A stretch of DNA of 64,000 nt from Promethearchaeota archaeon (GTDB taxonomy: Archaea; Asgardarchaeota; Lokiarchaeia; Sigyniarchaeales; SOKP01), in contig JBHLMQ010000004.1 of assembly GCA_048938005.1 (NCBI GenBank), forward strand, positions 34,447-98,446, read 5' to 3'. The first letter of the stretch is position 1, and each line of letters opens with the position of its first letter. The notes under the pieces are model-generated. The model was given only the letters and a program-made list of their open reading frames with translations. It made no database searches and was not told the origin of the DNA. Below, piece by piece: positions 1 to 64,000 of this stretch. A program made the translations under genes and the position numbers.

Positions 1-1432
1 TAGTTCTAACATCTAATATCATAACCCCATTATTTCTAATTTTATTAAAATCGTGCCATTGCCAAATAGGCATATCTTCTTTAAGATAATTAGACGCAAC
101 AAATCCTGCCATATTTATGGGATCCTTAGCAGAACTATAGGGAGGAGCATAAGTTAACTCTAATTCTTCCAAGTCAAAAATAGTGCCATTAAATTTTATT
201 ACAGTTGAAATAACATCAATTCTTTTCTCTGTTCCTGAACCTCCAACAGCTTGTGCTCCAAGAATTTTACCACTTGGAATTTCAAAAATTAATTTCAATG
301 TGATTGGAATTGCTCCAGGATAATAACCTGCATGATTATTAGGATGAATATATACTTTATCATATTTTATAGTAAGAGTTTTCAATTGTTTTTCTGTTAA
401 TCCCACAGAGGCAACTGTTACATCGAAAATTTTAACAACAATTGCACCTAAAACACCTTTATATTCAGAATTCCTTCCCGCGATATTATCAGCTGCTATT
501 CGTCCTTGTTTATTAGCTGGACCTGCCAAAGCTATAGATATTGGTTTTTTGGTTTGAAAATGATAAACTTCAACAATATCGCCTACAGCATATATATTTG
601 GATTAGATGTTTGCATTCTATTATTGACGATAACATATCCTTTTTCAGTTACTTTTAAGTCAGCTTCTCTAGCTAGTCTATTTTCTGGTCTAATACCAAT
701 AGATAAAATAACCAAATCTGTATCTATCACTCTACCACTTTTTGTTTTAACAAAAGGTTCTTCTTTATCATTTCTCCCAAAAGAATCAACAGGATCTTCT
801 AACACCAAACAAACTCCATTTAGTATTAATTCTTGATGAATGAATTGTGCTATTTCCTTATCTATTGGTGGCATGACTTGATCGAGCATTTCAATAATTT
901 TAACCTTCACTCCTTTCTCTACAAGGTTTTCTGCCATTTCTAATCCAATGAAACCTCCTCCTACGATAACAGCTTTATTTATATTATATTTTTCAACATA
1001 ATCTCGTATTTTTATTGCATCCGGAATTGTCCATACTGTAAAATAAGGAATATTATTAAGCCCTATGAATGAAGGCACTATTGGTTTTGAACCAGTTGCT
1101 AAAATTAAATAGTCATAATCAAGAAAATATTCATTTAAATGATTTAAATCTTTAACTTTAACTTTTTTTTGGTCTTTATCTATGGAAATTACCTCATTAT
1201 TAACTCGAACATCAATATTAAATCTCTCAAGAAACGTTTCTGGTGTCACCAATTCTAAAGACTCTCGATCTTTTATTATATTGCCTACATAGTAAGGTAA
1301 TCCACAATTTGCAAATGATACATAAGGACCTCGATCTAACATAATTATTTCGAAATCTTCTCTTAATCGTCTTAATCTAGCGGCAGCAGAAGCACCTCCT
1401 GCAACTCCACCAATTATTACAACTCTTTTCAT
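1..1432 (-). CDS. CoA-disulfide reductase-like FAD-dependent pyridine nucleotide-disulfide oxidoreductase (3' end runs off window; absent from ORF track)
   Basis: Manual translation from ATG at 1432: MKRVVIIGGVAGGASAAARLRRL..., SFANCGLPYY active-site motif, VGGGFIGLEMAENL NAD-binding motif, C-terminal LELTYAPPYSS. Confidence 0.9.
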   Translation of the reverse strand, partial: MKRVVIIGGVAGGASAAARLRRLREDFEIIMLDRGPYVSFANCGLPYYVGNIIKDRESLELVTPETFLERFNIDVRVNNEVISIDKDQKKVKVKDLNHLNEYFLDYDYLILATGSKPIVPSFIGLNNIPYFTVWTIPDAIKIRDYVEKYNINKAVIVGGGFIGLEMAENLVEKGVKVKIIEMLDQVMPPIDKEIAQFIHQELILNGVCLVLEDPVDSFGRNDKEEPFVKTKSGRVIDTDLVILSIGIRPENRLAREADLKVTEKGYVIVNNRMQTSNPNIYAVGDIVEVYHFQTKKPISIALAGPANKQGRIAADNIAGRNSEYKGVLGAIVVKIFDVTVASVGLTEKQLKTLTIKYDKVYIHPNNHAGYYPGAIPITLKLIFEIPSGKILGAQAVGGSGTEKRIDVISTVIKFNGTIFDLEELELTYAPPYSSAKDPINMAGFVASNYLKEDMPIWQWHDFNKIRNNGVMILDVRT

Positions 1433-1543
1433 AAAAATAACCAATTTCTTTATTTATTTACAATTTCTTTAACTATTTTTATAAAACGATTAATTTAAAT
1501 TTGGTTATTATAAGTTAGAAACATTAGTATATAATCAAATATT

Positions 1544-2695
1544 ATGAAAAATGATAATGAAATGGAAGTTAATAAATTATTAACCGAAATAAATTCATGT
1601 ATAGATTGTATGGATTGTATGGAAGTATGCGATACTTACAAAGTTACTCATGATGAATTAAAATCACCTAATGGAAGATTAAAAATAGCAAAAAAAGTAT
1701 TTTCTAATAATCAGATTACAGATGAAGAACTTAAAGGACTCTATACTTGTACATTGTGTGGATTGTGTGATTTGATCTGTCAACAAGAAATTCTTATTTC
1801 AGAGGTTATACATTCATCGAAAGTCAAACTTGTGGAAGAAAATAGAGCACCTTTAGAAATACACAATAAAATTATAAGAGGAATTATTGAAAAAAATAAC
1901 TCTGTTGGAGGGAATCCTGAAGAGAGATTAAATTGGTTGCCTGACATTTATAAAGAAAATGAATTATTTGAAACGAAAGAGTCAGATACTCTGTTATTTT
2001 TAGGATGTATGTCTTCATTTCGAGTAACCGAAAGTGCCTTTGCTCCGTATGAAATTTTAAAACTTGCTGGTTATGAATTTAAGATTTTAGAAAAGGAACC
2101 ATGTTGTGGAGAATATATATATTCAGCGGGAAATCTTAGTCTTGCAAAGGAAATATTTAAAGAAAACATTGAACTCTTTAATAAGATTGGAATAAAAAAT
2201 TTGATAGTTACATGTGGAGGTTGTTTATATGCCTTTAATAAAGTATACAGAAAATACTTTAAGGGCTTCAATCTAAATGTAAGACATATAATTGAAATTA
2301 TCTATGAGTTGGAAAAAACTAATAAAATTACATTAAAACCATTAAATAAATTAATTACGTATCATGATTCTTGTCGAGTAGGAAGAAAATACAAAAGTGG
2401 ACCTTTATATTCTGAACCTCGAAAACTTTTAAATAAAAGTGGTTTAGAAATCAAAGAATTAACTAATAACCCAGAAGAATGTCCATGTTGTGGAGCAGGT
2501 TCCGGAATTAGAGGTGTTGATAGTAGTATTTGTATAAAAATAGGGAAAGAATTATTCAACAATATTGGAACTAAAGAACTAGTAACCTCATGTCCATTAT
2601 GTGTGTTTAATTTTAGGTATGTTAACTATAAAAATCAAATGGATATAGAAAGTAAATATATAACTGATTATATTTTAGAATCAATGAAAAAATAA
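1544..2695 (+). CDS. Fe-S oxidoreductase, HdrD/GlpC-like with CCG domains
   Basis: Two CxxCxxCxxxC clusters plus CCG motifs (EPCCG, YHDSC, CPCCGAG, TSCPLC). Confidence 0.85.
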   Translation: MKNDNEMEVNKLLTEINSCIDCMDCMEVCDTYKVTHDELKSPNGRLKIAKKVFSNNQITDEELKGLYTCTLCGLCDLICQQEILISEVIHSSKVKLVEENRAPLEIHNKIIRGIIEKNNSVGGNPEERLNWLPDIYKENELFETKESDTLLFLGCMSSFRVTESAFAPYEILKLAGYEFKILEKEPCCGEYIYSAGNLSLAKEIFKENIELFNKIGIKNLIVTCGGCLYAFNKVYRKYFKGFNLNVRHIIEIIYELEKTNKITLKPLNKLITYHDSCRVGRKYKSGPLYSEPRKLLNKSGLEIKELTNNPEECPCCGAGSGIRGVDSSICIKIGKELFNNIGTKELVTSCPLCVFNFRYVNYKNQMDIESKYITDYILESMKK

Positions 2696-2703
2696 AAAAA
2701 AAG

Positions 2704-3504
2704 TTAACCTCTATAATCTAAAATTATTACAGCATCCACAAATAGTTCGTAATTCTCATCTTCGTCGAAATCATGTATAATAACTTTTTCTACCTCATCG
2801 AGTTCTCCTTTAATCTCATTTAACTCTGATTGTTGTATAATCTTTACATCAGATTGCTTTAATTTTTTGGCGATTTCCACAGTTCCAGGAATTTCTTTTG
2901 CAGAAGTTAGTACTATAACTCTCCCTGTATATTCGGTTAATTTAAGTGCTAATTCTAAAGAATCATCCCCTGTATCGACAATTAATACTCTCTTCTCTCT
3001 TAATTCTTCAAGATTAGGGACTTTCAAATAGACTCCTTTCCCTTTGAACTCGTCAACCCCCAGAATTACTCGTACTTCAAGTTGACATGAAGTAACTACC
3101 TCTATTTCTGGTTTTGTCCCCTCACGGTAATTATTTATGGCAGCTTTTAAGGCATCTGCGGCTAGATTTGAACAATGCATTTTGATAGGGGGTAACCCGT
3201 CCAATTCATCTGCTACATCACTTCGAGTAATCTTATACGCATCATCAAGAGTCATTCCTTTAGCCATCTCAGTTACCATTGATGAAGTTGATACTGCTGA
3301 TCCACATCCAAAGGTTCTGAATTTAATATCATCAATGATATCTTCTCCTTTATCATTTTTCCCTACTTTTATAAACATTTCCATTAAATCTCCACATACT
3401 GGATTTCCAACCTTTCCATATCCATCGGGATTTTCAATTGAACCTACATTTCGTGGGTTCCGAAAGTGGTCCATTACCTTATCGGTATATTTATGCACAC
3501 TCAT
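2704..3504 (-). CDS. iscU: Fe-S scaffold IscU/NifU fused to a degenerate thioredoxin-reductase NAD(P)H-binding domain
   Basis: NPVCGD, FGCGSA and LPPIKMHC motifs; C-terminal ~125 aa resembles the TrxB middle domain. Confidence 0.88.
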   Translation of the reverse strand: MSVHKYTDKVMDHFRNPRNVGSIENPDGYGKVGNPVCGDLMEMFIKVGKNDKGEDIIDDIKFRTFGCGSAVSTSSMVTEMAKGMTLDDAYKITRSDVADELDGLPPIKMHCSNLAADALKAAINNYREGTKPEIEVVTSCQLEVRVILGVDEFKGKGVYLKVPNLEELREKRVLIVDTGDDSLELALKLTEYTGRVIVLTSAKEIPGTVEIAKKLKQSDVKIIQQSELNEIKGELDEVEKVIIHDFDEDENYELFVDAVIILDYRG

Positions 3505-4695
3505 TTAATTTTCCTCCTCTTGTAATTTTTTTAATAAATCTGAAGGTGTTAGTGGTGATAAAATTCTTAGTTTTCTTACTATTCCGGGTAAAACTTCTAT
3601 AATTTTATCAATATCTTTTTCTTCTGTAAATCTCCCCAACGTTAATAATAAACTCCCATGTGCTTCCTCATGTAATAGACCACATGAGATAAGTGTATGG
3701 GATGGTTCTAAAGTTTTGGAAGAACAAGCAGAGCCAGTAGCTACCTCCACTTTCTCATCTTTTAATGATAAAAGTAATGATTCACCTTCAATATAATCAA
3801 ACCGGAAATTGACATTATGGGGTGTTCTTTTCTCAGGATGTCCATTTAAATATGATTTAGGTATCTTTAAAACTTCCCGAATTAATTTATCTCTAAGAAT
3901 TTTTAATCTGGCAGCTTCATCATTTATTTCCTGTTTCATTATTTCTGCTGCTTTTGCAAAACCTACTATTCCAGGCATATTTTCAGATCCAGACCTCATT
4001 CCTCTCTCCTGACCCCCTCCAATTATAATAGGGTCAACTCTCACGCCTTTCTTGAGATATAATGCCCCTGCTCCTCTGGGGCCATAAATATCGTTGGAGG
4101 ATAAAGTCAATAAATTAAAAGGAACTTTTTGCACATCAATAGGTATAGTACTTTCGCTTGCTACAGCATCAGAATGAAACCAAATATTGTTCTTTTGAGC
4201 TAGTTTCGCAATCTCTTCTACAGGCTGAAGTGACCCAATTTCATTACTAGCAGTAGAAATTGAAATTAAAATCGTCTCATCAGTTATTAATCGTTCTAAT
4301 TTATCCATATTAATGATACCAAATCTGTCCACAGGAACTCTATTCACTCTAAATCCCTGTCTTTCTAAATATTTACCAATATTTAATATCGAAATATGTT
4401 CAATTTCTGAGATAATAATATGATTTCCTTTTCTTCGATTTCGAAGAGCTGCGCCGATAATTCCTAAATTATTTGATTCGGTAGCTCCAGAAGTGAATAT
4501 TATATCTTCTGGATTTGGGGCATTAATAAACTCAGCAATTTTTATTCGAGCTTCTTCTAAAGAATTAGTAGCATTATATCCGTAGTTATGCAATGAAGAT
4601 GGATTTCCAAACTCTTTAATGAAATATGGTTTCATAGCTTCAAATACACGAGGATCCACTGGTTTAGCTGCTTGATAGTCTAAATAAACACTCAT
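3505..4695 (-). CDS. iscS: Cysteine desulfurase, IscS/NifS family
   Basis: YLDYQA, FTSGATESNN, GGGQERGMRSGSEN, catalytic GSACSS. Confidence 0.9.
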   Translation of the reverse strand: MSVYLDYQAAKPVDPRVFEAMKPYFIKEFGNPSSLHNYGYNATNSLEEARIKIAEFINAPNPEDIIFTSGATESNNLGIIGAALRNRRKGNHIIISEIEHISILNIGKYLERQGFRVNRVPVDRFGIINMDKLERLITDETILISISTASNEIGSLQPVEEIAKLAQKNNIWFHSDAVASESTIPIDVQKVPFNLLTLSSNDIYGPRGAGALYLKKGVRVDPIIIGGGQERGMRSGSENMPGIVGFAKAAEIMKQEINDEAARLKILRDKLIREVLKIPKSYLNGHPEKRTPHNVNFRFDYIEGESLLLSLKDEKVEVATGSACSSKTLEPSHTLISCGLLHEEAHGSLLLTLGRFTEEKDIDKIIEVLPGIVRKLRILSPLTPSDLLKKLQEEEN

Positions 4696-4713
4696 TTTTT
4701 AAGCCTCATTTTT

Positions 4714-4968
4714 CTACTTCAATTTCTTAAATATGAAAATTAAATCATCGCCATCTTTTTTAAACTCTACTACCTTAGTATCTGTTCTTTTAGCCCATCT
4801 TTTAAGATCTTCTTCAGCAGCAGGATCATCCGCAATAACTTTAAAACATTGTCCCACACTAAGTGTTTCACTTAAATGCCTAACCTCAAACAACGGTTCT
4901 GGGCAATATAAACCACGAGTATCTAGTTCTTCTTCAATTTTCATTTCTATATTCTCTTCATTATTCAA
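4714..4968 (-). CDS. tusA: Sulfur carrier TusA family protein
   Basis: LDTRGLYCPEP and DDPAA motifs; directly upstream of iscS. Confidence 0.9.
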   Translation of the reverse strand: MNNEENIEMKIEEELDTRGLYCPEPLFEVRHLSETLSVGQCFKVIADDPAAEEDLKRWAKRTDTKVVEFKKDGDDLIFIFKKLK

Positions 4969-5194
4969 TTTTAGAACCTCATTAAAAGGATTCTATTCTA
5001 ACATCTTCCTTGAGATATAAACGATTCAAAAAGAGTATAAATCTTCTCATTATAATTTAACAAACTTTAATAATAACTAAGATAAATGTATAAAACACAT
5101 AGAAAAGAATGATTATATTTTATAAATTTTCAAACCATTGATGTTAAAAAAGTTAAAATTAAAGTAAAAAAAATACAAAATCCCTAGAAAAATT

Positions 5195-5830
5195 TTATTC
5201 AATTTCCATTAATTTCTTTATATGTCTTACACCTTCAACAGCGTCATCGGCAAAATCATCTGCTCCAAGCTTTTTTGCAAGTTCCATATTTAAAGGAGCA
5301 CCTCCAACAATTAATTTTACTTTATCACGAAGTCCTGCTGCTTGTAAAGCTTCATGTACAATCTTTATTTGTTCTACAGTCATAGTAAGCAAAGTACTTA
5401 ATGCAATAATATTAGCACCTGTTTCCTTTACTTTTTCAATTATTACATTTTCATCAACATCCATCCCTAAGTCATAGAGTTCAAAACCAGAACTTAAGAG
5501 GAGAGATCCCAAAATATTTTTGCCAATATCATGATTATCTCCTTTCACTGTGGCAAGAATTATTTTTACCTTATCTTCTGATTTATCTGAAGCAGCTAAG
5601 ACCGGTTTTAAAATACTAAAAGCTTCCTTCATTGTTTCTCCAGCTAAAACAAGTTCTGTTAAATAATATTCCTTTTCTTCATAACGACGTCCAACTTCAT
5701 CCATTCCCTTTGTTAATGAATTCAATATATCAAAAGCATCTTTGCCTTCATCTAATGCTTCTTTCACAGCATCGGCAATATCATCTACTTCTAATTCAAT
5801 TACTAACTCTGTTAATTTTTCAAAATCCAT
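5195..5830 (-). CDS. Corrinoid (B12-binding) methyltransferase protein
   Basis: Cap domain plus DNHDIGKN (DxHxxG), ALSTLL and VGGAP motifs. Confidence 0.92.
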   Translation of the reverse strand: MDFEKLTELVIELEVDDIADAVKEALDEGKDAFDILNSLTKGMDEVGRRYEEKEYYLTELVLAGETMKEAFSILKPVLAASDKSEDKVKIILATVKGDNHDIGKNILGSLLLSSGFELYDLGMDVDENVIIEKVKETGANIIALSTLLTMTVEQIKIVHEALQAAGLRDKVKLIVGGAPLNMELAKKLGADDFADDAVEGVRHIKKLMEIE

Positions 5831-6291
5831 AAAAATCTCCTTTCTTTACGAAAATTAAAAGGAATTTATTATTAACTTAAATTAAAATTATCCTTTAAAT
5901 CTTATTTTAATAAAAAAATGCTCAATTTTAAATTAATTACTTCTTAAAGTAAGAAATGAGAGCGAGGGAGATGAGAAAACGTTAAAATCTTAAAAGTTTA
6001 AGATTTTACAAAAAATTTAGTTACCATTTTAATTAGGAAATTAGGGGATATTATTTGTATTTTCTCTATCTTCCCTCTAGGATATAAATATGAAACTTTA
6101 ATATTTAAACTTATTTTAACTTCTCCCTATTATAATGAGTATTTTAATAACTATCTTTAAAAAAGTATGGTTAAACACATTATATTTAAACAACAATAAA
6201 TCAATAAAATCTTTTTATTTAATTAACACATATTAAGGTAAATAGAGAAATTCATCACTAAAAATATAAATAAATAACAATTATTAACATC

Positions 6292-7089
6292 GTGCCAGAA
6301 AATAAAGAATCTTCCGAGAACATGAATAAAGAAAGTTCAACAGAAGAGAAGGGAATGGCGATTGAAACTACCTTTATAGACAAAATAAGCACAGAATATG
6401 CAGTAATTGGTAAGAATTTAGTTAAAGATTATGAAATTGGAGATTTTATCGTAAGAGCAGTTGATAATGTATCAATATCAATATATAATGGAGAGTTTTT
6501 AGTTATTAAAGGACCTAGTGGTGCAGGTAAAACATCATTATTAAATCTATTTGGGGGATTAGATACTCCTAATAGTGGAGTTATTTATAGTTTTGGAGTA
6601 AAAATCTCTGATATGAAAGAAGAATCACTAACAATTTGGCGATTACTAAATTCTGGATTTATATTTCAAAATTATAATCTTATTAGCACTCTTACTGCTG
6701 AGGAAAATGTAATGTTCCCTATGAATCTTTCAGGTGTATATTTCAAAGAGCAGAGAAAACGTGCAAAAGAATTGTTAACAAAAATGGGACTTGAGGATCG
6801 AAAAGAACATTTACCTTTTCAATTGTCTGCTGGTGAACAGCAAAGAGTGGCAATAGCAAGAGCATTAGCAAATGATCCTCCAATGATTTTAGCAGATGAA
6901 CCTACTGCCAATTTAGACAAGAATACTAGTCAATTCATTAGGGATCTTTTTAAAGATTTAAAAGATAGCGTTAGAACAATAATAATTGCTACACATGATG
7001 ATTATTTAATAAATTTGGCTGATAGAATAATCTCGTTTTATGATGGAAAAATCGTGGGAGAAGATGTAATAACAGATTTTAAAAAATAG
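6292..7089 (+). CDS. ABC transporter ATP-binding protein (LolD/MacB type)
   Basis: GPSGAGKT, LSAGEQQRVAIARAL, ADEPT. Confidence 0.93.
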   Translation: MPENKESSENMNKESSTEEKGMAIETTFIDKISTEYAVIGKNLVKDYEIGDFIVRAVDNVSISIYNGEFLVIKGPSGAGKTSLLNLFGGLDTPNSGVIYSFGVKISDMKEESLTIWRLLNSGFIFQNYNLISTLTAEENVMFPMNLSGVYFKEQRKRAKELLTKMGLEDRKEHLPFQLSAGEQQRVAIARALANDPPMILADEPTANLDKNTSQFIRDLFKDLKDSVRTIIIATHDDYLINLADRIISFYDGKIVGEDVITDFKK

Positions 7090-7105
7090 GAAAAAGAATC
7101 ACAAG

Positions 7106-9016
7106 ATGACCTCGCTTGATTTTGCCTTAAAAGACTTTTACAGGAAAAGACATTCGAATTTTCCTTTTTTGTTAATTATTACATTAGTTGTCGCAGTTGC
7201 AGAGTTTCTAATATATTTTACATCATCAATAGGCTTAAACATATTCGTTCAACCTACTTTTATAAATAAATATTATTTCTCTGGTGGAATTAATTTAGTG
7301 TATAAGCAGTTTAATACACTAATCCAAGGTTTGTTTATTATTTTAACAGTAGTTATAGTAATTGCTGTAACATCTACACTTGTTATTTCTAAAAAAAGAG
7401 ATATTGCTATTATGAAATCCCTAGGAACTCTCCCTCAGAAATTATATAGTTTTTATTTATTAGAAGTTTATATACTATTTTTCGTTGGATTTTTATTTGG
7501 ATGGATTTTGGGATTAGGTATTTTCGGAATATTTGCTTTAATCATGAATTTCTTCAATTTTTCTATTTCATTTCAAATTGATTTATTTTATACACCAATT
7601 ATGTTCTTTTCTTGTATCATTGGTATTTTTCTTATTACTGGTTATGTACTAAGGAAAATTGGTAGAAAAAAAATAGTAAACACATTCTCAAAAGATATAC
7701 CTTTTAATTATGATGCTTCAAGGCAAATAAAATTTATTCCAAAATGGTTAACCTCAATTGGATTTAATATTAAAATATCTGTTTTAAATACATTAAGGAA
7801 AAAAGGCGAATTTAAGAGATATTTAATAGTTTTTTCTATAATTGGTTTAATGATTTTTACTTTAGGCTTGGGAACAATAGTTTTAAGAACATCCTCTCAA
7901 GAATGGATCCATAAATCTCAGGGTGAAAATATTGTAATATTGGGACATAAAGATGTAATATATAATTGTTCTTTAATGTATAAAATGTTCTCTGATCCTT
8001 CTCTTCTTGTCGATGAAACTAGCATAAATTTTACAGAACCATCTTATTTGTTTAATTTAAGTAATCTTAGTAAATTATATGCAAATGAAAAAATTGAGAA
8101 AATAGATGAACGTTTAATAAATTTTTATGAGGTAAAGGAACTTAATGGTATACACATATTAGAAGATGGCCGTTATATGATCGTTGGTCAAAATCGAATA
8201 GGCATTATTCCTATAGTTGGTGTTAATCCTGAAAATTTAATTCAAAATTTTGAGATTGAAGGGAAGTTTTTCAGTAAAGAAGATAGTGATGAGAATATGA
8301 CTATTGGAGATGGATTAGCTTATAATCTTTTTGATTATGCGTTGGACCAGAGTTTAGAAATTACGGGAACTGGTAAGACATTTGGAATATCTGGTATAGT
8401 TATTGATAGTTTCTTTAGTGGTTATGCCGCTTATATGAATATTAATGAATCAAGAATTATTTTAGGCTTTTCTAATGAACTGGTTAATTTAGTAATATTA
8501 AAAATAAAAGTGGGTGCTTATAATGAAATTATAGAAGATTTGAATAATATAACTAAAAGTATTGGAGAAAATTTTACCTACTTAAAATTAGACGATGTTT
8601 TCCATGATAATTTAAATTTCTTAGGAAATTTATCGATATATCCTTTACTACTAATAATTTTGATAACAGTACTCGCTATTATATCCTTGCACAATTATCA
8701 AAAAGCCGGAATAATGGAAAAAGCAAAAGATTTTTTAATTATGAGAGCTATTGGTTCAAAAACTAGATCATTAAAGAAAATACTTTTTTTAGAATCATTC
8801 TTTGTTTTACTCCCATCTCTTCTTATAAGTTTAGGGATAGGTATGATTATTAATTCGTTATTTTTGCTAGGGCGAGTCTATTTACCCCCTTTATATATTC
8901 CGTTTATAATTTTCCTAATTTTATGTGCTTTATTTATGATTTCTAATTTTTTAAGCCTTTTTCCTATAATCAAGAAAATTAATAACTTTTCTATTAATGA
9001 TTTTAATATTTACTAA
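7106..9016 (+). CDS. FtsX/MacB-like ABC permease
   Basis: Repeated KRDIAIMKSLG / IMRAIG motifs, multiple TM segments; follows the ATPase. Confidence 0.88.
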   Translation: MTSLDFALKDFYRKRHSNFPFLLIITLVVAVAEFLIYFTSSIGLNIFVQPTFINKYYFSGGINLVYKQFNTLIQGLFIILTVVIVIAVTSTLVISKKRDIAIMKSLGTLPQKLYSFYLLEVYILFFVGFLFGWILGLGIFGIFALIMNFFNFSISFQIDLFYTPIMFFSCIIGIFLITGYVLRKIGRKKIVNTFSKDIPFNYDASRQIKFIPKWLTSIGFNIKISVLNTLRKKGEFKRYLIVFSIIGLMIFTLGLGTIVLRTSSQEWIHKSQGENIVILGHKDVIYNCSLMYKMFSDPSLLVDETSINFTEPSYLFNLSNLSKLYANEKIEKIDERLINFYEVKELNGIHILEDGRYMIVGQNRIGIIPIVGVNPENLIQNFEIEGKFFSKEDSDENMTIGDGLAYNLFDYALDQSLEITGTGKTFGISGIVIDSFFSGYAAYMNINESRIILGFSNELVNLVILKIKVGAYNEIIEDLNNITKSIGENFTYLKLDDVFHDNLNFLGNLSIYPLLLIILITVLAIISLHNYQKAGIMEKAKDFLIMRAIGSKTRSLKKILFLESFFVLLPSLLISLGIGMIINSLFLLGRVYLPPLYIPFIIFLILCALFMISNFLSLFPIIKKINNFSINDFNIY

Positions 9017-9132
9017 TTATTTTTATTAAAATATTTAAAAATGAATTAATAGATAAGACCTTAATAAGTTAAATTTTAATTTCTGAATTTGTATTAATAT
9101 ATTAATTTCTAATGAAAAGGTGAATCTTCAAT

Positions 9133-10452
9133 ATGTCAGAAGATCCGTTAAAAGATAAAATCAGAGAACTGCAAGTAAAACTAGAGAAAAGGGATCTTGA
9201 AATCGAACAACTTGAAGACACAATTGAAGAACTTGAAGATAGAATTATGGAATTAGAGGCTCTAAGGGAATTAGAAGAAGGAGCTAAAAAAAAAAGTAAA
9301 AAAATGCAAGCTGCAGAATCCAGATTTGCGTATGAACTCGAAGAAAAAGATAAGGAGATAAGAGAACTTAAAAATAGTATGGGTTTTCTAAGAAAAGATT
9401 ACACTCAACTCCAGCAAGAATTTGAAAATTACAAAAATGCTCAGAAGGATTCTTCTGTTATTAGAGTTGAAGATTTAAGAAGCAAACCACCACTCAATGT
9501 CTTGGTTAAAGAATTACAGGATAAAGTAAATAAACAACGATCCGAGATTAATCGATTGAAATCTGAGAATGCTGGCATTGCAGAGTTTAGCGAAAAATTG
9601 AAGGAAAAAGACGAAGAAATTGAAATTTTGAATTCAGAAATCTTAGCGTTAAATCAAAAATTAAAAGATCTTGGTTCTGAAGCTGAAGATAAAAGTCGTG
9701 ATTCAATTACTAAAAAATTAATAGAAGATCTTCAGGGACAATTAAATAAAACTAAAAGTCAAGTAAATGAGTTAAAAAAAAAGCTTGCAAAATCAGATAA
9801 AAAAAGTAAAAAACAATTAAAGGATTTATCTAAAACCGAAGAATTTAAAAAAGAAATAAATGAACTAAAAGAGTTAATAGAATCTAAGGATATGGAAATT
9901 GAAGGTTTAAAACAGCATGTTATTTCTTTACAAAAAGCTGAAATAAGTGCCAATTTTGAGCAATCAGAACCTCCTTCTGGTGAAATGATCAAGGCATTAA
10001 AAGAAGATCTTCAGACTAAATTAAATAAAGCAAAGATACAGATAAAATCTCTTCAAGAGCAGATGAAAAAATATCAAGAGGGAAAAGCACCAGAATCAAG
10101 TAAAACTCAAAAGGAATTAGCAGGTGAATTAAAGATGCAAAGAGAGATGGCAATATTTCTCCAAAAACAACTGGAAACAAAGGAAGGAGAAATTGAAACA
10201 ATAAAAAATGAAGCTGTTCAAATAAAAAGAAGATACAGGCAATTAGAAAATCAACTAAGATTAAAGGATCAAAAACTTAACGATATACAACGCCAATTGG
10301 ATAGTCTTAATATTCAAACACAGTTTCAACCTAAAAGAGAAGATCCTCACTTAACATTGAGAATAAGAGAGCTCAAAAAAATTGTTGATGATTTAGAAAA
10401 ACAAAATATTGAACAAAGATTAGAGATTTCTCAGCTACGAAAAAAGATCTAA
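9133..10452 (+). CDS. Long coiled-coil protein, unknown function
   Basis: 439 aa of E/K/L/Q-rich heptads with no catalytic motif. Confidence 0.8.
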   Translation: MSEDPLKDKIRELQVKLEKRDLEIEQLEDTIEELEDRIMELEALRELEEGAKKKSKKMQAAESRFAYELEEKDKEIRELKNSMGFLRKDYTQLQQEFENYKNAQKDSSVIRVEDLRSKPPLNVLVKELQDKVNKQRSEINRLKSENAGIAEFSEKLKEKDEEIEILNSEILALNQKLKDLGSEAEDKSRDSITKKLIEDLQGQLNKTKSQVNELKKKLAKSDKKSKKQLKDLSKTEEFKKEINELKELIESKDMEIEGLKQHVISLQKAEISANFEQSEPPSGEMIKALKEDLQTKLNKAKIQIKSLQEQMKKYQEGKAPESSKTQKELAGELKMQREMAIFLQKQLETKEGEIETIKNEAVQIKRRYRQLENQLRLKDQKLNDIQRQLDSLNIQTQFQPKREDPHLTLRIRELKKIVDDLEKQNIEQRLEISQLRKKI

Positions 10453-10459
10453 ATCTATC

Positions 10460-11440
10460 ATGGAACTCATTATCCTAGGGAGTGCAGCAGCAACTCCTAT
10501 TAAAAAGCGGAATTTATCATCTATAGCTTTAAAATATAAAAACCAAATTCTCCTATTTGATTGTGGAGAAGATTTCCAGCGTAGGTTCGCAGAAGCTGGT
10601 TTAAAATTTAATAAACCAATGAAAATATTCATTACTCATTTTCATGGAGACCATATTTTGGGACTCCCTCCATTCCTGTTCCGCTTAAGTCTAAATGATA
10701 GAACAGCACCAATGATCATTTATGGTCCTCGAAATCTATTTCTTTATTTATTTCTCCATAAAAAGATTCTCGGTTTAAAAGCTAAATATCCTATTAGGAT
10801 TATTGAGATAAATCATCAGACAAAAGAGCTAATTGAATTTGAAGGATTAGATTCTGAAGACCCAGTAAGAACAATAAACATGAATGATGATATTATATTT
10901 GATTCTAAATATTTCTCAATAAAATATGCTTTAGTAGAACATTCAATAATTACATTCGCATATGCTTTTATTGAAAAACCCCGTTATGGAAAATTCGATC
11001 CTAATCGCGCAAGAAAATTAGGGATTCCTGAAAGTAATCTTTGGAAAAAGTTGCATGAAGGACAAATTATTGAATTCAATGGTAAAGAGATCGATCCAGT
11101 TAAGGAGGGGATTGTTGGACCTAAAAAACCTGGAAGAAAAATAACATACTCAGGAGATTTAAAACCTAGTGATTCAATCATAAATTTAGGAAAAGATTCA
11201 GATATTTTAATTCATGAGGCAACGTTCGCAAAAGCATTGGCAGAAACTGCTAAAGAAAAAATGCACTCTACCTCTATTGATGCTGCGAATGATGCAAAAA
11301 AAATGAATGCAAAACGATTAATTCTCACTCATATTTCTGCGCGCTATGAGAATGAAGCTCAGAAAATCTTAGAAGAAGCTAAAGAAATTTTTCCAAATAC
11401 TATTTTAGCGGAAGATCTACTAAAAGTTGAATTAAAATAA
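10460..11440 (+). CDS. rnz: Ribonuclease Z
   Basis: THFHGDH, exosite with GP motif, HEATF, LTHISARY. Confidence 0.93.
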   Translation: MELIILGSAAATPIKKRNLSSIALKYKNQILLFDCGEDFQRRFAEAGLKFNKPMKIFITHFHGDHILGLPPFLFRLSLNDRTAPMIIYGPRNLFLYLFLHKKILGLKAKYPIRIIEINHQTKELIEFEGLDSEDPVRTINMNDDIIFDSKYFSIKYALVEHSIITFAYAFIEKPRYGKFDPNRARKLGIPESNLWKKLHEGQIIEFNGKEIDPVKEGIVGPKKPGRKITYSGDLKPSDSIINLGKDSDILIHEATFAKALAETAKEKMHSTSIDAANDAKKMNAKRLILTHISARYENEAQKILEEAKEIFPNTILAEDLLKVELK

Positions 11441-11501
11441 GAGTGAATTAACATCTAAATATTAAAAAGAGGATATAAAAAAATCCAATTTAATTATAGC
11501 T

Positions 11502-11720
11502 TTAAATCCCACCAGCAATGTGAGGAAGTATAACTACTTCTGATTGTTCATTGATTACGGTATCGGGAGTAGCTTTCTTACCATCAACTAGAATTCCAAA
11601 ATATTTATCTTCCAAGTTGAGTTCTCGCAATAAATCAGCAACCGTCATTGTTTTATCTGGAGTAAATGTTTCATATAAACCAGTATCTAATAATTCTGAA
11701 ATTTGCTTTATAATAACCAC
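11502..11720 (-). CDS. MoaD/ThiS/SAMP ubiquitin-like beta-grasp protein ending GG-I
   Basis: TVADLL...VVILPHIAGGI*. Confidence 0.85.
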   Translation of the reverse strand: MVIIKQISELLDTGLYETFTPDKTMTVADLLRELNLEDKYFGILVDGKKATPDTVINEQSEVVILPHIAGGI

Positions 11721-11971
11721 ATAAAAATTTTTAGTTATTTATTATATTATCTTTATGATATTTAATATTATTTCTTTAGTTTTATTCGTTTCAGGAGGCT
11801 GTGAATTCTTTTTTTTGAAGATTTTATAGCATTTATTCTACTTATCAGTACATAGTTTCATATCTGATATGAATAGACAAATATTTTTGCGATTTTAATT
11901 AAAATACAATTTTTTTTATTTTTACATTAATTTCTATACTCAGGCTTTACTCTTTTAGAGGAGATTATAAA

Positions 11972-13621
11972 ATTATTGAAGAAGAAGAATACATTGATTA
12001 CACAGAGTTTTTAGATAAAATAAGAACTTATGAGTCCAAAATTAAACAAGTAAAAGATCCTATTGAGAGGACTAAAACAATAAAAGAGATGGTTTCAAGT
12101 TCAATCACTTTTTCTACCGAAATTGCCCAATCTGGAGAATACTTTGAAGCTGGAGAGTTATTATTTTCTGTTGCAGAAATTGTGGAAAATCTTGACTTTT
12201 CGGAAGCACTTGAATTGTATAGACAAATTATTGAACTTTATAAAAAACTTATTGTTGATTATAAACTTCAAGCGAAATTACATGAGATTGCTGAATTATA
12301 CTTGAGAATCGCGGATATTTATCGTGAGAAGATCGGAGATATACAATCTGAAAAAAGGAATATCTTAAATAGTATAAAATTCTTAAAGCAAGAAAGTGAA
12401 CTTTTAAAAGAATTTAATGAAAATAGAAAAATAGCTCAAAATTTTCAAAATATTGCAGAATTATTTTTTAAATTTTCTGATTTCAATAAAGCTATAAAGT
12501 ATTATGAAAAAGTTATTGAAATTTCGAAATCTCATAATTATTATGATATGTTATCGTTTTCCTATCAGCAAATTGGATCTTGTTATGAAGAAATCGACGA
12601 TTATAACAAATCACAAGATGTAATTTTAGATGGAGTAGAATTTTTTTCTGATTTAGTCACTAGATTTGAAGATAAAAATGATAATTTGACTCTAGCTCAG
12701 ATCTATCAGATATTAAAAAATCTCTATAAAATTTTGGATAAAAAAGATCAATATACAAATTTCTCTAAAAAAGAAGCTGGAGCCTATATAGATCTAGCAG
12801 AAACATTGGAAAAGAAAAAAGAAAATTACCACAAAATTGCTAGATATTATCGGGGTGCAGCTTTATGTTATCAAGAAATACAGAATAATTTAATTGAATG
12901 TGCTTCATGTTTTATATTGGGTGGTAACTTCTCAGAGAAAACCGGAGATTTCAATCAAGCTGCACTAAATTTTTTTGATGCAGCTAATGTTTTTAAAGAA
13001 TTAGATAATCTTGAAATGGCATATAAACATTTTATAAAAGCTGGAGATAATTTTTGGAAGATTGGAAGCATTAACGAATCTACTGAGAGTTATTTGAATG
13101 CTTATGATATTGCTCTGGAGGGTAATCTAGAATTTAATAGGTTTGGAATTTTCAATCAAATCGTAAGAGGATTAAATAAAATTGCTGAAGAAGGATTAAA
13201 AAATAAGCAATTCTTTACAGCAGCAACTCTTATTTTAGAAAGTATAAAGTTTTACGAGCAACTTGATACCGCGAAGGATTTTCTTTTACGAGAAATGGTT
13301 AATAATCTATATCGTTATTATTATAGAGCAGCTAACCTTAAAAAAATAGGATATTCTCATATTGTTCAGAGTTATGTCCTGGCATCAATCTCATGCATTT
13401 TAAATGGTAAATTGGAAAAAGCTTGGAAAGTTATATCTGAAATAGAATCTGAAGGGATCACTGTTAAAAAATATAAAGAAATAATAAAAATAATGATTGA
13501 ACAAGTTTCTAATGGAAAAGAAGTTGAATTAGAAATTTTTCCTTATTATCTAAGAAGGTTAATCGAAAGTTCCGAAGAAATATTGTATCTTTTAAAGTTA
13601 TTTAAAGGATTTAAAATATAA
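11972..13621 (+). CDS. TPR / alpha-SNAP-like helical repeat protein (ATG at 12089; frame open upstream, possible ATT start at 11972/11975)
   Basis: Repeated AAxxF/YxxAAxxF helices; GAGGAG at 11958-11963 precedes in-frame ATT codons. Confidence 0.75.
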   Translation: MIEEEEYIDYTEFLDKIRTYESKIKQVKDPIERTKTIKEMVSSSITFSTEIAQSGEYFEAGELLFSVAEIVENLDFSEALELYRQIIELYKKLIVDYKLQAKLHEIAELYLRIADIYREKIGDIQSEKRNILNSIKFLKQESELLKEFNENRKIAQNFQNIAELFFKFSDFNKAIKYYEKVIEISKSHNYYDMLSFSYQQIGSCYEEIDDYNKSQDVILDGVEFFSDLVTRFEDKNDNLTLAQIYQILKNLYKILDKKDQYTNFSKKEAGAYIDLAETLEKKKENYHKIARYYRGAALCYQEIQNNLIECASCFILGGNFSEKTGDFNQAALNFFDAANVFKELDNLEMAYKHFIKAGDNFWKIGSINESTESYLNAYDIALEGNLEFNRFGIFNQIVRGLNKIAEEGLKNKQFFTAATLILESIKFYEQLDTAKDFLLREMVNNLYRYYYRAANLKKIGYSHIVQSYVLASISCILNGKLEKAWKVISEIESEGITVKKYKEIIKIMIEQVSNGKEVELEIFPYYLRRLIESSEEILYLLKLFKGFKI

Positions 13622-13844
13622 AGAATAGACACTTTTATATAAGCCCTAATGGGGAATCTAAAAAGCTAAAATATTTAAAACTAATCCTTTATGTTAATAT
13701 AAAAAGTTTCTTATGAAATGTAATGTGAAATACATTTCTAATTACATTATTAGACATTATAAGTAAATTAATGAATCGAAAGGGAAAATAATTTGAATTT
13801 TTTCTTTAACTTTTACTTTTGATTAATTATTAAGATTAAGGTTT

Positions 13845-14507
13845 ATGAATAAAAGAGAGAAAATAATTTTAAGTTTTGATTTAGATAACACTTTAATTAA
13901 TAATAGAGAAGGTATTGTAGGCTCATTTAATTATGCTTTAGATAAGTTTAATCTATCAAAATTGGAGAAATCAGAAATAGAAAGTATGATTGGAACGCCT
14001 TTAAATGAGATGTTTGCCAGAGTGACCAACAAAGATCCTTCTGAATTATCTTCTGCCTTTAGAGAATATTATGGAACAAAAGGAATTTATCAAGCCTATC
14101 TGCTGCCAGGGATTAAATCTAAGCTGGAAGAATTAAAGAAATTATCGTTCACTTTGGGTATTATAACTTCTAAGAAACAAGAAATGGCAGAGAGGATCAT
14201 AGAAATATTAAAAATTGAGGGTTATTTTGATTATATTATAGGGGAAACAGAAGATAGAAAGGAATTGGGAAAACTTGACCCAAATTTAAAAATAATTTTA
14301 AATAAGAAATATCCAGGATATAAAATTATAGTTATTGGAGACCACCCTAAAGATGTAATGCTTTCCAATAACTTAAACTGTCCATTTATTGGTGTATTGA
14401 CGGGACATCATTCAACTAAACAGTTAAAGAAATTGAAAAAGGGAAAATTCTTAGCAATAAATAGTGTAAGAGAATTGACTCTGAAAAAGATTAATCTTGT
14501 TTTATAA
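13845..14507 (+). CDS. HAD-family phosphatase (Gph-like)
   Basis: FDLDNTL, ITSK, IGDHPKD. Confidence 0.88.
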   Translation: MNKREKIILSFDLDNTLINNREGIVGSFNYALDKFNLSKLEKSEIESMIGTPLNEMFARVTNKDPSELSSAFREYYGTKGIYQAYLLPGIKSKLEELKKLSFTLGIITSKKQEMAERIIEILKIEGYFDYIIGETEDRKELGKLDPNLKIILNKKYPGYKIIVIGDHPKDVMLSNNLNCPFIGVLTGHHSTKQLKKLKKGKFLAINSVRELTLKKINLVL

Positions 14508-14548
14508 AATTTAAACTTCTAAAAATATAAAAAAAGTAAAGTCAATTT

Positions 14549-16006
14549 TTATTCTTTTGACCACGATTCGTATTCTTTCATATATTCTTCTGGTTTCCAC
14601 TGAATGTCCATAAAATTTGGAATCCCACTCGAATCTCTTGGACCAACAACGACAAAAGCATCTGCTTCATCCTCTAAAGATCCGCTTAAGCGAGCAGCCA
14701 TGCCTGGAAGGATAAGAATTCTGTGGTTAACTTTATCAAATGCTTTAAATTCCTTTACAGCTTCTGCTATGCCCCCTGCGTTAAATTGACCCCCAGCTAC
14801 AGCACTTTCAATTCCTATTCCCTCCGTATCAACTACTAAAAGCCAGCAATCAATATTAGCTCCTTGAAGGTCTTGTTCTACTGGGATTTTCGTCATCCTA
14901 TAGTTACTCGTCACGAAGATAGGCGCTTTTGGTCCAGGTTCTCCAATCTTATAAAGTCCAGGGTCAACAGCAGGATAAATTCTAGGATCTGAAAATACGC
15001 TTTGCCTTAATGTCATTAAAGCTAAAAGAGCCCATATTTCTTCTTTCTTCTGACCTGTATGTAAAACAATCAAATTTGTATCAACAGATTCCATAATGGC
15101 TCCCATTATGACTTCTTGATATTGATGTTCCCAAAGCTCTTTATTATTTCCTATCTTCACTTGACTCCAATATGCTGCGGGTACTCCCATAACTGGCCAA
15201 CAAGCATTTCCATCTTCTTTATCTATCGCTGCGGTTCTTAATTGCATGATATTGTCATATGTGACAGAAAGATTACCAGGTCCAAAATAAGTTCCTGAGT
15301 CTAATACAATTTCTTTTACCCCAAATTTCTGTAAAGTAGCACTTAAAGATATTAATTCATCTAAATTATTTGAGGCAATAACAACTGGTAAGTTATTTTC
15401 AATTGCAAATTTACCAATTTGTTCCCAAGTATCTTTAGTAACAGCATAGAGTAATGGTTTTTTATCCTTAATTTCATTCGCTGCAGCTATTAATACTTCA
15501 GAATTGAAACTACATAACATTATTGGAAGATCTGAAATCTCTACAATTTTCCTTGCTGCTAACTTAAACTGATCAACATCTCCAGAAACATTTCTCAAAG
15601 CAATTCCATCTAGAGTAAGTACATCTCCAATTCTTTCTATTTTAAGATTTGTAAGATAATTTACAATCTCTTCTAAATCTGCGTTATCATCAGCGATTTC
15701 AATGAAAATTGCTGTTTGATTATAGTAAGTAAGTTGATGTCGCATTAATACTTCCTCTCCTCCAACTGTAATTGCTCGATCACCAATTCCAATAATAACA
15801 GGTTTTTGAGGTGGGGTAATAAGTTTAATAAGTCTTTCTCGATTTTTTACTTGTTTGGTATCTTGCATTAAATGGGTACAGTCTTGAACTTTTACCTTTC
15901 TTTCTAGAATGTCAGTAGCGAATGCCATACATGTATCATATCCACAATCTTTGCAATTTGATTTATCCAAAAGGGCATAAACTTCTAACGGACTTGGTCT
16001 TGCCAT
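14549..16006 (-). CDS. cdhE: Acetyl-CoA decarbonylase/synthase gamma subunit (corrinoid Fe-S protein, large subunit)
   Basis: NCKDCGYDTCMAFA Fe-S motif, C-terminal LPGMAARLSG...VGPRDSS; likely start MARPSPL at 16006. Confidence 0.9.
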   Translation of the reverse strand: MARPSPLEVYALLDKSNCKDCGYDTCMAFATDILERKVKVQDCTHLMQDTKQVKNRERLIKLITPPQKPVIIGIGDRAITVGGEEVLMRHQLTYYNQTAIFIEIADDNADLEEIVNYLTNLKIERIGDVLTLDGIALRNVSGDVDQFKLAARKIVEISDLPIMLCSFNSEVLIAAANEIKDKKPLLYAVTKDTWEQIGKFAIENNLPVVIASNNLDELISLSATLQKFGVKEIVLDSGTYFGPGNLSVTYDNIMQLRTAAIDKEDGNACWPVMGVPAAYWSQVKIGNNKELWEHQYQEVIMGAIMESVDTNLIVLHTGQKKEEIWALLALMTLRQSVFSDPRIYPAVDPGLYKIGEPGPKAPIFVTSNYRMTKIPVEQDLQGANIDCWLLVVDTEGIGIESAVAGGQFNAGGIAEAVKEFKAFDKVNHRILILPGMAARLSGSLEDEADAFVVVGPRDSSGIPNFMDIQWKPEEYMKEYESWSKE

Positions 16007-16194
16007 TTCAATTTCTCCAAATACTTTTTTTACTCCGTAAAAAATATTCACTAAATATGGTTAGTCTAATTATAAATTGAATTAAAAATTTGGTTTTTTC
16101 AGAAATATAAAAATTACAACTCTATTTTTCTAAATTTAATCATTAAAGTGAAGTTTTAGAAAATTATTAAAAAATTTTTATATTTAATTAGTTA

Positions 16195-17652
16195 ATGGTT
16201 AAGGATCAAAAATATTTTGAAGATCTTAACTCTTTGTTTTATCCTAAACACATTGCATTTATAGGAGCATCAGAGAGCTCCAGACTAGGTTCAATGATGT
16301 ATTTGCCGGCTTTTAGGGATTCTATATGGTCTGAAACTTTTTATCCGATAAATCCAAAATACGATAAATTACTAGGGTGGAAGTGTTATCCTTCTGTTTT
16401 AGATGTTCCATTTCCAGTCGACACAGCCTATATATCATTAAAAACAAATTTTATTCCAGACGTTTTGAAAGAATGTGTAAAGAAAGGAATAAAATGGGTA
16501 ATTATTTTTGCCTCAGGCTTTTCTGAAACAGGAAATTCTAAAGGAAAACAATTAGAAATCGAGCTTTTAAAAATTATTGAAGGTACTAATACAAGAATTA
16601 TAGGACCAAATTGTTTAGGACCTTTAAACGTAGAAACTGGAATGGCATTCTCATTTGCTTCTCAAAAGGGGATTCAGGGTGGAGTATCTTTTATGTCGCA
16701 ATCCGGAGGGCATTTAACCCAATTAGTTAATGTAGGATTTAAACGGGATATTAGATTTCGCTATGGTATTAGTTTCGGCAATCAAATTGATTTAAATTGT
16801 GTGGATTTTATGAGGCATTATCGTCAGAATTTAAAAACAACTATTATTGCTGCATATTTAGAATCATCTGGTTCAGCAAATGCTCATGAATTATTTATAG
16901 AACTTGGAAAAACAGCTAAAATTAAACCAGTAATCTTATGGAAGGGAGGATACACTAAAGATGGATCGCGAGCTGCATTTTCACACACAGGTGCAATAGG
17001 TTCAAAAGATAAGTTATGGAAATCAATAGCTAAGCAAACAGGAACTGTTTTAGTTAAAGATAATGAAGAATTTTGGAATACAATCAAAACTTTCGAGCTA
17101 TTATATCCAAAACAAATTCCAAAAGGACGAAATGTAGGAATAGTTACTCCTGGAGGTGGAGCGTCCGTTAACTTAACAGATTTATTCGCTTCTCAAAACC
17201 TTAATGTGCCAGAATTAACTTCCGAATCACAATTCAAAATATCTGAAATTTTACCATATGTTAACGTAAGCATTAAAAATCCTGTGGATTTGGGGGCATC
17301 GGGATTTATTTTGAACATTTTTAATAAGTGTATAGAAATTGTGTCTAATGATCCAAATATTGATTTAATTATAATACCTCTATGGCCAGATCATATTTAT
17401 CGTCATGTTTTTATTAGGATGATTAGAAGTTTTGAATCATCGTTAAAACCATTTGCATTTTGTTTACCAAATATTGCCGATGATAGTAATCTCGTAAAAA
17501 GGTTTAGTTCTGCTAAAAAGTTATTACATAATAAAAGAGTTCTATATTTCTTGTCATTAAGAGATGCTGCAAGAAGCATCTCACTTTTATGTGATTATAT
17601 AGAATTTTTAAAATCTCGTAATATCCCTATTGCCCAAAGAAACAGAAATTAA
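16195..17652 (+). CDS. ADP-forming acyl-CoA synthetase alpha-like subunit
   Basis: IGAS, IIGPNCLG, SQSGG, AAFSHTGA (phospho-His), NPVD. Confidence 0.9.
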   Translation: MVKDQKYFEDLNSLFYPKHIAFIGASESSRLGSMMYLPAFRDSIWSETFYPINPKYDKLLGWKCYPSVLDVPFPVDTAYISLKTNFIPDVLKECVKKGIKWVIIFASGFSETGNSKGKQLEIELLKIIEGTNTRIIGPNCLGPLNVETGMAFSFASQKGIQGGVSFMSQSGGHLTQLVNVGFKRDIRFRYGISFGNQIDLNCVDFMRHYRQNLKTTIIAAYLESSGSANAHELFIELGKTAKIKPVILWKGGYTKDGSRAAFSHTGAIGSKDKLWKSIAKQTGTVLVKDNEEFWNTIKTFELLYPKQIPKGRNVGIVTPGGGASVNLTDLFASQNLNVPELTSESQFKISEILPYVNVSIKNPVDLGASGFILNIFNKCIEIVSNDPNIDLIIIPLWPDHIYRHVFIRMIRSFESSLKPFAFCLPNIADDSNLVKRFSSAKKLLHNKRVLYFLSLRDAARSISLLCDYIEFLKSRNIPIAQRNRN

Positions 17653-17660
17653 ATTAAAAT

Positions 17661-17990
17661 CTATAAGCGATTAGAAATTCTTTTAAGATATAATTTCATA
17701 TAAAATCTTTGGCTATTACAATAAGCAAATTTATGTTTTAGAGTTAGATCTGGAAAATTCTTTAAGATTAAATGAATTTTTTTGATCATATTAAAATATC
17801 TTTCTGTAATACAATTATATGTTTTATCCGGGTCATATATAAAACCTTTTTCTAAACCTTTGTTATTTAATTTAGGTTTAAAAAATATATCTTTTTGTAA
17901 TTCATGCTCAGTAACAATATCAGATTCGTCAAATATAAAATCATTTTCAATATTTTTAAGATAGATTCTCTCTATTTTTCCTGAACTCAT
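17661..17990 (-). CDS. Hypothetical protein
   Basis: 109-aa ORF with ATG in an intergenic gap; no recognised motif. Confidence 0.55.
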   Translation of the reverse strand: MSSGKIERIYLKNIENDFIFDESDIVTEHELQKDIFFKPKLNNKGLEKGFIYDPDKTYNCITERYFNMIKKIHLILKNFPDLTLKHKFAYCNSQRFYMKLYLKRISNRL

Positions 17991-18315
17991 CTATTAATAA
18001 CCTTATACCTTAAATTTTACTAATACTATTATTTTACTTATATTAATTTCAGAGTAGAGTCCTTATTAACCCATTAATATTTTTTTAAGAATTGATAAAA
18101 TGAAATTTTCAGTAATAATAAATTAAAAGAAGAGGAGAAGGATAACAAAATTCAAATTTAATATAAAAAAGAGATATTAAAGGCGAAATCCAATGTAAGA
18201 TTGAAAATTTTGTTTCCCTTCCTAATAAATGGTTTAAATTAAACTATAAAAATCTAACAAAATTTTGGTCAAATAATTGGAAAAAAAAAGGAATTCTTAA
18301 AATTTTGATTTTAAA

Positions 18316-18852
18316 TTAGTAATATTCTATTTTAGAAACAAGTAAAGCAAAGAAGCCATAGAAAACAATATTTATTATGCAACTTACGATGATTCTAATA
18401 AGAATAATATCAAATGTCAACCAACCATAAGCTGTATATGTAGTGAATATATGATTTTGAGTAAACGGGCTTAAAAAAATCGCAATAATTATTGAAACTG
18501 TACTGATGACTGCCGTTAAAAGCCATCCTCCTAAGCATTGAATTTTACTCTCTCCAAATCTTCCAGCAAGAATCGGTGCTATTATTAGAGCAGCTAAGTA
18601 ACCTAACCCTAAGATCAAAACAGTTAAATCGAAATTACCTAAAAAAGGTTGGGCTATTGTCCAATCTAAAATTATATATGGGGTACTAATAATTGAACCA
18701 AATAAATAATATAGAATCATCAGAGGATAGGTTTGAATGTTATAAAACAATACATTAAATCCTGGACCAATTGCATAATATATTATTGTAAAAATGAAAT
18801 TTAAACCAACAAAAGCAGCTATACTTAATAAAAAAGCTTTACCAAATCCCAT
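18316..18852 (-). CDS. Membrane protein, unknown function
   Basis: About 5 hydrophobic segments; likely start MGFGKAF at 18852. Confidence 0.7.
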   Translation of the reverse strand: MGFGKAFLLSIAAFVGLNFIFTIIYYAIGPGFNVLFYNIQTYPLMILYYLFGSIISTPYIILDWTIAQPFLGNFDLTVLILGLGYLAALIIAPILAGRFGESKIQCLGGWLLTAVISTVSIIIAIFLSPFTQNHIFTTYTAYGWLTFDIILIRIIVSCIINIVFYGFFALLVSKIEYY

Positions 18853-19128
18853 TAAACTCAGACTCTTTTTTATAAAGTGAATGTTAATATTTATTATTTT
18901 CAAGGAAGAAATAGATTTTAAATTTTAGGGTGTAATTAAATCAAATTATTTGTTTTCGTTGGATATATTTTTCATTTCCCATTATGTCATTATAGATTTA
19001 TATTTTCATAATTTTTTAAAAATAAAATAATATTATTCATTGAATTATTAAAAGGTTATAAAGAAGTAAATAATAGAGTAAATGCTCAAAATTTTAATAA
19101 ATTATGAAATCCTAAAAAGACTATAATA

Positions 19129-20157
19129 ATGAAAAGAGTTAATGAAAAATTTACTCTTGGAAAGCTTAAACACGATTATTTAGCTAAGTTACTCTCAAAT
19201 ATAGAAATACAAGATAGTAGAGTAATAATGGGTTCTAAAATCGGTGAAGACGCTGCAGTTATAGATATACCTGGAAAGAATTATTTAGTAGCTAAAACTG
19301 ACCCAATTACATTCGCTACTGATGAAATAGGCTATTATGCAGTAATGGTAAATGTTAATGATCTCGTATGCACAGGAGCTAAGCCGAAATGGTTTCAATC
19401 AACGATATTGTTACCTGAAAATCTCACTACCACTGAAATTATTGAAAAAATATTTAATAATATTCACAGTACATGCAAATCAATGGGAATAACTGTAGTT
19501 GGGGGGCATATAGAAATTACTCCTAGGCTTGATCGACCAATTATAGTAGGATCTTTAATAGGAGAGGTAGAGAAAAAAAAACTTGTACTTACCTCAGGTG
19601 CAGAACCAGGAGATGCACTTATATTGACAAAAGGCATTTTTATTGAGGGTACTTCTATTATTGGACGAGAAAAAGAAAGAGATTTGATAAATAAAGGTTT
19701 CAATCCTGAATTTATAGAAAAATGTAAGAATTATCTTTATAATCCTGGAATAAGTGTTTTTAAAGAAGCTCTTCTTGCAAATGAACATTTTAAAATAAAA
19801 TCTATGCACGATCCAACAGAAGGAGGTTTAGGATGCGGTATTGCTGAAGTGGCAATAGCATCTGATACAGGAGTAATAATTGAAAGAGAAATGGTTAATA
19901 TATTACCCGAGCCTTCAGAATTAAGTGAAATTTTTAATATAAATCCAATGGGTACAATCTCTTCTGGATCTCTATTAATTGCTATAGATGATCAATTCAG
20001 TTCAGAGTTAGTTAACCTATTGAAAAAGAATGAAATTAATGCAGAGAAAATTGGAGAATTTGTCCTGAAAAAAAATGGTTTAAAAATTAAAGAAAAAGAT
20101 GGAAAAATAAAACCTTTAGAATATTCTGAAAAAGATGAAATAATAAAAATTTTTTGA
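19129..20157 (+). CDS. AIR synthase/HypE-like family protein
   Basis: GEDAA, KTDPITF, NVNDL, GGH, MHDPTEGGL. Confidence 0.88.
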   Translation: MKRVNEKFTLGKLKHDYLAKLLSNIEIQDSRVIMGSKIGEDAAVIDIPGKNYLVAKTDPITFATDEIGYYAVMVNVNDLVCTGAKPKWFQSTILLPENLTTTEIIEKIFNNIHSTCKSMGITVVGGHIEITPRLDRPIIVGSLIGEVEKKKLVLTSGAEPGDALILTKGIFIEGTSIIGREKERDLINKGFNPEFIEKCKNYLYNPGISVFKEALLANEHFKIKSMHDPTEGGLGCGIAEVAIASDTGVIIEREMVNILPEPSELSEIFNINPMGTISSGSLLIAIDDQFSSELVNLLKKNEINAEKIGEFVLKKNGLKIKEKDGKIKPLEYSEKDEIIKIF

Positions 20158-20331
20158 TTGTTTTAAGAAAATATATGTTAGATTTAGATATTCATTAAAA
20201 TAGACATGTTTTATCTCATTAAACTAAAATTTTTATTTCGATATTTTTATTTTATATTATAAGTAATATTAATTTCTAAGGGATGTCTAATACAGAATAA
20301 ATAAATAGATAGACTAAAGAATTGGTCAAAA

Positions 20332-22257
20332 TTGGCGTATAAAGAGTTAAGATACATTATAGAAAATCTTCAAGAAAGAGCTAACGAGCAGGAACTAACC
20401 ATTAAAACTATTAATGGTGTGTTATTTGAAATTTTAGAGAAAAAACCTGCGCAGTTTGAAGAATTCAAAAAAAATATTAAACTAAAATGGAAATCATTTG
20501 TAGAAAAAAATCACAAACGAATAATTAAAAAAACATTTACATTATTTTTCTATGAAAATTTCCATGATCTACTTAGTTACTTTTTGGATATGTTTTTTGG
20601 TTTTAATGAAAATTCCTTGAAACTATCTAGTAAAGAAAAAATATCTGATAAGATAATATATCTTGAGTATAATTATCTCTTAAATCCAGAGGAAGAAGAA
20701 AGTTTTACAAGAATTTCTGACGAATTTCAAATTGAAATGTTATATGGATTTTCATTTCTTACGGGCTATCTCTATTATGTTGTTCGACTTTTAGGGATGG
20801 TTATTAGAAAAGCAATTCACGAAAAAATCTTCATTCTACTTGACGCTGTTATCGTCAAAGATGGAATTGCAAACAAAAACTTGAATTTTATGATTATAAT
20901 TAAAGATAGTAAAGATGACATCTTTTATTCCTATTATAATATGGTATTATATTATTTCTTAAGGCAAATTAAGGGTATTCCAGAACAATACTATGAGAAT
21001 TTATTAAAAGGAAGAGAAAAATTATATCAGATTGCTTTAGACGAATATTCATCTGCAAAAGATAGATTAGTTGATTTATTATATTATTTTTATAAAAAGT
21101 GCAATTTATTACAAAGCTTTTCCCCTTTATTAGATTTCTTTAATTTTGTTGGAGCTAGGGTAGAAGACTCTGTATTTTCTAAAGTTGATATTATCAAAAA
21201 GGGATTCCTAGCAAATTTGGATGAATATACTACTGAGAAAAAAAATTCAATTATCATATTCTTTAATTATCTTGATAAGAAATCAACTTTGTATTCAACA
21301 TTTCAAGCAAATAATCTACCATCTCCAAAATCACAATTAAATTTATTCCTTCTCTATATGAAATATTATTTTGGTAGTGGTCTTGAAGCATTGGAAGTCG
21401 GTGATGTATTATTTTTACCTGAAACTTTTAAAGCAACATTAAATCAATATAATAAAAGTGAAGAGGACGTAATTGGAGCAAATTCTATTAAAAATGTGAA
21501 AGATTTTTTGAATTTCTTGTCCGTGTTGTCAAATATTGAGAATATTGACCCATTTTTTCATAAAATATTTAAAAAAAACCTTTCTCAACTAAATTATGGC
21601 TTTTTTAAAACATTCTTGAAAAGTTTTAATACAAATTTTTCTCAGATAATAACTCAAGAAAATGAAATTCTTTCAGAAAATCCTGAGAATACCCCATTCA
21701 CATTTAACATTATTGTTGACCATATATGTAGAATTCTCTATGTGCTAATTGATAAAATATTTATGAGATCTTCTCCAGATGAAGCATCACAAAATTTCAT
21801 CGATCCACGTAGTCGATATATTGGCAAGAATATTGCTTTAAGAGTTTTAGAACTTTTTGTTTTTCAAGATATAAACTATTCTGACGACGTTTGGCCAGAT
21901 TATATTATTAGTTTAAACAGAGAACACCTTAAGAATGAATTGAATAACTTTAACATAAGCATTCCTAAGAAAAAATTCTATTCTATTGAAGAATTAATAC
22001 AAATAATGATAACTTACAATATTCAGTCTTTTACTGATCAGCCTTTTTTCGAAGAGTGGTTAATATATGAAATAATAATCCCGTTAAATAATTTAATTCA
22101 AGATATTCGTAAGTCTGTTGAGGATAAATCAAATGAAATTGAAGTATATGAAAAATTAAGCGAATATCTACTTTCAGGTATAAAAGATGAAGAAATTATA
22201 AAAGATTTTAAATTTTTATGCCAGCAATTTGCTCCATTTTGGAAAAATGTTAAATGA
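20332..22257 (+). CDS. Large helical hypothetical protein
   Basis: 641-aa ORF; no motif recognised. Confidence 0.75.
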   Translation: MAYKELRYIIENLQERANEQELTIKTINGVLFEILEKKPAQFEEFKKNIKLKWKSFVEKNHKRIIKKTFTLFFYENFHDLLSYFLDMFFGFNENSLKLSSKEKISDKIIYLEYNYLLNPEEEESFTRISDEFQIEMLYGFSFLTGYLYYVVRLLGMVIRKAIHEKIFILLDAVIVKDGIANKNLNFMIIIKDSKDDIFYSYYNMVLYYFLRQIKGIPEQYYENLLKGREKLYQIALDEYSSAKDRLVDLLYYFYKKCNLLQSFSPLLDFFNFVGARVEDSVFSKVDIIKKGFLANLDEYTTEKKNSIIIFFNYLDKKSTLYSTFQANNLPSPKSQLNLFLLYMKYYFGSGLEALEVGDVLFLPETFKATLNQYNKSEEDVIGANSIKNVKDFLNFLSVLSNIENIDPFFHKIFKKNLSQLNYGFFKTFLKSFNTNFSQIITQENEILSENPENTPFTFNIIVDHICRILYVLIDKIFMRSSPDEASQNFIDPRSRYIGKNIALRVLELFVFQDINYSDDVWPDYIISLNREHLKNELNNFNISIPKKKFYSIEELIQIMITYNIQSFTDQPFFEEWLIYEIIIPLNNLIQDIRKSVEDKSNEIEVYEKLSEYLLSGIKDEEIIKDFKFLCQQFAPFWKNVK

Positions 22258-22272
22258 ACATGATTTGAATAT

Positions 22273-22788
22273 TTAGGTAATTTTAAATATCTTTAAAAAT
22301 TTTAAAAAATCTCTTTCAATATCTATTATTGGTAAACTTAAGATTTCTTTTTTACCAAAATCTCTTAAACAGATTACTCCAGAGATCATTCTAACGTGTT
22401 CTGTCAATTGTTCTTCAACATCACCCATTTTTGATATGCATAATACTGTTGGGTTGTTTAAATTCCTAAAACCTTCTGTAAATATTACATCTATTTTGTG
22501 AGGGCCAGCATTAAGCCATTTTACAAGTATGTCTAATTTATTAATCGATGTTTTCATGAAAATAGCAGTTTCATTATTAACATTTTGAATCACGGAATAA
22601 GATGCTCCAACTTTCGTGAATTTATAAGAATCTTTTCCTTTCTTATCAACTGGGTGGTGCTTTACATTTTTTATTACTGCAATATTATAATTTAGATTTT
22701 TTTTTAGTAACGTTATAGCAGTTGTGATAAAATTCGTCTTTCCAGAACCAGAATATCCAATAACATCTATTATTTGAATAAAAATCAC
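22273..22788 (-). CDS. mobB: Molybdopterin-guanine dinucleotide biosynthesis protein B
   Basis: GYSGSGKT, DKKGKDSYKF, TEGFR. Confidence 0.85.
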   Translation of the reverse strand: MIFIQIIDVIGYSGSGKTNFITTAITLLKKNLNYNIAVIKNVKHHPVDKKGKDSYKFTKVGASYSVIQNVNNETAIFMKTSINKLDILVKWLNAGPHKIDVIFTEGFRNLNNPTVLCISKMGDVEEQLTEHVRMISGVICLRDFGKKEILSLPIIDIERDFLKFLKIFKIT

Positions 22789-22946
22789 ACCTGTTAATCT
22801 ATTGTTTTATTTCATTATATTCTATTTCATTTCGAATTCTTTTTCTATTTTTATTTTTTTTAATGAAAAAAAAATATATTATTTTGCTATTTAATATTTA
22901 TTTAAATAAGAATTTTCTAAAGAAATCAAAAAATCTTTGAAAATTA

Positions 22947-24938
22947 ATGTCAACGAAAAAAGAAAGGATTGTTTTTGACGCTAATTTCTTTATTTGCATG
23001 CTACAAATTAAAGCTCGTAATTTTTTAGATAATTTACATAAAGCAGCAGAGGATTTAGGGTATGAATACTACATCTCTCAAATTGTATTCAATGAAATCA
23101 AAGCTCCTCATACTTATATAAACAAACTGAAAAGTATTATAAATGTTGAAAAAGTTTTTCTTTATGAAATTGATGATATAAAAGATAATCTTGACCAATT
23201 TAATGTTAAATTTCCCGCTCAAGATCCTGATCTCTCACTTATTTGTATAGGAAAGAGATTATTGGACCAGAATGAAAAAATGCCTATTCACCTTGTAACA
23301 GATGACTTTAAACTAGCAAAAAATACAAATCTAATTTATAAAAGCAAAATTAACATCTTATCTCTTTCAAGCTTCCTTTTAAAAGTACAAAGAACAATTG
23401 CCAACTCTCAGATGAGGAAATATTTTAAAAATATTTGGAGGCGAAGCTTAAATTATACGTTGTCTTATATGATCGAACGCTCCAAAATCTATCCTGCCGA
23501 ACAAAAGATTACATGGTTGATTGAAAAAGCGATAGCTGTTACAGAAAACTCGATCTTAACTCAAGATATCGAGTTAGAGAACCCAGACGCTGGCGTTAAG
23601 TTTGAGATTGGTACTTCTAGATATACTGATGAACTTGATATTGCTGAGAAGTATATATCAAATCAAGCTCTCCCTCAGAGTGAAGAGGAAAAAATATTTG
23701 GGATTATAAAATTTCTTGAAAATTTAAAAATTTCAAGGGAGTATGTAATTCGGGCTCGGGAAGCTATAATTAAAAGTGAATCGAAAGATGCAGTAAAATT
23801 ATTAAAAAGGGGGAATGGTTTTTTAGTATCTTTACTTCAAGTTGCATCAGGACAATTAACGAATATAAAGGATTACGATATTGTAGAGCAGTTGATATGT
23901 TCTGAAATTAGTAAAATGGAATTTTTACGAGCATTTTTATTGGTTTCCCTTGGGCGCATTAATGCTGCAGTTGATTCACTTGAAAGGGCAGCATTATTCT
24001 CAGTTATTATTCATAATTATAAAACTTGTCTAACTCTGAATTATTTAAAGGCTTTAATATACTTATTTCATGGACTTTATAAAAGTGCAATTAGTCAGTA
24101 TAATTTTACTGAAGAACTAGCTGATATTTATGAAGATGATAAGCTGAGACTCAAATGTTTAATTGGTAAAGCTATAGCAATTTATATTCAAGGGGAAGAT
24201 CGTAATACAGCGATGAATATAATGGAAGAAATCTCAAATATTGATCTCGATGAAAACTTTCTTGATGCCATAGTAGTATTTAGCGAGCTTGGTGATTATT
24301 TCTTGGCATTAGGGCATTCTCAAATAGCAACAAATCTTTACAACCAAGCACTAGAAATCTCAATTGACTATAAATTATCATTTAAAAGTGAGACTTTAAT
24401 AGAAAAACTAAAAAGATCTTATATTGCAACAGTTTTAGATGGATATTCAGCAGAAGATATGGTTGATAAATTAGATCTTTTATTAGATAAAGCATATGAA
24501 ATTAAAGATGTTGAAACATATAATGAACAAATAAAGAAAATTTCAAGCTTTAATCTCTTGTTTTATACGCCATTTCCGTATATTACTGGTAAAAGGAAGT
24601 CCATTCCTTACTCAAAATTACCAAAGGAACTTCAAGATGATTATTTAGAAGTTGTATATTTCGAAAAATCAAAAGAAATTCAAAACCAAATTCTTTTTAT
24701 TGTTTCTCATTATGAATTAGGTTTACTCGGAATAAAGGTGAAAACGGATGAGAACATAACTGGTATTGCTGAAAATTACTCTCTTAAGATAAAACCTACA
24801 GCTAATGTAAAGATATATGAGCCTGACGAGGTTTTAAGAAATGAATTTTTAATTCGAGCTATTGTTGAAATAACTCAGAAAGATCAGGTTCAAATTAATT
24901 ATACACTCCCATCTTTCTTTAAACAATTGAATCTATGA
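22947..24938 (+). CDS. PIN-domain + TPR-repeat protein
   Basis: N-terminal VFDANFF...DPDLSL...VTDDFKL PIN acidic residues; central TPR-like helices. Confidence 0.78.
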   Translation: MSTKKERIVFDANFFICMLQIKARNFLDNLHKAAEDLGYEYYISQIVFNEIKAPHTYINKLKSIINVEKVFLYEIDDIKDNLDQFNVKFPAQDPDLSLICIGKRLLDQNEKMPIHLVTDDFKLAKNTNLIYKSKINILSLSSFLLKVQRTIANSQMRKYFKNIWRRSLNYTLSYMIERSKIYPAEQKITWLIEKAIAVTENSILTQDIELENPDAGVKFEIGTSRYTDELDIAEKYISNQALPQSEEEKIFGIIKFLENLKISREYVIRAREAIIKSESKDAVKLLKRGNGFLVSLLQVASGQLTNIKDYDIVEQLICSEISKMEFLRAFLLVSLGRINAAVDSLERAALFSVIIHNYKTCLTLNYLKALIYLFHGLYKSAISQYNFTEELADIYEDDKLRLKCLIGKAIAIYIQGEDRNTAMNIMEEISNIDLDENFLDAIVVFSELGDYFLALGHSQIATNLYNQALEISIDYKLSFKSETLIEKLKRSYIATVLDGYSAEDMVDKLDLLLDKAYEIKDVETYNEQIKKISSFNLLFYTPFPYITGKRKSIPYSKLPKELQDDYLEVVYFEKSKEIQNQILFIVSHYELGLLGIKVKTDENITGIAENYSLKIKPTANVKIYEPDEVLRNEFLIRAIVEITQKDQVQINYTLPSFFKQLNL

Positions 24939-24994
24939 CTTTTTTAGTATTAAATAATATAGAAAAGAAATTTTAGATATATAATTGATTTACT

Positions 24995-25267
24995 CTATTC
25001 TCTTCTTAAACTCTTATCTCGTTGACTGATCTGGTGACCATGAATAGCACAACTAATACAATAATATTTAGTTTTACTTGGAGCTTGAATTATAGTACCA
25101 GCTTTTTTCAATTCAGTATACATTCGACCATCAACAAGAGAAACTCTTTTTGTAACGGCTTTTGCTTTACTTCGAGCAACAAATCTTCCACATTTGCTGC
25201 ATTGCACTCTAGCATAATGTCCTTTACTAGAACCGCTTCTACCGCCACTTTTTCTTTTTTTTGGAAT
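24995..25267 (-). CDS. rps26e: Ribosomal protein S26e (probable ATT start)
   Basis: PKKRKSGGRS...CSKCGRFVARSKA...YCISCAIH. Confidence 0.92.
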   Translation of the reverse strand: MPKKRKSGGRSGSSKGHYARVQCSKCGRFVARSKAKAVTKRVSLVDGRMYTELKKAGTIIQAPSKTKYYCISCAIHGHQISQRDKSLRRE

Positions 25268-25414
25268 AAAAATCAGCTTTTTTTTAATTTTACTAATTAA
25301 TTTTAATATTTCTATAGAAAGTGAATTAGACAAAACTTAAAAAATTTATGCTTTCATTTAGATTATTGATAAAATTAGTAAATTTTAAAGTAAACTTTAA
25401 CAATTTAATTCTAA

Positions 25415-26137
25415 TCAATCTTTTCGGGCATCTACTTTACTTAAAGATTTAAAAGTAAATATTAAACGTTGAATTATTGTAATAATCAATAGTATTACAA
25501 AACCTAAAATGAAGAATAAAAAAAACCACGTTACTGGCGTTGATGTGATAAAGGGATTAAATACTAACCATCGTGTTCCCGTTATAAGGTCTGAAAAATG
25601 ATATATCCAGATTTCAATACTTAAAGCAACCATCAATATTATTAATCTTTCAGCCCGCTCCATGAAACCAATTCCTTTCATATCAATCCCTTCATTTTCT
25701 GCTCTTGCTCGAATATATGAAATCATTAAAATTAAAAATATTATAAAGTAACCTAATGTATAGTTGATAAAACCACCATATATCAATCCGAAGATCATTA
25801 TAGCATCTGAAAGCCTATCTAAGTTTGAATCTAAGAATGCACCAGTTTTAGTCATTTTGCCAGTTCTTCGAGCAACCTCACCATCAAAAACATCGAAACC
25901 TCCAGCCCAAAACATTAAAAAAGGTACAAGCCAAGCAAACCAGAAGAATTTGTAAATAACATTTATTGCGATTAAAAAAGCTGCTCCCAAAGAAAACAGG
26001 AAACCAATAAATGAAAGAATATTAGGAGTAAAATTATGTTTTATCAAAAAATTAACTGGACCATCTATAAACTTATTAATGAATTGTTTTTGATTAGCTC
26101 TTTTTTTATTAATTTGTTCGAGATCGCTCAAATTCAA
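25415..26137 (-). CDS. CDP-alcohol phosphatidyltransferase (archaetidylinositol-phosphate synthase-like)
   Basis: DVFDGEVAR...GAFLDSNLDRLSD signature, SYIRARAE, ERAER. Confidence 0.88.
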   Translation of the reverse strand: MNLSDLEQINKKRANQKQFINKFIDGPVNFLIKHNFTPNILSFIGFLFSLGAAFLIAINVIYKFFWFAWLVPFLMFWAGGFDVFDGEVARRTGKMTKTGAFLDSNLDRLSDAIMIFGLIYGGFINYTLGYFIIFLILMISYIRARAENEGIDMKGIGFMERAERLIILMVALSIEIWIYHFSDLITGTRWLVFNPFITSTPVTWFFLFFILGFVILLIITIIQRLIFTFKSLSKVDARKD

Positions 26138-26193
26138 TATGGCTTCTTTTAATATACTTATAAACTTAAAAGTACTTTATAATAAAAAATTTA

Positions 26194-26790
26194 TTATAAT
26201 GCTAATATGTATAATTTCAATAATCGAATAACTGAAGATGCTAAATATGATTGATTTCCAATACTTATAGCTGGAATTTTTAATGCTAATAATTCCTTTG
26301 AATTAAAATATTCATCTTCTTGGCTACCAACTATGAAAACAATATTTTCTTTCTCTTGAATACTACCTAAGAATTTGAAAAAATCTTGACCTTGCTCACA
26401 TAAAATATATAAATTATAATTCAATGTTTTAAAGTGCCTTATCGCTTCGAGAATGCTCATTTTTGAAACTTTGATTGAATTTAATAGATTAAGGTGGTGT
26501 TCTTCATCGGCACTATAGGTCTGAAGAAAATCAACAAAATAATCTGAAAATAGTAATTCATTTTTGGGAAAATCTTCATAATCTAAAAATTCTGGATTAA
26601 AAATAAACGTACCATAACGATCTAAAAATACCCAAATCTGAACACTTTTTTCGAAACTGTCTTCACCTAATATTACTGAAAGAATACATCGTGAAATTAC
26701 ATCTAATCGACCAGAAGAACCTGGTATATCCTTAATCGTATAGTTATCAACATCCACTGTTGCAGATTTAATGAAAAATACCAAATTCAT
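26194..26790 (-). CDS. trmY: tRNA (pseudouridine54-N1)-methyltransferase, SPOUT family
   Basis: DIPGSSGRLDVISRC, FPKNE, SIGNQSYLAS. Confidence 0.82.
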   Translation of the reverse strand: MNLVFFIKSATVDVDNYTIKDIPGSSGRLDVISRCILSVILGEDSFEKSVQIWVFLDRYGTFIFNPEFLDYEDFPKNELLFSDYFVDFLQTYSADEEHHLNLLNSIKVSKMSILEAIRHFKTLNYNLYILCEQGQDFFKFLGSIQEKENIVFIVGSQEDEYFNSKELLALKIPAISIGNQSYLASSVIRLLKLYILAL

Positions 26791-26903
26791 AAAAATTTTT
26801 TTATTAAAAAGTGTGAATAATTAACTTTTAAATTTATAAGAATAAAAATCTTATATTATCAAATAGATTTTTCCTAAAATAATTTGAAATATTTGTTGTT
26901 TGT

Positions 26904-27077
26904 ATGGATAATATTGATTTTACTAATTTTCTACTCTTACTGGCGAATTCAAGAAGAGCTTATCGAGAACTTGCTGAGATTTTTAATTTGAGTGTCAATT
27001 CTGTCCATAAACGTGTTAAATCAATGGTTGATCTTGGTGTCATTGAAAACTTTAATGTAAGACTAAATATTTTTTAA
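26904..27077 (+). pseudogene. Truncated Lrp/AsnC-type winged-HTH regulator (57 codons)
   Basis: Manual translation MDNIDF...ANSRRAYRELAEIFNLSVNSVHKRVKSMVDLGVIENF; stops before any effector domain. Confidence 0.7.
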
Positions 27078-27327
27078 AACTTACATTTATTTGGTTTAAA
27101 AGTAGTATTATTAAAATCTTAATTTTTTGAGGGTACTTTTTATCACCCAAGGGGGTGATATATTGCCCATTTAAGGTTATATTTTTTTCTTTTTTTCCCA
27201 CTACAGGATTGACGTCAATATTATAAGACATCTTAAACGTTTCTATCTCAAACAATGGACTACAAATTATTCAATAATATCTAATAAATAATTATAATTA
27301 ACAATAAAAAGGATGTAATTTAAAGAA

Positions 27328-28143
27328 ATGGTAACAAAATCAAAGAAATATGATTCTATGAGTCCTAAAGATATTTTAGATCCTGATAATGGTTATGCAA
27401 TAGAAGTTAAAGAATTAAAAAAATATTTCAAAGGTAAATATGAAACTGTTAAGGCTGTAGATGGCATTTCTTTCCAAGTAAAGCAAGGTGAACTATTTGG
27501 TTTCTTAGGGCCTAATGGCGCAGGTAAAACTACAACAATAAATATAATTAGTGGATTATTAAAACCAACCGAAGGAACTGCTATTGTAGGGGGATATGAT
27601 GTTTTAAAAAATCTTAATAAAGTTAAAGAGCTAATAGGAATTTGTCCCCAAGAACCGGCACTTTTTAAATTTCTCAATGCAAAAGAAAATATTGAACTTT
27701 TTGGAAATCTATACTCAATGCAAAAGGAACAACTAAAAGAACGTACTCAAAATCTTTTAAAAAAGCTTGATTTAATAGAAGCCAGCAAAAGAAAAACAAA
27801 AGGGTATAGTGGGGGAATGATCAGGCGTTTAAATTTGATAATTGCTTTAATCAATGATCCACAGATTGCCTTTCTTGATGAACCAACAGTTGGAATGGAT
27901 CCAAGAGCTCGTCGATCAACATGGGAATTTATTGGAGCTCTTAAAAACACGAATAAAACAATAATTCTAACAACTCATTATATAGAAGAAGCAGAAGCAT
28001 TATGCGATAGAGTTGCTATAATTGATTATGGAAAGCTGATCGAACTTGGATCACCTCAAGAGTTAATGAACAAATATGAAGTGGAGAATTTAGAAAAAGT
28101 ATTTATGAAAATAACAGGCAGAAGAATTATGGAGGGGATGTAA
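27328..28143 (+). CDS. ABC-2 (DrrA-like) ATP-binding protein
   Basis: GPNGAGKTT, YSGGM, LDEPT, TTHY. Confidence 0.93.
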   Translation: MVTKSKKYDSMSPKDILDPDNGYAIEVKELKKYFKGKYETVKAVDGISFQVKQGELFGFLGPNGAGKTTTINIISGLLKPTEGTAIVGGYDVLKNLNKVKELIGICPQEPALFKFLNAKENIELFGNLYSMQKEQLKERTQNLLKKLDLIEASKRKTKGYSGGMIRRLNLIIALINDPQIAFLDEPTVGMDPRARRSTWEFIGALKNTNKTIILTTHYIEEAEALCDRVAIIDYGKLIELGSPQELMNKYEVENLEKVFMKITGRRIMEGM

Positions 28144-28144
28144 A

Positions 28145-28885
28145 GTGCAAACACAAAGAATTGTAGCTCTTATAAAAATGGAACTTAAGAAGTTAATCAG
28201 AGAACCAGCTCATTTATTTTTAATGCTATTATTCCCAGCAGTTCTCACATTGACATTTGGATTAGCTTTTAGTGATCCCGCACTTGGTATGTCCTTTGAT
28301 TCAATGGTTCCTGGTCTATTTGCTTATGCTTGTATTTTCATCATAATGACAATAGCCCAATCTTTTACAGATGATCGAGCAGCAGGGCTTTTAAAAAGAA
28401 TGAATACAACCCCAATGACTTCGGGTGAATTTATGGGGAGTCATATAATATCCAATATGACAATTGCCACATTGCAAGTTTTAATAGTTTTTATACTATC
28501 TCTCTTAATGGGTTTTAATCCTAATACTAACCCTGCTGGAGTATTATTGGCATTTCTTATTATAGCATTGCTTTCCTTAAGTTCGGTTGGATTAGGACTT
28601 ATAACGGCTTCTATTGCAAAGAATTCTGGAACTGCTACTGGATTATCATTTATATTTATTCTTCCTCAGATGTTTTTTGGCACTTTTATTCCAATAACTA
28701 ATTCCACTCGACTAATAGCTATGTTTCTTCCAAGTTATTATGCGACAGATGCTTTAAAATCAATTTTTAATGGAGATTTCTTACTCAATGCAAATATTTT
28801 AATCGACTTTGCTTTCGTTTCTATAGTAAGTATAGTAATTGTAATAATTGGTATACAATTGTTCAAAAAATTCGGAAATAAGTAG
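28145..28885 (+). CDS. ABC-2 type permease
   Basis: Six TM segments, GLLKRMNTTP motif; adjacent ATPase. Confidence 0.9.
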   Translation: MQTQRIVALIKMELKKLIREPAHLFLMLLFPAVLTLTFGLAFSDPALGMSFDSMVPGLFAYACIFIIMTIAQSFTDDRAAGLLKRMNTTPMTSGEFMGSHIISNMTIATLQVLIVFILSLLMGFNPNTNPAGVLLAFLIIALLSLSSVGLGLITASIAKNSGTATGLSFIFILPQMFFGTFIPITNSTRLIAMFLPSYYATDALKSIFNGDFLLNANILIDFAFVSIVSIVIVIIGIQLFKKFGNK

Positions 28886-28942
28886 AGAAGTTAATAAGTT
28901 TTTAATCTTTTTTTTTTATTTTTAAGAATGTTCAAATATTTT

Positions 28943-29938
28943 TTATTGAGCAATATTTATTGAGCTCTTTTTCTTATAATAAATGATTAAGTAGAACGCG
29001 GAAGACATCAAAACAACAGACGCAACAATACCTAAAATTGCCGCTCCATATTCATTTGTAATCCAACTGAATAAAGGTACCCATGCAGATACTAAATTCT
29101 CTAACCAATGTTCACCATTTTGATCAATTAAAACTCTTTCAAGTCCATCTGGGTCATTTGAAAGAAAACCTATAGTAAATCCTACTGAAAGCATAAATAT
29201 TAATGCTCCTATAATTACAAATACTGAAATAATTGGTCTTTTATACTTTTTGATGTAGAATTCTTGTCTTTTACCCATTATTATTGATTCTGTTGCAATA
29301 AAATCTGGTTTTACTCTATATATATAGAATATAATTAAAGCAGAGATAATAGCTTCACCAATACCTATTAGAAGGTGCCAATAAACCATAGCAGGAATAG
29401 CAATTTCAATTGGAATTGCTCCAGCAATACTGATTTCAATCCCACAGATAAAAGATGCTAACACAATAGAGATATAAGCGCCAATACCTGTAGCGATTGT
29501 AAATTTCACTTCTTTCTTAAGAGATGTTTTATTTAAGATTTTTGTTATAAGTATTACTATATAAAATCCAACCATTCCACCAATTATTCCCATATTGAAA
29601 GTATTTGCTCCTAGAGCTAAAAGCCCTCCATCTCCGAATAAACTTTGCACAACCAAAACTAAAAAGAGAATAATAACCGATGCCCATGGACCTAATATAA
29701 CTGCGATTAGTGTTCCTCCAATTAAATGACCCGAAGTTCCTCCAGGGACGGGATAATTTACAAATTGAAAAGCAAAAATAACTGCAGCCAAAACTCCAAT
29801 ATATGGAATTAATTTATCAGAATCTTCTTTTTCAAAAACTTTTCCCATCTTAAAATATCCAAGAATCATAACAACTATGACTAAAAGCCAAAGGATAATT
29901 ATAGTAGCCGAATCTAATAAGCCATCTGGTATATGCAT
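28943..29938 (-). CDS. cbiM: ECF Co/Ni transporter S component CbiM/NikM with fused PDGLE (NikN-like) domain
   Basis: MHIPDG N-terminus, GGTSGH, GDGG, C-terminal PDGLE. Confidence 0.92.
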   Translation of the reverse strand: MHIPDGLLDSATIIILWLLVIVVMILGYFKMGKVFEKEDSDKLIPYIGVLAAVIFAFQFVNYPVPGGTSGHLIGGTLIAVILGPWASVIILFLVLVVQSLFGDGGLLALGANTFNMGIIGGMVGFYIVILITKILNKTSLKKEVKFTIATGIGAYISIVLASFICGIEISIAGAIPIEIAIPAMVYWHLLIGIGEAIISALIIFYIYRVKPDFIATESIIMGKRQEFYIKKYKRPIISVFVIIGALIFMLSVGFTIGFLSNDPDGLERVLIDQNGEHWLENLVSAWVPLFSWITNEYGAAILGIVASVVLMSSAFYLIIYYKKKSSINIAQ

Positions 29939-29966
29939 TTTTAAAATATAGTGGTTAATTTTAATT

Positions 29967-30026
29967 GTAATGAAGAATTAAAATGTTACTATATTATAAT
30001 TGAGTATGAAAAGATATAAGTATTAC
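29967..30026. promoter_or_regulatory. Two dyad sites with identical 11-nt spacers; candidate metalloregulator (NikR-like) operators
   Basis: GTAATG-N11-TGTTAC (29967-29989) and GTATGA-N11-TATTAC (30004-30026) in the divergent cbiM/cbiQO promoter region. Confidence 0.5.
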
Positions 30027-30091
30027 TTTTTTAAAAATAAATATGAATTATTTAAAATGGTTTTTTTAAACCTCTTACAGCTGAATAAATT

Positions 30092-30895
30092 TTGAAAACA
30101 ACTTTACCTTTTAGGTTTGAAAGTGAAAAACTTTATTTAAAAAAGATTCACCCCTTAATTCGACTAATTTTGCCATTTATTCTAGTCATCCCTCTTTTAA
30201 TTATAGAAGATTTTTATCTAATATTTACAATTTTATTGTTTACTTTTATCTTTGATTTAATATTTCGGTTGAGCATCATAAAAATACTATTAAGATTGAA
30301 AATAGTAATCCCTTTTGTTTTTTTAATAACAATATTCATTCCATTATACGTAGGGGAGACTGTATTTTGTAGTTTCAATATTGGAATTAAAATAATAATT
30401 TATCGAGAAGGATTATCTTTAGCTTCTCTTATTTTTTTAAGAATTTTTGGAGCATTATTTATTTTTATGTCATTTTTATCTAGTTTAACTTATTCAGAAT
30501 TTATAGAAGCCTTAACTAAATTAAGAATACCATCAGTGTTAGTAGGCTCTTTGATAATAATGCTACATTATATCCCAATTTTAGCAGGGTCTAACAAAAA
30601 AATATTAGAAGCACAAGAAATGAGGGGTAAAAAAATTACATCATATTGGCAAAAATTAAAAACCCACGCGTATATCATGGGAAAGAGCCTCGTAATGAAT
30701 ATGGAAAGAAGTGAAAGACTATATGAAAGCTTAAAAATGCGTGGTTTTTCCGGTAAAATTACATTTGCTCCGAGAAAATTAAAAATTACAGATGTAGGAT
30801 TACTGATCCTATTTTCTTTAACAATAATTTGTTTTATTTTCATAATTAACTTACAATCGATTTATCAATGGGTGTTTGCATTATTTTTGCCGTAG
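30092..30895 (+). CDS. cbiQ: ECF transporter T component
   Basis: LRIP...AQEMRG...SLKMRGF motifs. Confidence 0.88.
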   Translation: MKTTLPFRFESEKLYLKKIHPLIRLILPFILVIPLLIIEDFYLIFTILLFTFIFDLIFRLSIIKILLRLKIVIPFVFLITIFIPLYVGETVFCSFNIGIKIIIYREGLSLASLIFLRIFGALFIFMSFLSSLTYSEFIEALTKLRIPSVLVGSLIIMLHYIPILAGSNKKILEAQEMRGKKITSYWQKLKTHAYIMGKSLVMNMERSERLYESLKMRGFSGKITFAPRKLKITDVGLLILFSLTIICFIFIINLQSIYQWVFALFLP

Positions 30896-31641
30896 AAGTT
30901 GAAAATTTGAAGTTCAATTACAATTCAGGATTTAAAATAGAAGATATATCTTTTAAAATAGAGGAAAATACAATAAATGCTTTAACTGGGAATAATGGCT
31001 CTGGAAAAACGACATTACTAAGATTATTAGTTGGACTATTAAAGCCAATATCAGGTACAATAAAGATTTTCAATAAAACTCTTACGAGAGATAAACATAA
31101 ATTATGGGAGATTAGAAAATCAATTGGTTTTTTATTCCAAAATCCAGATGATCAATTATTTGCTCCTACTATTGAAGAAGATATCAGTTTTGGAGCTAGG
31201 AATTTAAAGTTGGATGAAGAAGAAGTGAAAGAAAGAGTTAATTGGGCTTTAAAAGCAGTCGATTTATTAGATTTTAAAGAATATTCACCACTAAACCTTT
31301 CTTGGGGTCAAAGAAAGAGAGCTGCCTTAGCTGGATTGCTAGTAATGAAACCCAAATTGTTGATTTTAGATGAACCTTTTGCAAATCTTGATTTTAAATC
31401 AATTTACAATCACCTTAAAATTCTGGAAAAATTAAGAAAAGAAAATGATATTACGATTTTCTTTACAACCCATAATCTATTTTTTGTTGAACATTGGGCT
31501 AAAGATAAAATGATATTTTTGGATAATGGAAAAATTGTCTTTGAAGGCACTCCTAGGCAAGGATTAAATGATTCTAATGTTAGGGAATTACTAGGTTCAT
31601 ATAAGGATATACTATCATTAATAAAAAAGAGTAATATCTAA
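30868..31641 (+). CDS. cbiO: ECF transporter ATPase
   Basis: GNNGSGKTT, FQNPDDQLF, LSWGQRKR. Confidence 0.9.
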   Translation: MGVCIIFAVEVENLKFNYNSGFKIEDISFKIEENTINALTGNNGSGKTTLLRLLVGLLKPISGTIKIFNKTLTRDKHKLWEIRKSIGFLFQNPDDQLFAPTIEEDISFGARNLKLDEEEVKERVNWALKAVDLLDFKEYSPLNLSWGQRKRAALAGLLVMKPKLLILDEPFANLDFKSIYNHLKILEKLRKENDITIFFTTHNLFFVEHWAKDKMIFLDNGKIVFEGTPRQGLNDSNVRELLGSYKDILSLIKKSNI

Positions 31642-31721
31642 AATCTAACAACTCGCTTTCTAATAAAATAAGTTTAAATTTATTAAATTTATACTTTAAT
31701 AAAATTTAATCTAACTATTTC

Positions 31722-32213
31722 ATGCATCTAGTAATTACTTACTTTCATCAAATTAAAGGTCCAAGTGTATAACTGTCGTATCCTGATGAAAAATTAGAAA
31801 AAGATCTTATAAGTAAATTAATGAAGTTTTTTGATTTAGAAATTGATGAAACATTCTTTGAAATCGTACTTATCACTAAAAAGAAGAAAATAATAAATTT
31901 TCAGTTTGAAAACGAATCCGAATGAGCACGAGGGAATGAAGAGTTTGCTATGCTTTCTCTTATAATCAAAAAAGAATATGAAAGTGAACAATTTTATGCA
32001 TTTTTAGTTGATGCTTCATATAAGATCCTAAAAACTGAAAACGTTTACAAGGCTTTCTATAAGGAAGATAATTTTCATGATAACGATATAGAAATTGATC
32101 TTAACTATGAAATAATAAGAAAAATACTATTTAATTGTATAATTAGCTTAATATCTAGAATTGAGGATAAGGTTAAAGGTATAAATAAGAAAGAATCTTT
32201 TCGCTTTTCTTAA
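31722..32213 (+). pseudogene. Interrupted gene of a putative Asgard longin/uDENN-like family, two in-frame stops
   Basis: One frame from ATG 31722: MHLVITYFHQIKGPSV*(31770)LSYPDE...ESE*(31923)ARGNEEFAMLSL..., continuing into track ORF 31950-32213. Confidence 0.65.
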
Positions 32214-32252
32214 AAATAAAAATTTTTATAATCGTATTTTTCTATATATTTA

Positions 32253-32558
32253 TTGGGACAACAATGATGGACTATTTGCGTCATCGAGGGCACATATGAT
32301 CAAAAATGATTATGTAGCGCATGAGTACGCTTACACTTGAGTTGATTAATCAATACTTTTCCTGGAAAAATGGGCTCTTAACATAGCAATGGTAAGTACC
32401 ACAGCAATGAAGTTCGAGTCAGTACCCTAACAGGGAACATGATTATGTCCCAAAAAGGCATAGAAAGTAATGCCTAACACGAGAGAACATTTTCGATTTA
32501 AAAGGTGTATCCTTAAAATGAGAATATAGTGTTAGTGTTTTTAGGCAAAATTCTATGC
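32253..32558 (+). ncRNA. Candidate structured non-coding RNA with two closed domains; family unknown
   Basis: TTGGGACA(32253)/TGTCCCAA(32446) closing stem, many short internal hairpins, second domain GCATAGAA/TTCTATGC and TGCCTAA/TTAGGCA; TATA-like TTTTATA about 25 nt upstream; no long ORF. Confidence 0.55.
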
Positions 32559-32569
32559 TATATTTTGCT

Positions 32570-33040
32570 TTATAACATACCCAAAGTATCAGATTTAAAT
32601 AATTCCTTCATTTCTTCACCTAGATCTGCTTGATCGACTTGCAAGTACTGATTGAGGATTTTACTGATTTTTGGGGCCCACTTTTTCATGATGGCCCGAA
32701 TAAATCCAATATGAGCATTTTTATCTGAACAAACACATAGCACACCTTTTCCAACTTTCATTGAAAAAATCATGCCTTCATAATATTCAGTAATTTGTAG
32801 ATCAATCCCACCATAACCTAGAATTTGCCCTTGTTCCTCACCAGCTACAAAAACAGCTCCACCAATAGCTCCAATTTTTTCTACAGAAATCCCATTAGGA
32901 TCTACAAATTTAAATTTTGATTGACTCAAAATTGTTATTCCTGTATCGTCGGTTATAAGAACATACTTTAATCCTGGAGTACTATTGATAATTGTAGTTA
33001 AAATCTTTTTTAATCTAAGCTCGTCCTCGGAATAACTCAA
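32570..33040 (-). CDS. Roadblock/LC7 domain protein
   Basis: ITDDTGITI...EKIGAIGGAVF...ITEY...IGFIR pattern. Confidence 0.85.
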   Translation of the reverse strand: MSYSEDELRLKKILTTIINSTPGLKYVLITDDTGITILSQSKFKFVDPNGISVEKIGAIGGAVFVAGEEQGQILGYGGIDLQITEYYEGMIFSMKVGKGVLCVCSDKNAHIGFIRAIMKKWAPKISKILNQYLQVDQADLGEEMKELFKSDTLGML

Positions 33041-33248
33041 ATATTTGTCAACCTATTAATTATTATATCTTTTAATCTCGGTTTTTTTAAGGTTTGAAAA
33101 TATTTATTTAAACCAAACTTTATATTTTTACCTTACACCTACTTTAATTAATGAAGAAATTATAAATATAAAAATTTAAGTAACCTACTTGTTTTTCTAC
33201 GGTACGCAATAAAAAATAATTTTAAACTTTTTTCAGTAAATTTAATTC

Positions 33249-33644
33249 TTAGAAAAGTTCCTGCGATTTAATTAAATTCTTTAATGGTTTCAATCGACTC
33301 TTATATTCCTTTGACTTTTCTAATAATATCAACAATTTATAATTTTTTGATTTATCTAAATTACGTTTGATTTGAACAAGTTTAGAATCTTGTATAAATT
33401 GTTTATTTTTTGTAATCGCAGACAATGCTAAAGTATTTTCAAGTATCCACAGTTTCTTAGAAATTTTTGACGCTACTGGGAAGCCATGGTTATCTGTAAT
33501 AATTCCAGCGACAAAATTGGGGAAATTTTTTTCTATCCTGTATAAAAAATAATTAACTTCATTTTCGTTTATTAAATTATCCAATTTTATTGCACCTAAC
33601 CTATCAACATTATCTTTTTGATAGGTTAAAAATAATAAAAACAA
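33249..33644 (-). CDS. Short roadblock/LC7-like protein (true start probably downstream)
   Basis: AGIITDNHGFPVAS motif; tandem with the previous gene. Confidence 0.6.
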   Translation of the reverse strand: MFLLFLTYQKDNVDRLGAIKLDNLINENEVNYFLYRIEKNFPNFVAGIITDNHGFPVASKISKKLWILENTLALSAITKNKQFIQDSKLVQIKRNLDKSKNYKLLILLEKSKEYKSRLKPLKNLIKSQELF

Positions 33645-33714
33645 GTCATTAAATGTTATAATATGAAGATATTACTATAAAATTCGAAATCTAATTTCAT
33701 AATTAGTCTATGTA

Positions 33715-34335
33715 TTAATCATTAGAGCTATAACGTTGTTCTTTCCACGGATCTGCTTCATTAGAATATCCATATCTTTCCCAGTATCCTAATTTATCTT
33801 TTTCTAAAAACGTTATTCTAACAACCCATTTTGCACTTTTATAAAAATAAAGATCTGGTATAACTGCTCGCACGGGCCCACCATGTTTATTGTCAATAGG
33901 AATTCCTTCATATGTTAATGCTAATAGAGCATTATCAGCTAATAATCTTTTTATTGGAACAGTTGTAGTAAAACCTTGATCGGCACAATAAAATTCAACA
34001 AAATGGGCTGTTTTTTTTGGCTTTACTAGGTTAAAAATCTTCTTAAAAGAGATTCCGCTCCATGTAGTATTAAACTTACTCCAAGAAGTAACACAATGAA
34101 TATCTTCTACAATTTCAAGATCTTGAAGTTCTTTCAAATCTTCAAGAGAATATGTTTTTTGATGCTCAATTTCTCCTTCCATCTTTAATTTATATTTCTC
34201 TCTATTAATATGAGCAATTCCTCCCTTTTGGAGTACAGGAAATCGTTCAGTTATATGTTGTCCAGGAGGTAATCTTGGTTTCTTGTGTAAATTAAAATTT
34301 TTTGTCATTAAATTACATTTAAAATTTTTCCTCAA
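33715..34335 (-). CDS. Sulfite oxidase-like molybdopterin-binding oxidoreductase
   Basis: RLPPGQ, DIHCVTSWS, HGGPVR, YKSAKW, GYWE. Confidence 0.9.
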   Translation of the reverse strand: MRKNFKCNLMTKNFNLHKKPRLPPGQHITERFPVLQKGGIAHINREKYKLKMEGEIEHQKTYSLEDLKELQDLEIVEDIHCVTSWSKFNTTWSGISFKKIFNLVKPKKTAHFVEFYCADQGFTTTVPIKRLLADNALLALTYEGIPIDNKHGGPVRAVIPDLYFYKSAKWVVRITFLEKDKLGYWERYGYSNEADPWKEQRYSSND

Positions 34336-34361
34336 ATTGCAAAATATAAATATTTTTTTAA

Positions 34362-35333
34362 TTAATTATGGTTTTTCTTTAACGATATTCCCAAGTTAAG
34401 ATTTTCCACAAGCTCACTGAAACGATTTCGAACTGTAACTTCTGTTACACAACTTACACGAGCAATTTTTCTTTGAGTTCTTCGTTCATTATTCAGAATG
34501 CACGAAGCATATATAGCTGCTGCACAAACGCCTGTTGGACCTCTTCCAGAGGTTAATCCTCGTTCTTCTGCACTTCTAATTATTATTTTTGCCATTTTTT
34601 GGCATTTGGTTGTTAATCCTAATTCTGATATGAATCTTGAGAGAAAATCCATTGCTTTACTAGGATTTAATGCAAGCGATAATTCTTTTGAAATGAATCT
34701 AAATGATCGCCCAATTTCTTTCTTATCTACACGAGCCACTTCAGCAATTTCATTTAATGTTCGTGGAACTTTGAACATTCTACAAGCAGCATACAAACTG
34801 GCAGCTGCAACCCCTTCTATACTTCTTCCACGAATTAAATTAGCTTCAACAGCATCACGATATATTTTAGCTGAGCATTCTCGTAAATTTTTTTGAAGAT
34901 CAAGATTAGAAGCCATACGATCAAGCTCACTTAATGCAAATGTAAGGTTTCTCTCAGTTGCATCAGATACTCTAATACGACTCTGCCACTTTCGTAATCT
35001 ATATATTTGTCCTCTCAATTTAGCAGGGATTTCCTTTCCAAAAATATCTCGATTTTTCCAATCTATCATAGTACTAAGTCCCTTATCATGAATCATATAA
35101 GTCATAGGAGCTCCTGTTCGTGTTCTCTTTTTTTTCTGTTCAGCATCAAAAGCCCTCCATTCTGGACCACGATCAATGTGTTTTTCTGAATGAACTAAAC
35201 CACATTCTTCACATACTAATAATCCTCTATTTTCATCAAAAAAAATGTCTCGCCCGCATTCTGTACACAGATTGATTTCTGTGTTCTCTTCTGATGCGGA
35301 TTTCAGATCTCTCCGACTTGAAATAAAATACAC
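34362..35333 (-). CDS. tfb: Transcription initiation factor IIB
   Basis: Zn ribbon CTECG..CEECG, GPEWRAF, HDKGLST, two cyclin repeats, TEVTVRNR. Confidence 0.97.
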
Positions 35334-35378
35334 CTTTTTTTAAAAATATTCTTTTATATTTAAAGACCTTCTTAAAAA

Positions 35379-35633
35379 CTAAGTTACTTTAACGAAAAAT
35401 TTGGTATTAGGGTTAAATGTTTGATTGGGTAAGGCTTTAATTGAAATGAAAGGTGACTCTATTTTACCAAATATATCTTTTATATATCCAACCTGAGTGT
35501 ACTCTTCATTAAAAACGGGTTGTTTGAATATCTTTTCTAGTTTATTATTCCATTGTTTTGCTCTAAATATTTGATGCTTTTTATTTGATTGTCCAATATA
35601 GAATAGGTTCAGTTTAACCCAGTTCTTTTTCAA
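35379..35633 (-). CDS. gar1: H/ACA RNP protein Gar1-like
   Basis: VGYIKDIFG..SPFISIK; conserved position upstream of tfb. Confidence 0.75.
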   Translation of the reverse strand: MKKNWVKLNLFYIGQSNKKHQIFRAKQWNNKLEKIFKQPVFNEEYTQVGYIKDIFGKIESPFISIKALPNQTFNPNTKFFVKVT

Positions 35634-35791
35634 GAGATCCCCTTGTTGAGTGGATGAAAATTTAATTTAAAATAAATGATGGTTGCTAATATTTAAATAT
35701 AATGGTTTTTACTCTATTTTACTACAAAAATGGAAATGAAGGATTTATTAATCTATTTAGAATTCTATCAAAAGATCACTTAATAAAAATT

Positions 35792-36892
35792 TTAGTAGAA
35801 ATTTTTCTGTAATTGATATTTTTTTCTACAATCACATTCATGTTCATTTTGATCTAATTCCTTTAAATTTTGAGTAAGAACAAAATCTTTAAGTGTTCTT
35901 TTTGCTGAATTTTCACATTCCCTCTTTAAACAATTATGGATTCCTCTTTTTGTTCCAGCTCCTGAAGGATCTGATAATATACGCACATACTTTAAATTTT
36001 CTTGAGTTATTGACTTTTTTAGGCATTTAAATAGTGAATAAAACCAAGGGGGTCGATATCTGTTTTGAAACCATAAATATTCTACAAGGGTTCCTTTTTG
36101 AATATTTAATGGATTGATTGATATGGAATTCACGTTTAAGCCTATTAATGTTTTTATTGATTTTGAACAATCATCGATAGCAGCTTGTTCATTTAGAAAT
36201 GGTGGTTTAAGCAATAAATACACCTTTACGCCAATATTATGTTCTTTACATCTATTCAGGACTTCTTTGAAATGTTTGAATAAAACTCCTTTATTTATAT
36301 AATTATTTCTAATATAATCGTCTACAGTTTCAAGTCCAATAGCAATTTCAACATATTTTTTATCCAGAAATTCACTGATTTCTTCTAATTTTTCTGAAGA
36401 TATGTATTTTAATCGCGATTCAATCACAAACTCTTTTATTTTTTCTTCTTTTGCGATTTTTCCATAGATATATTTTCTAACTTCTTCAGGTACTTCTATT
36501 TCGTCTAAGAAACTTCCAGAATTAAATATTTTTAGAACAAAATTATTAGAATCTTGTTTAATTTCATTAATTCTATTATTAAAAGCATAATCAAATTGAT
36601 TAATAATTTCTGTAGCTGAAACATCTTCTATATTGGCATCTAGATAATATCCACACATAGAACATCCCCCTGCTTCACCTAATGCCCAACTACATCCTTT
36701 AGTTCGCAAGATAATTGTGAATTCTTTTCCTATTTCATTTATAAGTCTATCTCTTTTTATCCAAAAACTGATTGGATGGTTCAATTGCTCTTCTTCAAAT
36801 TTATTCCTATTTTTTTGAGCATCTAGTTTAATCGATTTAATTTTTCCCGCGATTATTTTATTAATCTCTCTAAAAGAACTATAACTTTTCAT
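35792..36892 (-). CDS. Archaeosine biosynthesis radical SAM protein RaSEA
   Basis: LRTKGCSWA...GCSMCGY, FNSGSFLD, KPPFL, YRPPW; overlaps the arcS-like gene. Confidence 0.9.
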   Translation of the reverse strand: MKSYSSFREINKIIAGKIKSIKLDAQKNRNKFEEEQLNHPISFWIKRDRLINEIGKEFTIILRTKGCSWALGEAGGCSMCGYYLDANIEDVSATEIINQFDYAFNNRINEIKQDSNNFVLKIFNSGSFLDEIEVPEEVRKYIYGKIAKEEKIKEFVIESRLKYISSEKLEEISEFLDKKYVEIAIGLETVDDYIRNNYINKGVLFKHFKEVLNRCKEHNIGVKVYLLLKPPFLNEQAAIDDCSKSIKTLIGLNVNSISINPLNIQKGTLVEYLWFQNRYRPPWFYSLFKCLKKSITQENLKYVRILSDPSGAGTKRGIHNCLKRECENSAKRTLKDFVLTQNLKELDQNEHECDCRKKYQLQKNFY

Positions 36893-38969
36893 TGATTTTT
36901 ACAATTCTCCCGCTTTTAGAATTTCTTAAAAAATTTGAACCAACAATTAAATCCCCACTCCCTATTATTTTTCTCTTTCCCTTATCTATAATAATTACTT
37001 GATTGCGTGGGATGAGATCCGAGCTATATTCTAACACACCACTTCGAAATAATGTATTTCCTTGAATTTCTTCTCCATTAAAAACGATATAGTTTGACTT
37101 AATAGCACGAGGAGATTGAATTAACCGGCTTAATCCTGTAAGCGTTACTTCAATTTGACCGGTTGAAAATCTAAAAACTCCTAATTTTTCATGAGTTTTT
37201 AAATCTATTAAATCGATCTGTTCATTAGCTCTTACTTTAATCTGTTTTAGTCCATTAGAAATGATTTTATTACCTGAACCAGCGCCAAATTGATAATCTA
37301 AGATTTTAACAAATTTCCTAATCCAAGTTTTTAAATAATATTCGTTTTTGGAGTAGCTTGTTTTTGGTTTGAATTTACTTTTATACTTATCAACTAAGTC
37401 TTCTAATGAATTGAGCGATTTAGTAGAGGTCGTTTTTTCATGAATTTTGGATAGAATAAATTCATTAGGTAATTTTGAAGAAGCCCTCTTCACAATTTCG
37501 AGATATCCATCTTTTAAATGACAGATAATGGGTATATTTGGATCATATTTTTCTATTATTTTAACTAACATCTCTGCTGTTATATTTATTTCTTCATTAT
37601 CCCATTCCCCAGTAACAGAAATATCATAAGAATTAACAGGAAAGATATTTTCCAATTGTCTTGGTATTGCTCCCAATGGTGAAGTCAAAATAAATTCTTG
37701 AAAATTTGGAAATTCTGAAAATTTTCTTATAACATTATAAAATAATTTATGTGATTTAGATTTTGAATAAGGTTTTTTAGCAGAACATGGGAGCAAAATA
37801 ATTAACGTTGTCCAAGATTCAGGTACAAAATGTTTGATTGTTCTTTCTCTAAAATGCTGGAAATCTGGTCTATTATACGATGAGGGCCCAAGACACTTTA
37901 TTTTTTTTCTTTTTTGTATTATTGGAGTTTCGTATTTGATATAATTAAAAAAATTTTTGTCCAAGATCTTTAACATTGAAATTAAATTCATATCATCAAA
38001 AGAAGACTTTTCTACAAACGCACGAAAATCCTCATAATGTAAATATTGCTTGATCTTTTTCATATAATTATTTGCTGTAATTAAATTGTGCAAACTTAGT
38101 AAATCAATCTTCTCGGCTGAATATTTATTGTCTAAAACATTGTTCAAATTACCTTTGCACGCTAAACATGAGCAGGGCAAATATTTTAATTTGTATATGG
38201 GTAGCAAATATTCTATTGTATCATAGAAGTTTTCAGCCGATAAAAACATTAGATATGAACAATCAATTAAATCTATTCCTAAGTAAATCAACAATGGATA
38301 ATATTTTGAAATTAATCTCCCAGAAGCCATAATTATTATATTATTGTCAATTTCTTTCTTAATTTTCATAATTATTTTTAAAATACTTCTAAAACTGCCT
38401 AAATTATCAAATATATCCACTAAATTCACAATTTTTAGATTTTCAAAATGTTTAATGATAGGAATATAGAAATCTAACAATTCAGCATAATCAAAAATTT
38501 TTATTGATAAACCAAAATTTAGATTTGGATAAAGGGTTAATATTTTTTCTGCTATAACGAGATAATTTTTTATTTCTTTTATCGCAAATTCTTTACTTAT
38601 ACTGGTAGTTGGAACATTGAAAGGAATAAGTGATATTATATTATCTTCAGAGAATATCTTAAAATTTTTTGTTAATATTTCTTGAAATTTTTGTATAGTT
38701 CCATGGTGTGTAAAAATAAATCCTGTATTTCTAAATTTCTCTCTTATAAATCCAATTTTCAAGAATAATTCTTTCGTAATTATGAATAAATCATGATTCT
38801 CAAACTCTTGAATAAAATTTAATTGTTTCATTAATGCACTTTTTATAGGAATAACAATGTTGGGAGTTGTAATATACAATTTTCGTTTTTTAGAAAAGAG
38901 AATTCGCCCGATTCTAGAATAACCAATCTTGCTGTTTAAAACTTCAAAGATATAAGTCATAGTTTGCAA
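36879..38969 (-). CDS. arcS: Archaeosine synthase alpha (ArcS/TgtA2-like) with degenerate TGT barrel and PUA-like C-terminus
   Basis: LLPCSAKKPYSKSKSH, TSPLGAIPRQLE, YDISVTGEW, DYQFG. Confidence 0.85.
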   Translation of the reverse strand: MQTMTYIFEVLNSKIGYSRIGRILFSKKRKLYITTPNIVIPIKSALMKQLNFIQEFENHDLFIITKELFLKIGFIREKFRNTGFIFTHHGTIQKFQEILTKNFKIFSEDNIISLIPFNVPTTSISKEFAIKEIKNYLVIAEKILTLYPNLNFGLSIKIFDYAELLDFYIPIIKHFENLKIVNLVDIFDNLGSFRSILKIIMKIKKEIDNNIIIMASGRLISKYYPLLIYLGIDLIDCSYLMFLSAENFYDTIEYLLPIYKLKYLPCSCLACKGNLNNVLDNKYSAEKIDLLSLHNLITANNYMKKIKQYLHYEDFRAFVEKSSFDDMNLISMLKILDKNFFNYIKYETPIIQKRKKIKCLGPSSYNRPDFQHFRERTIKHFVPESWTTLIILLPCSAKKPYSKSKSHKLFYNVIRKFSEFPNFQEFILTSPLGAIPRQLENIFPVNSYDISVTGEWDNEEINITAEMLVKIIEKYDPNIPIICHLKDGYLEIVKRASSKLPNEFILSKIHEKTTSTKSLNSLEDLVDKYKSKFKPKTSYSKNEYYLKTWIRKFVKILDYQFGAGSGNKIISNGLKQIKVRANEQIDLIDLKTHEKLGVFRFSTGQIEVTLTGLSRLIQSPRAIKSNYIVFNGEEIQGNTLFRSGVLEYSSDLIPRNQVIIIDKGKRKIIGSGDLIVGSNFLRNSKSGRIVKINEKL

Positions 38970-39125
38970 TAAAAAGCATTATTATTTGTAATAAATTTTT
39001 TATACTTCAAATAATGATATTTCCTAAAATTATTAAGAATTTAGTCATTTAGAGAAATTCGTCTGCTTGAAATTTTTTACGATTTATTATTATTATTTTA
39101 TTATAAATGGTAAAAAACACCTAAC

Positions 39126-40088
39126 CTAGAAGACTAAGAAATTAGTATATGGTTTTAACTCATCTAAGACAAAATTTGTATAGGTATCTTCAATTTCTTC
39201 TGAAATATATAGATCCCTTATAAAATTTGCATAATCTTCTATCTTTTTTACTCTAACTATAGCAAAAAGGCCATATTGTTCACCAATTCTGAAGAGATCT
39301 GTAATGAAATGACTTTCTATAAGTTTTAAAGCGAGTTTATTATATTTTGAAGGATCCTGTGGTTTTATTCTAAGAATAAATTTCCCTTCATATCCTATTT
39401 TCTTAGGAGAGAAATTAATAGAATAATTAAGTATAACGCCTTTTGCTTCCTGCTTTTTTATTCTGTTATGTATTGTTGATTGAGATAATTCAACGTTATA
39501 TTGATTTTTCATTTTATCCCGGATTTCATATGTAGATATTGGTTTCTTCGATTGTTCTTCTTGTAATATCTTTAATATTAAAAAGTCATATCTATCCATA
39601 GTAAAATCAGAATCTAAATCAGCTTCATTTATTTTGATGCCGTTAGTCTTAAACACTCGTATTGTCTCGATTATATGATACTTCTTAAAATAAGATTCAG
39701 CCATAATACTATCAATTTTCTCTAATCCTTCATAATATTCTTCAGGAGATTTAAAAACTAATAATGATATTAAAGAGAAATCACCAAAAATTCCATCAAG
39801 CATTTTTAAATACGACATGTTCAATAGTTTTTTCACTATTTGGGGTTCTCTAGGGTTAGTTTTAATTTCTAGAATCACATATTTTAAGTTATGTGGTTGG
39901 ATATAAGGGTGAATATTGATTGTAATATATTCAATGATTTCTTGCTTTCTAAGAACTCTAATTTTATTTTGAATTGTTTGTCTTGTGAGTCCTAGAGCTT
40001 GAATATTTTTTGTAATAAAAAATTTGGATCTCCCACTAAACATTTTAATTAATCGAAGGGCTGTAGCCTTTTCATTAGAATTCATCAT
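39126..40088 (-). CDS. Tandem Lrp/AsnC family transcriptional regulator
   Basis: Two HTH+RAM units; divergent from ahcY. Confidence 0.85.
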   Translation of the reverse strand: MMNSNEKATALRLIKMFSGRSKFFITKNIQALGLTRQTIQNKIRVLRKQEIIEYITINIHPYIQPHNLKYVILEIKTNPREPQIVKKLLNMSYLKMLDGIFGDFSLISLLVFKSPEEYYEGLEKIDSIMAESYFKKYHIIETIRVFKTNGIKINEADLDSDFTMDRYDFLILKILQEEQSKKPISTYEIRDKMKNQYNVELSQSTIHNRIKKQEAKGVILNYSINFSPKKIGYEGKFILRIKPQDPSKYNKLALKLIESHFITDLFRIGEQYGLFAIVRVKKIEDYANFIRDLYISEEIEDTYTNFVLDELKPYTNFLVF

Positions 40089-40220
40089 TTCATTACAATT
40101 TATTATTTTTTTGTATTGTAATTAATGAATTGTTAAATAATTATTTAAAATTTCACTTATTTAATGAAAAAAAGATTAATAAATTAATTATTACTAAAAT
40201 TAGTTATAATATAAAAAATT

Positions 40221-41501
40221 GTGAACTTACAAATGGTAAATTATAAAGTAGCTGACGAGAGCCTAGCAGAAAAAGGTAAAGAAGCTTTATATATAGCTGA
40301 AAGTAAAATGCCAGTAACTGCAAGAGTTATTCGTGAAAGATTTCAAAAAGAAAAACCATTAAAAGGTATAAAAATTGCAGGTTGTTTACATATAACAAAA
40401 GAAACTGGTAATCTTGCTCGAACTCTTAAAGCTGGTGGAGCCGAAGTATATCTCTGTGGAAGCAATCCCTTATCGACACAAGATGATGTAGCAGCAGCTT
40501 TAGTACAGGAAGGATTTAATGTTTTTGCATGGCATGGTAATACAGATGAAGAATTCTATTGGTGTATAAGACAATGTTTGGATGCTAAACCTAATATACT
40601 AATTGATGATGGTGCTGATATGATTGTAACCGCTCATCAGAAATATGAAGATCTCATAGAATCGGGTATTATATTTGCTTGTCAAGAAGAAACAACAACT
40701 GGAGTAAAAAGATTTAAAGCAATGGAGAAACAAGGGGCTTTGAAAGTCCCATTATTCCCTGTAAATGATGCCCGTTGTAAAAATCAATTTGACAATGAAT
40801 TAGGTACAGGACAAGGTATTATTTCCGCCATTTATGGTATGCATGTCTTATTTGCAGGAAAGAATGTTGTAATTGCTGGTTATGGGCATTGTTCTTCAGG
40901 AATGGCTCTCAGAGCAAGAGGATTGGGAGCTAATGTGATTGTAACTGAAGTAGATCCAATTAAAGCACTACAAGCCAAATTTGCGGGTTTTAATGTAATG
41001 CCAATTGCTGAGGCATTACCAGATTCTGATATAATTCTTACTGCGACTGGATGCAAGCATGTAATCGCCCCAACTCCTGAAATGTTTGATAAATTAAAAA
41101 ATGGAGTAATCCTTGGAAATCTTGGTCATTTTGATATTGAAATTCCTACAAAGGAACTTTATGAATATGCTAAAGAAATTAAACCAATTCGAAAACATGT
41201 TGAGGAATTAATCTTCCCCAATGGAAAGAAGGTATACTTACTAGCAAAAGGTAGATTAGCTAATCTTGTATTATCAGAAGGACACCCTAGTGAAGTAATG
41301 GATATGTCTTTTGCCTTACAATCATTAATGTCAGAATATATAGTAAAAAATAAAGACCAACTGAAGCCTGGTATGGTCAATATTCCCATTGAGATTGACG
41401 ATAGGGTAGGATTCTTAAAACTAAAATCTATGGGCATTAAGATTGATAAACTAACAGAAGAGCAATATAATTACATCCATGGCTATGAAGAAGGAACTTA
41501 A
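40221..41501 (+). CDS. ahcY: Adenosylhomocysteinase
   Basis: CLHITKET, SNPLSTQD, EETTTG, GHFD, EGHPSEVMDMSF. Confidence 0.96.
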   Translation: MNLQMVNYKVADESLAEKGKEALYIAESKMPVTARVIRERFQKEKPLKGIKIAGCLHITKETGNLARTLKAGGAEVYLCGSNPLSTQDDVAAALVQEGFNVFAWHGNTDEEFYWCIRQCLDAKPNILIDDGADMIVTAHQKYEDLIESGIIFACQEETTTGVKRFKAMEKQGALKVPLFPVNDARCKNQFDNELGTGQGIISAIYGMHVLFAGKNVVIAGYGHCSSGMALRARGLGANVIVTEVDPIKALQAKFAGFNVMPIAEALPDSDIILTATGCKHVIAPTPEMFDKLKNGVILGNLGHFDIEIPTKELYEYAKEIKPIRKHVEELIFPNGKKVYLLAKGRLANLVLSEGHPSEVMDMSFALQSLMSEYIVKNKDQLKPGMVNIPIEIDDRVGFLKLKSMGIKIDKLTEEQYNYIHGYEEGT

Positions 41502-41577
41502 TCTATTTTTTTTTATACTATATTACTTTTTTTTCCCAAATTCCTTATGTAATTCCATTGATTTATCTAAGTATATA

Positions 41578-41614
41578 AATTTAAATTAACTTTCAATTTA
41601 AATTAACTTTCAAT
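41578..41614 (+). repeat. 17-bp tandem direct repeat (2 copies plus AAT)
   Basis: AATTTAAATTAACTTTC at 41578 and 41595. Confidence 0.75.
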
Positions 41615-41946
41615 ATAGCGAAATTGCATTATTTCATTGAAATGTTTCCATAGTTTTTTCATCGTATTCATACTTTTAACCTTCTATATTGCGGAGGAAA
41701 TCTCCAGGGTTATTAGTTTGATATACTAATACAATTATAAACCCTGAAGCGGTTATAATTGCCTTCATAAAAAGAATCAAAAACAAGATAGATCCTTCTG
41801 ATGGAGCAATATAAACTGAAAATGAATCAATCAACCAATGGCAGATTATAGCTTTATTATTAATTACTTTTAATTAAAAGAAAAACTTAAATATTAAATC
41901 AACTTAATAAAGGAAAATAGAAATCTAATGTAAAAAGGTATAGAAA

Positions 41947-44900
41947 ATGAGAAAAGAGAAATTTGTTATCGCTACTATTATTTGGATTCTATGTTTAAAT
42001 CTTCAAATAACTCTGAATTTTTTCATAATCTCACAATATGGAGCTCAAAATTATCAAATTAAAAACAATGCTGGTGAGATTTTGATTAATACGCCAGAAA
42101 ATAAAACTTATTTCGCCCCATATAGCGGTTATTATCCATCTACATATGGATTCGAAAATGATAATGAAGGTGATAACCCTGAAGGTTGGGTAATAGATGA
42201 TGAATCTGCTGGAAATATCGAGGTAATAGAAGAATTATACGGTCATAAAAATGTGCTTAAAATACCCGATGATTACCAAACTCGTGTAAATGTTTTATAT
42301 CAATCCTTTGGTAGTGATATAAGCGCTGGAACTGTGGAGTTCTGGATATTAGCGAGAGATAGTTCATTTTTTCCAGCTATCGAACCTTTGCACATACAAA
42401 TTGGAGATGAAAAAGCAGGTAATCCCTGGGAACATGCTTCTGTATTACATTTCGGATTAGATGAGGGGATATCTGTATCTGATGGCGGTACTTCAATAGA
42501 AGTTTACCCAGATTTATTGATAAATACATGGTATCATCTAAAAATAGAATTCGATTGTACAGATAATTGGCACTTATGGGTAAATGGAATTCAAACAGAT
42601 ATAAGCGGATATGATTTTAGAGGAAATCCAACAAGTATGACTCTAATAAGATTTTCAACTGGTAATTTTGATGCACCCCTTACTTTTATTGACGCACTTG
42701 GATATTCTTGGGATTCGAAATATAATATTGGAGATAATAGGTTTGAAGGATTATTTATTTCTTATGATACAATCATAAATTTCGATTGGGAAGCATATTC
42801 AATAGATGGATCTACAAATAATACTATTCTTGGAGATACAGTAATCGCTATGCCCGATTTTGGACAGCATACCATCCAAATATTTGGAAAAGATTCAATT
42901 GGAGACGTATTTGAATCCGATATTCGACATTTTAGCACCAGTCCATTGAACCTAATTGAACCAAAAAACATTACATACACAGAGCCAACGAGAAGATATT
43001 ATCCGGGCACTTATAGTTTTGAAAATGTTAAGGATGGATTAGATCCCCCAGATTGGATAGACTTAGGGGGAGAATCGTGTGTTATTAGTGAATTTGAAAG
43101 GCATAAAAAAGTCATGAAACTGTTCTATCCTGGGGGTGGAGATCATACCATCGATGTAAGAAACATGTTTGAAACCACACCAGAATCTGGTACTATAGAA
43201 TTTTGGTTAGCCCAAAAAGATGCCAATGCACCAATCGAAGCTCATTTTAGAAATTTGGGAGTTGGTATTTGTTTTTCATTAAGAATGAATAATGATGCTT
43301 TTCAGTTTTATAATGGTACATGGCATCCAGTAGGAAAGAATGCTTCAGATAGAAATTGGTACCATATTAGAATTGATTTCGAAACAACAATTGAAAGTTA
43401 TATGGGTTTATCACAATGGAAGTGGCGATTATTTATCAATAATGAGCTTTTTGGACCTTATAATTTCAATTATCAAGTGGCTCCAAACTTCTTCCGATTT
43501 TATGCGGGAATACTCGCAGATACAAGTTATGTTGACGCCATTGGATATTCTTGGGACCCTAATTATAATGTTGGATCTAATCTAAAGGAAGGTTTCCTTT
43601 TAGATTTTGAATATTCGCCTTATTTAGAGTGGATTGGCTACTCCTTAGATGGTCAAATGAATAAACAAATAAGAGGGAATACTGTAATTCCTTTACCAAG
43701 TAATAAGTCACATTCAATTCAAATATTCGGAAATGATTCTCTAGGTTATAATTATTATTCAGAACTGTGTTTTTTCACGATAGAATATCCAATAGAGCTA
43801 TTCACATTAAATCCCGGGACATGGGAAGATTTATTTAGCATTTATTTTGATAGTGACCCAAAATATGTTTTCATTGGAGATGCTGACAACGATGGATATA
43901 ATGACATTGTTGTAGGCACCTATATTACAAATAAGATTAAGATATTAACATGGAATGATACTATTAAATCTTGGAATCCGCCTATTTCCAAAGATACAGG
44001 TACTACTCCATACGAAATTAGTATTGGAGATGCTAACAACGATGGATATAATGATATTGTAGTAGCCAATTTTAAATCAGATACCATCTCAATATTTTTA
44101 TGGAATGAAAGTTTAGGTGATTGGGATTCACACATAAGATCTGCTGGTGATGGTCCATCTAATACCATTATTGGAGATGGAAATAATGATGGTTTTAATG
44201 ATATTATAATAGTAAATTATTATAGCAATAATGTTTCAGTCTTTCTATGGAACGATACTATTAGTAATTGGAATTCACCAATAACAAAAGCTATTGGTAG
44301 TTATACTAATTCACTAGCCTTAGGTGATATCAATAATGATGGTGATAAGGATATCATAACCACAAGTACGGGTGATGATAAAATACATATTTTATTATGG
44401 AATTCCAGTCTAAATGATTGGTCTCCAATTGAAAAACATGCTAATCAATATCCCACTGGTTTATCTGTCGGAGATGTTAATAATGATGGTTTTAATGATA
44501 TGATAGTAGCAGATGCTGAGGGTGAAGGTATTTCAATATTTTTATGGAATGAAAGTTTAGGTGATTGGGATTCATTCATAAAATCTACTGGTGATTATCC
44601 ACGTGAAACATTTATAGAAGATGTTAATAATGATGGATACAATGATATCACGGTTGTCGCCGGTGGTTATTTGTCCATTTTATTATGGAATAATAGATTT
44701 AATCGATGGCAAGAGGAAATAAAAAAATCAACTGGAAATAATGATAATGTGGGTGAATTATTCATCGGAGATCTGAACAATGATGGATTTAATGATATTT
44801 TAATGGGTACTCAATTTATATCCGATCATGATATAAGAATTTATCTATGGAATCGAGCTCCCATCATCACTATTAAATCCCCTCAAGAAAAAGATGCATT

Positions 44901-45513
44901 CGGAATTCAAGCTCCAAATTTTACTATCGAAATAAAAGATAATGAATTTTCCTCATTATGGTTTAAAATAAATAAAAATGAAGAAAAAATTCCTTTTAAT
45001 GGAAATGGAACTATAGATAAGACATTATGGGAAAATTTGGATGATGGGACAATAAAGTTTAAATTCTTTGCTAATGATACCTGGGGTGGAATTGGTTTTA
45101 CTGTTATAAATCTGCAAAAGGATGTTGTGAGTCCCTTAATTACCATAAAAGCTCCGACTGATGGAAATATTTTTGGAAAAGACCCTCCACAATTCAATAT
45201 TACTATTTATGAAGCAAATTCATATTCTCTTTGGTATACAATCGATAATGGAATTACAAACTATACTATTTACGAGTTATGGGGATTCATTAATCAATCA
45301 GCGTGGGATTCAGCCCTCCCAGGAGATATAATAATTAAGTTTTATGCCAAAGATCTTGCAGAAAATATTGGGACTAATGAAGTCATTATTGTAAAGGAAG
45401 ATGGTTCATCAGAATTTCCTCTTGAATTAATACTTCTTATCTCGTTTATCAGTGGAGGAGCTATTATAGGAATAGCAGTGTTTTTATTAGTTAAAAGAAA
45501 AAGAACTTTATAA
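41947..45513 (+). CDS. Cell-surface protein: signal peptide, two LamG/ConA-like modules, seven FG-GAP/VCBS repeats, Ig-like domains, C-terminal TM anchor
   Basis: Seven (G/E)DxNNDGxxD-type repeats; duplicated GTVEFW/WYHxxIxF modules; C-terminal hydrophobic helix followed by KRKR. Confidence 0.88.
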   Translation: MRKEKFVIATIIWILCLNLQITLNFFIISQYGAQNYQIKNNAGEILINTPENKTYFAPYSGYYPSTYGFENDNEGDNPEGWVIDDESAGNIEVIEELYGHKNVLKIPDDYQTRVNVLYQSFGSDISAGTVEFWILARDSSFFPAIEPLHIQIGDEKAGNPWEHASVLHFGLDEGISVSDGGTSIEVYPDLLINTWYHLKIEFDCTDNWHLWVNGIQTDISGYDFRGNPTSMTLIRFSTGNFDAPLTFIDALGYSWDSKYNIGDNRFEGLFISYDTIINFDWEAYSIDGSTNNTILGDTVIAMPDFGQHTIQIFGKDSIGDVFESDIRHFSTSPLNLIEPKNITYTEPTRRYYPGTYSFENVKDGLDPPDWIDLGGESCVISEFERHKKVMKLFYPGGGDHTIDVRNMFETTPESGTIEFWLAQKDANAPIEAHFRNLGVGICFSLRMNNDAFQFYNGTWHPVGKNASDRNWYHIRIDFETTIESYMGLSQWKWRLFINNELFGPYNFNYQVAPNFFRFYAGILADTSYVDAIGYSWDPNYNVGSNLKEGFLLDFEYSPYLEWIGYSLDGQMNKQIRGNTVIPLPSNKSHSIQIFGNDSLGYNYYSELCFFTIEYPIELFTLNPGTWEDLFSIYFDSDPKYVFIGDADNDGYNDIVVGTYITNKIKILTWNDTIKSWNPPISKDTGTTPYEISIGDANNDGYNDIVVANFKSDTISIFLWNESLGDWDSHIRSAGDGPSNTIIGDGNNDGFNDIIIVNYYSNNVSVFLWNDTISNWNSPITKAIGSYTNSLALGDINNDGDKDIITTSTGDDKIHILLWNSSLNDWSPIEKHANQYPTGLSVGDVNNDGFNDMIVADAEGEGISIFLWNESLGDWDSFIKSTGDYPRETFIEDVNNDGYNDITVVAGGYLSILLWNNRFNRWQEEIKKSTGNNDNVGELFIGDLNNDGFNDILMGTQFISDHDIRIYLWNRAPIITIKSPQEKDAFGIQAPNFTIEIKDNEFSSLWFKINKNEEKIPFNGNGTIDKTLWENLDDGTIKFKFFANDTWGGIGFTVINLQKDVVSPLITIKAPTDGNIFGKDPPQFNITIYEANSYSLWYTIDNGITNYTIYELWGFINQSAWDSALPGDIIIKFYAKDLAENIGTNEVIIVKEDGSSEFPLELILLISFISGGAIIGIAVFLLVKRKRTL

Positions 45514-45689
45514 TTTAAAATTTTTTTTTATTAATTAATCAATTCAAAAGAAAAAATTAAGTTAAATTTATTAAATAAAATAACAAGTTTATATTGAGAT
45601 CTCTTTTTTTAGATCTCCTTTTTTTAAATTAAGAACTATATACCATAATTTAGATTTAATTATGAAAATGAGCATTTTTTTCTAATTAT

Positions 45690-46718
45690 TTATAGTTTTG
45701 GCTTCAATATATCATTAGAAGTTGCATCTCCATAGATCTCTTTAGCCAAAATTCTTAATCCTTCTAAACCAATTGGTTCTTCCCTAAGTCTATCAGACTC
45801 CCAGATTTTTAATTTTTTGAACTCATTTTTTATTTCTAATAAGTATTTTTCTTGAATAGAAGAGATTTGACTGCAAAAATTACATTTTTTTGCATGTTTT
45901 TTAGGGATTAACATGTTTATATGGATACCATCAAGCTGAATATATTTTTTTGTTAATTCTCGTGCTCTTTTAATTTCTTCAAAACTTGGTTTTTCGGCTA
46001 TAGTTACTAATCTAAGTGACCCAATATCGTGAATTAAATATGAAATTCTCTCTCCACGTTTTTCTAATTCAACTATCATATTAAAAATTTCTTTTCCTAA
46101 TTCTCGTCTTTCTTCGTAATTATTAAATGGTTTGATTATATTTCTCCACATTTTTGAAAAATGTCGAATCGCACCTTTTATGGAATTATAAAAATTTAAT
46201 GAGTACTTTAACACAACTTTGACTTGGTCTTCAGGTATCTCAAAAAGAGTAATCATATTTGCCGTTGGAGGGAAATCTGCAATTATTATATCAAATTGAA
46301 TATCTTGATTATTAATATCTTCAGCATCTAATATTTTTTGAAAAAACATAGCATTTTTTAGTGCTAATGGAATAGAATCAGCTGTAAAAGTTGTATCTAT
46401 AAATTTTTCGATTTGTGGGATCTTCCCTACAAGAGGCATTTGCTTTGTAAGAGTTTTCATTTTCTCTATCAAATCTTTAGTGTATTTCTTAGCATAACTA
46501 TCCGCATCTGGTTCAATGCCCCATAGATTTTTTGTTAATAGTGTTAACTTGTTTCCAATCTCCAATTTAAATAGATCACTAAGGTTATGAGCCATATCAA
46601 AAGAAATAAGTAGAAATTTTTTGTCCGGAAGTAATTCTGAAAGTAATACTGCTGTAGCGGCACTAATAGAACTTTTCCCTACTCCTCCTTTTCCCCCAAG
46701 AACTATAATTCTTTCCAT
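45690..46718 (-). CDS. ArsA/Get3(TRC40)-family ATPase, single domain
   Basis: GGKGGVGKSS P-loop, DMAHNLSD, CNFC, EPIGLEGL. Confidence 0.88.
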   Translation of the reverse strand: MERIIVLGGKGGVGKSSISAATAVLLSELLPDKKFLLISFDMAHNLSDLFKLEIGNKLTLLTKNLWGIEPDADSYAKKYTKDLIEKMKTLTKQMPLVGKIPQIEKFIDTTFTADSIPLALKNAMFFQKILDAEDINNQDIQFDIIIADFPPTANMITLFEIPEDQVKVVLKYSLNFYNSIKGAIRHFSKMWRNIIKPFNNYEERRELGKEIFNMIVELEKRGERISYLIHDIGSLRLVTIAEKPSFEEIKRARELTKKYIQLDGIHINMLIPKKHAKKCNFCSQISSIQEKYLLEIKNEFKKLKIWESDRLREEPIGLEGLRILAKEIYGDATSNDILKPKL

Positions 46719-47002
46719 GATTTGCTGTGGTTTTGAAACATCTAGCTTATTATATCAAAAATAAAAATAACATAAAAAACTAACTAAACAGAATTTTTTT
46801 TAATATTCTTACAATTAGCAAAAAATAAATTAATTAATTAATTTAATAACTCATAATCATCGTAAAAATGATGATTTCAAATTCAAAGTTATAAATCAAA
46901 AATAAAAAGTAATTATATCAAATTTATTCAAAATAATTTTTTAACTTATATAAATTAGATTTGGAAAGAAAAAATTGGAATTTAGAAAATGTAATTTAAA
47001 TT

Positions 47003-48233
47003 ATGGATGTGATCAAGATTACAAGTCAAAATGAATTTACAACTAAATATATAATAGAAGTAAAATTTACCATTAAAGGTGTTGTGGAAAAAAGCGATAT
47101 AGTCGGTGCTATTTTCGGCCAAAGATAGATTAGAAACAAGCCAATTCGGCTAATTCGGCTAAACTGAAGGTCTTCTTTTAGATCTCGATTTGAGAGATCT
47201 CCAGAAGTCTGGTCGAATTGGGCGGATAGAAGTAGAAACCGAATCTAAAGAGGGAGTTTCTAAGGGCATTATTAAAATTCCGTCCTCATTGACTAGAAAG
47301 GAGACAGCATTATTGGCAGCGACTGTTGAAACTGTTTCTCGAGTTGGTCCATGCGAAGCAGAAATTAAGCTTATTGAAATTCGAGACGTTCGTGAAAGAA
47401 AACGGAAAAAAATTATAGAAAGAGCTGCAGAACTTTTAAAAGAATGGGACCAAAAATCTCTAGAGCAAAGTGAAATAGAAGAAAAAATAGATACTGATAT
47501 AAAGCTTGGAGAAATTATTTCATGGGACTCAGAGAATCTTCCTGCGGGGCCAGAAGTAGATAATAATCCAGATTTAATTATTGTGGAAGGACGAGCAGAT
47601 ATTCTAAATTTATTAAGAATTGGTGTTAAAAACACAATTGCTGTTCAAGGAACTCAAGTCCCTAAATCAGTAATTAAATTAGCAAAACAAAAAAAATCAG
47701 TAACAGCATTCGTTGATGGTGACCGTGGTGGAACAATTATTCTTAAGGAACTTTTGCAAGTTGCAAGAATTGATTATGTAGCTAGAGCACCCGATGGATA
47801 TGAAGTTGAAGAATTAACTAGAAAGCAAATGATAAAATCCTTACAAAACAAAAAACCAGCAAAATTTTTTAAGAATATTAAAGAAAAAGAGATTACGGAG
47901 AATGATATTAGTGATATAACAGAAGATGTTCATAAAATTTTAAAGAAGATTAAAGTTAAAGATGAATCTCTAATCAAGAATGCAATTGAGAATATTGAAG
48001 CAGGTTTTGGGATTGGACTTAATAAAAACCTCGAAAAGTTGTTTGATATGCCTGTAGGTGAAATTTTTGAAAAAATTAGGGACTTTAAAGATACTCAATA
48101 TTTAATAATTGATGGAATTTTGACAAAAAGGCTTCTTTCACTTGCAATAAATATGAAAATTAAATTTATTGCATGCAAAAATAAAGAAGAAGAATTATTT
48201 ATTCCTGAACATATTCTAGTACATTTCTTTTAA
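47003..48233 (+). CDS. dnaG: Archaeal DnaG (TOPRIM primase / exosome-associated protein) in two exons: 47003-47122 and 47163-48233, about 396 aa after splicing
   Basis: Exon 1 ...TKYIIEVKFTIKGVVEKSDIVGAIFGQ; exon 2 TEGLLLDLDLRDLQKSGRIGRIEV...IVEGRAD...DGDRGG; the track ORF 47190-48233 lacks the conserved N-terminus. Confidence 0.9.
47123..47162 (+). other. Candidate 40-nt BHB-type intron in dnaG mRNA
   Basis: Central helix GGCC(47117-20)/GGCT(47157-60) flanked by AAA bulges (47121-23, 47161-63); canonical cuts after 47122 and 47162 give GGC CAA ACT GAA. Confidence 0.8.
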
Positions 48234-48261
48234 AGTATTAATTAAATCCCATTAAGAATCA

Positions 48262-48501
48262 CTATTTTCCAAGTGGTATAAAGGAGAATATTAGTTGTAT
48301 TATATATGAGACAACACCAAGAAGCACAATTCCAATAGCACAAATTTTAAAAACTAAAAAGTAATCCTTTCTCTTGGGTTTATTTGCAATTTTAAGAATT
48401 CTTTTTGAATTTTGGAAAAAAAAGGCTAATCTTCCATATAAACCAGGTTTTTCCTTCTTGCTTTTTTTAGCATATTTTTCATATTTTGGGTATTGAGACA
48501 C
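48262..48501 (-). CDS. secE: Protein translocase SecE/Sec61-gamma
   Basis: RILKIANKPKRKDY plus single C-terminal TM; downstream of ftsY. Confidence 0.9.
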   Translation of the reverse strand: MSQYPKYEKYAKKSKKEKPGLYGRLAFFFQNSKRILKIANKPKRKDYFLVFKICAIGIVLLGVVSYIIQLIFSFIPLGK

Positions 48502-48586
48502 AATAAAGAAAAAGTGTTGTTAGATAAAAAGTTATCTGTAAAAATAGCTATTTAAAATTAATATAGAATAAGAAAGATGTTGAGTA

Positions 48587-49477
48587 TCAATCAATATCGA
48601 GTATATTTGAAATAAATAAATCTCGATCAAACGGTGTTAAATCTTGGTAACTTTGGCCTACACCTAAAAAAATGATTGGTTTTTTTGTCTCAAACGAGAT
48701 TGATAAAGCAGCTCCACCTTTTGCGTCAGCATCTATTTTTGTTAAAATATTGGCGTCAATTCCAACATGTTTATTAAATTCTCTCGCTTGAAAAAGAGCA
48801 TCGTTTCCCGCAAGGGAATCTCCGATAAAAATAACTAAATCTGGTTGAGCTACTCTGCATATTTTTTGTATTTCTATCATTAAGTTCTTATCTGTAACTT
48901 GTCTTCCTGCTGTATCAATTAAAACAACATCAATATTTTTGGCTTTAGCGTGTTCAATAGCATCGTAAGCAACAGAGGCAGGATCAGATTTATATTCATG
49001 CTTTATAACTCTTATTCCTACTTTTTCCATATGATAAGATAATTGTTCGATTGCTGCTGCTCTAAATGTGTCTGCTGCTGCTGCTACAATTGAGAATCCA
49101 TTTTTTTTTAAAAAATAAGCAATTTTAGCCATAGTTGTGGTTTTTCCTGTTCCGTTAACTCCAAGAAAAACAAGTACATAGGGTTTCCCTTTTTTTTTAA
49201 TTTCCTCAAGTAAATCAATCTCTTCTCTGGGTGTTAAGATCTCCGTGATTGTTTCTTTTAATACTTCAAATAACATTTTTTGGGTGGATGATAGGCGCCC
49301 AATTTGTTTTCCTTTAAAAGAATCAATAATCTTATTGCATATTTCATCAGCAGTGTCAATAGCTACATCATTACTTAAAAGAAGTAATCTTAGATCATTA
49401 ATGGCATTATCTAACTTTTTTTCTGTTAAAGTTTTTTTTACAAATGATGAAAAAACGTTCTTTAATTTTTCAAGCAT
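48587..49477 (-). CDS. ftsY: SRP receptor FtsY
   Basis: GVNGTGKTTT, DTFRAAA, DTAGR, TKIDADAKGG. Confidence 0.96.
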   Translation of the reverse strand: MLEKLKNVFSSFVKKTLTEKKLDNAINDLRLLLLSNDVAIDTADEICNKIIDSFKGKQIGRLSSTQKMLFEVLKETITEILTPREEIDLLEEIKKKGKPYVLVFLGVNGTGKTTTMAKIAYFLKKNGFSIVAAAADTFRAAAIEQLSYHMEKVGIRVIKHEYKSDPASVAYDAIEHAKAKNIDVVLIDTAGRQVTDKNLMIEIQKICRVAQPDLVIFIGDSLAGNDALFQAREFNKHVGIDANILTKIDADAKGGAALSISFETKKPIIFLGVGQSYQDLTPFDRDLFISNILDID

Positions 49478-49543
49478 TTACTTCTCCATAATCATTTAAA
49501 ACTTAATTGAAAATATAACAAGATTAATACAAAAAATGTACTT

Positions 49544-49963
49544 TTATGTAGTATTTCTTTGAATAAGTTGAGAAATTTCTTGTAAGTTCACATCCACATT
49601 TTGAAGTTGTGTTCTTAAAAATTGAATTTGTTTATTGTGTTGTTCAATCATTTTATCAAGAAATTCAATGGTTCCATCCAAATCCTTCTTGATTACAACA
49701 TCCTGAGTAACAGCAAGTAGAACTTTTTCTGGTTCTTTAATAGTTGCTCTAATATTTACTAATCCTCCAATTGGAACTAAAATTTCATCATCTTCGCTTA
49801 TTCCTTTTTTTAAATTTTCTACAGTCATTTTTGTATTCATTATATTTCCTAAAGAAGCATTAATTATTTCTAATTGTCCTTGAAACATATCACGCTGTTC
49901 TTTTAAGTATCGAAATTTTATTAGTTGTTCCTGATATTCCTTAGGAGGTTCCATGTTTATCAA
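49544..49963 (-). CDS. pfdA: Prefoldin alpha subunit
   Basis: EILVPIGG...KVLL hairpins between coiled coils; operon position. Confidence 0.9.
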   Translation of the reverse strand: MINMEPPKEYQEQLIKFRYLKEQRDMFQGQLEIINASLGNIMNTKMTVENLKKGISEDDEILVPIGGLVNIRATIKEPEKVLLAVTQDVVIKKDLDGTIEFLDKMIEQHNKQIQFLRTQLQNVDVNLQEISQLIQRNTT

Positions 49964-49982
49964 ACCTTGTTTTTTAATTTTT

Positions 49983-50210
49983 TTACTCTGATAACTCTCG
50001 AATGAGATAATCTTGAGATTCTTCTAGAGGTATTTCTTTAATTTCTTGTATTGCAATTTGACGTCTATATATCCCAATTGAAGTAATTTGACATAATACC
50101 TTTTCAAGAGCGTCTTCTTCTTTTAAAGCTCGAACTTCTTTTCTAAATAAATACTTTTTATGATTTTTTCTGTAATTGCCAATAATTCTGAAAATTTTAA
50201 TCTCTGACAT
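49983..50210 (-). CDS. rplX: Ribosomal protein L18a/LX (eL20)
   Basis: MSEIKIFRIIG...FRKEVRALKEEDALEK; ATG at 50210. Confidence 0.88.
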   Translation of the reverse strand: MSEIKIFRIIGNYRKNHKKYLFRKEVRALKEEDALEKVLCQITSIGIYRRQIAIQEIKEIPLEESQDYLIRELSE

Positions 50211-50306
50211 AACTAAATGAACCCATTCTCGCAAAGCTTTTAAAATACGATAATATTTCAAAAAATATTAAATTTTTCTTTTTTCTGCCATAAGAAAGAA
50301 AAATTT

Positions 50307-50978
50307 TTAGAGTTTAAGAACAGAAGTAAGTCTCATTAATTCTGGTCCTGTAGAATCTACGCCAAATATTCCACTTTTATCGTTTACTATTGCTCCTGAG
50401 CTTAAATATGGTACTCCACGGTTAACTGTTGATACATCAACTTCATCAACCTTTAAAACAGAAGAGATGTAATTAATTTCATCATCAGTCGATAGGGGAT
50501 GCACTAAACAACCATAATTATTGGCTAATGATATCGAACCAGGAAGGTAGTAATTTGCAAATTCGTAAACTACTGCCTCCACATTCAAAATATCCTCAAT
50601 TTCAGTCTTATAAGGTTTTAAAAATGAGCTAATTATCGCACCATTATCATTACATAAAACTAAATTTCCAAATGCATTATCAATTGACTTTAGAATTCCA
50701 ATCTGAATTGATTCATTCATATATGATTTTAAATTATTAAGTTCATCCTCTCTAATAATATGTGGTACTATAATTCCATATTTATTCGATACAGAATACA
50801 CACCTAATAAATTAGAATTATTAATAGTCAGAGGGTAAAATGGTTCTTCAAAGATATTTTTGAATTTTTTAAGTAAATGATTTAGCATTGTTGGAGGATA
50901 TAGAACATAGCAATTGTTGGCAGATAAATATACACCAATCAAACTTTTCCCAAATATCTGAGCTCTAAGGATTGACAT
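50307..50978 (-). CDS. eif6: Translation initiation factor 6
   Basis: GNLVLCND, GCLVHP, STVNRG, STGPEL. Confidence 0.94.
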   Translation of the reverse strand: MSILRAQIFGKSLIGVYLSANNCYVLYPPTMLNHLLKKFKNIFEEPFYPLTINNSNLLGVYSVSNKYGIIVPHIIREDELNNLKSYMNESIQIGILKSIDNAFGNLVLCNDNGAIISSFLKPYKTEIEDILNVEAVVYEFANYYLPGSISLANNYGCLVHPLSTDDEINYISSVLKVDEVDVSTVNRGVPYLSSGAIVNDKSGIFGVDSTGPELMRLTSVLKL

Positions 50979-51009
50979 TATAGAAACTTTTTTAGAGATT
51001 TAGTATGCC

Positions 51010-51471
51010 TTAACTTAAATAGACAACAACTAACCCATCGATGTTCTTGGTTGCCCTGATTTTAAGTTTCCTTGGAGGTTTTTGAATTCCTCGTTCCCAT
51101 ATTTTTTGATTTACCTCTTGAGTAATTACTAAGGATTCTGGCTTAAAATGGCGTTTTACATAATCTTTCAAATATCTAATTGCTTTTTTAGCACGTTTAT
51201 TTCTCGGACCTTTCCGCGCTTTTACGAGAGGAACAATATATATTCTCTCATCAATAATTTCTTCTTTAGGTGCCTCTATTTCCTCTATTTCTTCTTTTTC
51301 TTCAAGTTCTTCTTCAAATATTTCACTTATTTCTTCTTCTTCAGAAATTTCCTCTAAACTAAATTCTTCAATCTCTTCAATTTCTTCTTCTGATTCTTCT
51401 TCCATTTCTTCAGAATCTGTTAATTCTTCTTCTAAATCCTCTAAATTAATTTCTTTTTCTTTTTTTGCCAT
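51010..51471 (-). CDS. rpl31e: Ribosomal protein L31e with acidic N-terminal extension
   Basis: ERIYIVPL...RAKKAI...IWERGIQKPPRKL. Confidence 0.93.
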   Translation of the reverse strand: MAKKEKEINLEDLEEELTDSEEMEEESEEEIEEIEEFSLEEISEEEEISEIFEEELEEKEEIEEIEAPKEEIIDERIYIVPLVKARKGPRNKRAKKAIRYLKDYVKRHFKPESLVITQEVNQKIWERGIQKPPRKLKIRATKNIDGLVVVYLS

Positions 51472-51508
51472 TTTATTTCAATTTAGTATTTGATGATAAA
51501 AATATTCT

Positions 51509-51670
51509 TTAATCTCGTTTAAGTCTAGTATTCCTCCATGATCTTCTAGTATAAGGGCTAGATCTAACTCTGCGCTTTGTCTTCATAGTAATCCAACTTG
51601 GAATTGTTTGACTTTGCTTTGCTTTTTTAGCTCTTCGCAATTTGGATGGTAAATCTTTATTTCTTGCCAT
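51509..51670 (-). CDS. rpl39e: Ribosomal protein L39e (53 aa, below track cutoff)
   Basis: Manual translation MARNKDLPSKLRRAKKAKQSQTIPSWITMKTKRRVRSSPYTRRSWRNTRLKRD. Confidence 0.93.
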   Translation of the reverse strand: MARNKDLPSKLRRAKKAKQSQTIPSWITMKTKRRVRSSPYTRRSWRNTRLKRD

Positions 51671-51707
51671 AAATCCTAATCTCTAAAAATATTACTAATT
51701 CTTATAA

Positions 51708-52049
51708 TTATTTTTTTATATTAAATTCTTTTTTTCTGTCTAATGAAGAAATTTGTTCTAAAAGTTTTTTAAAAGCATTATCTGGTAAAGGTGTGGCCCC
51801 TCTTAATTTTCCTGTTTGAAATAATTGAATCAATTGTAATTCTATTTGTTCTGCAAATTGGGGTTTAACAATCCTAATATTTTCTAATCTTTGCCTTCCT
51901 TCTTGGCTCAATATTTTTCTCATTAACTGATATTTTTTGGTTTCAAACTCTTTTTGCTGAGCTTCTGCTATTTGTTGTTGTACTGCCTGTTGCTTTAATT
52001 CCTCCAGCTTTCTTCTCCTAATATTTTCTAAATCTTCGTCGTTACTCAA
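51708..52049 (-). CDS. PDCD5-like DNA-binding protein
   Basis: LENIRRRKLEEL...RQRLENIRIVKPQFAEQIE; conserved operon position. Confidence 0.9.
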   Translation of the reverse strand: MSNDEDLENIRRRKLEELKQQAVQQQIAEAQQKEFETKKYQLMRKILSQEGRQRLENIRIVKPQFAEQIELQLIQLFQTGKLRGATPLPDNAFKKLLEQISSLDRKKEFNIKK

Positions 52050-52073
52050 TCTAAATCCCTAAATATACAAGTT

Positions 52074-52499
52074 TTAGGTTTTATGTCTTAAGATTGAATA
52101 TGCCGTTCTTTCTAACAAACTTGTTCCTTCAACAGATATTGTCCTTCCTTCTTTTTCCTTTTTCTCAACTAAATTGGCATTTTCTAATTGTTGTAAAGCA
52201 ATTCTAATAATTTTGCCACTTCCTTTTGCCGAGTGATGCAATCCTGGGCCTTTTTTGTTTCTTCCACCATAGAATTTTCTAAGTTTATTAACACCTATAG
52301 GTCCAAATTTTTTTACTTTTCTAAGAATTGAAGCACATCTTATATACCAGAACTTTTCAGAGTCCATTGGGGCTAATTCTTTGAAAAAAGCGGTCTTCCA
52401 AAATTCTAAACCTTCAGGAGGCGAAATTTCAGGATACTCCCTTAGTTTTTCCGCTATTGCTTCGACAAGTTTTTCCGGTTGAACGACATATATAGACAT
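52074..52499 (-). CDS. rps19e: Ribosomal protein S19e
   Basis: KELAP..WYIRCASILRK...YGG...GSGKIIRIALQQLE. Confidence 0.95.
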   Translation of the reverse strand: MSIYVVQPEKLVEAIAEKLREYPEISPPEGLEFWKTAFFKELAPMDSEKFWYIRCASILRKVKKFGPIGVNKLRKFYGGRNKKGPGLHHSAKGSGKIIRIALQQLENANLVEKKEKEGRTISVEGTSLLERTAYSILRHKT

Positions 52500-52592
52500 G
52501 TTAATCTTTAATTCTATATTTCTTTATTAAATATGATACGTTTTAAAAGTCAGAATAAATTAAAAATTTTATCATTTTAAGAACAAAAGACG

Positions 52593-52862
52593 ATGTATAA
52601 CGAGGAGTTTAAAAAAGTAATGCTTGGAGAACCTCATGTCATTTTGGGTAAGAAGGGGATAACAGAGGAGTATATAAATCACATTCTTAAACTTTTAAAA
52701 AGATTTAAAATAATAAAAATAAAAGCTTTAAGATCCATTGCAAATAAATCAAATATAAGAGCATTAGCTTCGGAAACCTCAAAATTAACAGATTCTTATT
52801 TACTTGATGTTAGAGGAAATATTTTTGTACTTTCTTTATATAATATTAAAAAGTTAAATTAA
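52593..52862 (+). CDS. YhbY/CRM RNA-binding protein
   Basis: ILGKKGIT...IIKIK...DVRGN. Confidence 0.82.
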   Translation: MYNEEFKKVMLGEPHVILGKKGITEEYINHILKLLKRFKIIKIKALRSIANKSNIRALASETSKLTDSYLLDVRGNIFVLSLYNIKKLN

Positions 52863-52884
52863 AATAGCTCTCATGATTATTTAA

Positions 52885-53259
52885 ATGCCTAAAAGTAATA
52901 GAAATTATAAGTATATAGTAAAAAAAATTGCAAATTCGCGAATGCTTTATTTATTTCAAAGGGCTCATGAATTATTTCCTAAAAATAAAACTTTAGCAAA
53001 TAGATACACTTATTTAGCAAGACGTTATGCTCAAAGAGCCAAAATAAAAATCCCATTTGAGTGGAAAAAACGTATATGTCATAAATGTAAAATGTTCCTC
53101 TACCCTGGATTAAATTATAGAGTTAGAATGCACTCACATAATGGAAAGGGATCTCATATCTCCTTAACTTGTTTTGAATGCAATAAAACTACTAGATACT
53201 TCATTAAATTAAAAAATGTCTCTAATAATGATAAAAACCAACAAAAAGAAATTATTTGA
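52885..53259 (+). CDS. rnp4: RNase P protein component 4 (Rpp21)
   Basis: KRICHKCKMFLYPG...TCFECNKTTRY. Confidence 0.9.
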   Translation: MPKSNRNYKYIVKKIANSRMLYLFQRAHELFPKNKTLANRYTYLARRYAQRAKIKIPFEWKKRICHKCKMFLYPGLNYRVRMHSHNGKGSHISLTCFECNKTTRYFIKLKNVSNNDKNQQKEII

Positions 53260-53267
53260 AATAATAT

Positions 53268-53942
53268 ATGCCTTTAATTATTATTCTTGTTGAATGTGGA
53301 GTAGAATTAATACCTAAGAAAATAAGAAATCATTCTTCAGTTAAGAGAAATCTCTCCTCTAAGATTTATTCTTCTCAACTCTTAGATAATGCACTTCATC
53401 ATACGGCAATGATCAATTTACGCAATGCTGAAAAGAGAGGACGTCCTGACATTACCCACTTATGTTTATTGAACGCTTTAGGTTCACCTCTAAATAAAAG
53501 TGGGAATTTAAAAATATTTCTCCATACAATTCATAACAAAATATTCGAAATAAATCCAAAAATTAGAATTGCAAAGAATTTCAATAGATTTAAAGGGTTA
53601 ATGGCTAAGCTGTTAATAGATGGAAATATAGTAACAGAAACTACAAATCTAATATTACCATTTCAAGGAAATTTAAAGGAACTTATAACTACATTTGAAA
53701 GTTCTGAAATTATTTTATTTTCAAGTAAGGGTAATTTAATAAAAAATTATAAAGATTTATTTAGAGAGGATTTTACAAAAAATTACATAGCAATTGTAGG
53801 CGGATTTCAAAAAACCAGTTTCTCAAAAGAGATTCTTGATCTTTCAGAAAATTTAATTTCAATTTCACATTACCCTTTAGAAGCATGGGTCGTTATAAAT
53901 AAAATTATAACCTATTATGAACTGACTTATGAAATCCAATAA
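53268..53942 (+). CDS. nep1: rRNA SSU pseudouridine methyltransferase Nep1/Emg1
   Basis: LLD..H, RGRPDITH..LL, SPLN, NFNRFKGLM. Confidence 0.92.
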   Translation: MPLIIILVECGVELIPKKIRNHSSVKRNLSSKIYSSQLLDNALHHTAMINLRNAEKRGRPDITHLCLLNALGSPLNKSGNLKIFLHTIHNKIFEINPKIRIAKNFNRFKGLMAKLLIDGNIVTETTNLILPFQGNLKELITTFESSEIILFSSKGNLIKNYKDLFREDFTKNYIAIVGGFQKTSFSKEILDLSENLISISHYPLEAWVVINKIITYYELTYEIQ

Positions 53943-53984
53943 AATAACTAAAGTTAAAAGAAATGGTGCTTTTTTTCATTATAA

Positions 53985-54087
53985 GCGTCGCTAGTCTAGG
54001 GGTAAGGATTCCGGCCTTCCAAGCCGGTGACCCGGGAAGATAATTCTGTTTCAGAATTTTTCGGGATTTCGATTCCCGGGCGACGCA
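53985..54087 (+). tRNA. tRNA-Gly(TCC) with a 31-nt intron at 53/54 (54037-54067)
   Basis: Acceptor GCGTCGC/GCGACGC, anticodon arm CCGGC-CTTCCAA-GCCGG, T arm CCGGG|TTCGATT-CCCGG; 72 nt after splicing. Confidence 0.93.
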
Positions 54088-54152
54088 TTCCTTCAAGGAA
54101 TAAATACTTTGTTCTAAAATCTATATGGCAGTAAATATTATGTATTAAATTT

Positions 54153-54185
54153 TCGTGAAAGGATGGTTTCACGATCTTTTTTTTC
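54153..54185 (+). terminator. Hairpin followed by a T-run downstream of tRNA-Gly
   Basis: TCGTGAAA-GGATGG-TTTCACGA then TCTTTTTTTT. Confidence 0.45.
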
Positions 54186-54423
54186 AAAATCTCTCAGAGT
54201 AAATTATACTTATTTTTCAAAAAGCAAAAGGTTAAATGTACATATTTGTATGTTATTGTTGAAAAAACGCCCAGCAAATATAAACCATTCCATATTATGA
54301 TCACTTCTTTGTTTGTATTAAAAAGGCGTTTTTTCACTTCTTTTGAAATTTTTATCTTTTTCTTTCATTAATCTTAAATTCTTTATTTTACTATTGACCA
54401 ATACTAAAATATAACTCGATATA

Positions 54424-55551
54424 ATGGTCAAATATATTTATAAAGAATTCAAAACAACTTTAAATAAATTAAAATATCCAGATTCATGGTTTTGGTCGCG
54501 ATATACTTTAAATACTTATTCTGGATGTGCTCATGCTTGTATATATTGTGATGCGCGAAGTCAGCGATATTATTTAGAAGATTTTGAAAATGAAGTTATA
54601 ATCAAAACTGATTTTGACAAAAAGTTAGATCAGAGACTTAAAAGGGCTCGAACGTTATTACCTGATGTTATTGCCCCTGGTGGAGTAAATGACGCTTATC
54701 AACCAATTGAAAAGAAAATAGAACACACTAGAAAAGTCTTTCAAGTTATCTCAAAACATAAATTTCCAATTAATATCGCTACTAAATCAAAAATAGTTAC
54801 TCGAGATATAGATATTCTTAAACAAATCGCTAATGATACTTGGTGCACGGTAGGGTTTTCCATATCAACTACAAATGAAGAATTAGCGAAGTTTTTAGAA
54901 CCATATTCATCTCCACCTTCAGAACGACTTGAAGCATTAAAAACAATAAAGAAGGATGCTCCAGAGATTCATACAGGTACATATTTCATCCCTATCATCC
55001 CATTTTTAGAAGATGATGATGAAAATTTAGAAGATGTATTTAAAAAAACTAAACAGACGGGAGCAGATTTTATATTAATTAGTCCTGGATTAACAATGAG
55101 AGATCAACAAGCAGAATATTTCATTAAAAAACTTAAAAACAGTGATTATAAATATGTGGTAAAACCCCTTCTTAATTTATATAAAGGTGAGATGCATCCA
55201 TCAAGCGGTTATTACAAAAAAATGCATTCAAAATTGCTCGATTTAGCACAGAAGTATCAATTACCTCTTCGTATAAATAGGTGGATTCCTAAAGATTTTA
55301 GACAATACAATTATAAAATTTCAGAGATTTTGTTAAATAAGGAGTATTTAGATCATATAACTGCAGGGAAATCAAATAACACATTAAAATGGGCTGGATT
55401 AAAGCTCAATAATCTCAAGGAATCAATATATAACATATATAAGAATGATAAAATTTATGAATTGGAAGGTTTTTATAAAAAGGAAATTGAATTGATTGTT
55501 CCCTATTTAGAAAAGATTGAAAAAAAAACTAATTTGGATAAATTTTTATAA
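54424..55551 (+). CDS. Radical SAM protein, SplB-like/Rv2578c family (putative DNA repair)
   Basis: YSGCAHACIYC, DAYQP.E, TKS, RDID; adjacent AlkD-like gene. Confidence 0.87.
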   Translation: MVKYIYKEFKTTLNKLKYPDSWFWSRYTLNTYSGCAHACIYCDARSQRYYLEDFENEVIIKTDFDKKLDQRLKRARTLLPDVIAPGGVNDAYQPIEKKIEHTRKVFQVISKHKFPINIATKSKIVTRDIDILKQIANDTWCTVGFSISTTNEELAKFLEPYSSPPSERLEALKTIKKDAPEIHTGTYFIPIIPFLEDDDENLEDVFKKTKQTGADFILISPGLTMRDQQAEYFIKKLKNSDYKYVVKPLLNLYKGEMHPSSGYYKKMHSKLLDLAQKYQLPLRINRWIPKDFRQYNYKISEILLNKEYLDHITAGKSNNTLKWAGLKLNNLKESIYNIYKNDKIYELEGFYKKEIELIVPYLEKIEKKTNLDKFL

Positions 55552-55593
55552 TATTATATTAGTGAAATGCTTTCAAAAACAGACTGATTTTAA

Positions 55594-56343
55594 ATGGTAG
55601 AAATCGATAAAGTCATTTCAGAAATAAAAACTTCACTAGATAATCAAAAGTCTATTTTATCTGAAGATCAAATAAGTAGAATGTATAAAATAATAAATCC
55701 AGATATTAATGATTATATTATTTTAGGTGTAAGAACTGCTGAAATAGAGAAAATCGCTAGGAATGCTCAAAATAAATATAATCCTTTATTTGATGACGCA
55801 AAAGAAATATTTAAAATTCTGGCAAAATCTAATGTGGAGGAATATAAATTTGCGTCTTTTTTCTTTCTCAATAGGTATAAAAAATTATTTACTAATTCTA
55901 TCCCTGAATTTTTTAAAACTGAGTTTTACCCTTATTGTCACACTTGGAGTACATGTGACAGTAGCTGCATAAGAGTTTTAGGACCATTCCTCGCAAAAAA
56001 AAAGAATGAACAACTAGCTAAAATCACTATTAATAAATGGGCTCAAAATGAATCACTATGGATAAAACGAGCTTCTATAGTAATACTTTTGAAAATAATT
56101 ATGGTTCATAAAGAGTTTAACGAGAGATATGTGTTTCACAAAGTAGAAGAAATGCTGAATTTTTCGACCGAAAATTATATTGAAAAGGGAATCGGTTGGC
56201 TCCTAAAAACTTGTTCAAAATATAATCCTGATTCAATTTTCGATTACTTAATGAAAAATAAAAATAGATTACCTCGTCTAATACTCAGGTACGCAAGTGA
56301 AAAATTGCCAAAAGGAAAAAGAGCATTAATTTTAGAAAAATAA
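55594..56343 (+). CDS. DNA alkylation repair protein (AlkD-like, HEAT repeats)
   Basis: TWSTCD, WIKRAS, KGIGWLLK, LRYASEK. Confidence 0.87.
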   Translation: MVEIDKVISEIKTSLDNQKSILSEDQISRMYKIINPDINDYIILGVRTAEIEKIARNAQNKYNPLFDDAKEIFKILAKSNVEEYKFASFFFLNRYKKLFTNSIPEFFKTEFYPYCHTWSTCDSSCIRVLGPFLAKKKNEQLAKITINKWAQNESLWIKRASIVILLKIIMVHKEFNERYVFHKVEEMLNFSTENYIEKGIGWLLKTCSKYNPDSIFDYLMKNKNRLPRLILRYASEKLPKGKRALILEK

Positions 56344-56543
56344 CAGATTCACATAAAAAAGACAAAATCCTTTTGTATATAAACCTATTAGGAATGAATT
56401 TACAATTTCTGATCTCGCAAACTTTTGGACTTTAAATACCTATAGCAGACACATATGAAAAAACTTTATATGATATTTTTTCCTTTTTAAATTACGAATT
56501 TTGATATTTTAAAATAGTTTAGCATATCAAAATTTTCATCATT

Positions 56544-56705
56544 GGCAAGGTGGCGTAGAGGTTCTTCGCTTTCTGAAGATCTGCGAAACCCGGGAACGCA
56601 CCAGATCTATCGAATAAATCGATACAGGTGATACTGAAGATCTGGGTATCGTGGGTTCAAAAAAAAAGTTCCTTTCGAGCTTTTTAGAAATTCCCACCCT
56701 TGCCA
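56544..56705 (+). tRNA. tRNA-Phe(GAA) with three introns (about 56559-56588, 56605-56632, 56662-56691)
   Basis: Acceptor GGCAAGG/CCTTGCC, D stem GCGT/ACGC, anticodon arm CCAG|A-CTGAAGA-TCTGG, T arm GTGGG-TTCAAA|T-CCCAC; 74 nt after splicing. Confidence 0.9.
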
Positions 56706-56859
56706 AACTTAATAAATTTGTATATTTATTTCAATCTTTGTTTTAAATTATCTACCATTTCTTTGGCATAATTATCTTTTGATTTTTTGTAAATACCTCC
56801 ATCTTATCTTTCTAATAAAGATTTAAAAAAGACTTTTAATTTACAAGTTTAGATTTAAA

Positions 56860-58053
56860 ATGAGATATGATTTTGATAGAATAATTGACTGTTCTGAAAC
56901 TAATTCACTTAAATGGGATAAACACTCTCTTAGAGAACATTTTAAAACCGATGTGGTTTTGCCTTTCTGGGTTGCTGATATGGATTTTCAATGTCCTCAA
57001 CCAGTTGTTGATGCTGTAAAAAAGAGAGTAGTTCAAGAAATTTTTGGATATAGTTGGCATAAAACACCCTCTTATTTAAATGCCGTAGCAAATTGGATGA
57101 GACGAAGACATAAATGGGAAATTGATACTGATTGGATAGTATACAGTCCTGGCATAGTACCCGCTACTTGTATGTTAATTCAAACTTTTTCTAATATCGG
57201 AGAGAAAATAATTATCCAGCCACCAGTTTATTATCCTTTTTTTACAGCGATACAAAGCAATGGGCGTAAACTGTTAACCAATCAATTACATTATGAAAAT
57301 AAGAAATATACTATTGATTTTGATGATTTTGAAAAGAAAGCTAAAGATCCTCTGACGAAGATGTTTATTCTCTGTAGTCCTCATAATCCTGTAGGACGCG
57401 TGTGGACTGAAAAAGAACTAAGAAGGCTTGGAGATATTTGCTTAGAAAATGATATTTTGATAGTTTCAGACGAAATTCATCACGATTTAATCCTTTCAGG
57501 GTATAGACACACTCTATTTTCCACAATATCAGAAGAATTTGAGAAAAATACAATTATATGCACTGCACCAAGTAAGACATTTAATATGGCAGGATTACAA
57601 ATTTCTAATATCATAATTCCGGATGAAAAGATGAGAGCATCATTCACTAATACCATACTTAACAGGAATGGTCTGATGACTCCAAATGCTTTTGGTATTG
57701 TTGCCTTAATAGCGGCCTACAATGATGGTGAAGAATGGTTGAGCCAAGTATTGGAATATATTGAAGCTAATTTCAAGTTTCTAAAAGAATTCGTTTATGA
57801 AAACCTCCCAGACGTTGACTTTATAGATCCTGAAGGAACATATCTAGCTTGGTTAGATTTTAGTAAATTGGGAATGGATGGCCAAAATCTTCGTGAATTT
57901 ATGCTTAAGCAAGCAAAAGTTGCCTTAGATGATGGAAAAATATTTGGACCAGGTGGAGAAGGATTCGAAAGAATAAATGTAGCGTGCCCAAGATCGCTCT
58001 TAAAAGAGTGTATGATTAGAATCGTAAATGCTTTAAAAGAGAAATCTATATAA
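56860..58053 (+). CDS. MalY/PatB-family PLP-dependent C-S lyase
   Basis: WVADMDF, CSPHNPVGRVW, SDEIH, APSKTFN, EGTYLAWLD. Confidence 0.93.
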   Translation: MRYDFDRIIDCSETNSLKWDKHSLREHFKTDVVLPFWVADMDFQCPQPVVDAVKKRVVQEIFGYSWHKTPSYLNAVANWMRRRHKWEIDTDWIVYSPGIVPATCMLIQTFSNIGEKIIIQPPVYYPFFTAIQSNGRKLLTNQLHYENKKYTIDFDDFEKKAKDPLTKMFILCSPHNPVGRVWTEKELRRLGDICLENDILIVSDEIHHDLILSGYRHTLFSTISEEFEKNTIICTAPSKTFNMAGLQISNIIIPDEKMRASFTNTILNRNGLMTPNAFGIVALIAAYNDGEEWLSQVLEYIEANFKFLKEFVYENLPDVDFIDPEGTYLAWLDFSKLGMDGQNLREFMLKQAKVALDDGKIFGPGGEGFERINVACPRSLLKECMIRIVNALKEKSI

Positions 58054-58080
58054 TTCCTTACGTCAAGGATTATAAAAAAT

Positions 58081-58599
58081 CTAATAAACTGATAATGTCT
58101 GGTTCCGTCTTGAATCCTTATCTATAAAATCCTTAAATTTTTCATGGTTTTCATCTATAAATTCCCAAAATTCATCATATATTTCTTCAAGGGTCATTTT
58201 GTTTTGATGAGAAGGCTTTTTTTGATATTCATTTTTTTTGCTTTTAGTGTTTTTTGGTTTATATTCAAGGTAATTCCCTTCTAGAATTAAATTTTCATAA
58301 AGTTCATCATCATTTTGTTTGAAACTTCTGAGATTTGAAAAATCTTCTCGATTCGATTTATTTTCAATTTCAAAATCTACTCGTTGATATCCTCGAACCT
58401 GAAAATTCTTATCTACAAATGCTTGGAATTGATGTTCACATACCAATCCTCGTGCTATTGACATTGTAGTTAATTGTTTTGCTTCTTCAATAACAGATTT
58501 AGGAATTTCTAATGATTTTTTAGATTTACACACTGGACAAATAAAATGAATCTTCGAAGTGTTAATATTTACATTGCCTTCAGCTTTAGTAATTGCCAT
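58081..58599 (-). CDS. Hypothetical Zn-binding protein
   Basis: CPVC...CEHQFQAFVDKNFQVRGYQRVD motif. Confidence 0.7.
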   Translation of the reverse strand: MAITKAEGNVNINTSKIHFICPVCKSKKSLEIPKSVIEEAKQLTTMSIARGLVCEHQFQAFVDKNFQVRGYQRVDFEIENKSNREDFSNLRSFKQNDDELYENLILEGNYLEYKPKNTKSKKNEYQKKPSHQNKMTLEEIYDEFWEFIDENHEKFKDFIDKDSRRNQTLSVY

Positions 58600-58719
58600 T
58601 ATGACACCTTCTTGAGTTCATCTAAAATAAATAATAAAAACCCCATTTATTTCTTAAAGAAAGGGATGAGATTTAAGAAAAGAGACATTACCTATTAAGT
58701 AATTTATTAATTATCCAAA

Positions 58720-59262
58720 TTAGGTATTATTCGGATCAAATTTAATATCCATGTTTCTTTCATCCAATTCAAAATTGATTTCTAAATTTGACACTAAAGC
58801 GCTTTCAATTTTAAAATGGTGCTCGCCTTCTGTAAATTTCTTTAAAGAGTCCTCATTTAATTTTATTAAAATACTAATACTATCATTTAAATTAATGGTT
58901 CTACCACTTAATTTACCTTCCATAACATCATTTAAATTAAAGGACTCTCCTTTATGGTAAATCAATATACGATTCTTTATAATATCTAGATTTACACTTT
59001 CTTTAGAAAAATTTAATTCTATATTATCTAAGAAAAATTTAGCATATTTAGAAAAATCAAGATCATCAGGAACAAATTTTTTTGAACTGAAATCTCCTAT
59101 TTCAATTTCTTCAGGAATCACGAATGGTATAATTAGATTTAGAATTTTTATCTGAATTGAATCTGTTTTTCCATCACCAGTAGTATCTACTGTAAAAACA
59201 CTTTCTTTTGGAGGAAAAATTTTCCTTATTAATACTTTAAAAGCAGATAAGTCAAATGGAAT
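58720..59262 (-). CDS. Hypothetical protein (frame open to ATT at 59262; track start is GTG 59121)
   Basis: 47 extra in-frame codons (IPFDLSAFKVLIRKIFPPKESVFTVDTTGDGKTDSIQ...) upstream of 59121. Confidence 0.65.
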   Translation of the reverse strand: MPFDLSAFKVLIRKIFPPKESVFTVDTTGDGKTDSIQIKILNLIIPFVIPEEIEIGDFSSKKFVPDDLDFSKYAKFFLDNIELNFSKESVNLDIIKNRILIYHKGESFNLNDVMEGKLSGRTINLNDSISILIKLNEDSLKKFTEGEHHFKIESALVSNLEINFELDERNMDIKFDPNNT

Positions 59263-59311
59263 AAGCTATCAACCTATTTTTTTTTCTATAGATATTATAA
59301 GTTTTATTAAT

Positions 59312-60334
59312 TTATTTATCTACTTCAGAAATCCTTACAGGACGGTTTTCTTCATAAGATTTCTGAGCAGCTAATGCTACAAGAACATTTTGCAAACCAT
59401 CGGCCCCATTAGGTTTAGGTTCTATATTTTTACTTAAACATTCAAGGAAATATTTCAATTCAGTCGAATATGATTCCATGTATCGTTCCATGAAAAAGTA
59501 TGGAATCTTGTCAATATTAGTACATTCCGCAGTATAAATACGGACAGTGTTAGTTGCCTCATTGTCAGCCACCACACATCCTTTAGAACCAAACACTTCA
59601 ACACGTTGGTCATAACCGTAGACAGCTTGACGAGTATTATCAATTATGCATATAGCTCCATTTCTAAATTTTAAAACGGCTACAGCGGTATCTATATCTC
59701 CTACCTTTCCAATTTCAGGATCAATAAGTACTGCTCCAGTTGCATAGACTTCTTCCACTTCACTTCCAGCTTGGAATCTTGCCATATCCCAATCATGAAT
59801 AGTCATATCAAGAAAAATTCCCCCTGAGACCTTTATATATTCTATTGGAGGGGGAGTAGGATCTCGAGAAGTAATTTTAATAATTTGAGGTTCACCGATT
59901 TGACCAGAAACAATTGCTTCATGGCATCTTATAAAATTACGATCAAAACGTCTATTAAACCCTACCATGAGTTTTATTCCTGTTTCTTTAACAATTGAAA
60001 GAGTTTCCTTTATCCGTTTTATGTCAGTATCAATAGGTTTCTCACAAAAGACCTGTTTATTTGCCTTAGCAGCTTCCTGAATTAATTTCGTATGAGAATC
60101 TGTAGGTGAACAAATAACTACTATCTCAATTTCAGGATCGTTAAATATTTCATTTACATCCGAACTGAGATTTAATACACCAATTTCTGTTGCCCATTGT
60201 CTTAATTTGTCATTTATTTTAATATCAGCTACAATTTTTAAATTAACATTAGGTATTTTGCGCAAAAGGTTTTCAATATGTATTTTGCCAATTCTACCTG
60301 CCCCAATTACTCCAATTGTAAACTTTTTAACCAA
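59312..60334 (-). CDS. iolG: myo-Inositol 2-dehydrogenase
   Basis: GAGRIGKIH, CEKP, GFNRRFD, DMTIHD, YGYDQRVEVFG. Confidence 0.9.
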   Translation of the reverse strand: MVKKFTIGVIGAGRIGKIHIENLLRKIPNVNLKIVADIKINDKLRQWATEIGVLNLSSDVNEIFNDPEIEIVVICSPTDSHTKLIQEAAKANKQVFCEKPIDTDIKRIKETLSIVKETGIKLMVGFNRRFDRNFIRCHEAIVSGQIGEPQIIKITSRDPTPPPIEYIKVSGGIFLDMTIHDWDMARFQAGSEVEEVYATGAVLIDPEIGKVGDIDTAVAVLKFRNGAICIIDNTRQAVYGYDQRVEVFGSKGCVVADNEATNTVRIYTAECTNIDKIPYFFMERYMESYSTELKYFLECLSKNIEPKPNGADGLQNVLVALAAQKSYEENRPVRISEVDK

Positions 60335-60495
60335 AATATGTCACTTAAAAACCTATAATTTATTAATTTCAGAATTTATGAGAAATTTACTATCTTCAAA
60401 GTTTTTAATGAAGAATTATAGATTTATATTTATTTAAGTCTAAATTGATTTAATTAATTAAAAATTTATTATTAAACAATAAAAGTGTTAGCTTA

Positions 60496-61701
60496 ATGAG
60501 TGAAACAAATATTCAAGTTTATAGATACCGTTGGACAGTTCTTTTATTATTTATGGTAGAAAATATTACATTACAGATGTTATGGATTAGTTTTGCACCT
60601 GTGAGAAGCCTTGCCGTAACTTTTTATGGAGTTGATGCGCTTTCTATAGATTTATTGGCAATGAGTTTTATGATTGTATATATTCCAATTACTTTCCTAT
60701 CGGCTTGGGTTATTGATAAATATGGTTTTAAAATAGGAGCAGGAATAGGAGCAATAATCGCAGGACTTTTTGGATTATTAAGATTTGTAGCATTCAATGA
60801 TTATTTACTTGCATTAATATTTCAAATAGGAATCGGTATAGGGCAACCATTTATTCTCAATGCTGTAACAAAATTATCTGCTAATTGGTTTCCTGATGAT
60901 GAAAGAACAACTGCTACTGGTCTTGCCTTAATATCACAGTTTCTCGGAATTGCGTTAGGTATGTTCATTACACCAATTCTTGTACCAACAAGTGATCTTC
61001 TACCTATGTTGCTTACGTACGGCATTATTTCTTTGATTTCTGGAGCAATATTTGTAGCGTTTGTTAAAGATAAACCACCAACTCCACCCACAAAAGCCAT
61101 CGTTGAAGAAAAAGTTTTAATGTCTGAAGGTTTGAAAAAATTATTTATAAATAGGCATTTCATTATTCTATTTATTCTATTTTTCTTAGGCCTTGGAATT
61201 TTTAATACAGTAACTACTTATATAGAAGGAATTGTAGGAGGTAAAGGTTATGGTCCTGCTTTTGCTGGAACATTAGGTGCTTTAATGTTATTAGGAGGAA
61301 TCGTAGGTTGTGTTGTAATGTCTCTTTTATCAGATAAATATAAAAAGCGAAAAATTTTACTAATAATTTCACTTTCAATAGCGGTGATTTCTCTATTCAT
61401 AATTACATTCACAAACGATGAAATTATGTTGAATACATTTGGATTTTTATTAGGTTTTGGCTTACTTTCAGCAGGACCAGTTGGTCTTGAATTTGCTGTT
61501 GATTTAACAAAACCAGTACCAGAAGCAAGCTCCACTGGAATGTTAATGATGGTTGGTCAAATAGGGGGTATTTTACTTATTCTTACCTTAGAAGGTGCTA
61601 AAATAGGCATTGATTACTGGCCTGCTTTGCTAATTCAATCAATTTTTCTTGTTATAGCTTTAGTATTAACATTCTTCTTAAAAGAGACAAAAAGTGAATA
61701 A
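60496..61701 (+). CDS. MFS transporter
   Basis: About 12 TM segments, WFPDDERTTA, SDKYKKRK. Confidence 0.9.
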   Translation: MSETNIQVYRYRWTVLLLFMVENITLQMLWISFAPVRSLAVTFYGVDALSIDLLAMSFMIVYIPITFLSAWVIDKYGFKIGAGIGAIIAGLFGLLRFVAFNDYLLALIFQIGIGIGQPFILNAVTKLSANWFPDDERTTATGLALISQFLGIALGMFITPILVPTSDLLPMLLTYGIISLISGAIFVAFVKDKPPTPPTKAIVEEKVLMSEGLKKLFINRHFIILFILFFLGLGIFNTVTTYIEGIVGGKGYGPAFAGTLGALMLLGGIVGCVVMSLLSDKYKKRKILLIISLSIAVISLFIITFTNDEIMLNTFGFLLGFGLLSAGPVGLEFAVDLTKPVPEASSTGMLMMVGQIGGILLILTLEGAKIGIDYWPALLIQSIFLVIALVLTFFLKETKSE

Positions 61702-61761
61702 ACAAATTCTTTATTTTTTTATTTTTTCTTAAATATAATTTTATTAGATTAAATAATCAAG

Positions 61762-62955
61762 GTGTTTGAATTCAAAATGAAAGCTGTTGAATTATCCGCA
61801 GAATGGGATCCAAAGCCTAATTTTAAACTCGGATCTAAAGATATTGAAGGTAGATTAACATATTTAGGTTCACAAGTTTGGAGAAGTCCATTAGTTAATG
61901 TTATTGAAAAAGAAAAACCTCAAATTAAAGCTAATGAAGTATTAATTAAGGTAAAAAGATGTGGAATATGTGGATCCGACGTACATATGGCACAATCATA
62001 TGAAGATGGATATATTTATTATCCTGGTTTAACTGCTTTCCCTGTAACTCTCGGCCACGAGTTTGCTGGTGAAATTGTTGAGGTGGGAAGTCAAGCTATT
62101 GATAAAAGAACAGGAAAGCTTTATCAACCAGGAGAACCTGTGACTGTTGAAGAAATGGTTTGGTGTGGTGAATGTAAACCTTGTTGCGATGGCTATCCAA
62201 ATCATTGTGAAAGATTGCAAGAAATTGGTTTTTCGATTGATGGGGCTTATGCTGAATATATCAAAGTTCCTGCAAAATTATGTTGGAGTTTGAAGAAATT
62301 AGAAAAAAATTATGATGACGTTTTCAAAATCGGAAGTTTAGTAGAACCAACTTCAGTAGCATACAATGCAGTAATTGAAAGGGGAGGGGGAATACGCCCG
62401 GGTGAGAATGTAATTATTTTGGGAGCAGGTCCTATTGGATTAGCAGCATTAAAAATTTTAAAAAATGCAGGAGCAGCTGTATCTATTGTTTCGGAACCTG
62501 AAGAAAGCAGAACTTCCTTAGCAAAAAAAATGGGTGCTGATTATTTGATAAATCCTTTAAAGGAAGATTTTGTAGAAAAGGTAAAAAGTTATACTGATAA
62601 TGAGGGAGCAGCATTATATCTTGAAGCTACAGGATTACCACACATTGTAACAGATGATATCCAAAATGCAATATGGGAATGCAAAGCAGTTAATAGTACT
62701 GTAGTTATAGTTGCTAGGGCAGAGCAAAAAATGCCTGTATGCGGTGAATATTTACAAGTAAGGAGAGCTCGAATTGTAGGAGCCCAAGGTCATTCTGGTC
62801 ATGGTAATTTTCCGAATGTTATAAATTGTATGGCGGCTGGGATGGATATGACTCCAATAGTCACAAAAGAAATCTCTCTTGATGAAGTTCCCAAATATCT
62901 TAAAATTTTACAGACAGATAAAGTAAACTGTAAAATTTCAGTTAAAATAGCTTAA
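61762..62955 (+). CDS. iolM: Zn-dependent dehydrogenase, scyllo-inosose 3-dehydrogenase (IolM)-like
   Basis: CGICGSD, GHE, structural Zn CxxCxxC..C, GAQGHSGHG; next to iolG. Confidence 0.8.
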   Translation: MFEFKMKAVELSAEWDPKPNFKLGSKDIEGRLTYLGSQVWRSPLVNVIEKEKPQIKANEVLIKVKRCGICGSDVHMAQSYEDGYIYYPGLTAFPVTLGHEFAGEIVEVGSQAIDKRTGKLYQPGEPVTVEEMVWCGECKPCCDGYPNHCERLQEIGFSIDGAYAEYIKVPAKLCWSLKKLEKNYDDVFKIGSLVEPTSVAYNAVIERGGGIRPGENVIILGAGPIGLAALKILKNAGAAVSIVSEPEESRTSLAKKMGADYLINPLKEDFVEKVKSYTDNEGAALYLEATGLPHIVTDDIQNAIWECKAVNSTVVIVARAEQKMPVCGEYLQVRRARIVGAQGHSGHGNFPNVINCMAAGMDMTPIVTKEISLDEVPKYLKILQTDKVNCKISVKIA

Positions 62956-63083
62956 TGTTTCTTAAAATCAGTAACCTTTTATTATTGAAAGTTTTGATAA
63001 CAAGAAACAATCAAAACTTTTTTATATCATTTTTATCTATTTTTGTTATTCAAAAATTATAATTTTGGAAGAGAGCTGATATT

Positions 63084-63677
63084 ATGAATGAAAATAATTA
63101 TGAGGAAGAAGATATTGAGTTAGAGGAAGAAACTGAAAGTAGCGAACAAATTCTTGAAAAGCAGAAAAAGCAAGAAGAAATCACTTTAAAAAGAACTGAA
63201 GCTAGTAATTTTAAAACGCAACATCCAGAATCTTTAGAGATTATGGAAATTGAACCTTTTTACAGAAATCCGTTGACTAACATTATAGAAAGTGAGGATT
63301 TATACTACGTTCTTGTCGAATTGCCAGGACTAGACAAAAAAAATGTTAAAATTTCATTACAAAAAGGAATTTTAGAATTACTTGGTGAAAAAACAATAAA
63401 ATCTAAAGAGAAAAAGGAAGAGAAAAAGGAAAAAGAAAAGAAAGAAAAAAAAGATGAAAAGAAAGATAAAGACAAGAAAAAAGAAAAATATAAGGAAATA
63501 AAAGGTAACTATTTAAGGAGAGAAATTCGAACCACTAATTTCTTTAGATGTTTCCATTTACCTGAAGATATAACTCCTGAAGAAATTGATGCAAGCTTCA
63601 AAAATGGTATCCTAAAGTTAATAATCCCTAAAAAATCAGCAGTGATTAGTGAAAAAAAAGTAATAGAAATTAAATAA
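63084..63677 (+). CDS. Hsp20/alpha-crystallin small heat-shock protein
   Basis: ELPGLDK, FFRCFHLP, ASFKNGILKLIIPK. Confidence 0.9.
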   Translation: MNENNYEEEDIELEEETESSEQILEKQKKQEEITLKRTEASNFKTQHPESLEIMEIEPFYRNPLTNIIESEDLYYVLVELPGLDKKNVKISLQKGILELLGEKTIKSKEKKEEKKEKEKKEKKDEKKDKDKKKEKYKEIKGNYLRREIRTTNFFRCFHLPEDITPEEIDASFKNGILKLIIPKKSAVISEKKVIEIK

Positions 63678-63785
63678 ATTGAAACTTTAATTATAAAATT
63701 ATTATCTTGTTTTTTTTACTTGGTTTTCTTTTTATATTCTATTTAAAAAAGATAAAGATCTGGTTTTAAAACATATTCTTTAATA

Positions 63786-64000
63786 TCATAAAATTGCTCT
63801 AAGGTATTCAGATGAATCTTTAGCAACTTCCTCGAATGAGGGTTTCATAATTGTTTCAATTGATGCAAAACCATTATAGCCAGCATTTTTAAAAATACTT
63901 AAAAATGATCTAAAGTCAAAATGTCCTGAACCTGGAGCTCTACGTGTACAATCAGCTAAATGAATATGATATACATAGTCTGTAATTTCTTCCAGATATT
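63786..64000 (-). CDS. Sugar phosphate isomerase/epimerase TIM barrel (IolO-like), C-terminal part only
   Basis: Manual translation ...VYHIHLADCTRRAPGSGHFDF...GYNGFASIE...EYLRAIL*. Confidence 0.8.
   Translation of the reverse strand, partial: YLEEITDYVYHIHLADCTRRAPGSGHFDFRSFLSIFKNAGYNGFASIETIMKPSFEEVAKDSSEYLRAIL

What the first reader, a model, noticed from the sequence alone, without database searches (positions are those of the whole stretch)
47003..47200. BHB-type intron inside a protein-coding gene (dnaG) of a probable Asgard archaeon
Seen: the conserved archaeal DnaG motif GAIFGQTEGLL is split exactly between Q and T by 40 nt (47123-47162). The insert shifts the frame and reads AGA TAG, so unspliced mRNA gives a ~41-aa peptide. 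The junctions form a 4-bp helix (GGCC 47117-20 / GGCT 47157-60), each strand followed by an AAA bulge. Cutting after the second nucleotide of each bulge, the rule for the archaeal tRNA splicing endonuclease EndA, removes exactly 40 nt and rebuilds GGC CAA ACT GAA. The exon-side helix is relaxed (C/C and U/U next to the bulge), so this is an HBh'-like form. Both exons are otherwise intact. Known: EndA-type mRNA introns are rare in archaea, the main example being crenarchaeal cbf5, and archaeal DnaG is an exosome-associated RNA-binding protein. Inference: pre-mRNA splicing by tRNA machinery that couples DnaG expression to endonuclease/ligase activity, loosely analogous to tRNA-ligase-dependent HAC1/XBP1 splicing in eukaryotes.
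Basis: partly seen in the sequence, partly recalled or inferred. Interest (0 to 1): 0.95.

Follow-up and report, generated by a model that had tools for sequence, protein, structure and literature searches.

The report
tRNA-type intron splitting Asgard dnaG

Summary
Window 47123-47162 (40 nt) interrupts dnaG exactly between two adjacent columns of the archaeal DnaG profile. It shifts the frame and starts with AGA TAG.

It is not an artefact. DNA contigs from three studies span it unchanged. dnaG is single-copy in the genome. Both exons are under purifying selection.

The decisive evidence is comparative. In the same family, 51 of 124 dnaG loci carry a 29-43 nt insert at the same codon boundary. 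In 45 distinct sequences the central helix pairs in 180 of 180 cells, and one pair occurs as C-G, U-G, A-U, G-C and G-U. The genome encodes two EndA paralogues and RtcB.

The best reading is a relaxed (HBh'-like) bulge-helix-bulge mRNA intron. It looks old in the family and has been lost many times. No RNA data were available, so splicing itself is inferred.

Other points: two more intron positions exist in dnaG, and the same genome holds a second intron-bearing gene (zinc-ribbon/LOR). My six literature searches found no report of BHB introns in coding regions other than crenarchaeal cbf5.

The parts
47003..47122 (+). dnaG exon 1 (ATG plus 39 codons, ends ...GGC CAA = Gly39 Gln40)
   Evidence: NF003108 profile positions 1-26 match residues 15-40. 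pN/pS is 0.195 across 51 intron-holders.
47123..47162 (+). 40-nt intron, unique in the genome
   Evidence: blastn-short finds no second copy. Same-site inserts of 29-43 nt occur in 51 of 124 family loci.
47163..48233 (+). dnaG exon 2 (356 codons plus stop 48231-48233), with Toprim domain
   Evidence: profile 27-282, E 2.5e-108; Toprim.
47117..47120 (+). Central helix H, 5' strand (GGCC, exon 1)
   Evidence: Pairs with 47157-47160. Alignment columns 19-22 with 62-65 pair in 180 of 180 cells.
47157..47160 (+). Central helix H, 3' strand (GGCU, end of intron)
   Evidence: Pair 21-63 occurs as CG 28, AU 7, UG 6, GC 2, GU 2.
47121..47123 (+). 5' bulge AAA; predicted cut between 47122 and 47123
   Evidence: Sequence. 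The cut rule 'between second and third bulge residue' is from passages of PMC2738675.
47161..47163 (+). 3' bulge AAA; predicted cut between 47162 and 47163. The bulge becomes 5 nt (47161-47165) if the exon helix forms in the shifted register.
   Evidence: The canonical exon-helix register pairs in 45.9% of cells and the register shifted by 2 pairs in 89.6%.
47124..47125 (+). Helix h', 5' strand (GA). It pairs with UC 47155-47156. The third pair is U/U in this genome.
   Evidence: In relatives columns 26-28 with 59-61 pair in 93.3% of cells.
47155..47156 (+). Helix h', 3' strand (UC)
47139..47151 (+). Hairpin inside the intron: AGCC (47139-47142), loop AAUUC, GGCU (47148-47151)
   Evidence: Present in the MFE fold. 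Columns 44-47 with 53-56 pair in 96.2% of cells, with changes such as UGCCG/CGGCA and GUCG/CGGC.
47126..47128 (+). In-frame TAG that ends translation of unspliced mRNA after 41 aa
   Evidence: In all 51 holders the first in-frame stop lies in codon 1, 2 or 3 of the insert (5, 43 and 3 cases).
47111..47116 (+). Exon-exon helix h, 5' strand (AUUUUC). It pairs with GAAGGU 47166-47171 in the shifted register.
   Evidence: The three pairs next to H are Phe UUY against Glu GAR codons, so the protein sequence forces them.
47166..47171 (+). Exon-exon helix h, 3' strand

Best explanation

Proposed mechanism:
1. In the transcript, the last exon-1 bases GGCC (47117-47120) pair with the last intron bases GGCU (47157-47160). 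This forms the 4-bp central helix.
2. Each strand then has an AAA bulge. A short intron helix (GA 47124-47125 with UC 47155-47156) closes the 5' bulge. The exon-side helix is relaxed, so the motif is HBh'-like.
3. The genome's two-subunit splicing endonuclease EndA cuts after the second base of each bulge, at 47122|47123 and 47162|47163.
4. RtcB joins the exons to give GGC CAA ACU GAA. The mRNA then encodes a 396-aa DnaG. The 40-nt intron is probably released as a circle.
5. Unspliced mRNA would stop after 41 aa.

Shown here: the geometry, its conservation and compensatory changes in relatives, intact and constrained exons, and the presence of the enzymes. Inferred: cleavage, ligation and the circular intron.

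The intron is old in the family and has been lost precisely many times. It therefore looks like a tolerated, dispensable element and not a required regulator.
For: - Exact junction: exon 1 ends at DnaG profile position 26 and exon 2 starts at position 27.
- Single dnaG locus, and the insert is unique in the genome.
- DNA contigs of three studies (runs X1, X2, X6) span the insert with 0 differences, and no joint skips it.
- Census of the family (135 genomes searched, 128 with dnaG; 124 loci with both exons found): 51 hold a 29-43 nt insert at the same Q|T boundary, 4 hold one 21 nt upstream, and 69 hold none.
- In 45 distinct sequences the central helix pairs in 180 of 180 cells. Pair 21-63 occurs as CG 28, AU 7, UG 6, GC 2, GU 2. 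h' pairs in 93.3% of cells. The true register gives 77.7-94.1% of cells paired against 24-52% for slid registers. 0 of 500 shuffles reach the observed covariation score.
- Insert lengths fall in all three residue classes mod 3. Every insert has an in-frame stop within its first 3 codons. Exon 1 has no stop in any of the 51 holders. Exon 2 is open for 352-369 codons. pN/pS is 0.195 for exon 1 and 0.168 for exon 2.
- The genome has two EndA (PF01974) paralogues and one RtcB. Passages of PMC5829648 state that Asgard archaea have the (alpha-beta)2 EndA with the loop that gives broad specificity.
- Same-site inserts with canonical BHB geometry also occur in another family of the order (L029) and in two other families of the phylum (L212, L216).
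Against: - No RNA data: no RNA run was listed, so no spliced junction or circular intron has been seen.
- The BHB conformer is not the predicted minimum-energy fold. The MFE is -19.1 kcal/mol, the BHB-constrained fold is -13.9, the median penalty over 51 holders is +7.2 kcal/mol, and only 2 of 51 lie within 1 kcal/mol.
- In this genome h' has only 2 bp before a U/U mismatch.
- The 3' bulge is followed by C/C and U/U, or must be read as a 5-nt bulge, so the motif is not the strict hBHBh' form.
- The bare geometry is frequent in the genome: 25,700 raw hits.
- The three best exon-helix pairs are forced by Phe/Glu codons and carry no independent weight.
- Related sequences are not independent, so the shuffle statistics overstate significance.
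Confidence: 0.88

Rival explanations
1. The intron is a regulatory switch. Splicing is rate-limiting and couples the DnaG level (an exosome subunit) to EndA/RtcB activity or to RNA stress, like HAC1/XBP1.
For: - Expression of full-length DnaG must depend on EndA and RtcB if the intron is spliced.
- An early in-frame stop is kept in 51 of 51 holders.
- An alternative, more stable fold competes with the BHB conformer, which could gate splicing.
- The abstract of PMC7667871 (seen in the listing) names aDnaG as an RNA-binding exosome subunit.
Against: - 36 of 52 loci in the same genus and 69 of 124 in the family have no intron here.
- The gene tree needs at least 9 state changes, so the intron is dispensable.
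- A zinc-ribbon/LOR gene, in which I found no RNA-metabolism domain, carries the same kind of intron in the same genome.
- No sensor or condition-dependence is known or testable here.
Confidence: 0.1
2. There is no splicing and the gene is split or truncated. A 41-aa peptide and a separately initiated C-terminal protein (first start TTG 47190) are made, or only the latter.
For: the ORF listing gives two ORFs, 47003-47128 and 47190-48233. No RNA evidence for splicing exists.
Against: - The codons between 47163 and 47189 (TEGLLLDLD) are conserved as protein in all holders although they lie upstream of any start.
- Exon 1 stays under purifying selection (pN/pS 0.195).
- A split gene does not explain compensatory pairing between the exon Gly codon and the end of the insert.
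- It also does not explain why the insert always sits at the same phase-0 boundary.
Confidence: 0.04
3. Translational bypass: the ribosome hops over the insert, as in phage T4 gene 60 (recalled). Alternatively, a programmed frameshift.
For: In this genome the flanks look like a direct repeat (TTCGGCCAAA and TTCGGCTAAA), and a stop follows the take-off region.
Against: - The repeat is a by-product of the palindrome GGCC.
- In relatives the two sides are complementary and not identical: GGAC with GUCU, GGGC with GCCU, GGUC with GACC.
- The codon before the gap (CAA/CAG) does not match the codon before exon 2 (UAA).
- Lengths of 29-43 nt fall in all frames, which excludes a simple frameshift.
Confidence: 0.02
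4. Decaying pseudogene, assembly artefact, or a small mobile-element insertion with target-site duplication.
For: The frame is broken. The genome is a metagenome-assembled draft (101 contigs, 7.2% contamination).
Against: - Independent DNA contigs from three studies agree.
- There is a single dnaG locus.
- There are no other lesions, and both exons are constrained in 51 species.
- The insert is not repeated in the genome.
- There is no duplication in the GGAC/GUCU-type relatives.
Confidence: 0.01

Closest known systems
cbf5 pre-mRNA intron of Crenarchaeota (Watanabe 2002; Yokobori 2009, PMC2738675)
   Same: - A short intron inside a protein-coding gene.
- Often an unconventional or relaxed BHB motif.
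- Predicted cuts between the 2nd and 3rd bulge residues.
- The host has a hetero-oligomeric EndA.
- Patchy distribution explained by gain and loss (passages read).
   Different: - A different gene (dnaG, not cbf5) and a different phylum (Asgard). cbf5 of this genome is uninterrupted.
- The dnaG intron lies between codons (phase 0). The cbf5 intron is placed between the 1st and 2nd letter of the catalytic Asp codon.
- dnaG has three alternative intron positions within about 40 nt.
- cbf5 splicing was shown by cDNA, whereas here it is inferred.
BHB introns of archaeal tRNA and rRNA precursors (hBHBh' and relaxed HBh'/hBH forms)
   Same: A 4-bp central helix, 3-nt bulges on opposite strands, EndA plus RtcB as the machinery, and part of the motif built from exon sequence. 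The definitions come from passages of bioRxiv 10.64898/2026.10.13.758758 and PMC5829648.
   Different: The host RNA is an mRNA, so the exon half of the motif is also constrained by codons (Gly GGN, Gln CAR). There is no tRNA body to help recognition.
BHB element in the 5' UTR of Haloferax volcanii HVO_1309 mRNA (PMC7714728)
   Same: An mRNA processed by the splicing endonuclease (passages read).
   Different: That element lies in the untranslated leader, not in the reading frame. It occurs in a euryarchaeon, and cleavage was shown in vivo and in vitro.
HAC1/XBP1 unconventional mRNA splicing in eukaryotes (recalled; RtcB link cited in the reference list of PMC5829648)
   Same: Non-spliceosomal removal of a short mRNA intron by an endonuclease, followed by a tRNA ligase. 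Removal changes the reading frame.
   Different: The eukaryotic nuclease is IRE1, which recognises stem-loops and is stress-activated. Nothing here shows regulation.

Membership tests
Archaeal BHB (EndA-dependent) intron | Central helix of exactly 4 bp between the two cleavage sites | tested here: met
   47117-47120 pair with 47157-47160 (G-U, G-C, C-G, C-G). 180 of 180 cells pair in 45 distinct sequences, with five pair types at one position.
Archaeal BHB (EndA-dependent) intron | 3-nt bulge at the 5' splice site, closed by an intron helix h' | tested here: met
   AAA 47121-47123, then G-C and A-U. h' is only 2 bp in this genome. It pairs in 93.3% of cells over 3 pairs in relatives, and it is a long hairpin in genera g12, g16 and g23.
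Archaeal BHB (EndA-dependent) intron | 3-nt bulge at the 3' splice site, closed by an exon helix h (strict hBHBh') | tested here: not met
   The canonical register pairs in 45.9% of cells. The two pairs next to the bulge are C/C in all 45 sequences and unpaired in 32 of 45. A helix forms only if the bulge is 5 nt (89.6%). So this is the relaxed HBh' class, not the strict form.
Archaeal BHB (EndA-dependent) intron | Cutting after the 2nd base of each bulge restores the functional RNA | tested here: met
   It removes exactly 47123-47162 and joins DnaG profile positions 26 and 27. The same rule restores ...GQ|TEG... in all 51 holders.
Archaeal BHB (EndA-dependent) intron | Host encodes the splicing endonuclease (a broad-specificity type for relaxed motifs) and an RNA ligase | tested here: met
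   Two PF01974 matches over the cut-off (contig C26 with a 205-aa frame, contig C56 with a 219-aa frame) and one RtcB. The subunit type and the specificity loop were not examined here. Passages of PMC5829648 state the (alpha-beta)2 type for Asgard.
Archaeal BHB (EndA-dependent) intron | Spliced RNA and excised (circular) intron observed; cleavage by EndA in vitro | not testable with these tools
   No RNA run was listed for this sequence.
Archaeal DnaG (NF003108) | Full-length match to the equivalog profile over its cut-off (300 bits) | tested here: met
   Exon 2 alone scores 363 bits over profile 27-282. Exon 1 adds profile 1-26. A Toprim domain is present.

The most novel reading that the evidence does not exclude
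BHB introns in Asgard protein-coding genes are mobile. They are gained at new BHB-compatible sites and spread between lineages together with a short stretch of flanking exon, by reverse splicing followed by cDNA recombination or by DNA-level gene conversion. dnaG would then be a hot spot of an intron-gain process acting on mRNAs in the closest prokaryotic relatives of eukaryotes.

Leads:
- dnaG has three intron positions within about 40 nt: site B in the Ile33 codon, site A at Q40|T41, and site C in a Leu codon 16 nt downstream.
- Site-B introns sit on four separate tips of the gene tree, three of them among intronless sisters and one (L155) inside a site-A clade.
- The site-B introns of L032 (genus g1) and L138 (genus g22) differ at 2 of 30 nt.
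- L138 differs from its intronless sister L137 at 5 of the 21 nt next to the intron, but at only 18 of 600 nt of exon 2.
- The codon string GTCGGCGCC occurs in 12 of 51 site-A holders, 3 of 4 site-B holders and 0 of 69 intronless loci.
- A second gene shows the same presence/absence pattern and shifted positions.
Probability: 0.3. Interest if true: 0.92.

Novelty: new member of a known kind. Interest (0 to 1): 0.82.

Why it matters
In the papers I could search, the only BHB intron reported inside an archaeal coding region is crenarchaeal cbf5. PMC7714728 (2020) says so in the passage I read, and it adds one BHB element in an mRNA leader (HVO_1309). PMC12397907 (2025) cites only the cbf5 papers. 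I found no report for dnaG or for Asgard archaea (searches; subscription journals are not covered).

If the splicing is confirmed, four things follow.
1. mRNA splicing by the tRNA machinery extends to the archaeal group closest to eukaryotes.
2. At least two genes in one genome are affected.
3. Dozens of species pairs with and without the intron form a natural series, including alternative positions. Precise intron loss, gain and possible mobility become testable on it.
4. Gene callers will report dnaG as truncated or split in about 40% of this family, which is a practical annotation issue.

Tried and rejected
- RNA evidence: the look-up of sequencing runs listed no RNA holder. This says nothing about expression.
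- Single-sequence folding does not show the BHB (constrained folds). I did not use it as support.
- Rfam gave no match at E <= 1 in 46800-47400.
- The insert is not a repeat. blastn-short in the genome found only chance matches of 17 nt or less.
- A cbf5 intron was sought in this genome. cbf5 is uninterrupted.
- Genome-wide scans for other BHB-split reading frames:
  - Scan 1 (H 4 bp, h' at least 2 bp, exon frames of at least 30 and 100 codons, stop inside the insert) gave 25,700 raw hits and 43 after filters on coding score and start codon. I printed and read by eye the top 12.
  - Scan 2 (h' at least 4 bp, looser frames) gave 8,580 raw hits and 639 after filters. I printed and read by eye the 14 best compact ones.
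  - Only dnaG and the zinc-ribbon/LOR gene were convincing. The others I read looked like adjacent genes or antisense frames. None of those was tested by homology, so the scans give a lower bound, not a census.
- Site A in L215 (family f20) has two competing solutions: H 3/4 with a long h', or H 4/4 with a 2-bp h'. I left it open.
- The FastTree gene tree joins long outgroup branches and has 38 open forks. I use it only for the count of changes and for the intron-holding early branches. It is not a species tree.
- The ungapped exon-2 identities (about 65%) are probably lowered by indels. I do not use them as a measure.
- I did not search public collections for the spliced junction, because that would need a joined sequence to be typed.
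- Supplements of the papers were not opened. The supplementary tables of the Asgard tRNA-intron preprint might list non-tRNA BHB sites.
Full report
**What is in the window**

- An ORF starts at ATG 47003, reads ...VGAIFGQR and stops at TAG 47126-47128, giving 41 aa.
- A second frame is open from 47163 (TEGLLLDLDL...) to the stop at 48231-48233, giving 356 aa.
- Against the NCBIfam model of archaeal DnaG (NF003108), exon-1 residues 15-40 match profile positions 1-26 (E 5.5e-9). Exon 2 starts at profile position 27 (363 bits, E 2.5e-108). Exon 2 holds the Toprim domain.
- The 40 nt at 47123-47162 therefore sit between two adjacent profile columns. They shift the frame by one.
- GGCC 47117-47120 can pair with GGCU 47157-47160. 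Each strand is followed by AAA. Cutting after the second A on each side removes exactly the 40 nt.

**Is it real DNA, and is the gene alive?**

The genome (3,720,495 bp, 101 contigs, 29.8% G+C) has one dnaG locus and no second copy of the insert. Contigs from public DNA runs of three different studies span the insert without a difference: X1 over 46900-47500, X2 over 46900-47184, and X6 over 46900-47360. No contig skips it. No RNA run was listed. Record titles of close relatives name Promethearchaeota and Promethearchaeia MAGs, including 'Loki_b32'. The Asgard assignment therefore holds. Several submitters used other Asgard phylum names for MAGs that fall in the same genus.

**Comparative evidence**

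I searched dnaG in all 54 held genomes of the genus, in the family (135 genomes, 128 with a match), in the order (154 genomes) and in a 400-genome sample of the phylum. I fetched the loci.

Of 124 family loci in which both exons could be placed:
- 51 carry an insert of 29-43 nt at the same Q|T boundary ('site A').
- 4 carry an insert 21 nt upstream ('site B').
- 69 carry none.

By genus:

| Genus | Site A | Site B | None |
|---|---|---|---|
| g1 | 15 | 1 | 36 |
| g22 | 18 | 2 | 18 |
| g21 | 0 | 1 | 7 |
| g12 | 5 | 0 | 0 |
| g23 | 6 | 0 | 0 |
| g16 | 3 | 0 | 0 |
| g17 | 2 | 0 | 0 |
| g14 | 1 | 0 | 0 |
| g20 | 1 | 0 | 0 |
| g15 | 0 | 0 | 5 |
| g13 | 0 | 0 | 1 |
| g18 | 0 | 0 | 1 |
| g19 | 0 | 0 | 1 |

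Rows dropped: partial loci (G001, G015, G101, G131, G138). G089 (L208) was dropped only from the tree, not from the census.

In all 51 site-A holders, exon 1 has no stop and exon 2 is open for 352-369 codons. pN/pS is 0.195 for exon 1 and 0.168 for exon 2. In the 69 intronless loci the values are 0.158 and 0.121. The first in-frame stop lies in codon 1, 2 or 3 of the insert (5, 43 and 3 cases). Insert lengths fall in all classes mod 3. These are working genes that cannot be read through.

**Structure**

I aligned the 45 distinct site-A segments (A1) and counted pairs for the BHB model.
- The central helix pairs in 180 of 180 cells.
- Its third pair links the wobble base of the Gly codon to the intron. 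It occurs as C-G (28), A-U (7), U-G (6), G-C (2) and G-U (2). For example, exon GGAC goes with intron GUCU, GGGC with GCCU, and GGCC or GGUC with GGCU.
- Helix h' next to the 5' bulge pairs in 93.3% of cells. In g12, g16 and g23 it continues into a plain hairpin.
- A hairpin inside the longer introns pairs in 96.2% of cells.
- Sliding the 3' partners by 1-3 columns drops pairing to 24-52%.
- 0 of 500 shuffles reach the observed covariation score. Relatedness inflates that figure.
- The exon-side helix is poor in the canonical register (45.9%) and good if shifted by two bases (89.6%), which makes the 3' bulge 5 nt. Its three best pairs are Phe UUY against Glu GAR codons, so they show why the site can host a BHB, not selection for it.

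In the window's own genome h' is only G-C and A-U, followed by U/U.

Thermodynamic folding does not favour the BHB conformer. It lies +5.2 kcal/mol above the MFE here, and the median over 51 holders is +7.2. I count this against the reading. The model penalises bulges and ignores the protein.

**Machinery**

The genome has two EndA-domain genes and one RtcB. Passages of PMC5829648 state that Asgard archaea have the (alpha-beta)2 EndA with the loop linked to broad substrate range, and that only such enzymes cut relaxed motifs. A 2026 preprint reports two EndA paralogues in 44 of 60 Asgard genomes and very intron-rich tRNA genes. ARAGORN calls only 16 tRNAs in this genome, 12 of them with an intron.

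**Rivals**

- A direct-repeat origin or a ribosome hop is suggested only in this genome, where GGCC is a palindrome. In relatives the two sides are complementary, not identical.
- A split gene does not explain the covariation, or the conserved codons upstream of any start.
- A pseudogene or artefact is excluded by the data above.

**History**

On a FastTree gene tree rooted with other families of the order, the early branches of the family (g12, g17, g14/g20/g23/g16) all hold site A. The three states need 14 changes, and starred branches force at least 9 for presence/absence. The simplest reading is an old intron with many precise losses.

In the rest of the order, the 12 matching genomes of family f2 and the 4 of f4 are contiguous. 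The one f3 genome has a 29-nt site-A intron with GGGC/GCCU.

In the phylum sample, split matches appear in 18 of 18 matching f19 genomes, 3 of 3 f20 and 2 of 2 f33. I inspected five of these:
- f33 and f20 have site-A introns (GGCC/GGUU; GGUC/GACC).
- f19 has a 28-31 nt intron inside a Leu codon 16 nt downstream ('site C'), with H 4/4 and 8-9 bp of h'.

**Regulation**

Nothing supports a switch. The intron is absent from most close relatives, and the same kind of intron sits in a zinc-ribbon/LOR gene that shows no RNA-metabolism domain.

**Second gene**

A scan of the genome for BHB-split frames ranked dnaG third. First was a zinc-ribbon/LOR gene on contig C11. It has a 30-nt hairpin intron with H UGGG/CCCA, 10 bp of h' and a stop in codon 2. 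Exon 2 matches Pfam LOR positions 32-186.

Among 23 loci of the genus:
- 6 hold a 30-nt intron at the same D|W boundary, with many compensatory stem changes.
- 3 hold an insert a few bases upstream.
- 14 are uninterrupted.

**Novelty**

Six literature searches found no report of a dnaG intron or an Asgard mRNA intron. The passage read in PMC7714728 states that cbf5 is the only further BHB intron reported. The 2025 paper PMC12397907 cites only the cbf5 work. cbf5 of this genome has no intron.

I file the finding as a new member of a known kind, with high interest. What is missing is RNA or enzyme evidence.

Noticed in passing
L032 (G053), L138 (G104), L155 (G142), L168 (G098): 21-22 nt upstream of the position that corresponds to window 47122|47123: dnaG has a second intron position ('site B'), inside the Ile33 codon (GAT AT | 30-31 nt | A/T GTC GGC). 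The central helix is AGAU with GUCU, AUCU or GUUU (4/4 pairs in three loci, 3/4 in L138), followed by a long h' hairpin. The four holders lie on four separate tips of the gene tree.
   Followed up: partly
L138 compared with L137; L032 compared with L138: L138 differs from its intronless sister L137 at 18 of 600 nt of exon 2, but at 5 of the 21 nt between site B and site A. The site-B introns of L032 (genus g1) and L138 (genus g22) differ at 2 of 30 nt. The string GTCGGCGCC at the Val-Gly-Ala codons occurs in 12 of 51 site-A holders, 3 of 4 site-B holders and 0 of 69 intronless loci. This could be a co-conversion tract (a mobile intron) or an unknown structural constraint.
   Followed up: partly
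L213 (G253) and L214 (G262), family f19 of the same phylum: dnaG has a third intron position ('site C'), inside a Leu codon 16 nt downstream of site A. The introns are 28 and 31 nt, with H GCCU/GGGU and 9 and 8 bp of h'. All 18 matching f19 genomes in the sample show the split-match pattern. Only 2 were inspected.
   Followed up: partly
L222:804-833, minus strand (G000 contig C11, 146203-146232; outside the window): The same genome holds a second protein-coding gene with a BHB intron. It encodes a zinc-ribbon plus LOR (PF04525) protein. The intron is a 30-nt perfect hairpin between ...EKYWD and WGSGD..., with H UGGG/CCCA, 10 bp of h' and a stop in codon 2. Six of 23 loci in the genus hold it with compensatory changes, 3 hold an insert a few nt upstream, and 14 are uninterrupted.
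   Followed up: partly
window 47101-47107 with 47153-47160: The predicted MFE fold pairs exon-1 AGUCGGU with the intron's 3' end AUUCGGCU. This competes with the central helix. I did not test whether the alternative is conserved or matters.
   Followed up: no
whole genome G000: ARAGORN calls only 16 tRNA genes, 12 of them with an intron. Many tRNA genes are probably interrupted in ways it cannot model, in line with the 2026 preprint on Asgard tRNA introns.
   Followed up: no
G126: L152 (contig C40) and L188 (contig C91): One genome holds two full dnaG copies, one without an intron and one with a 38-nt site-A intron. The copies fall in different clades of the gene tree. This may be a mixed bin rather than a true duplication.
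   Followed up: no
window 45690-46718 (-), 48262-48501 (-), 48587-49477 (-): By eye only, the neighbours of dnaG are a P-loop ATPase-like ORF (GGKGGVGKSS), a small membrane ORF, and an SRP-receptor-like GTPase ORF. None was run against a family library.
   Followed up: no
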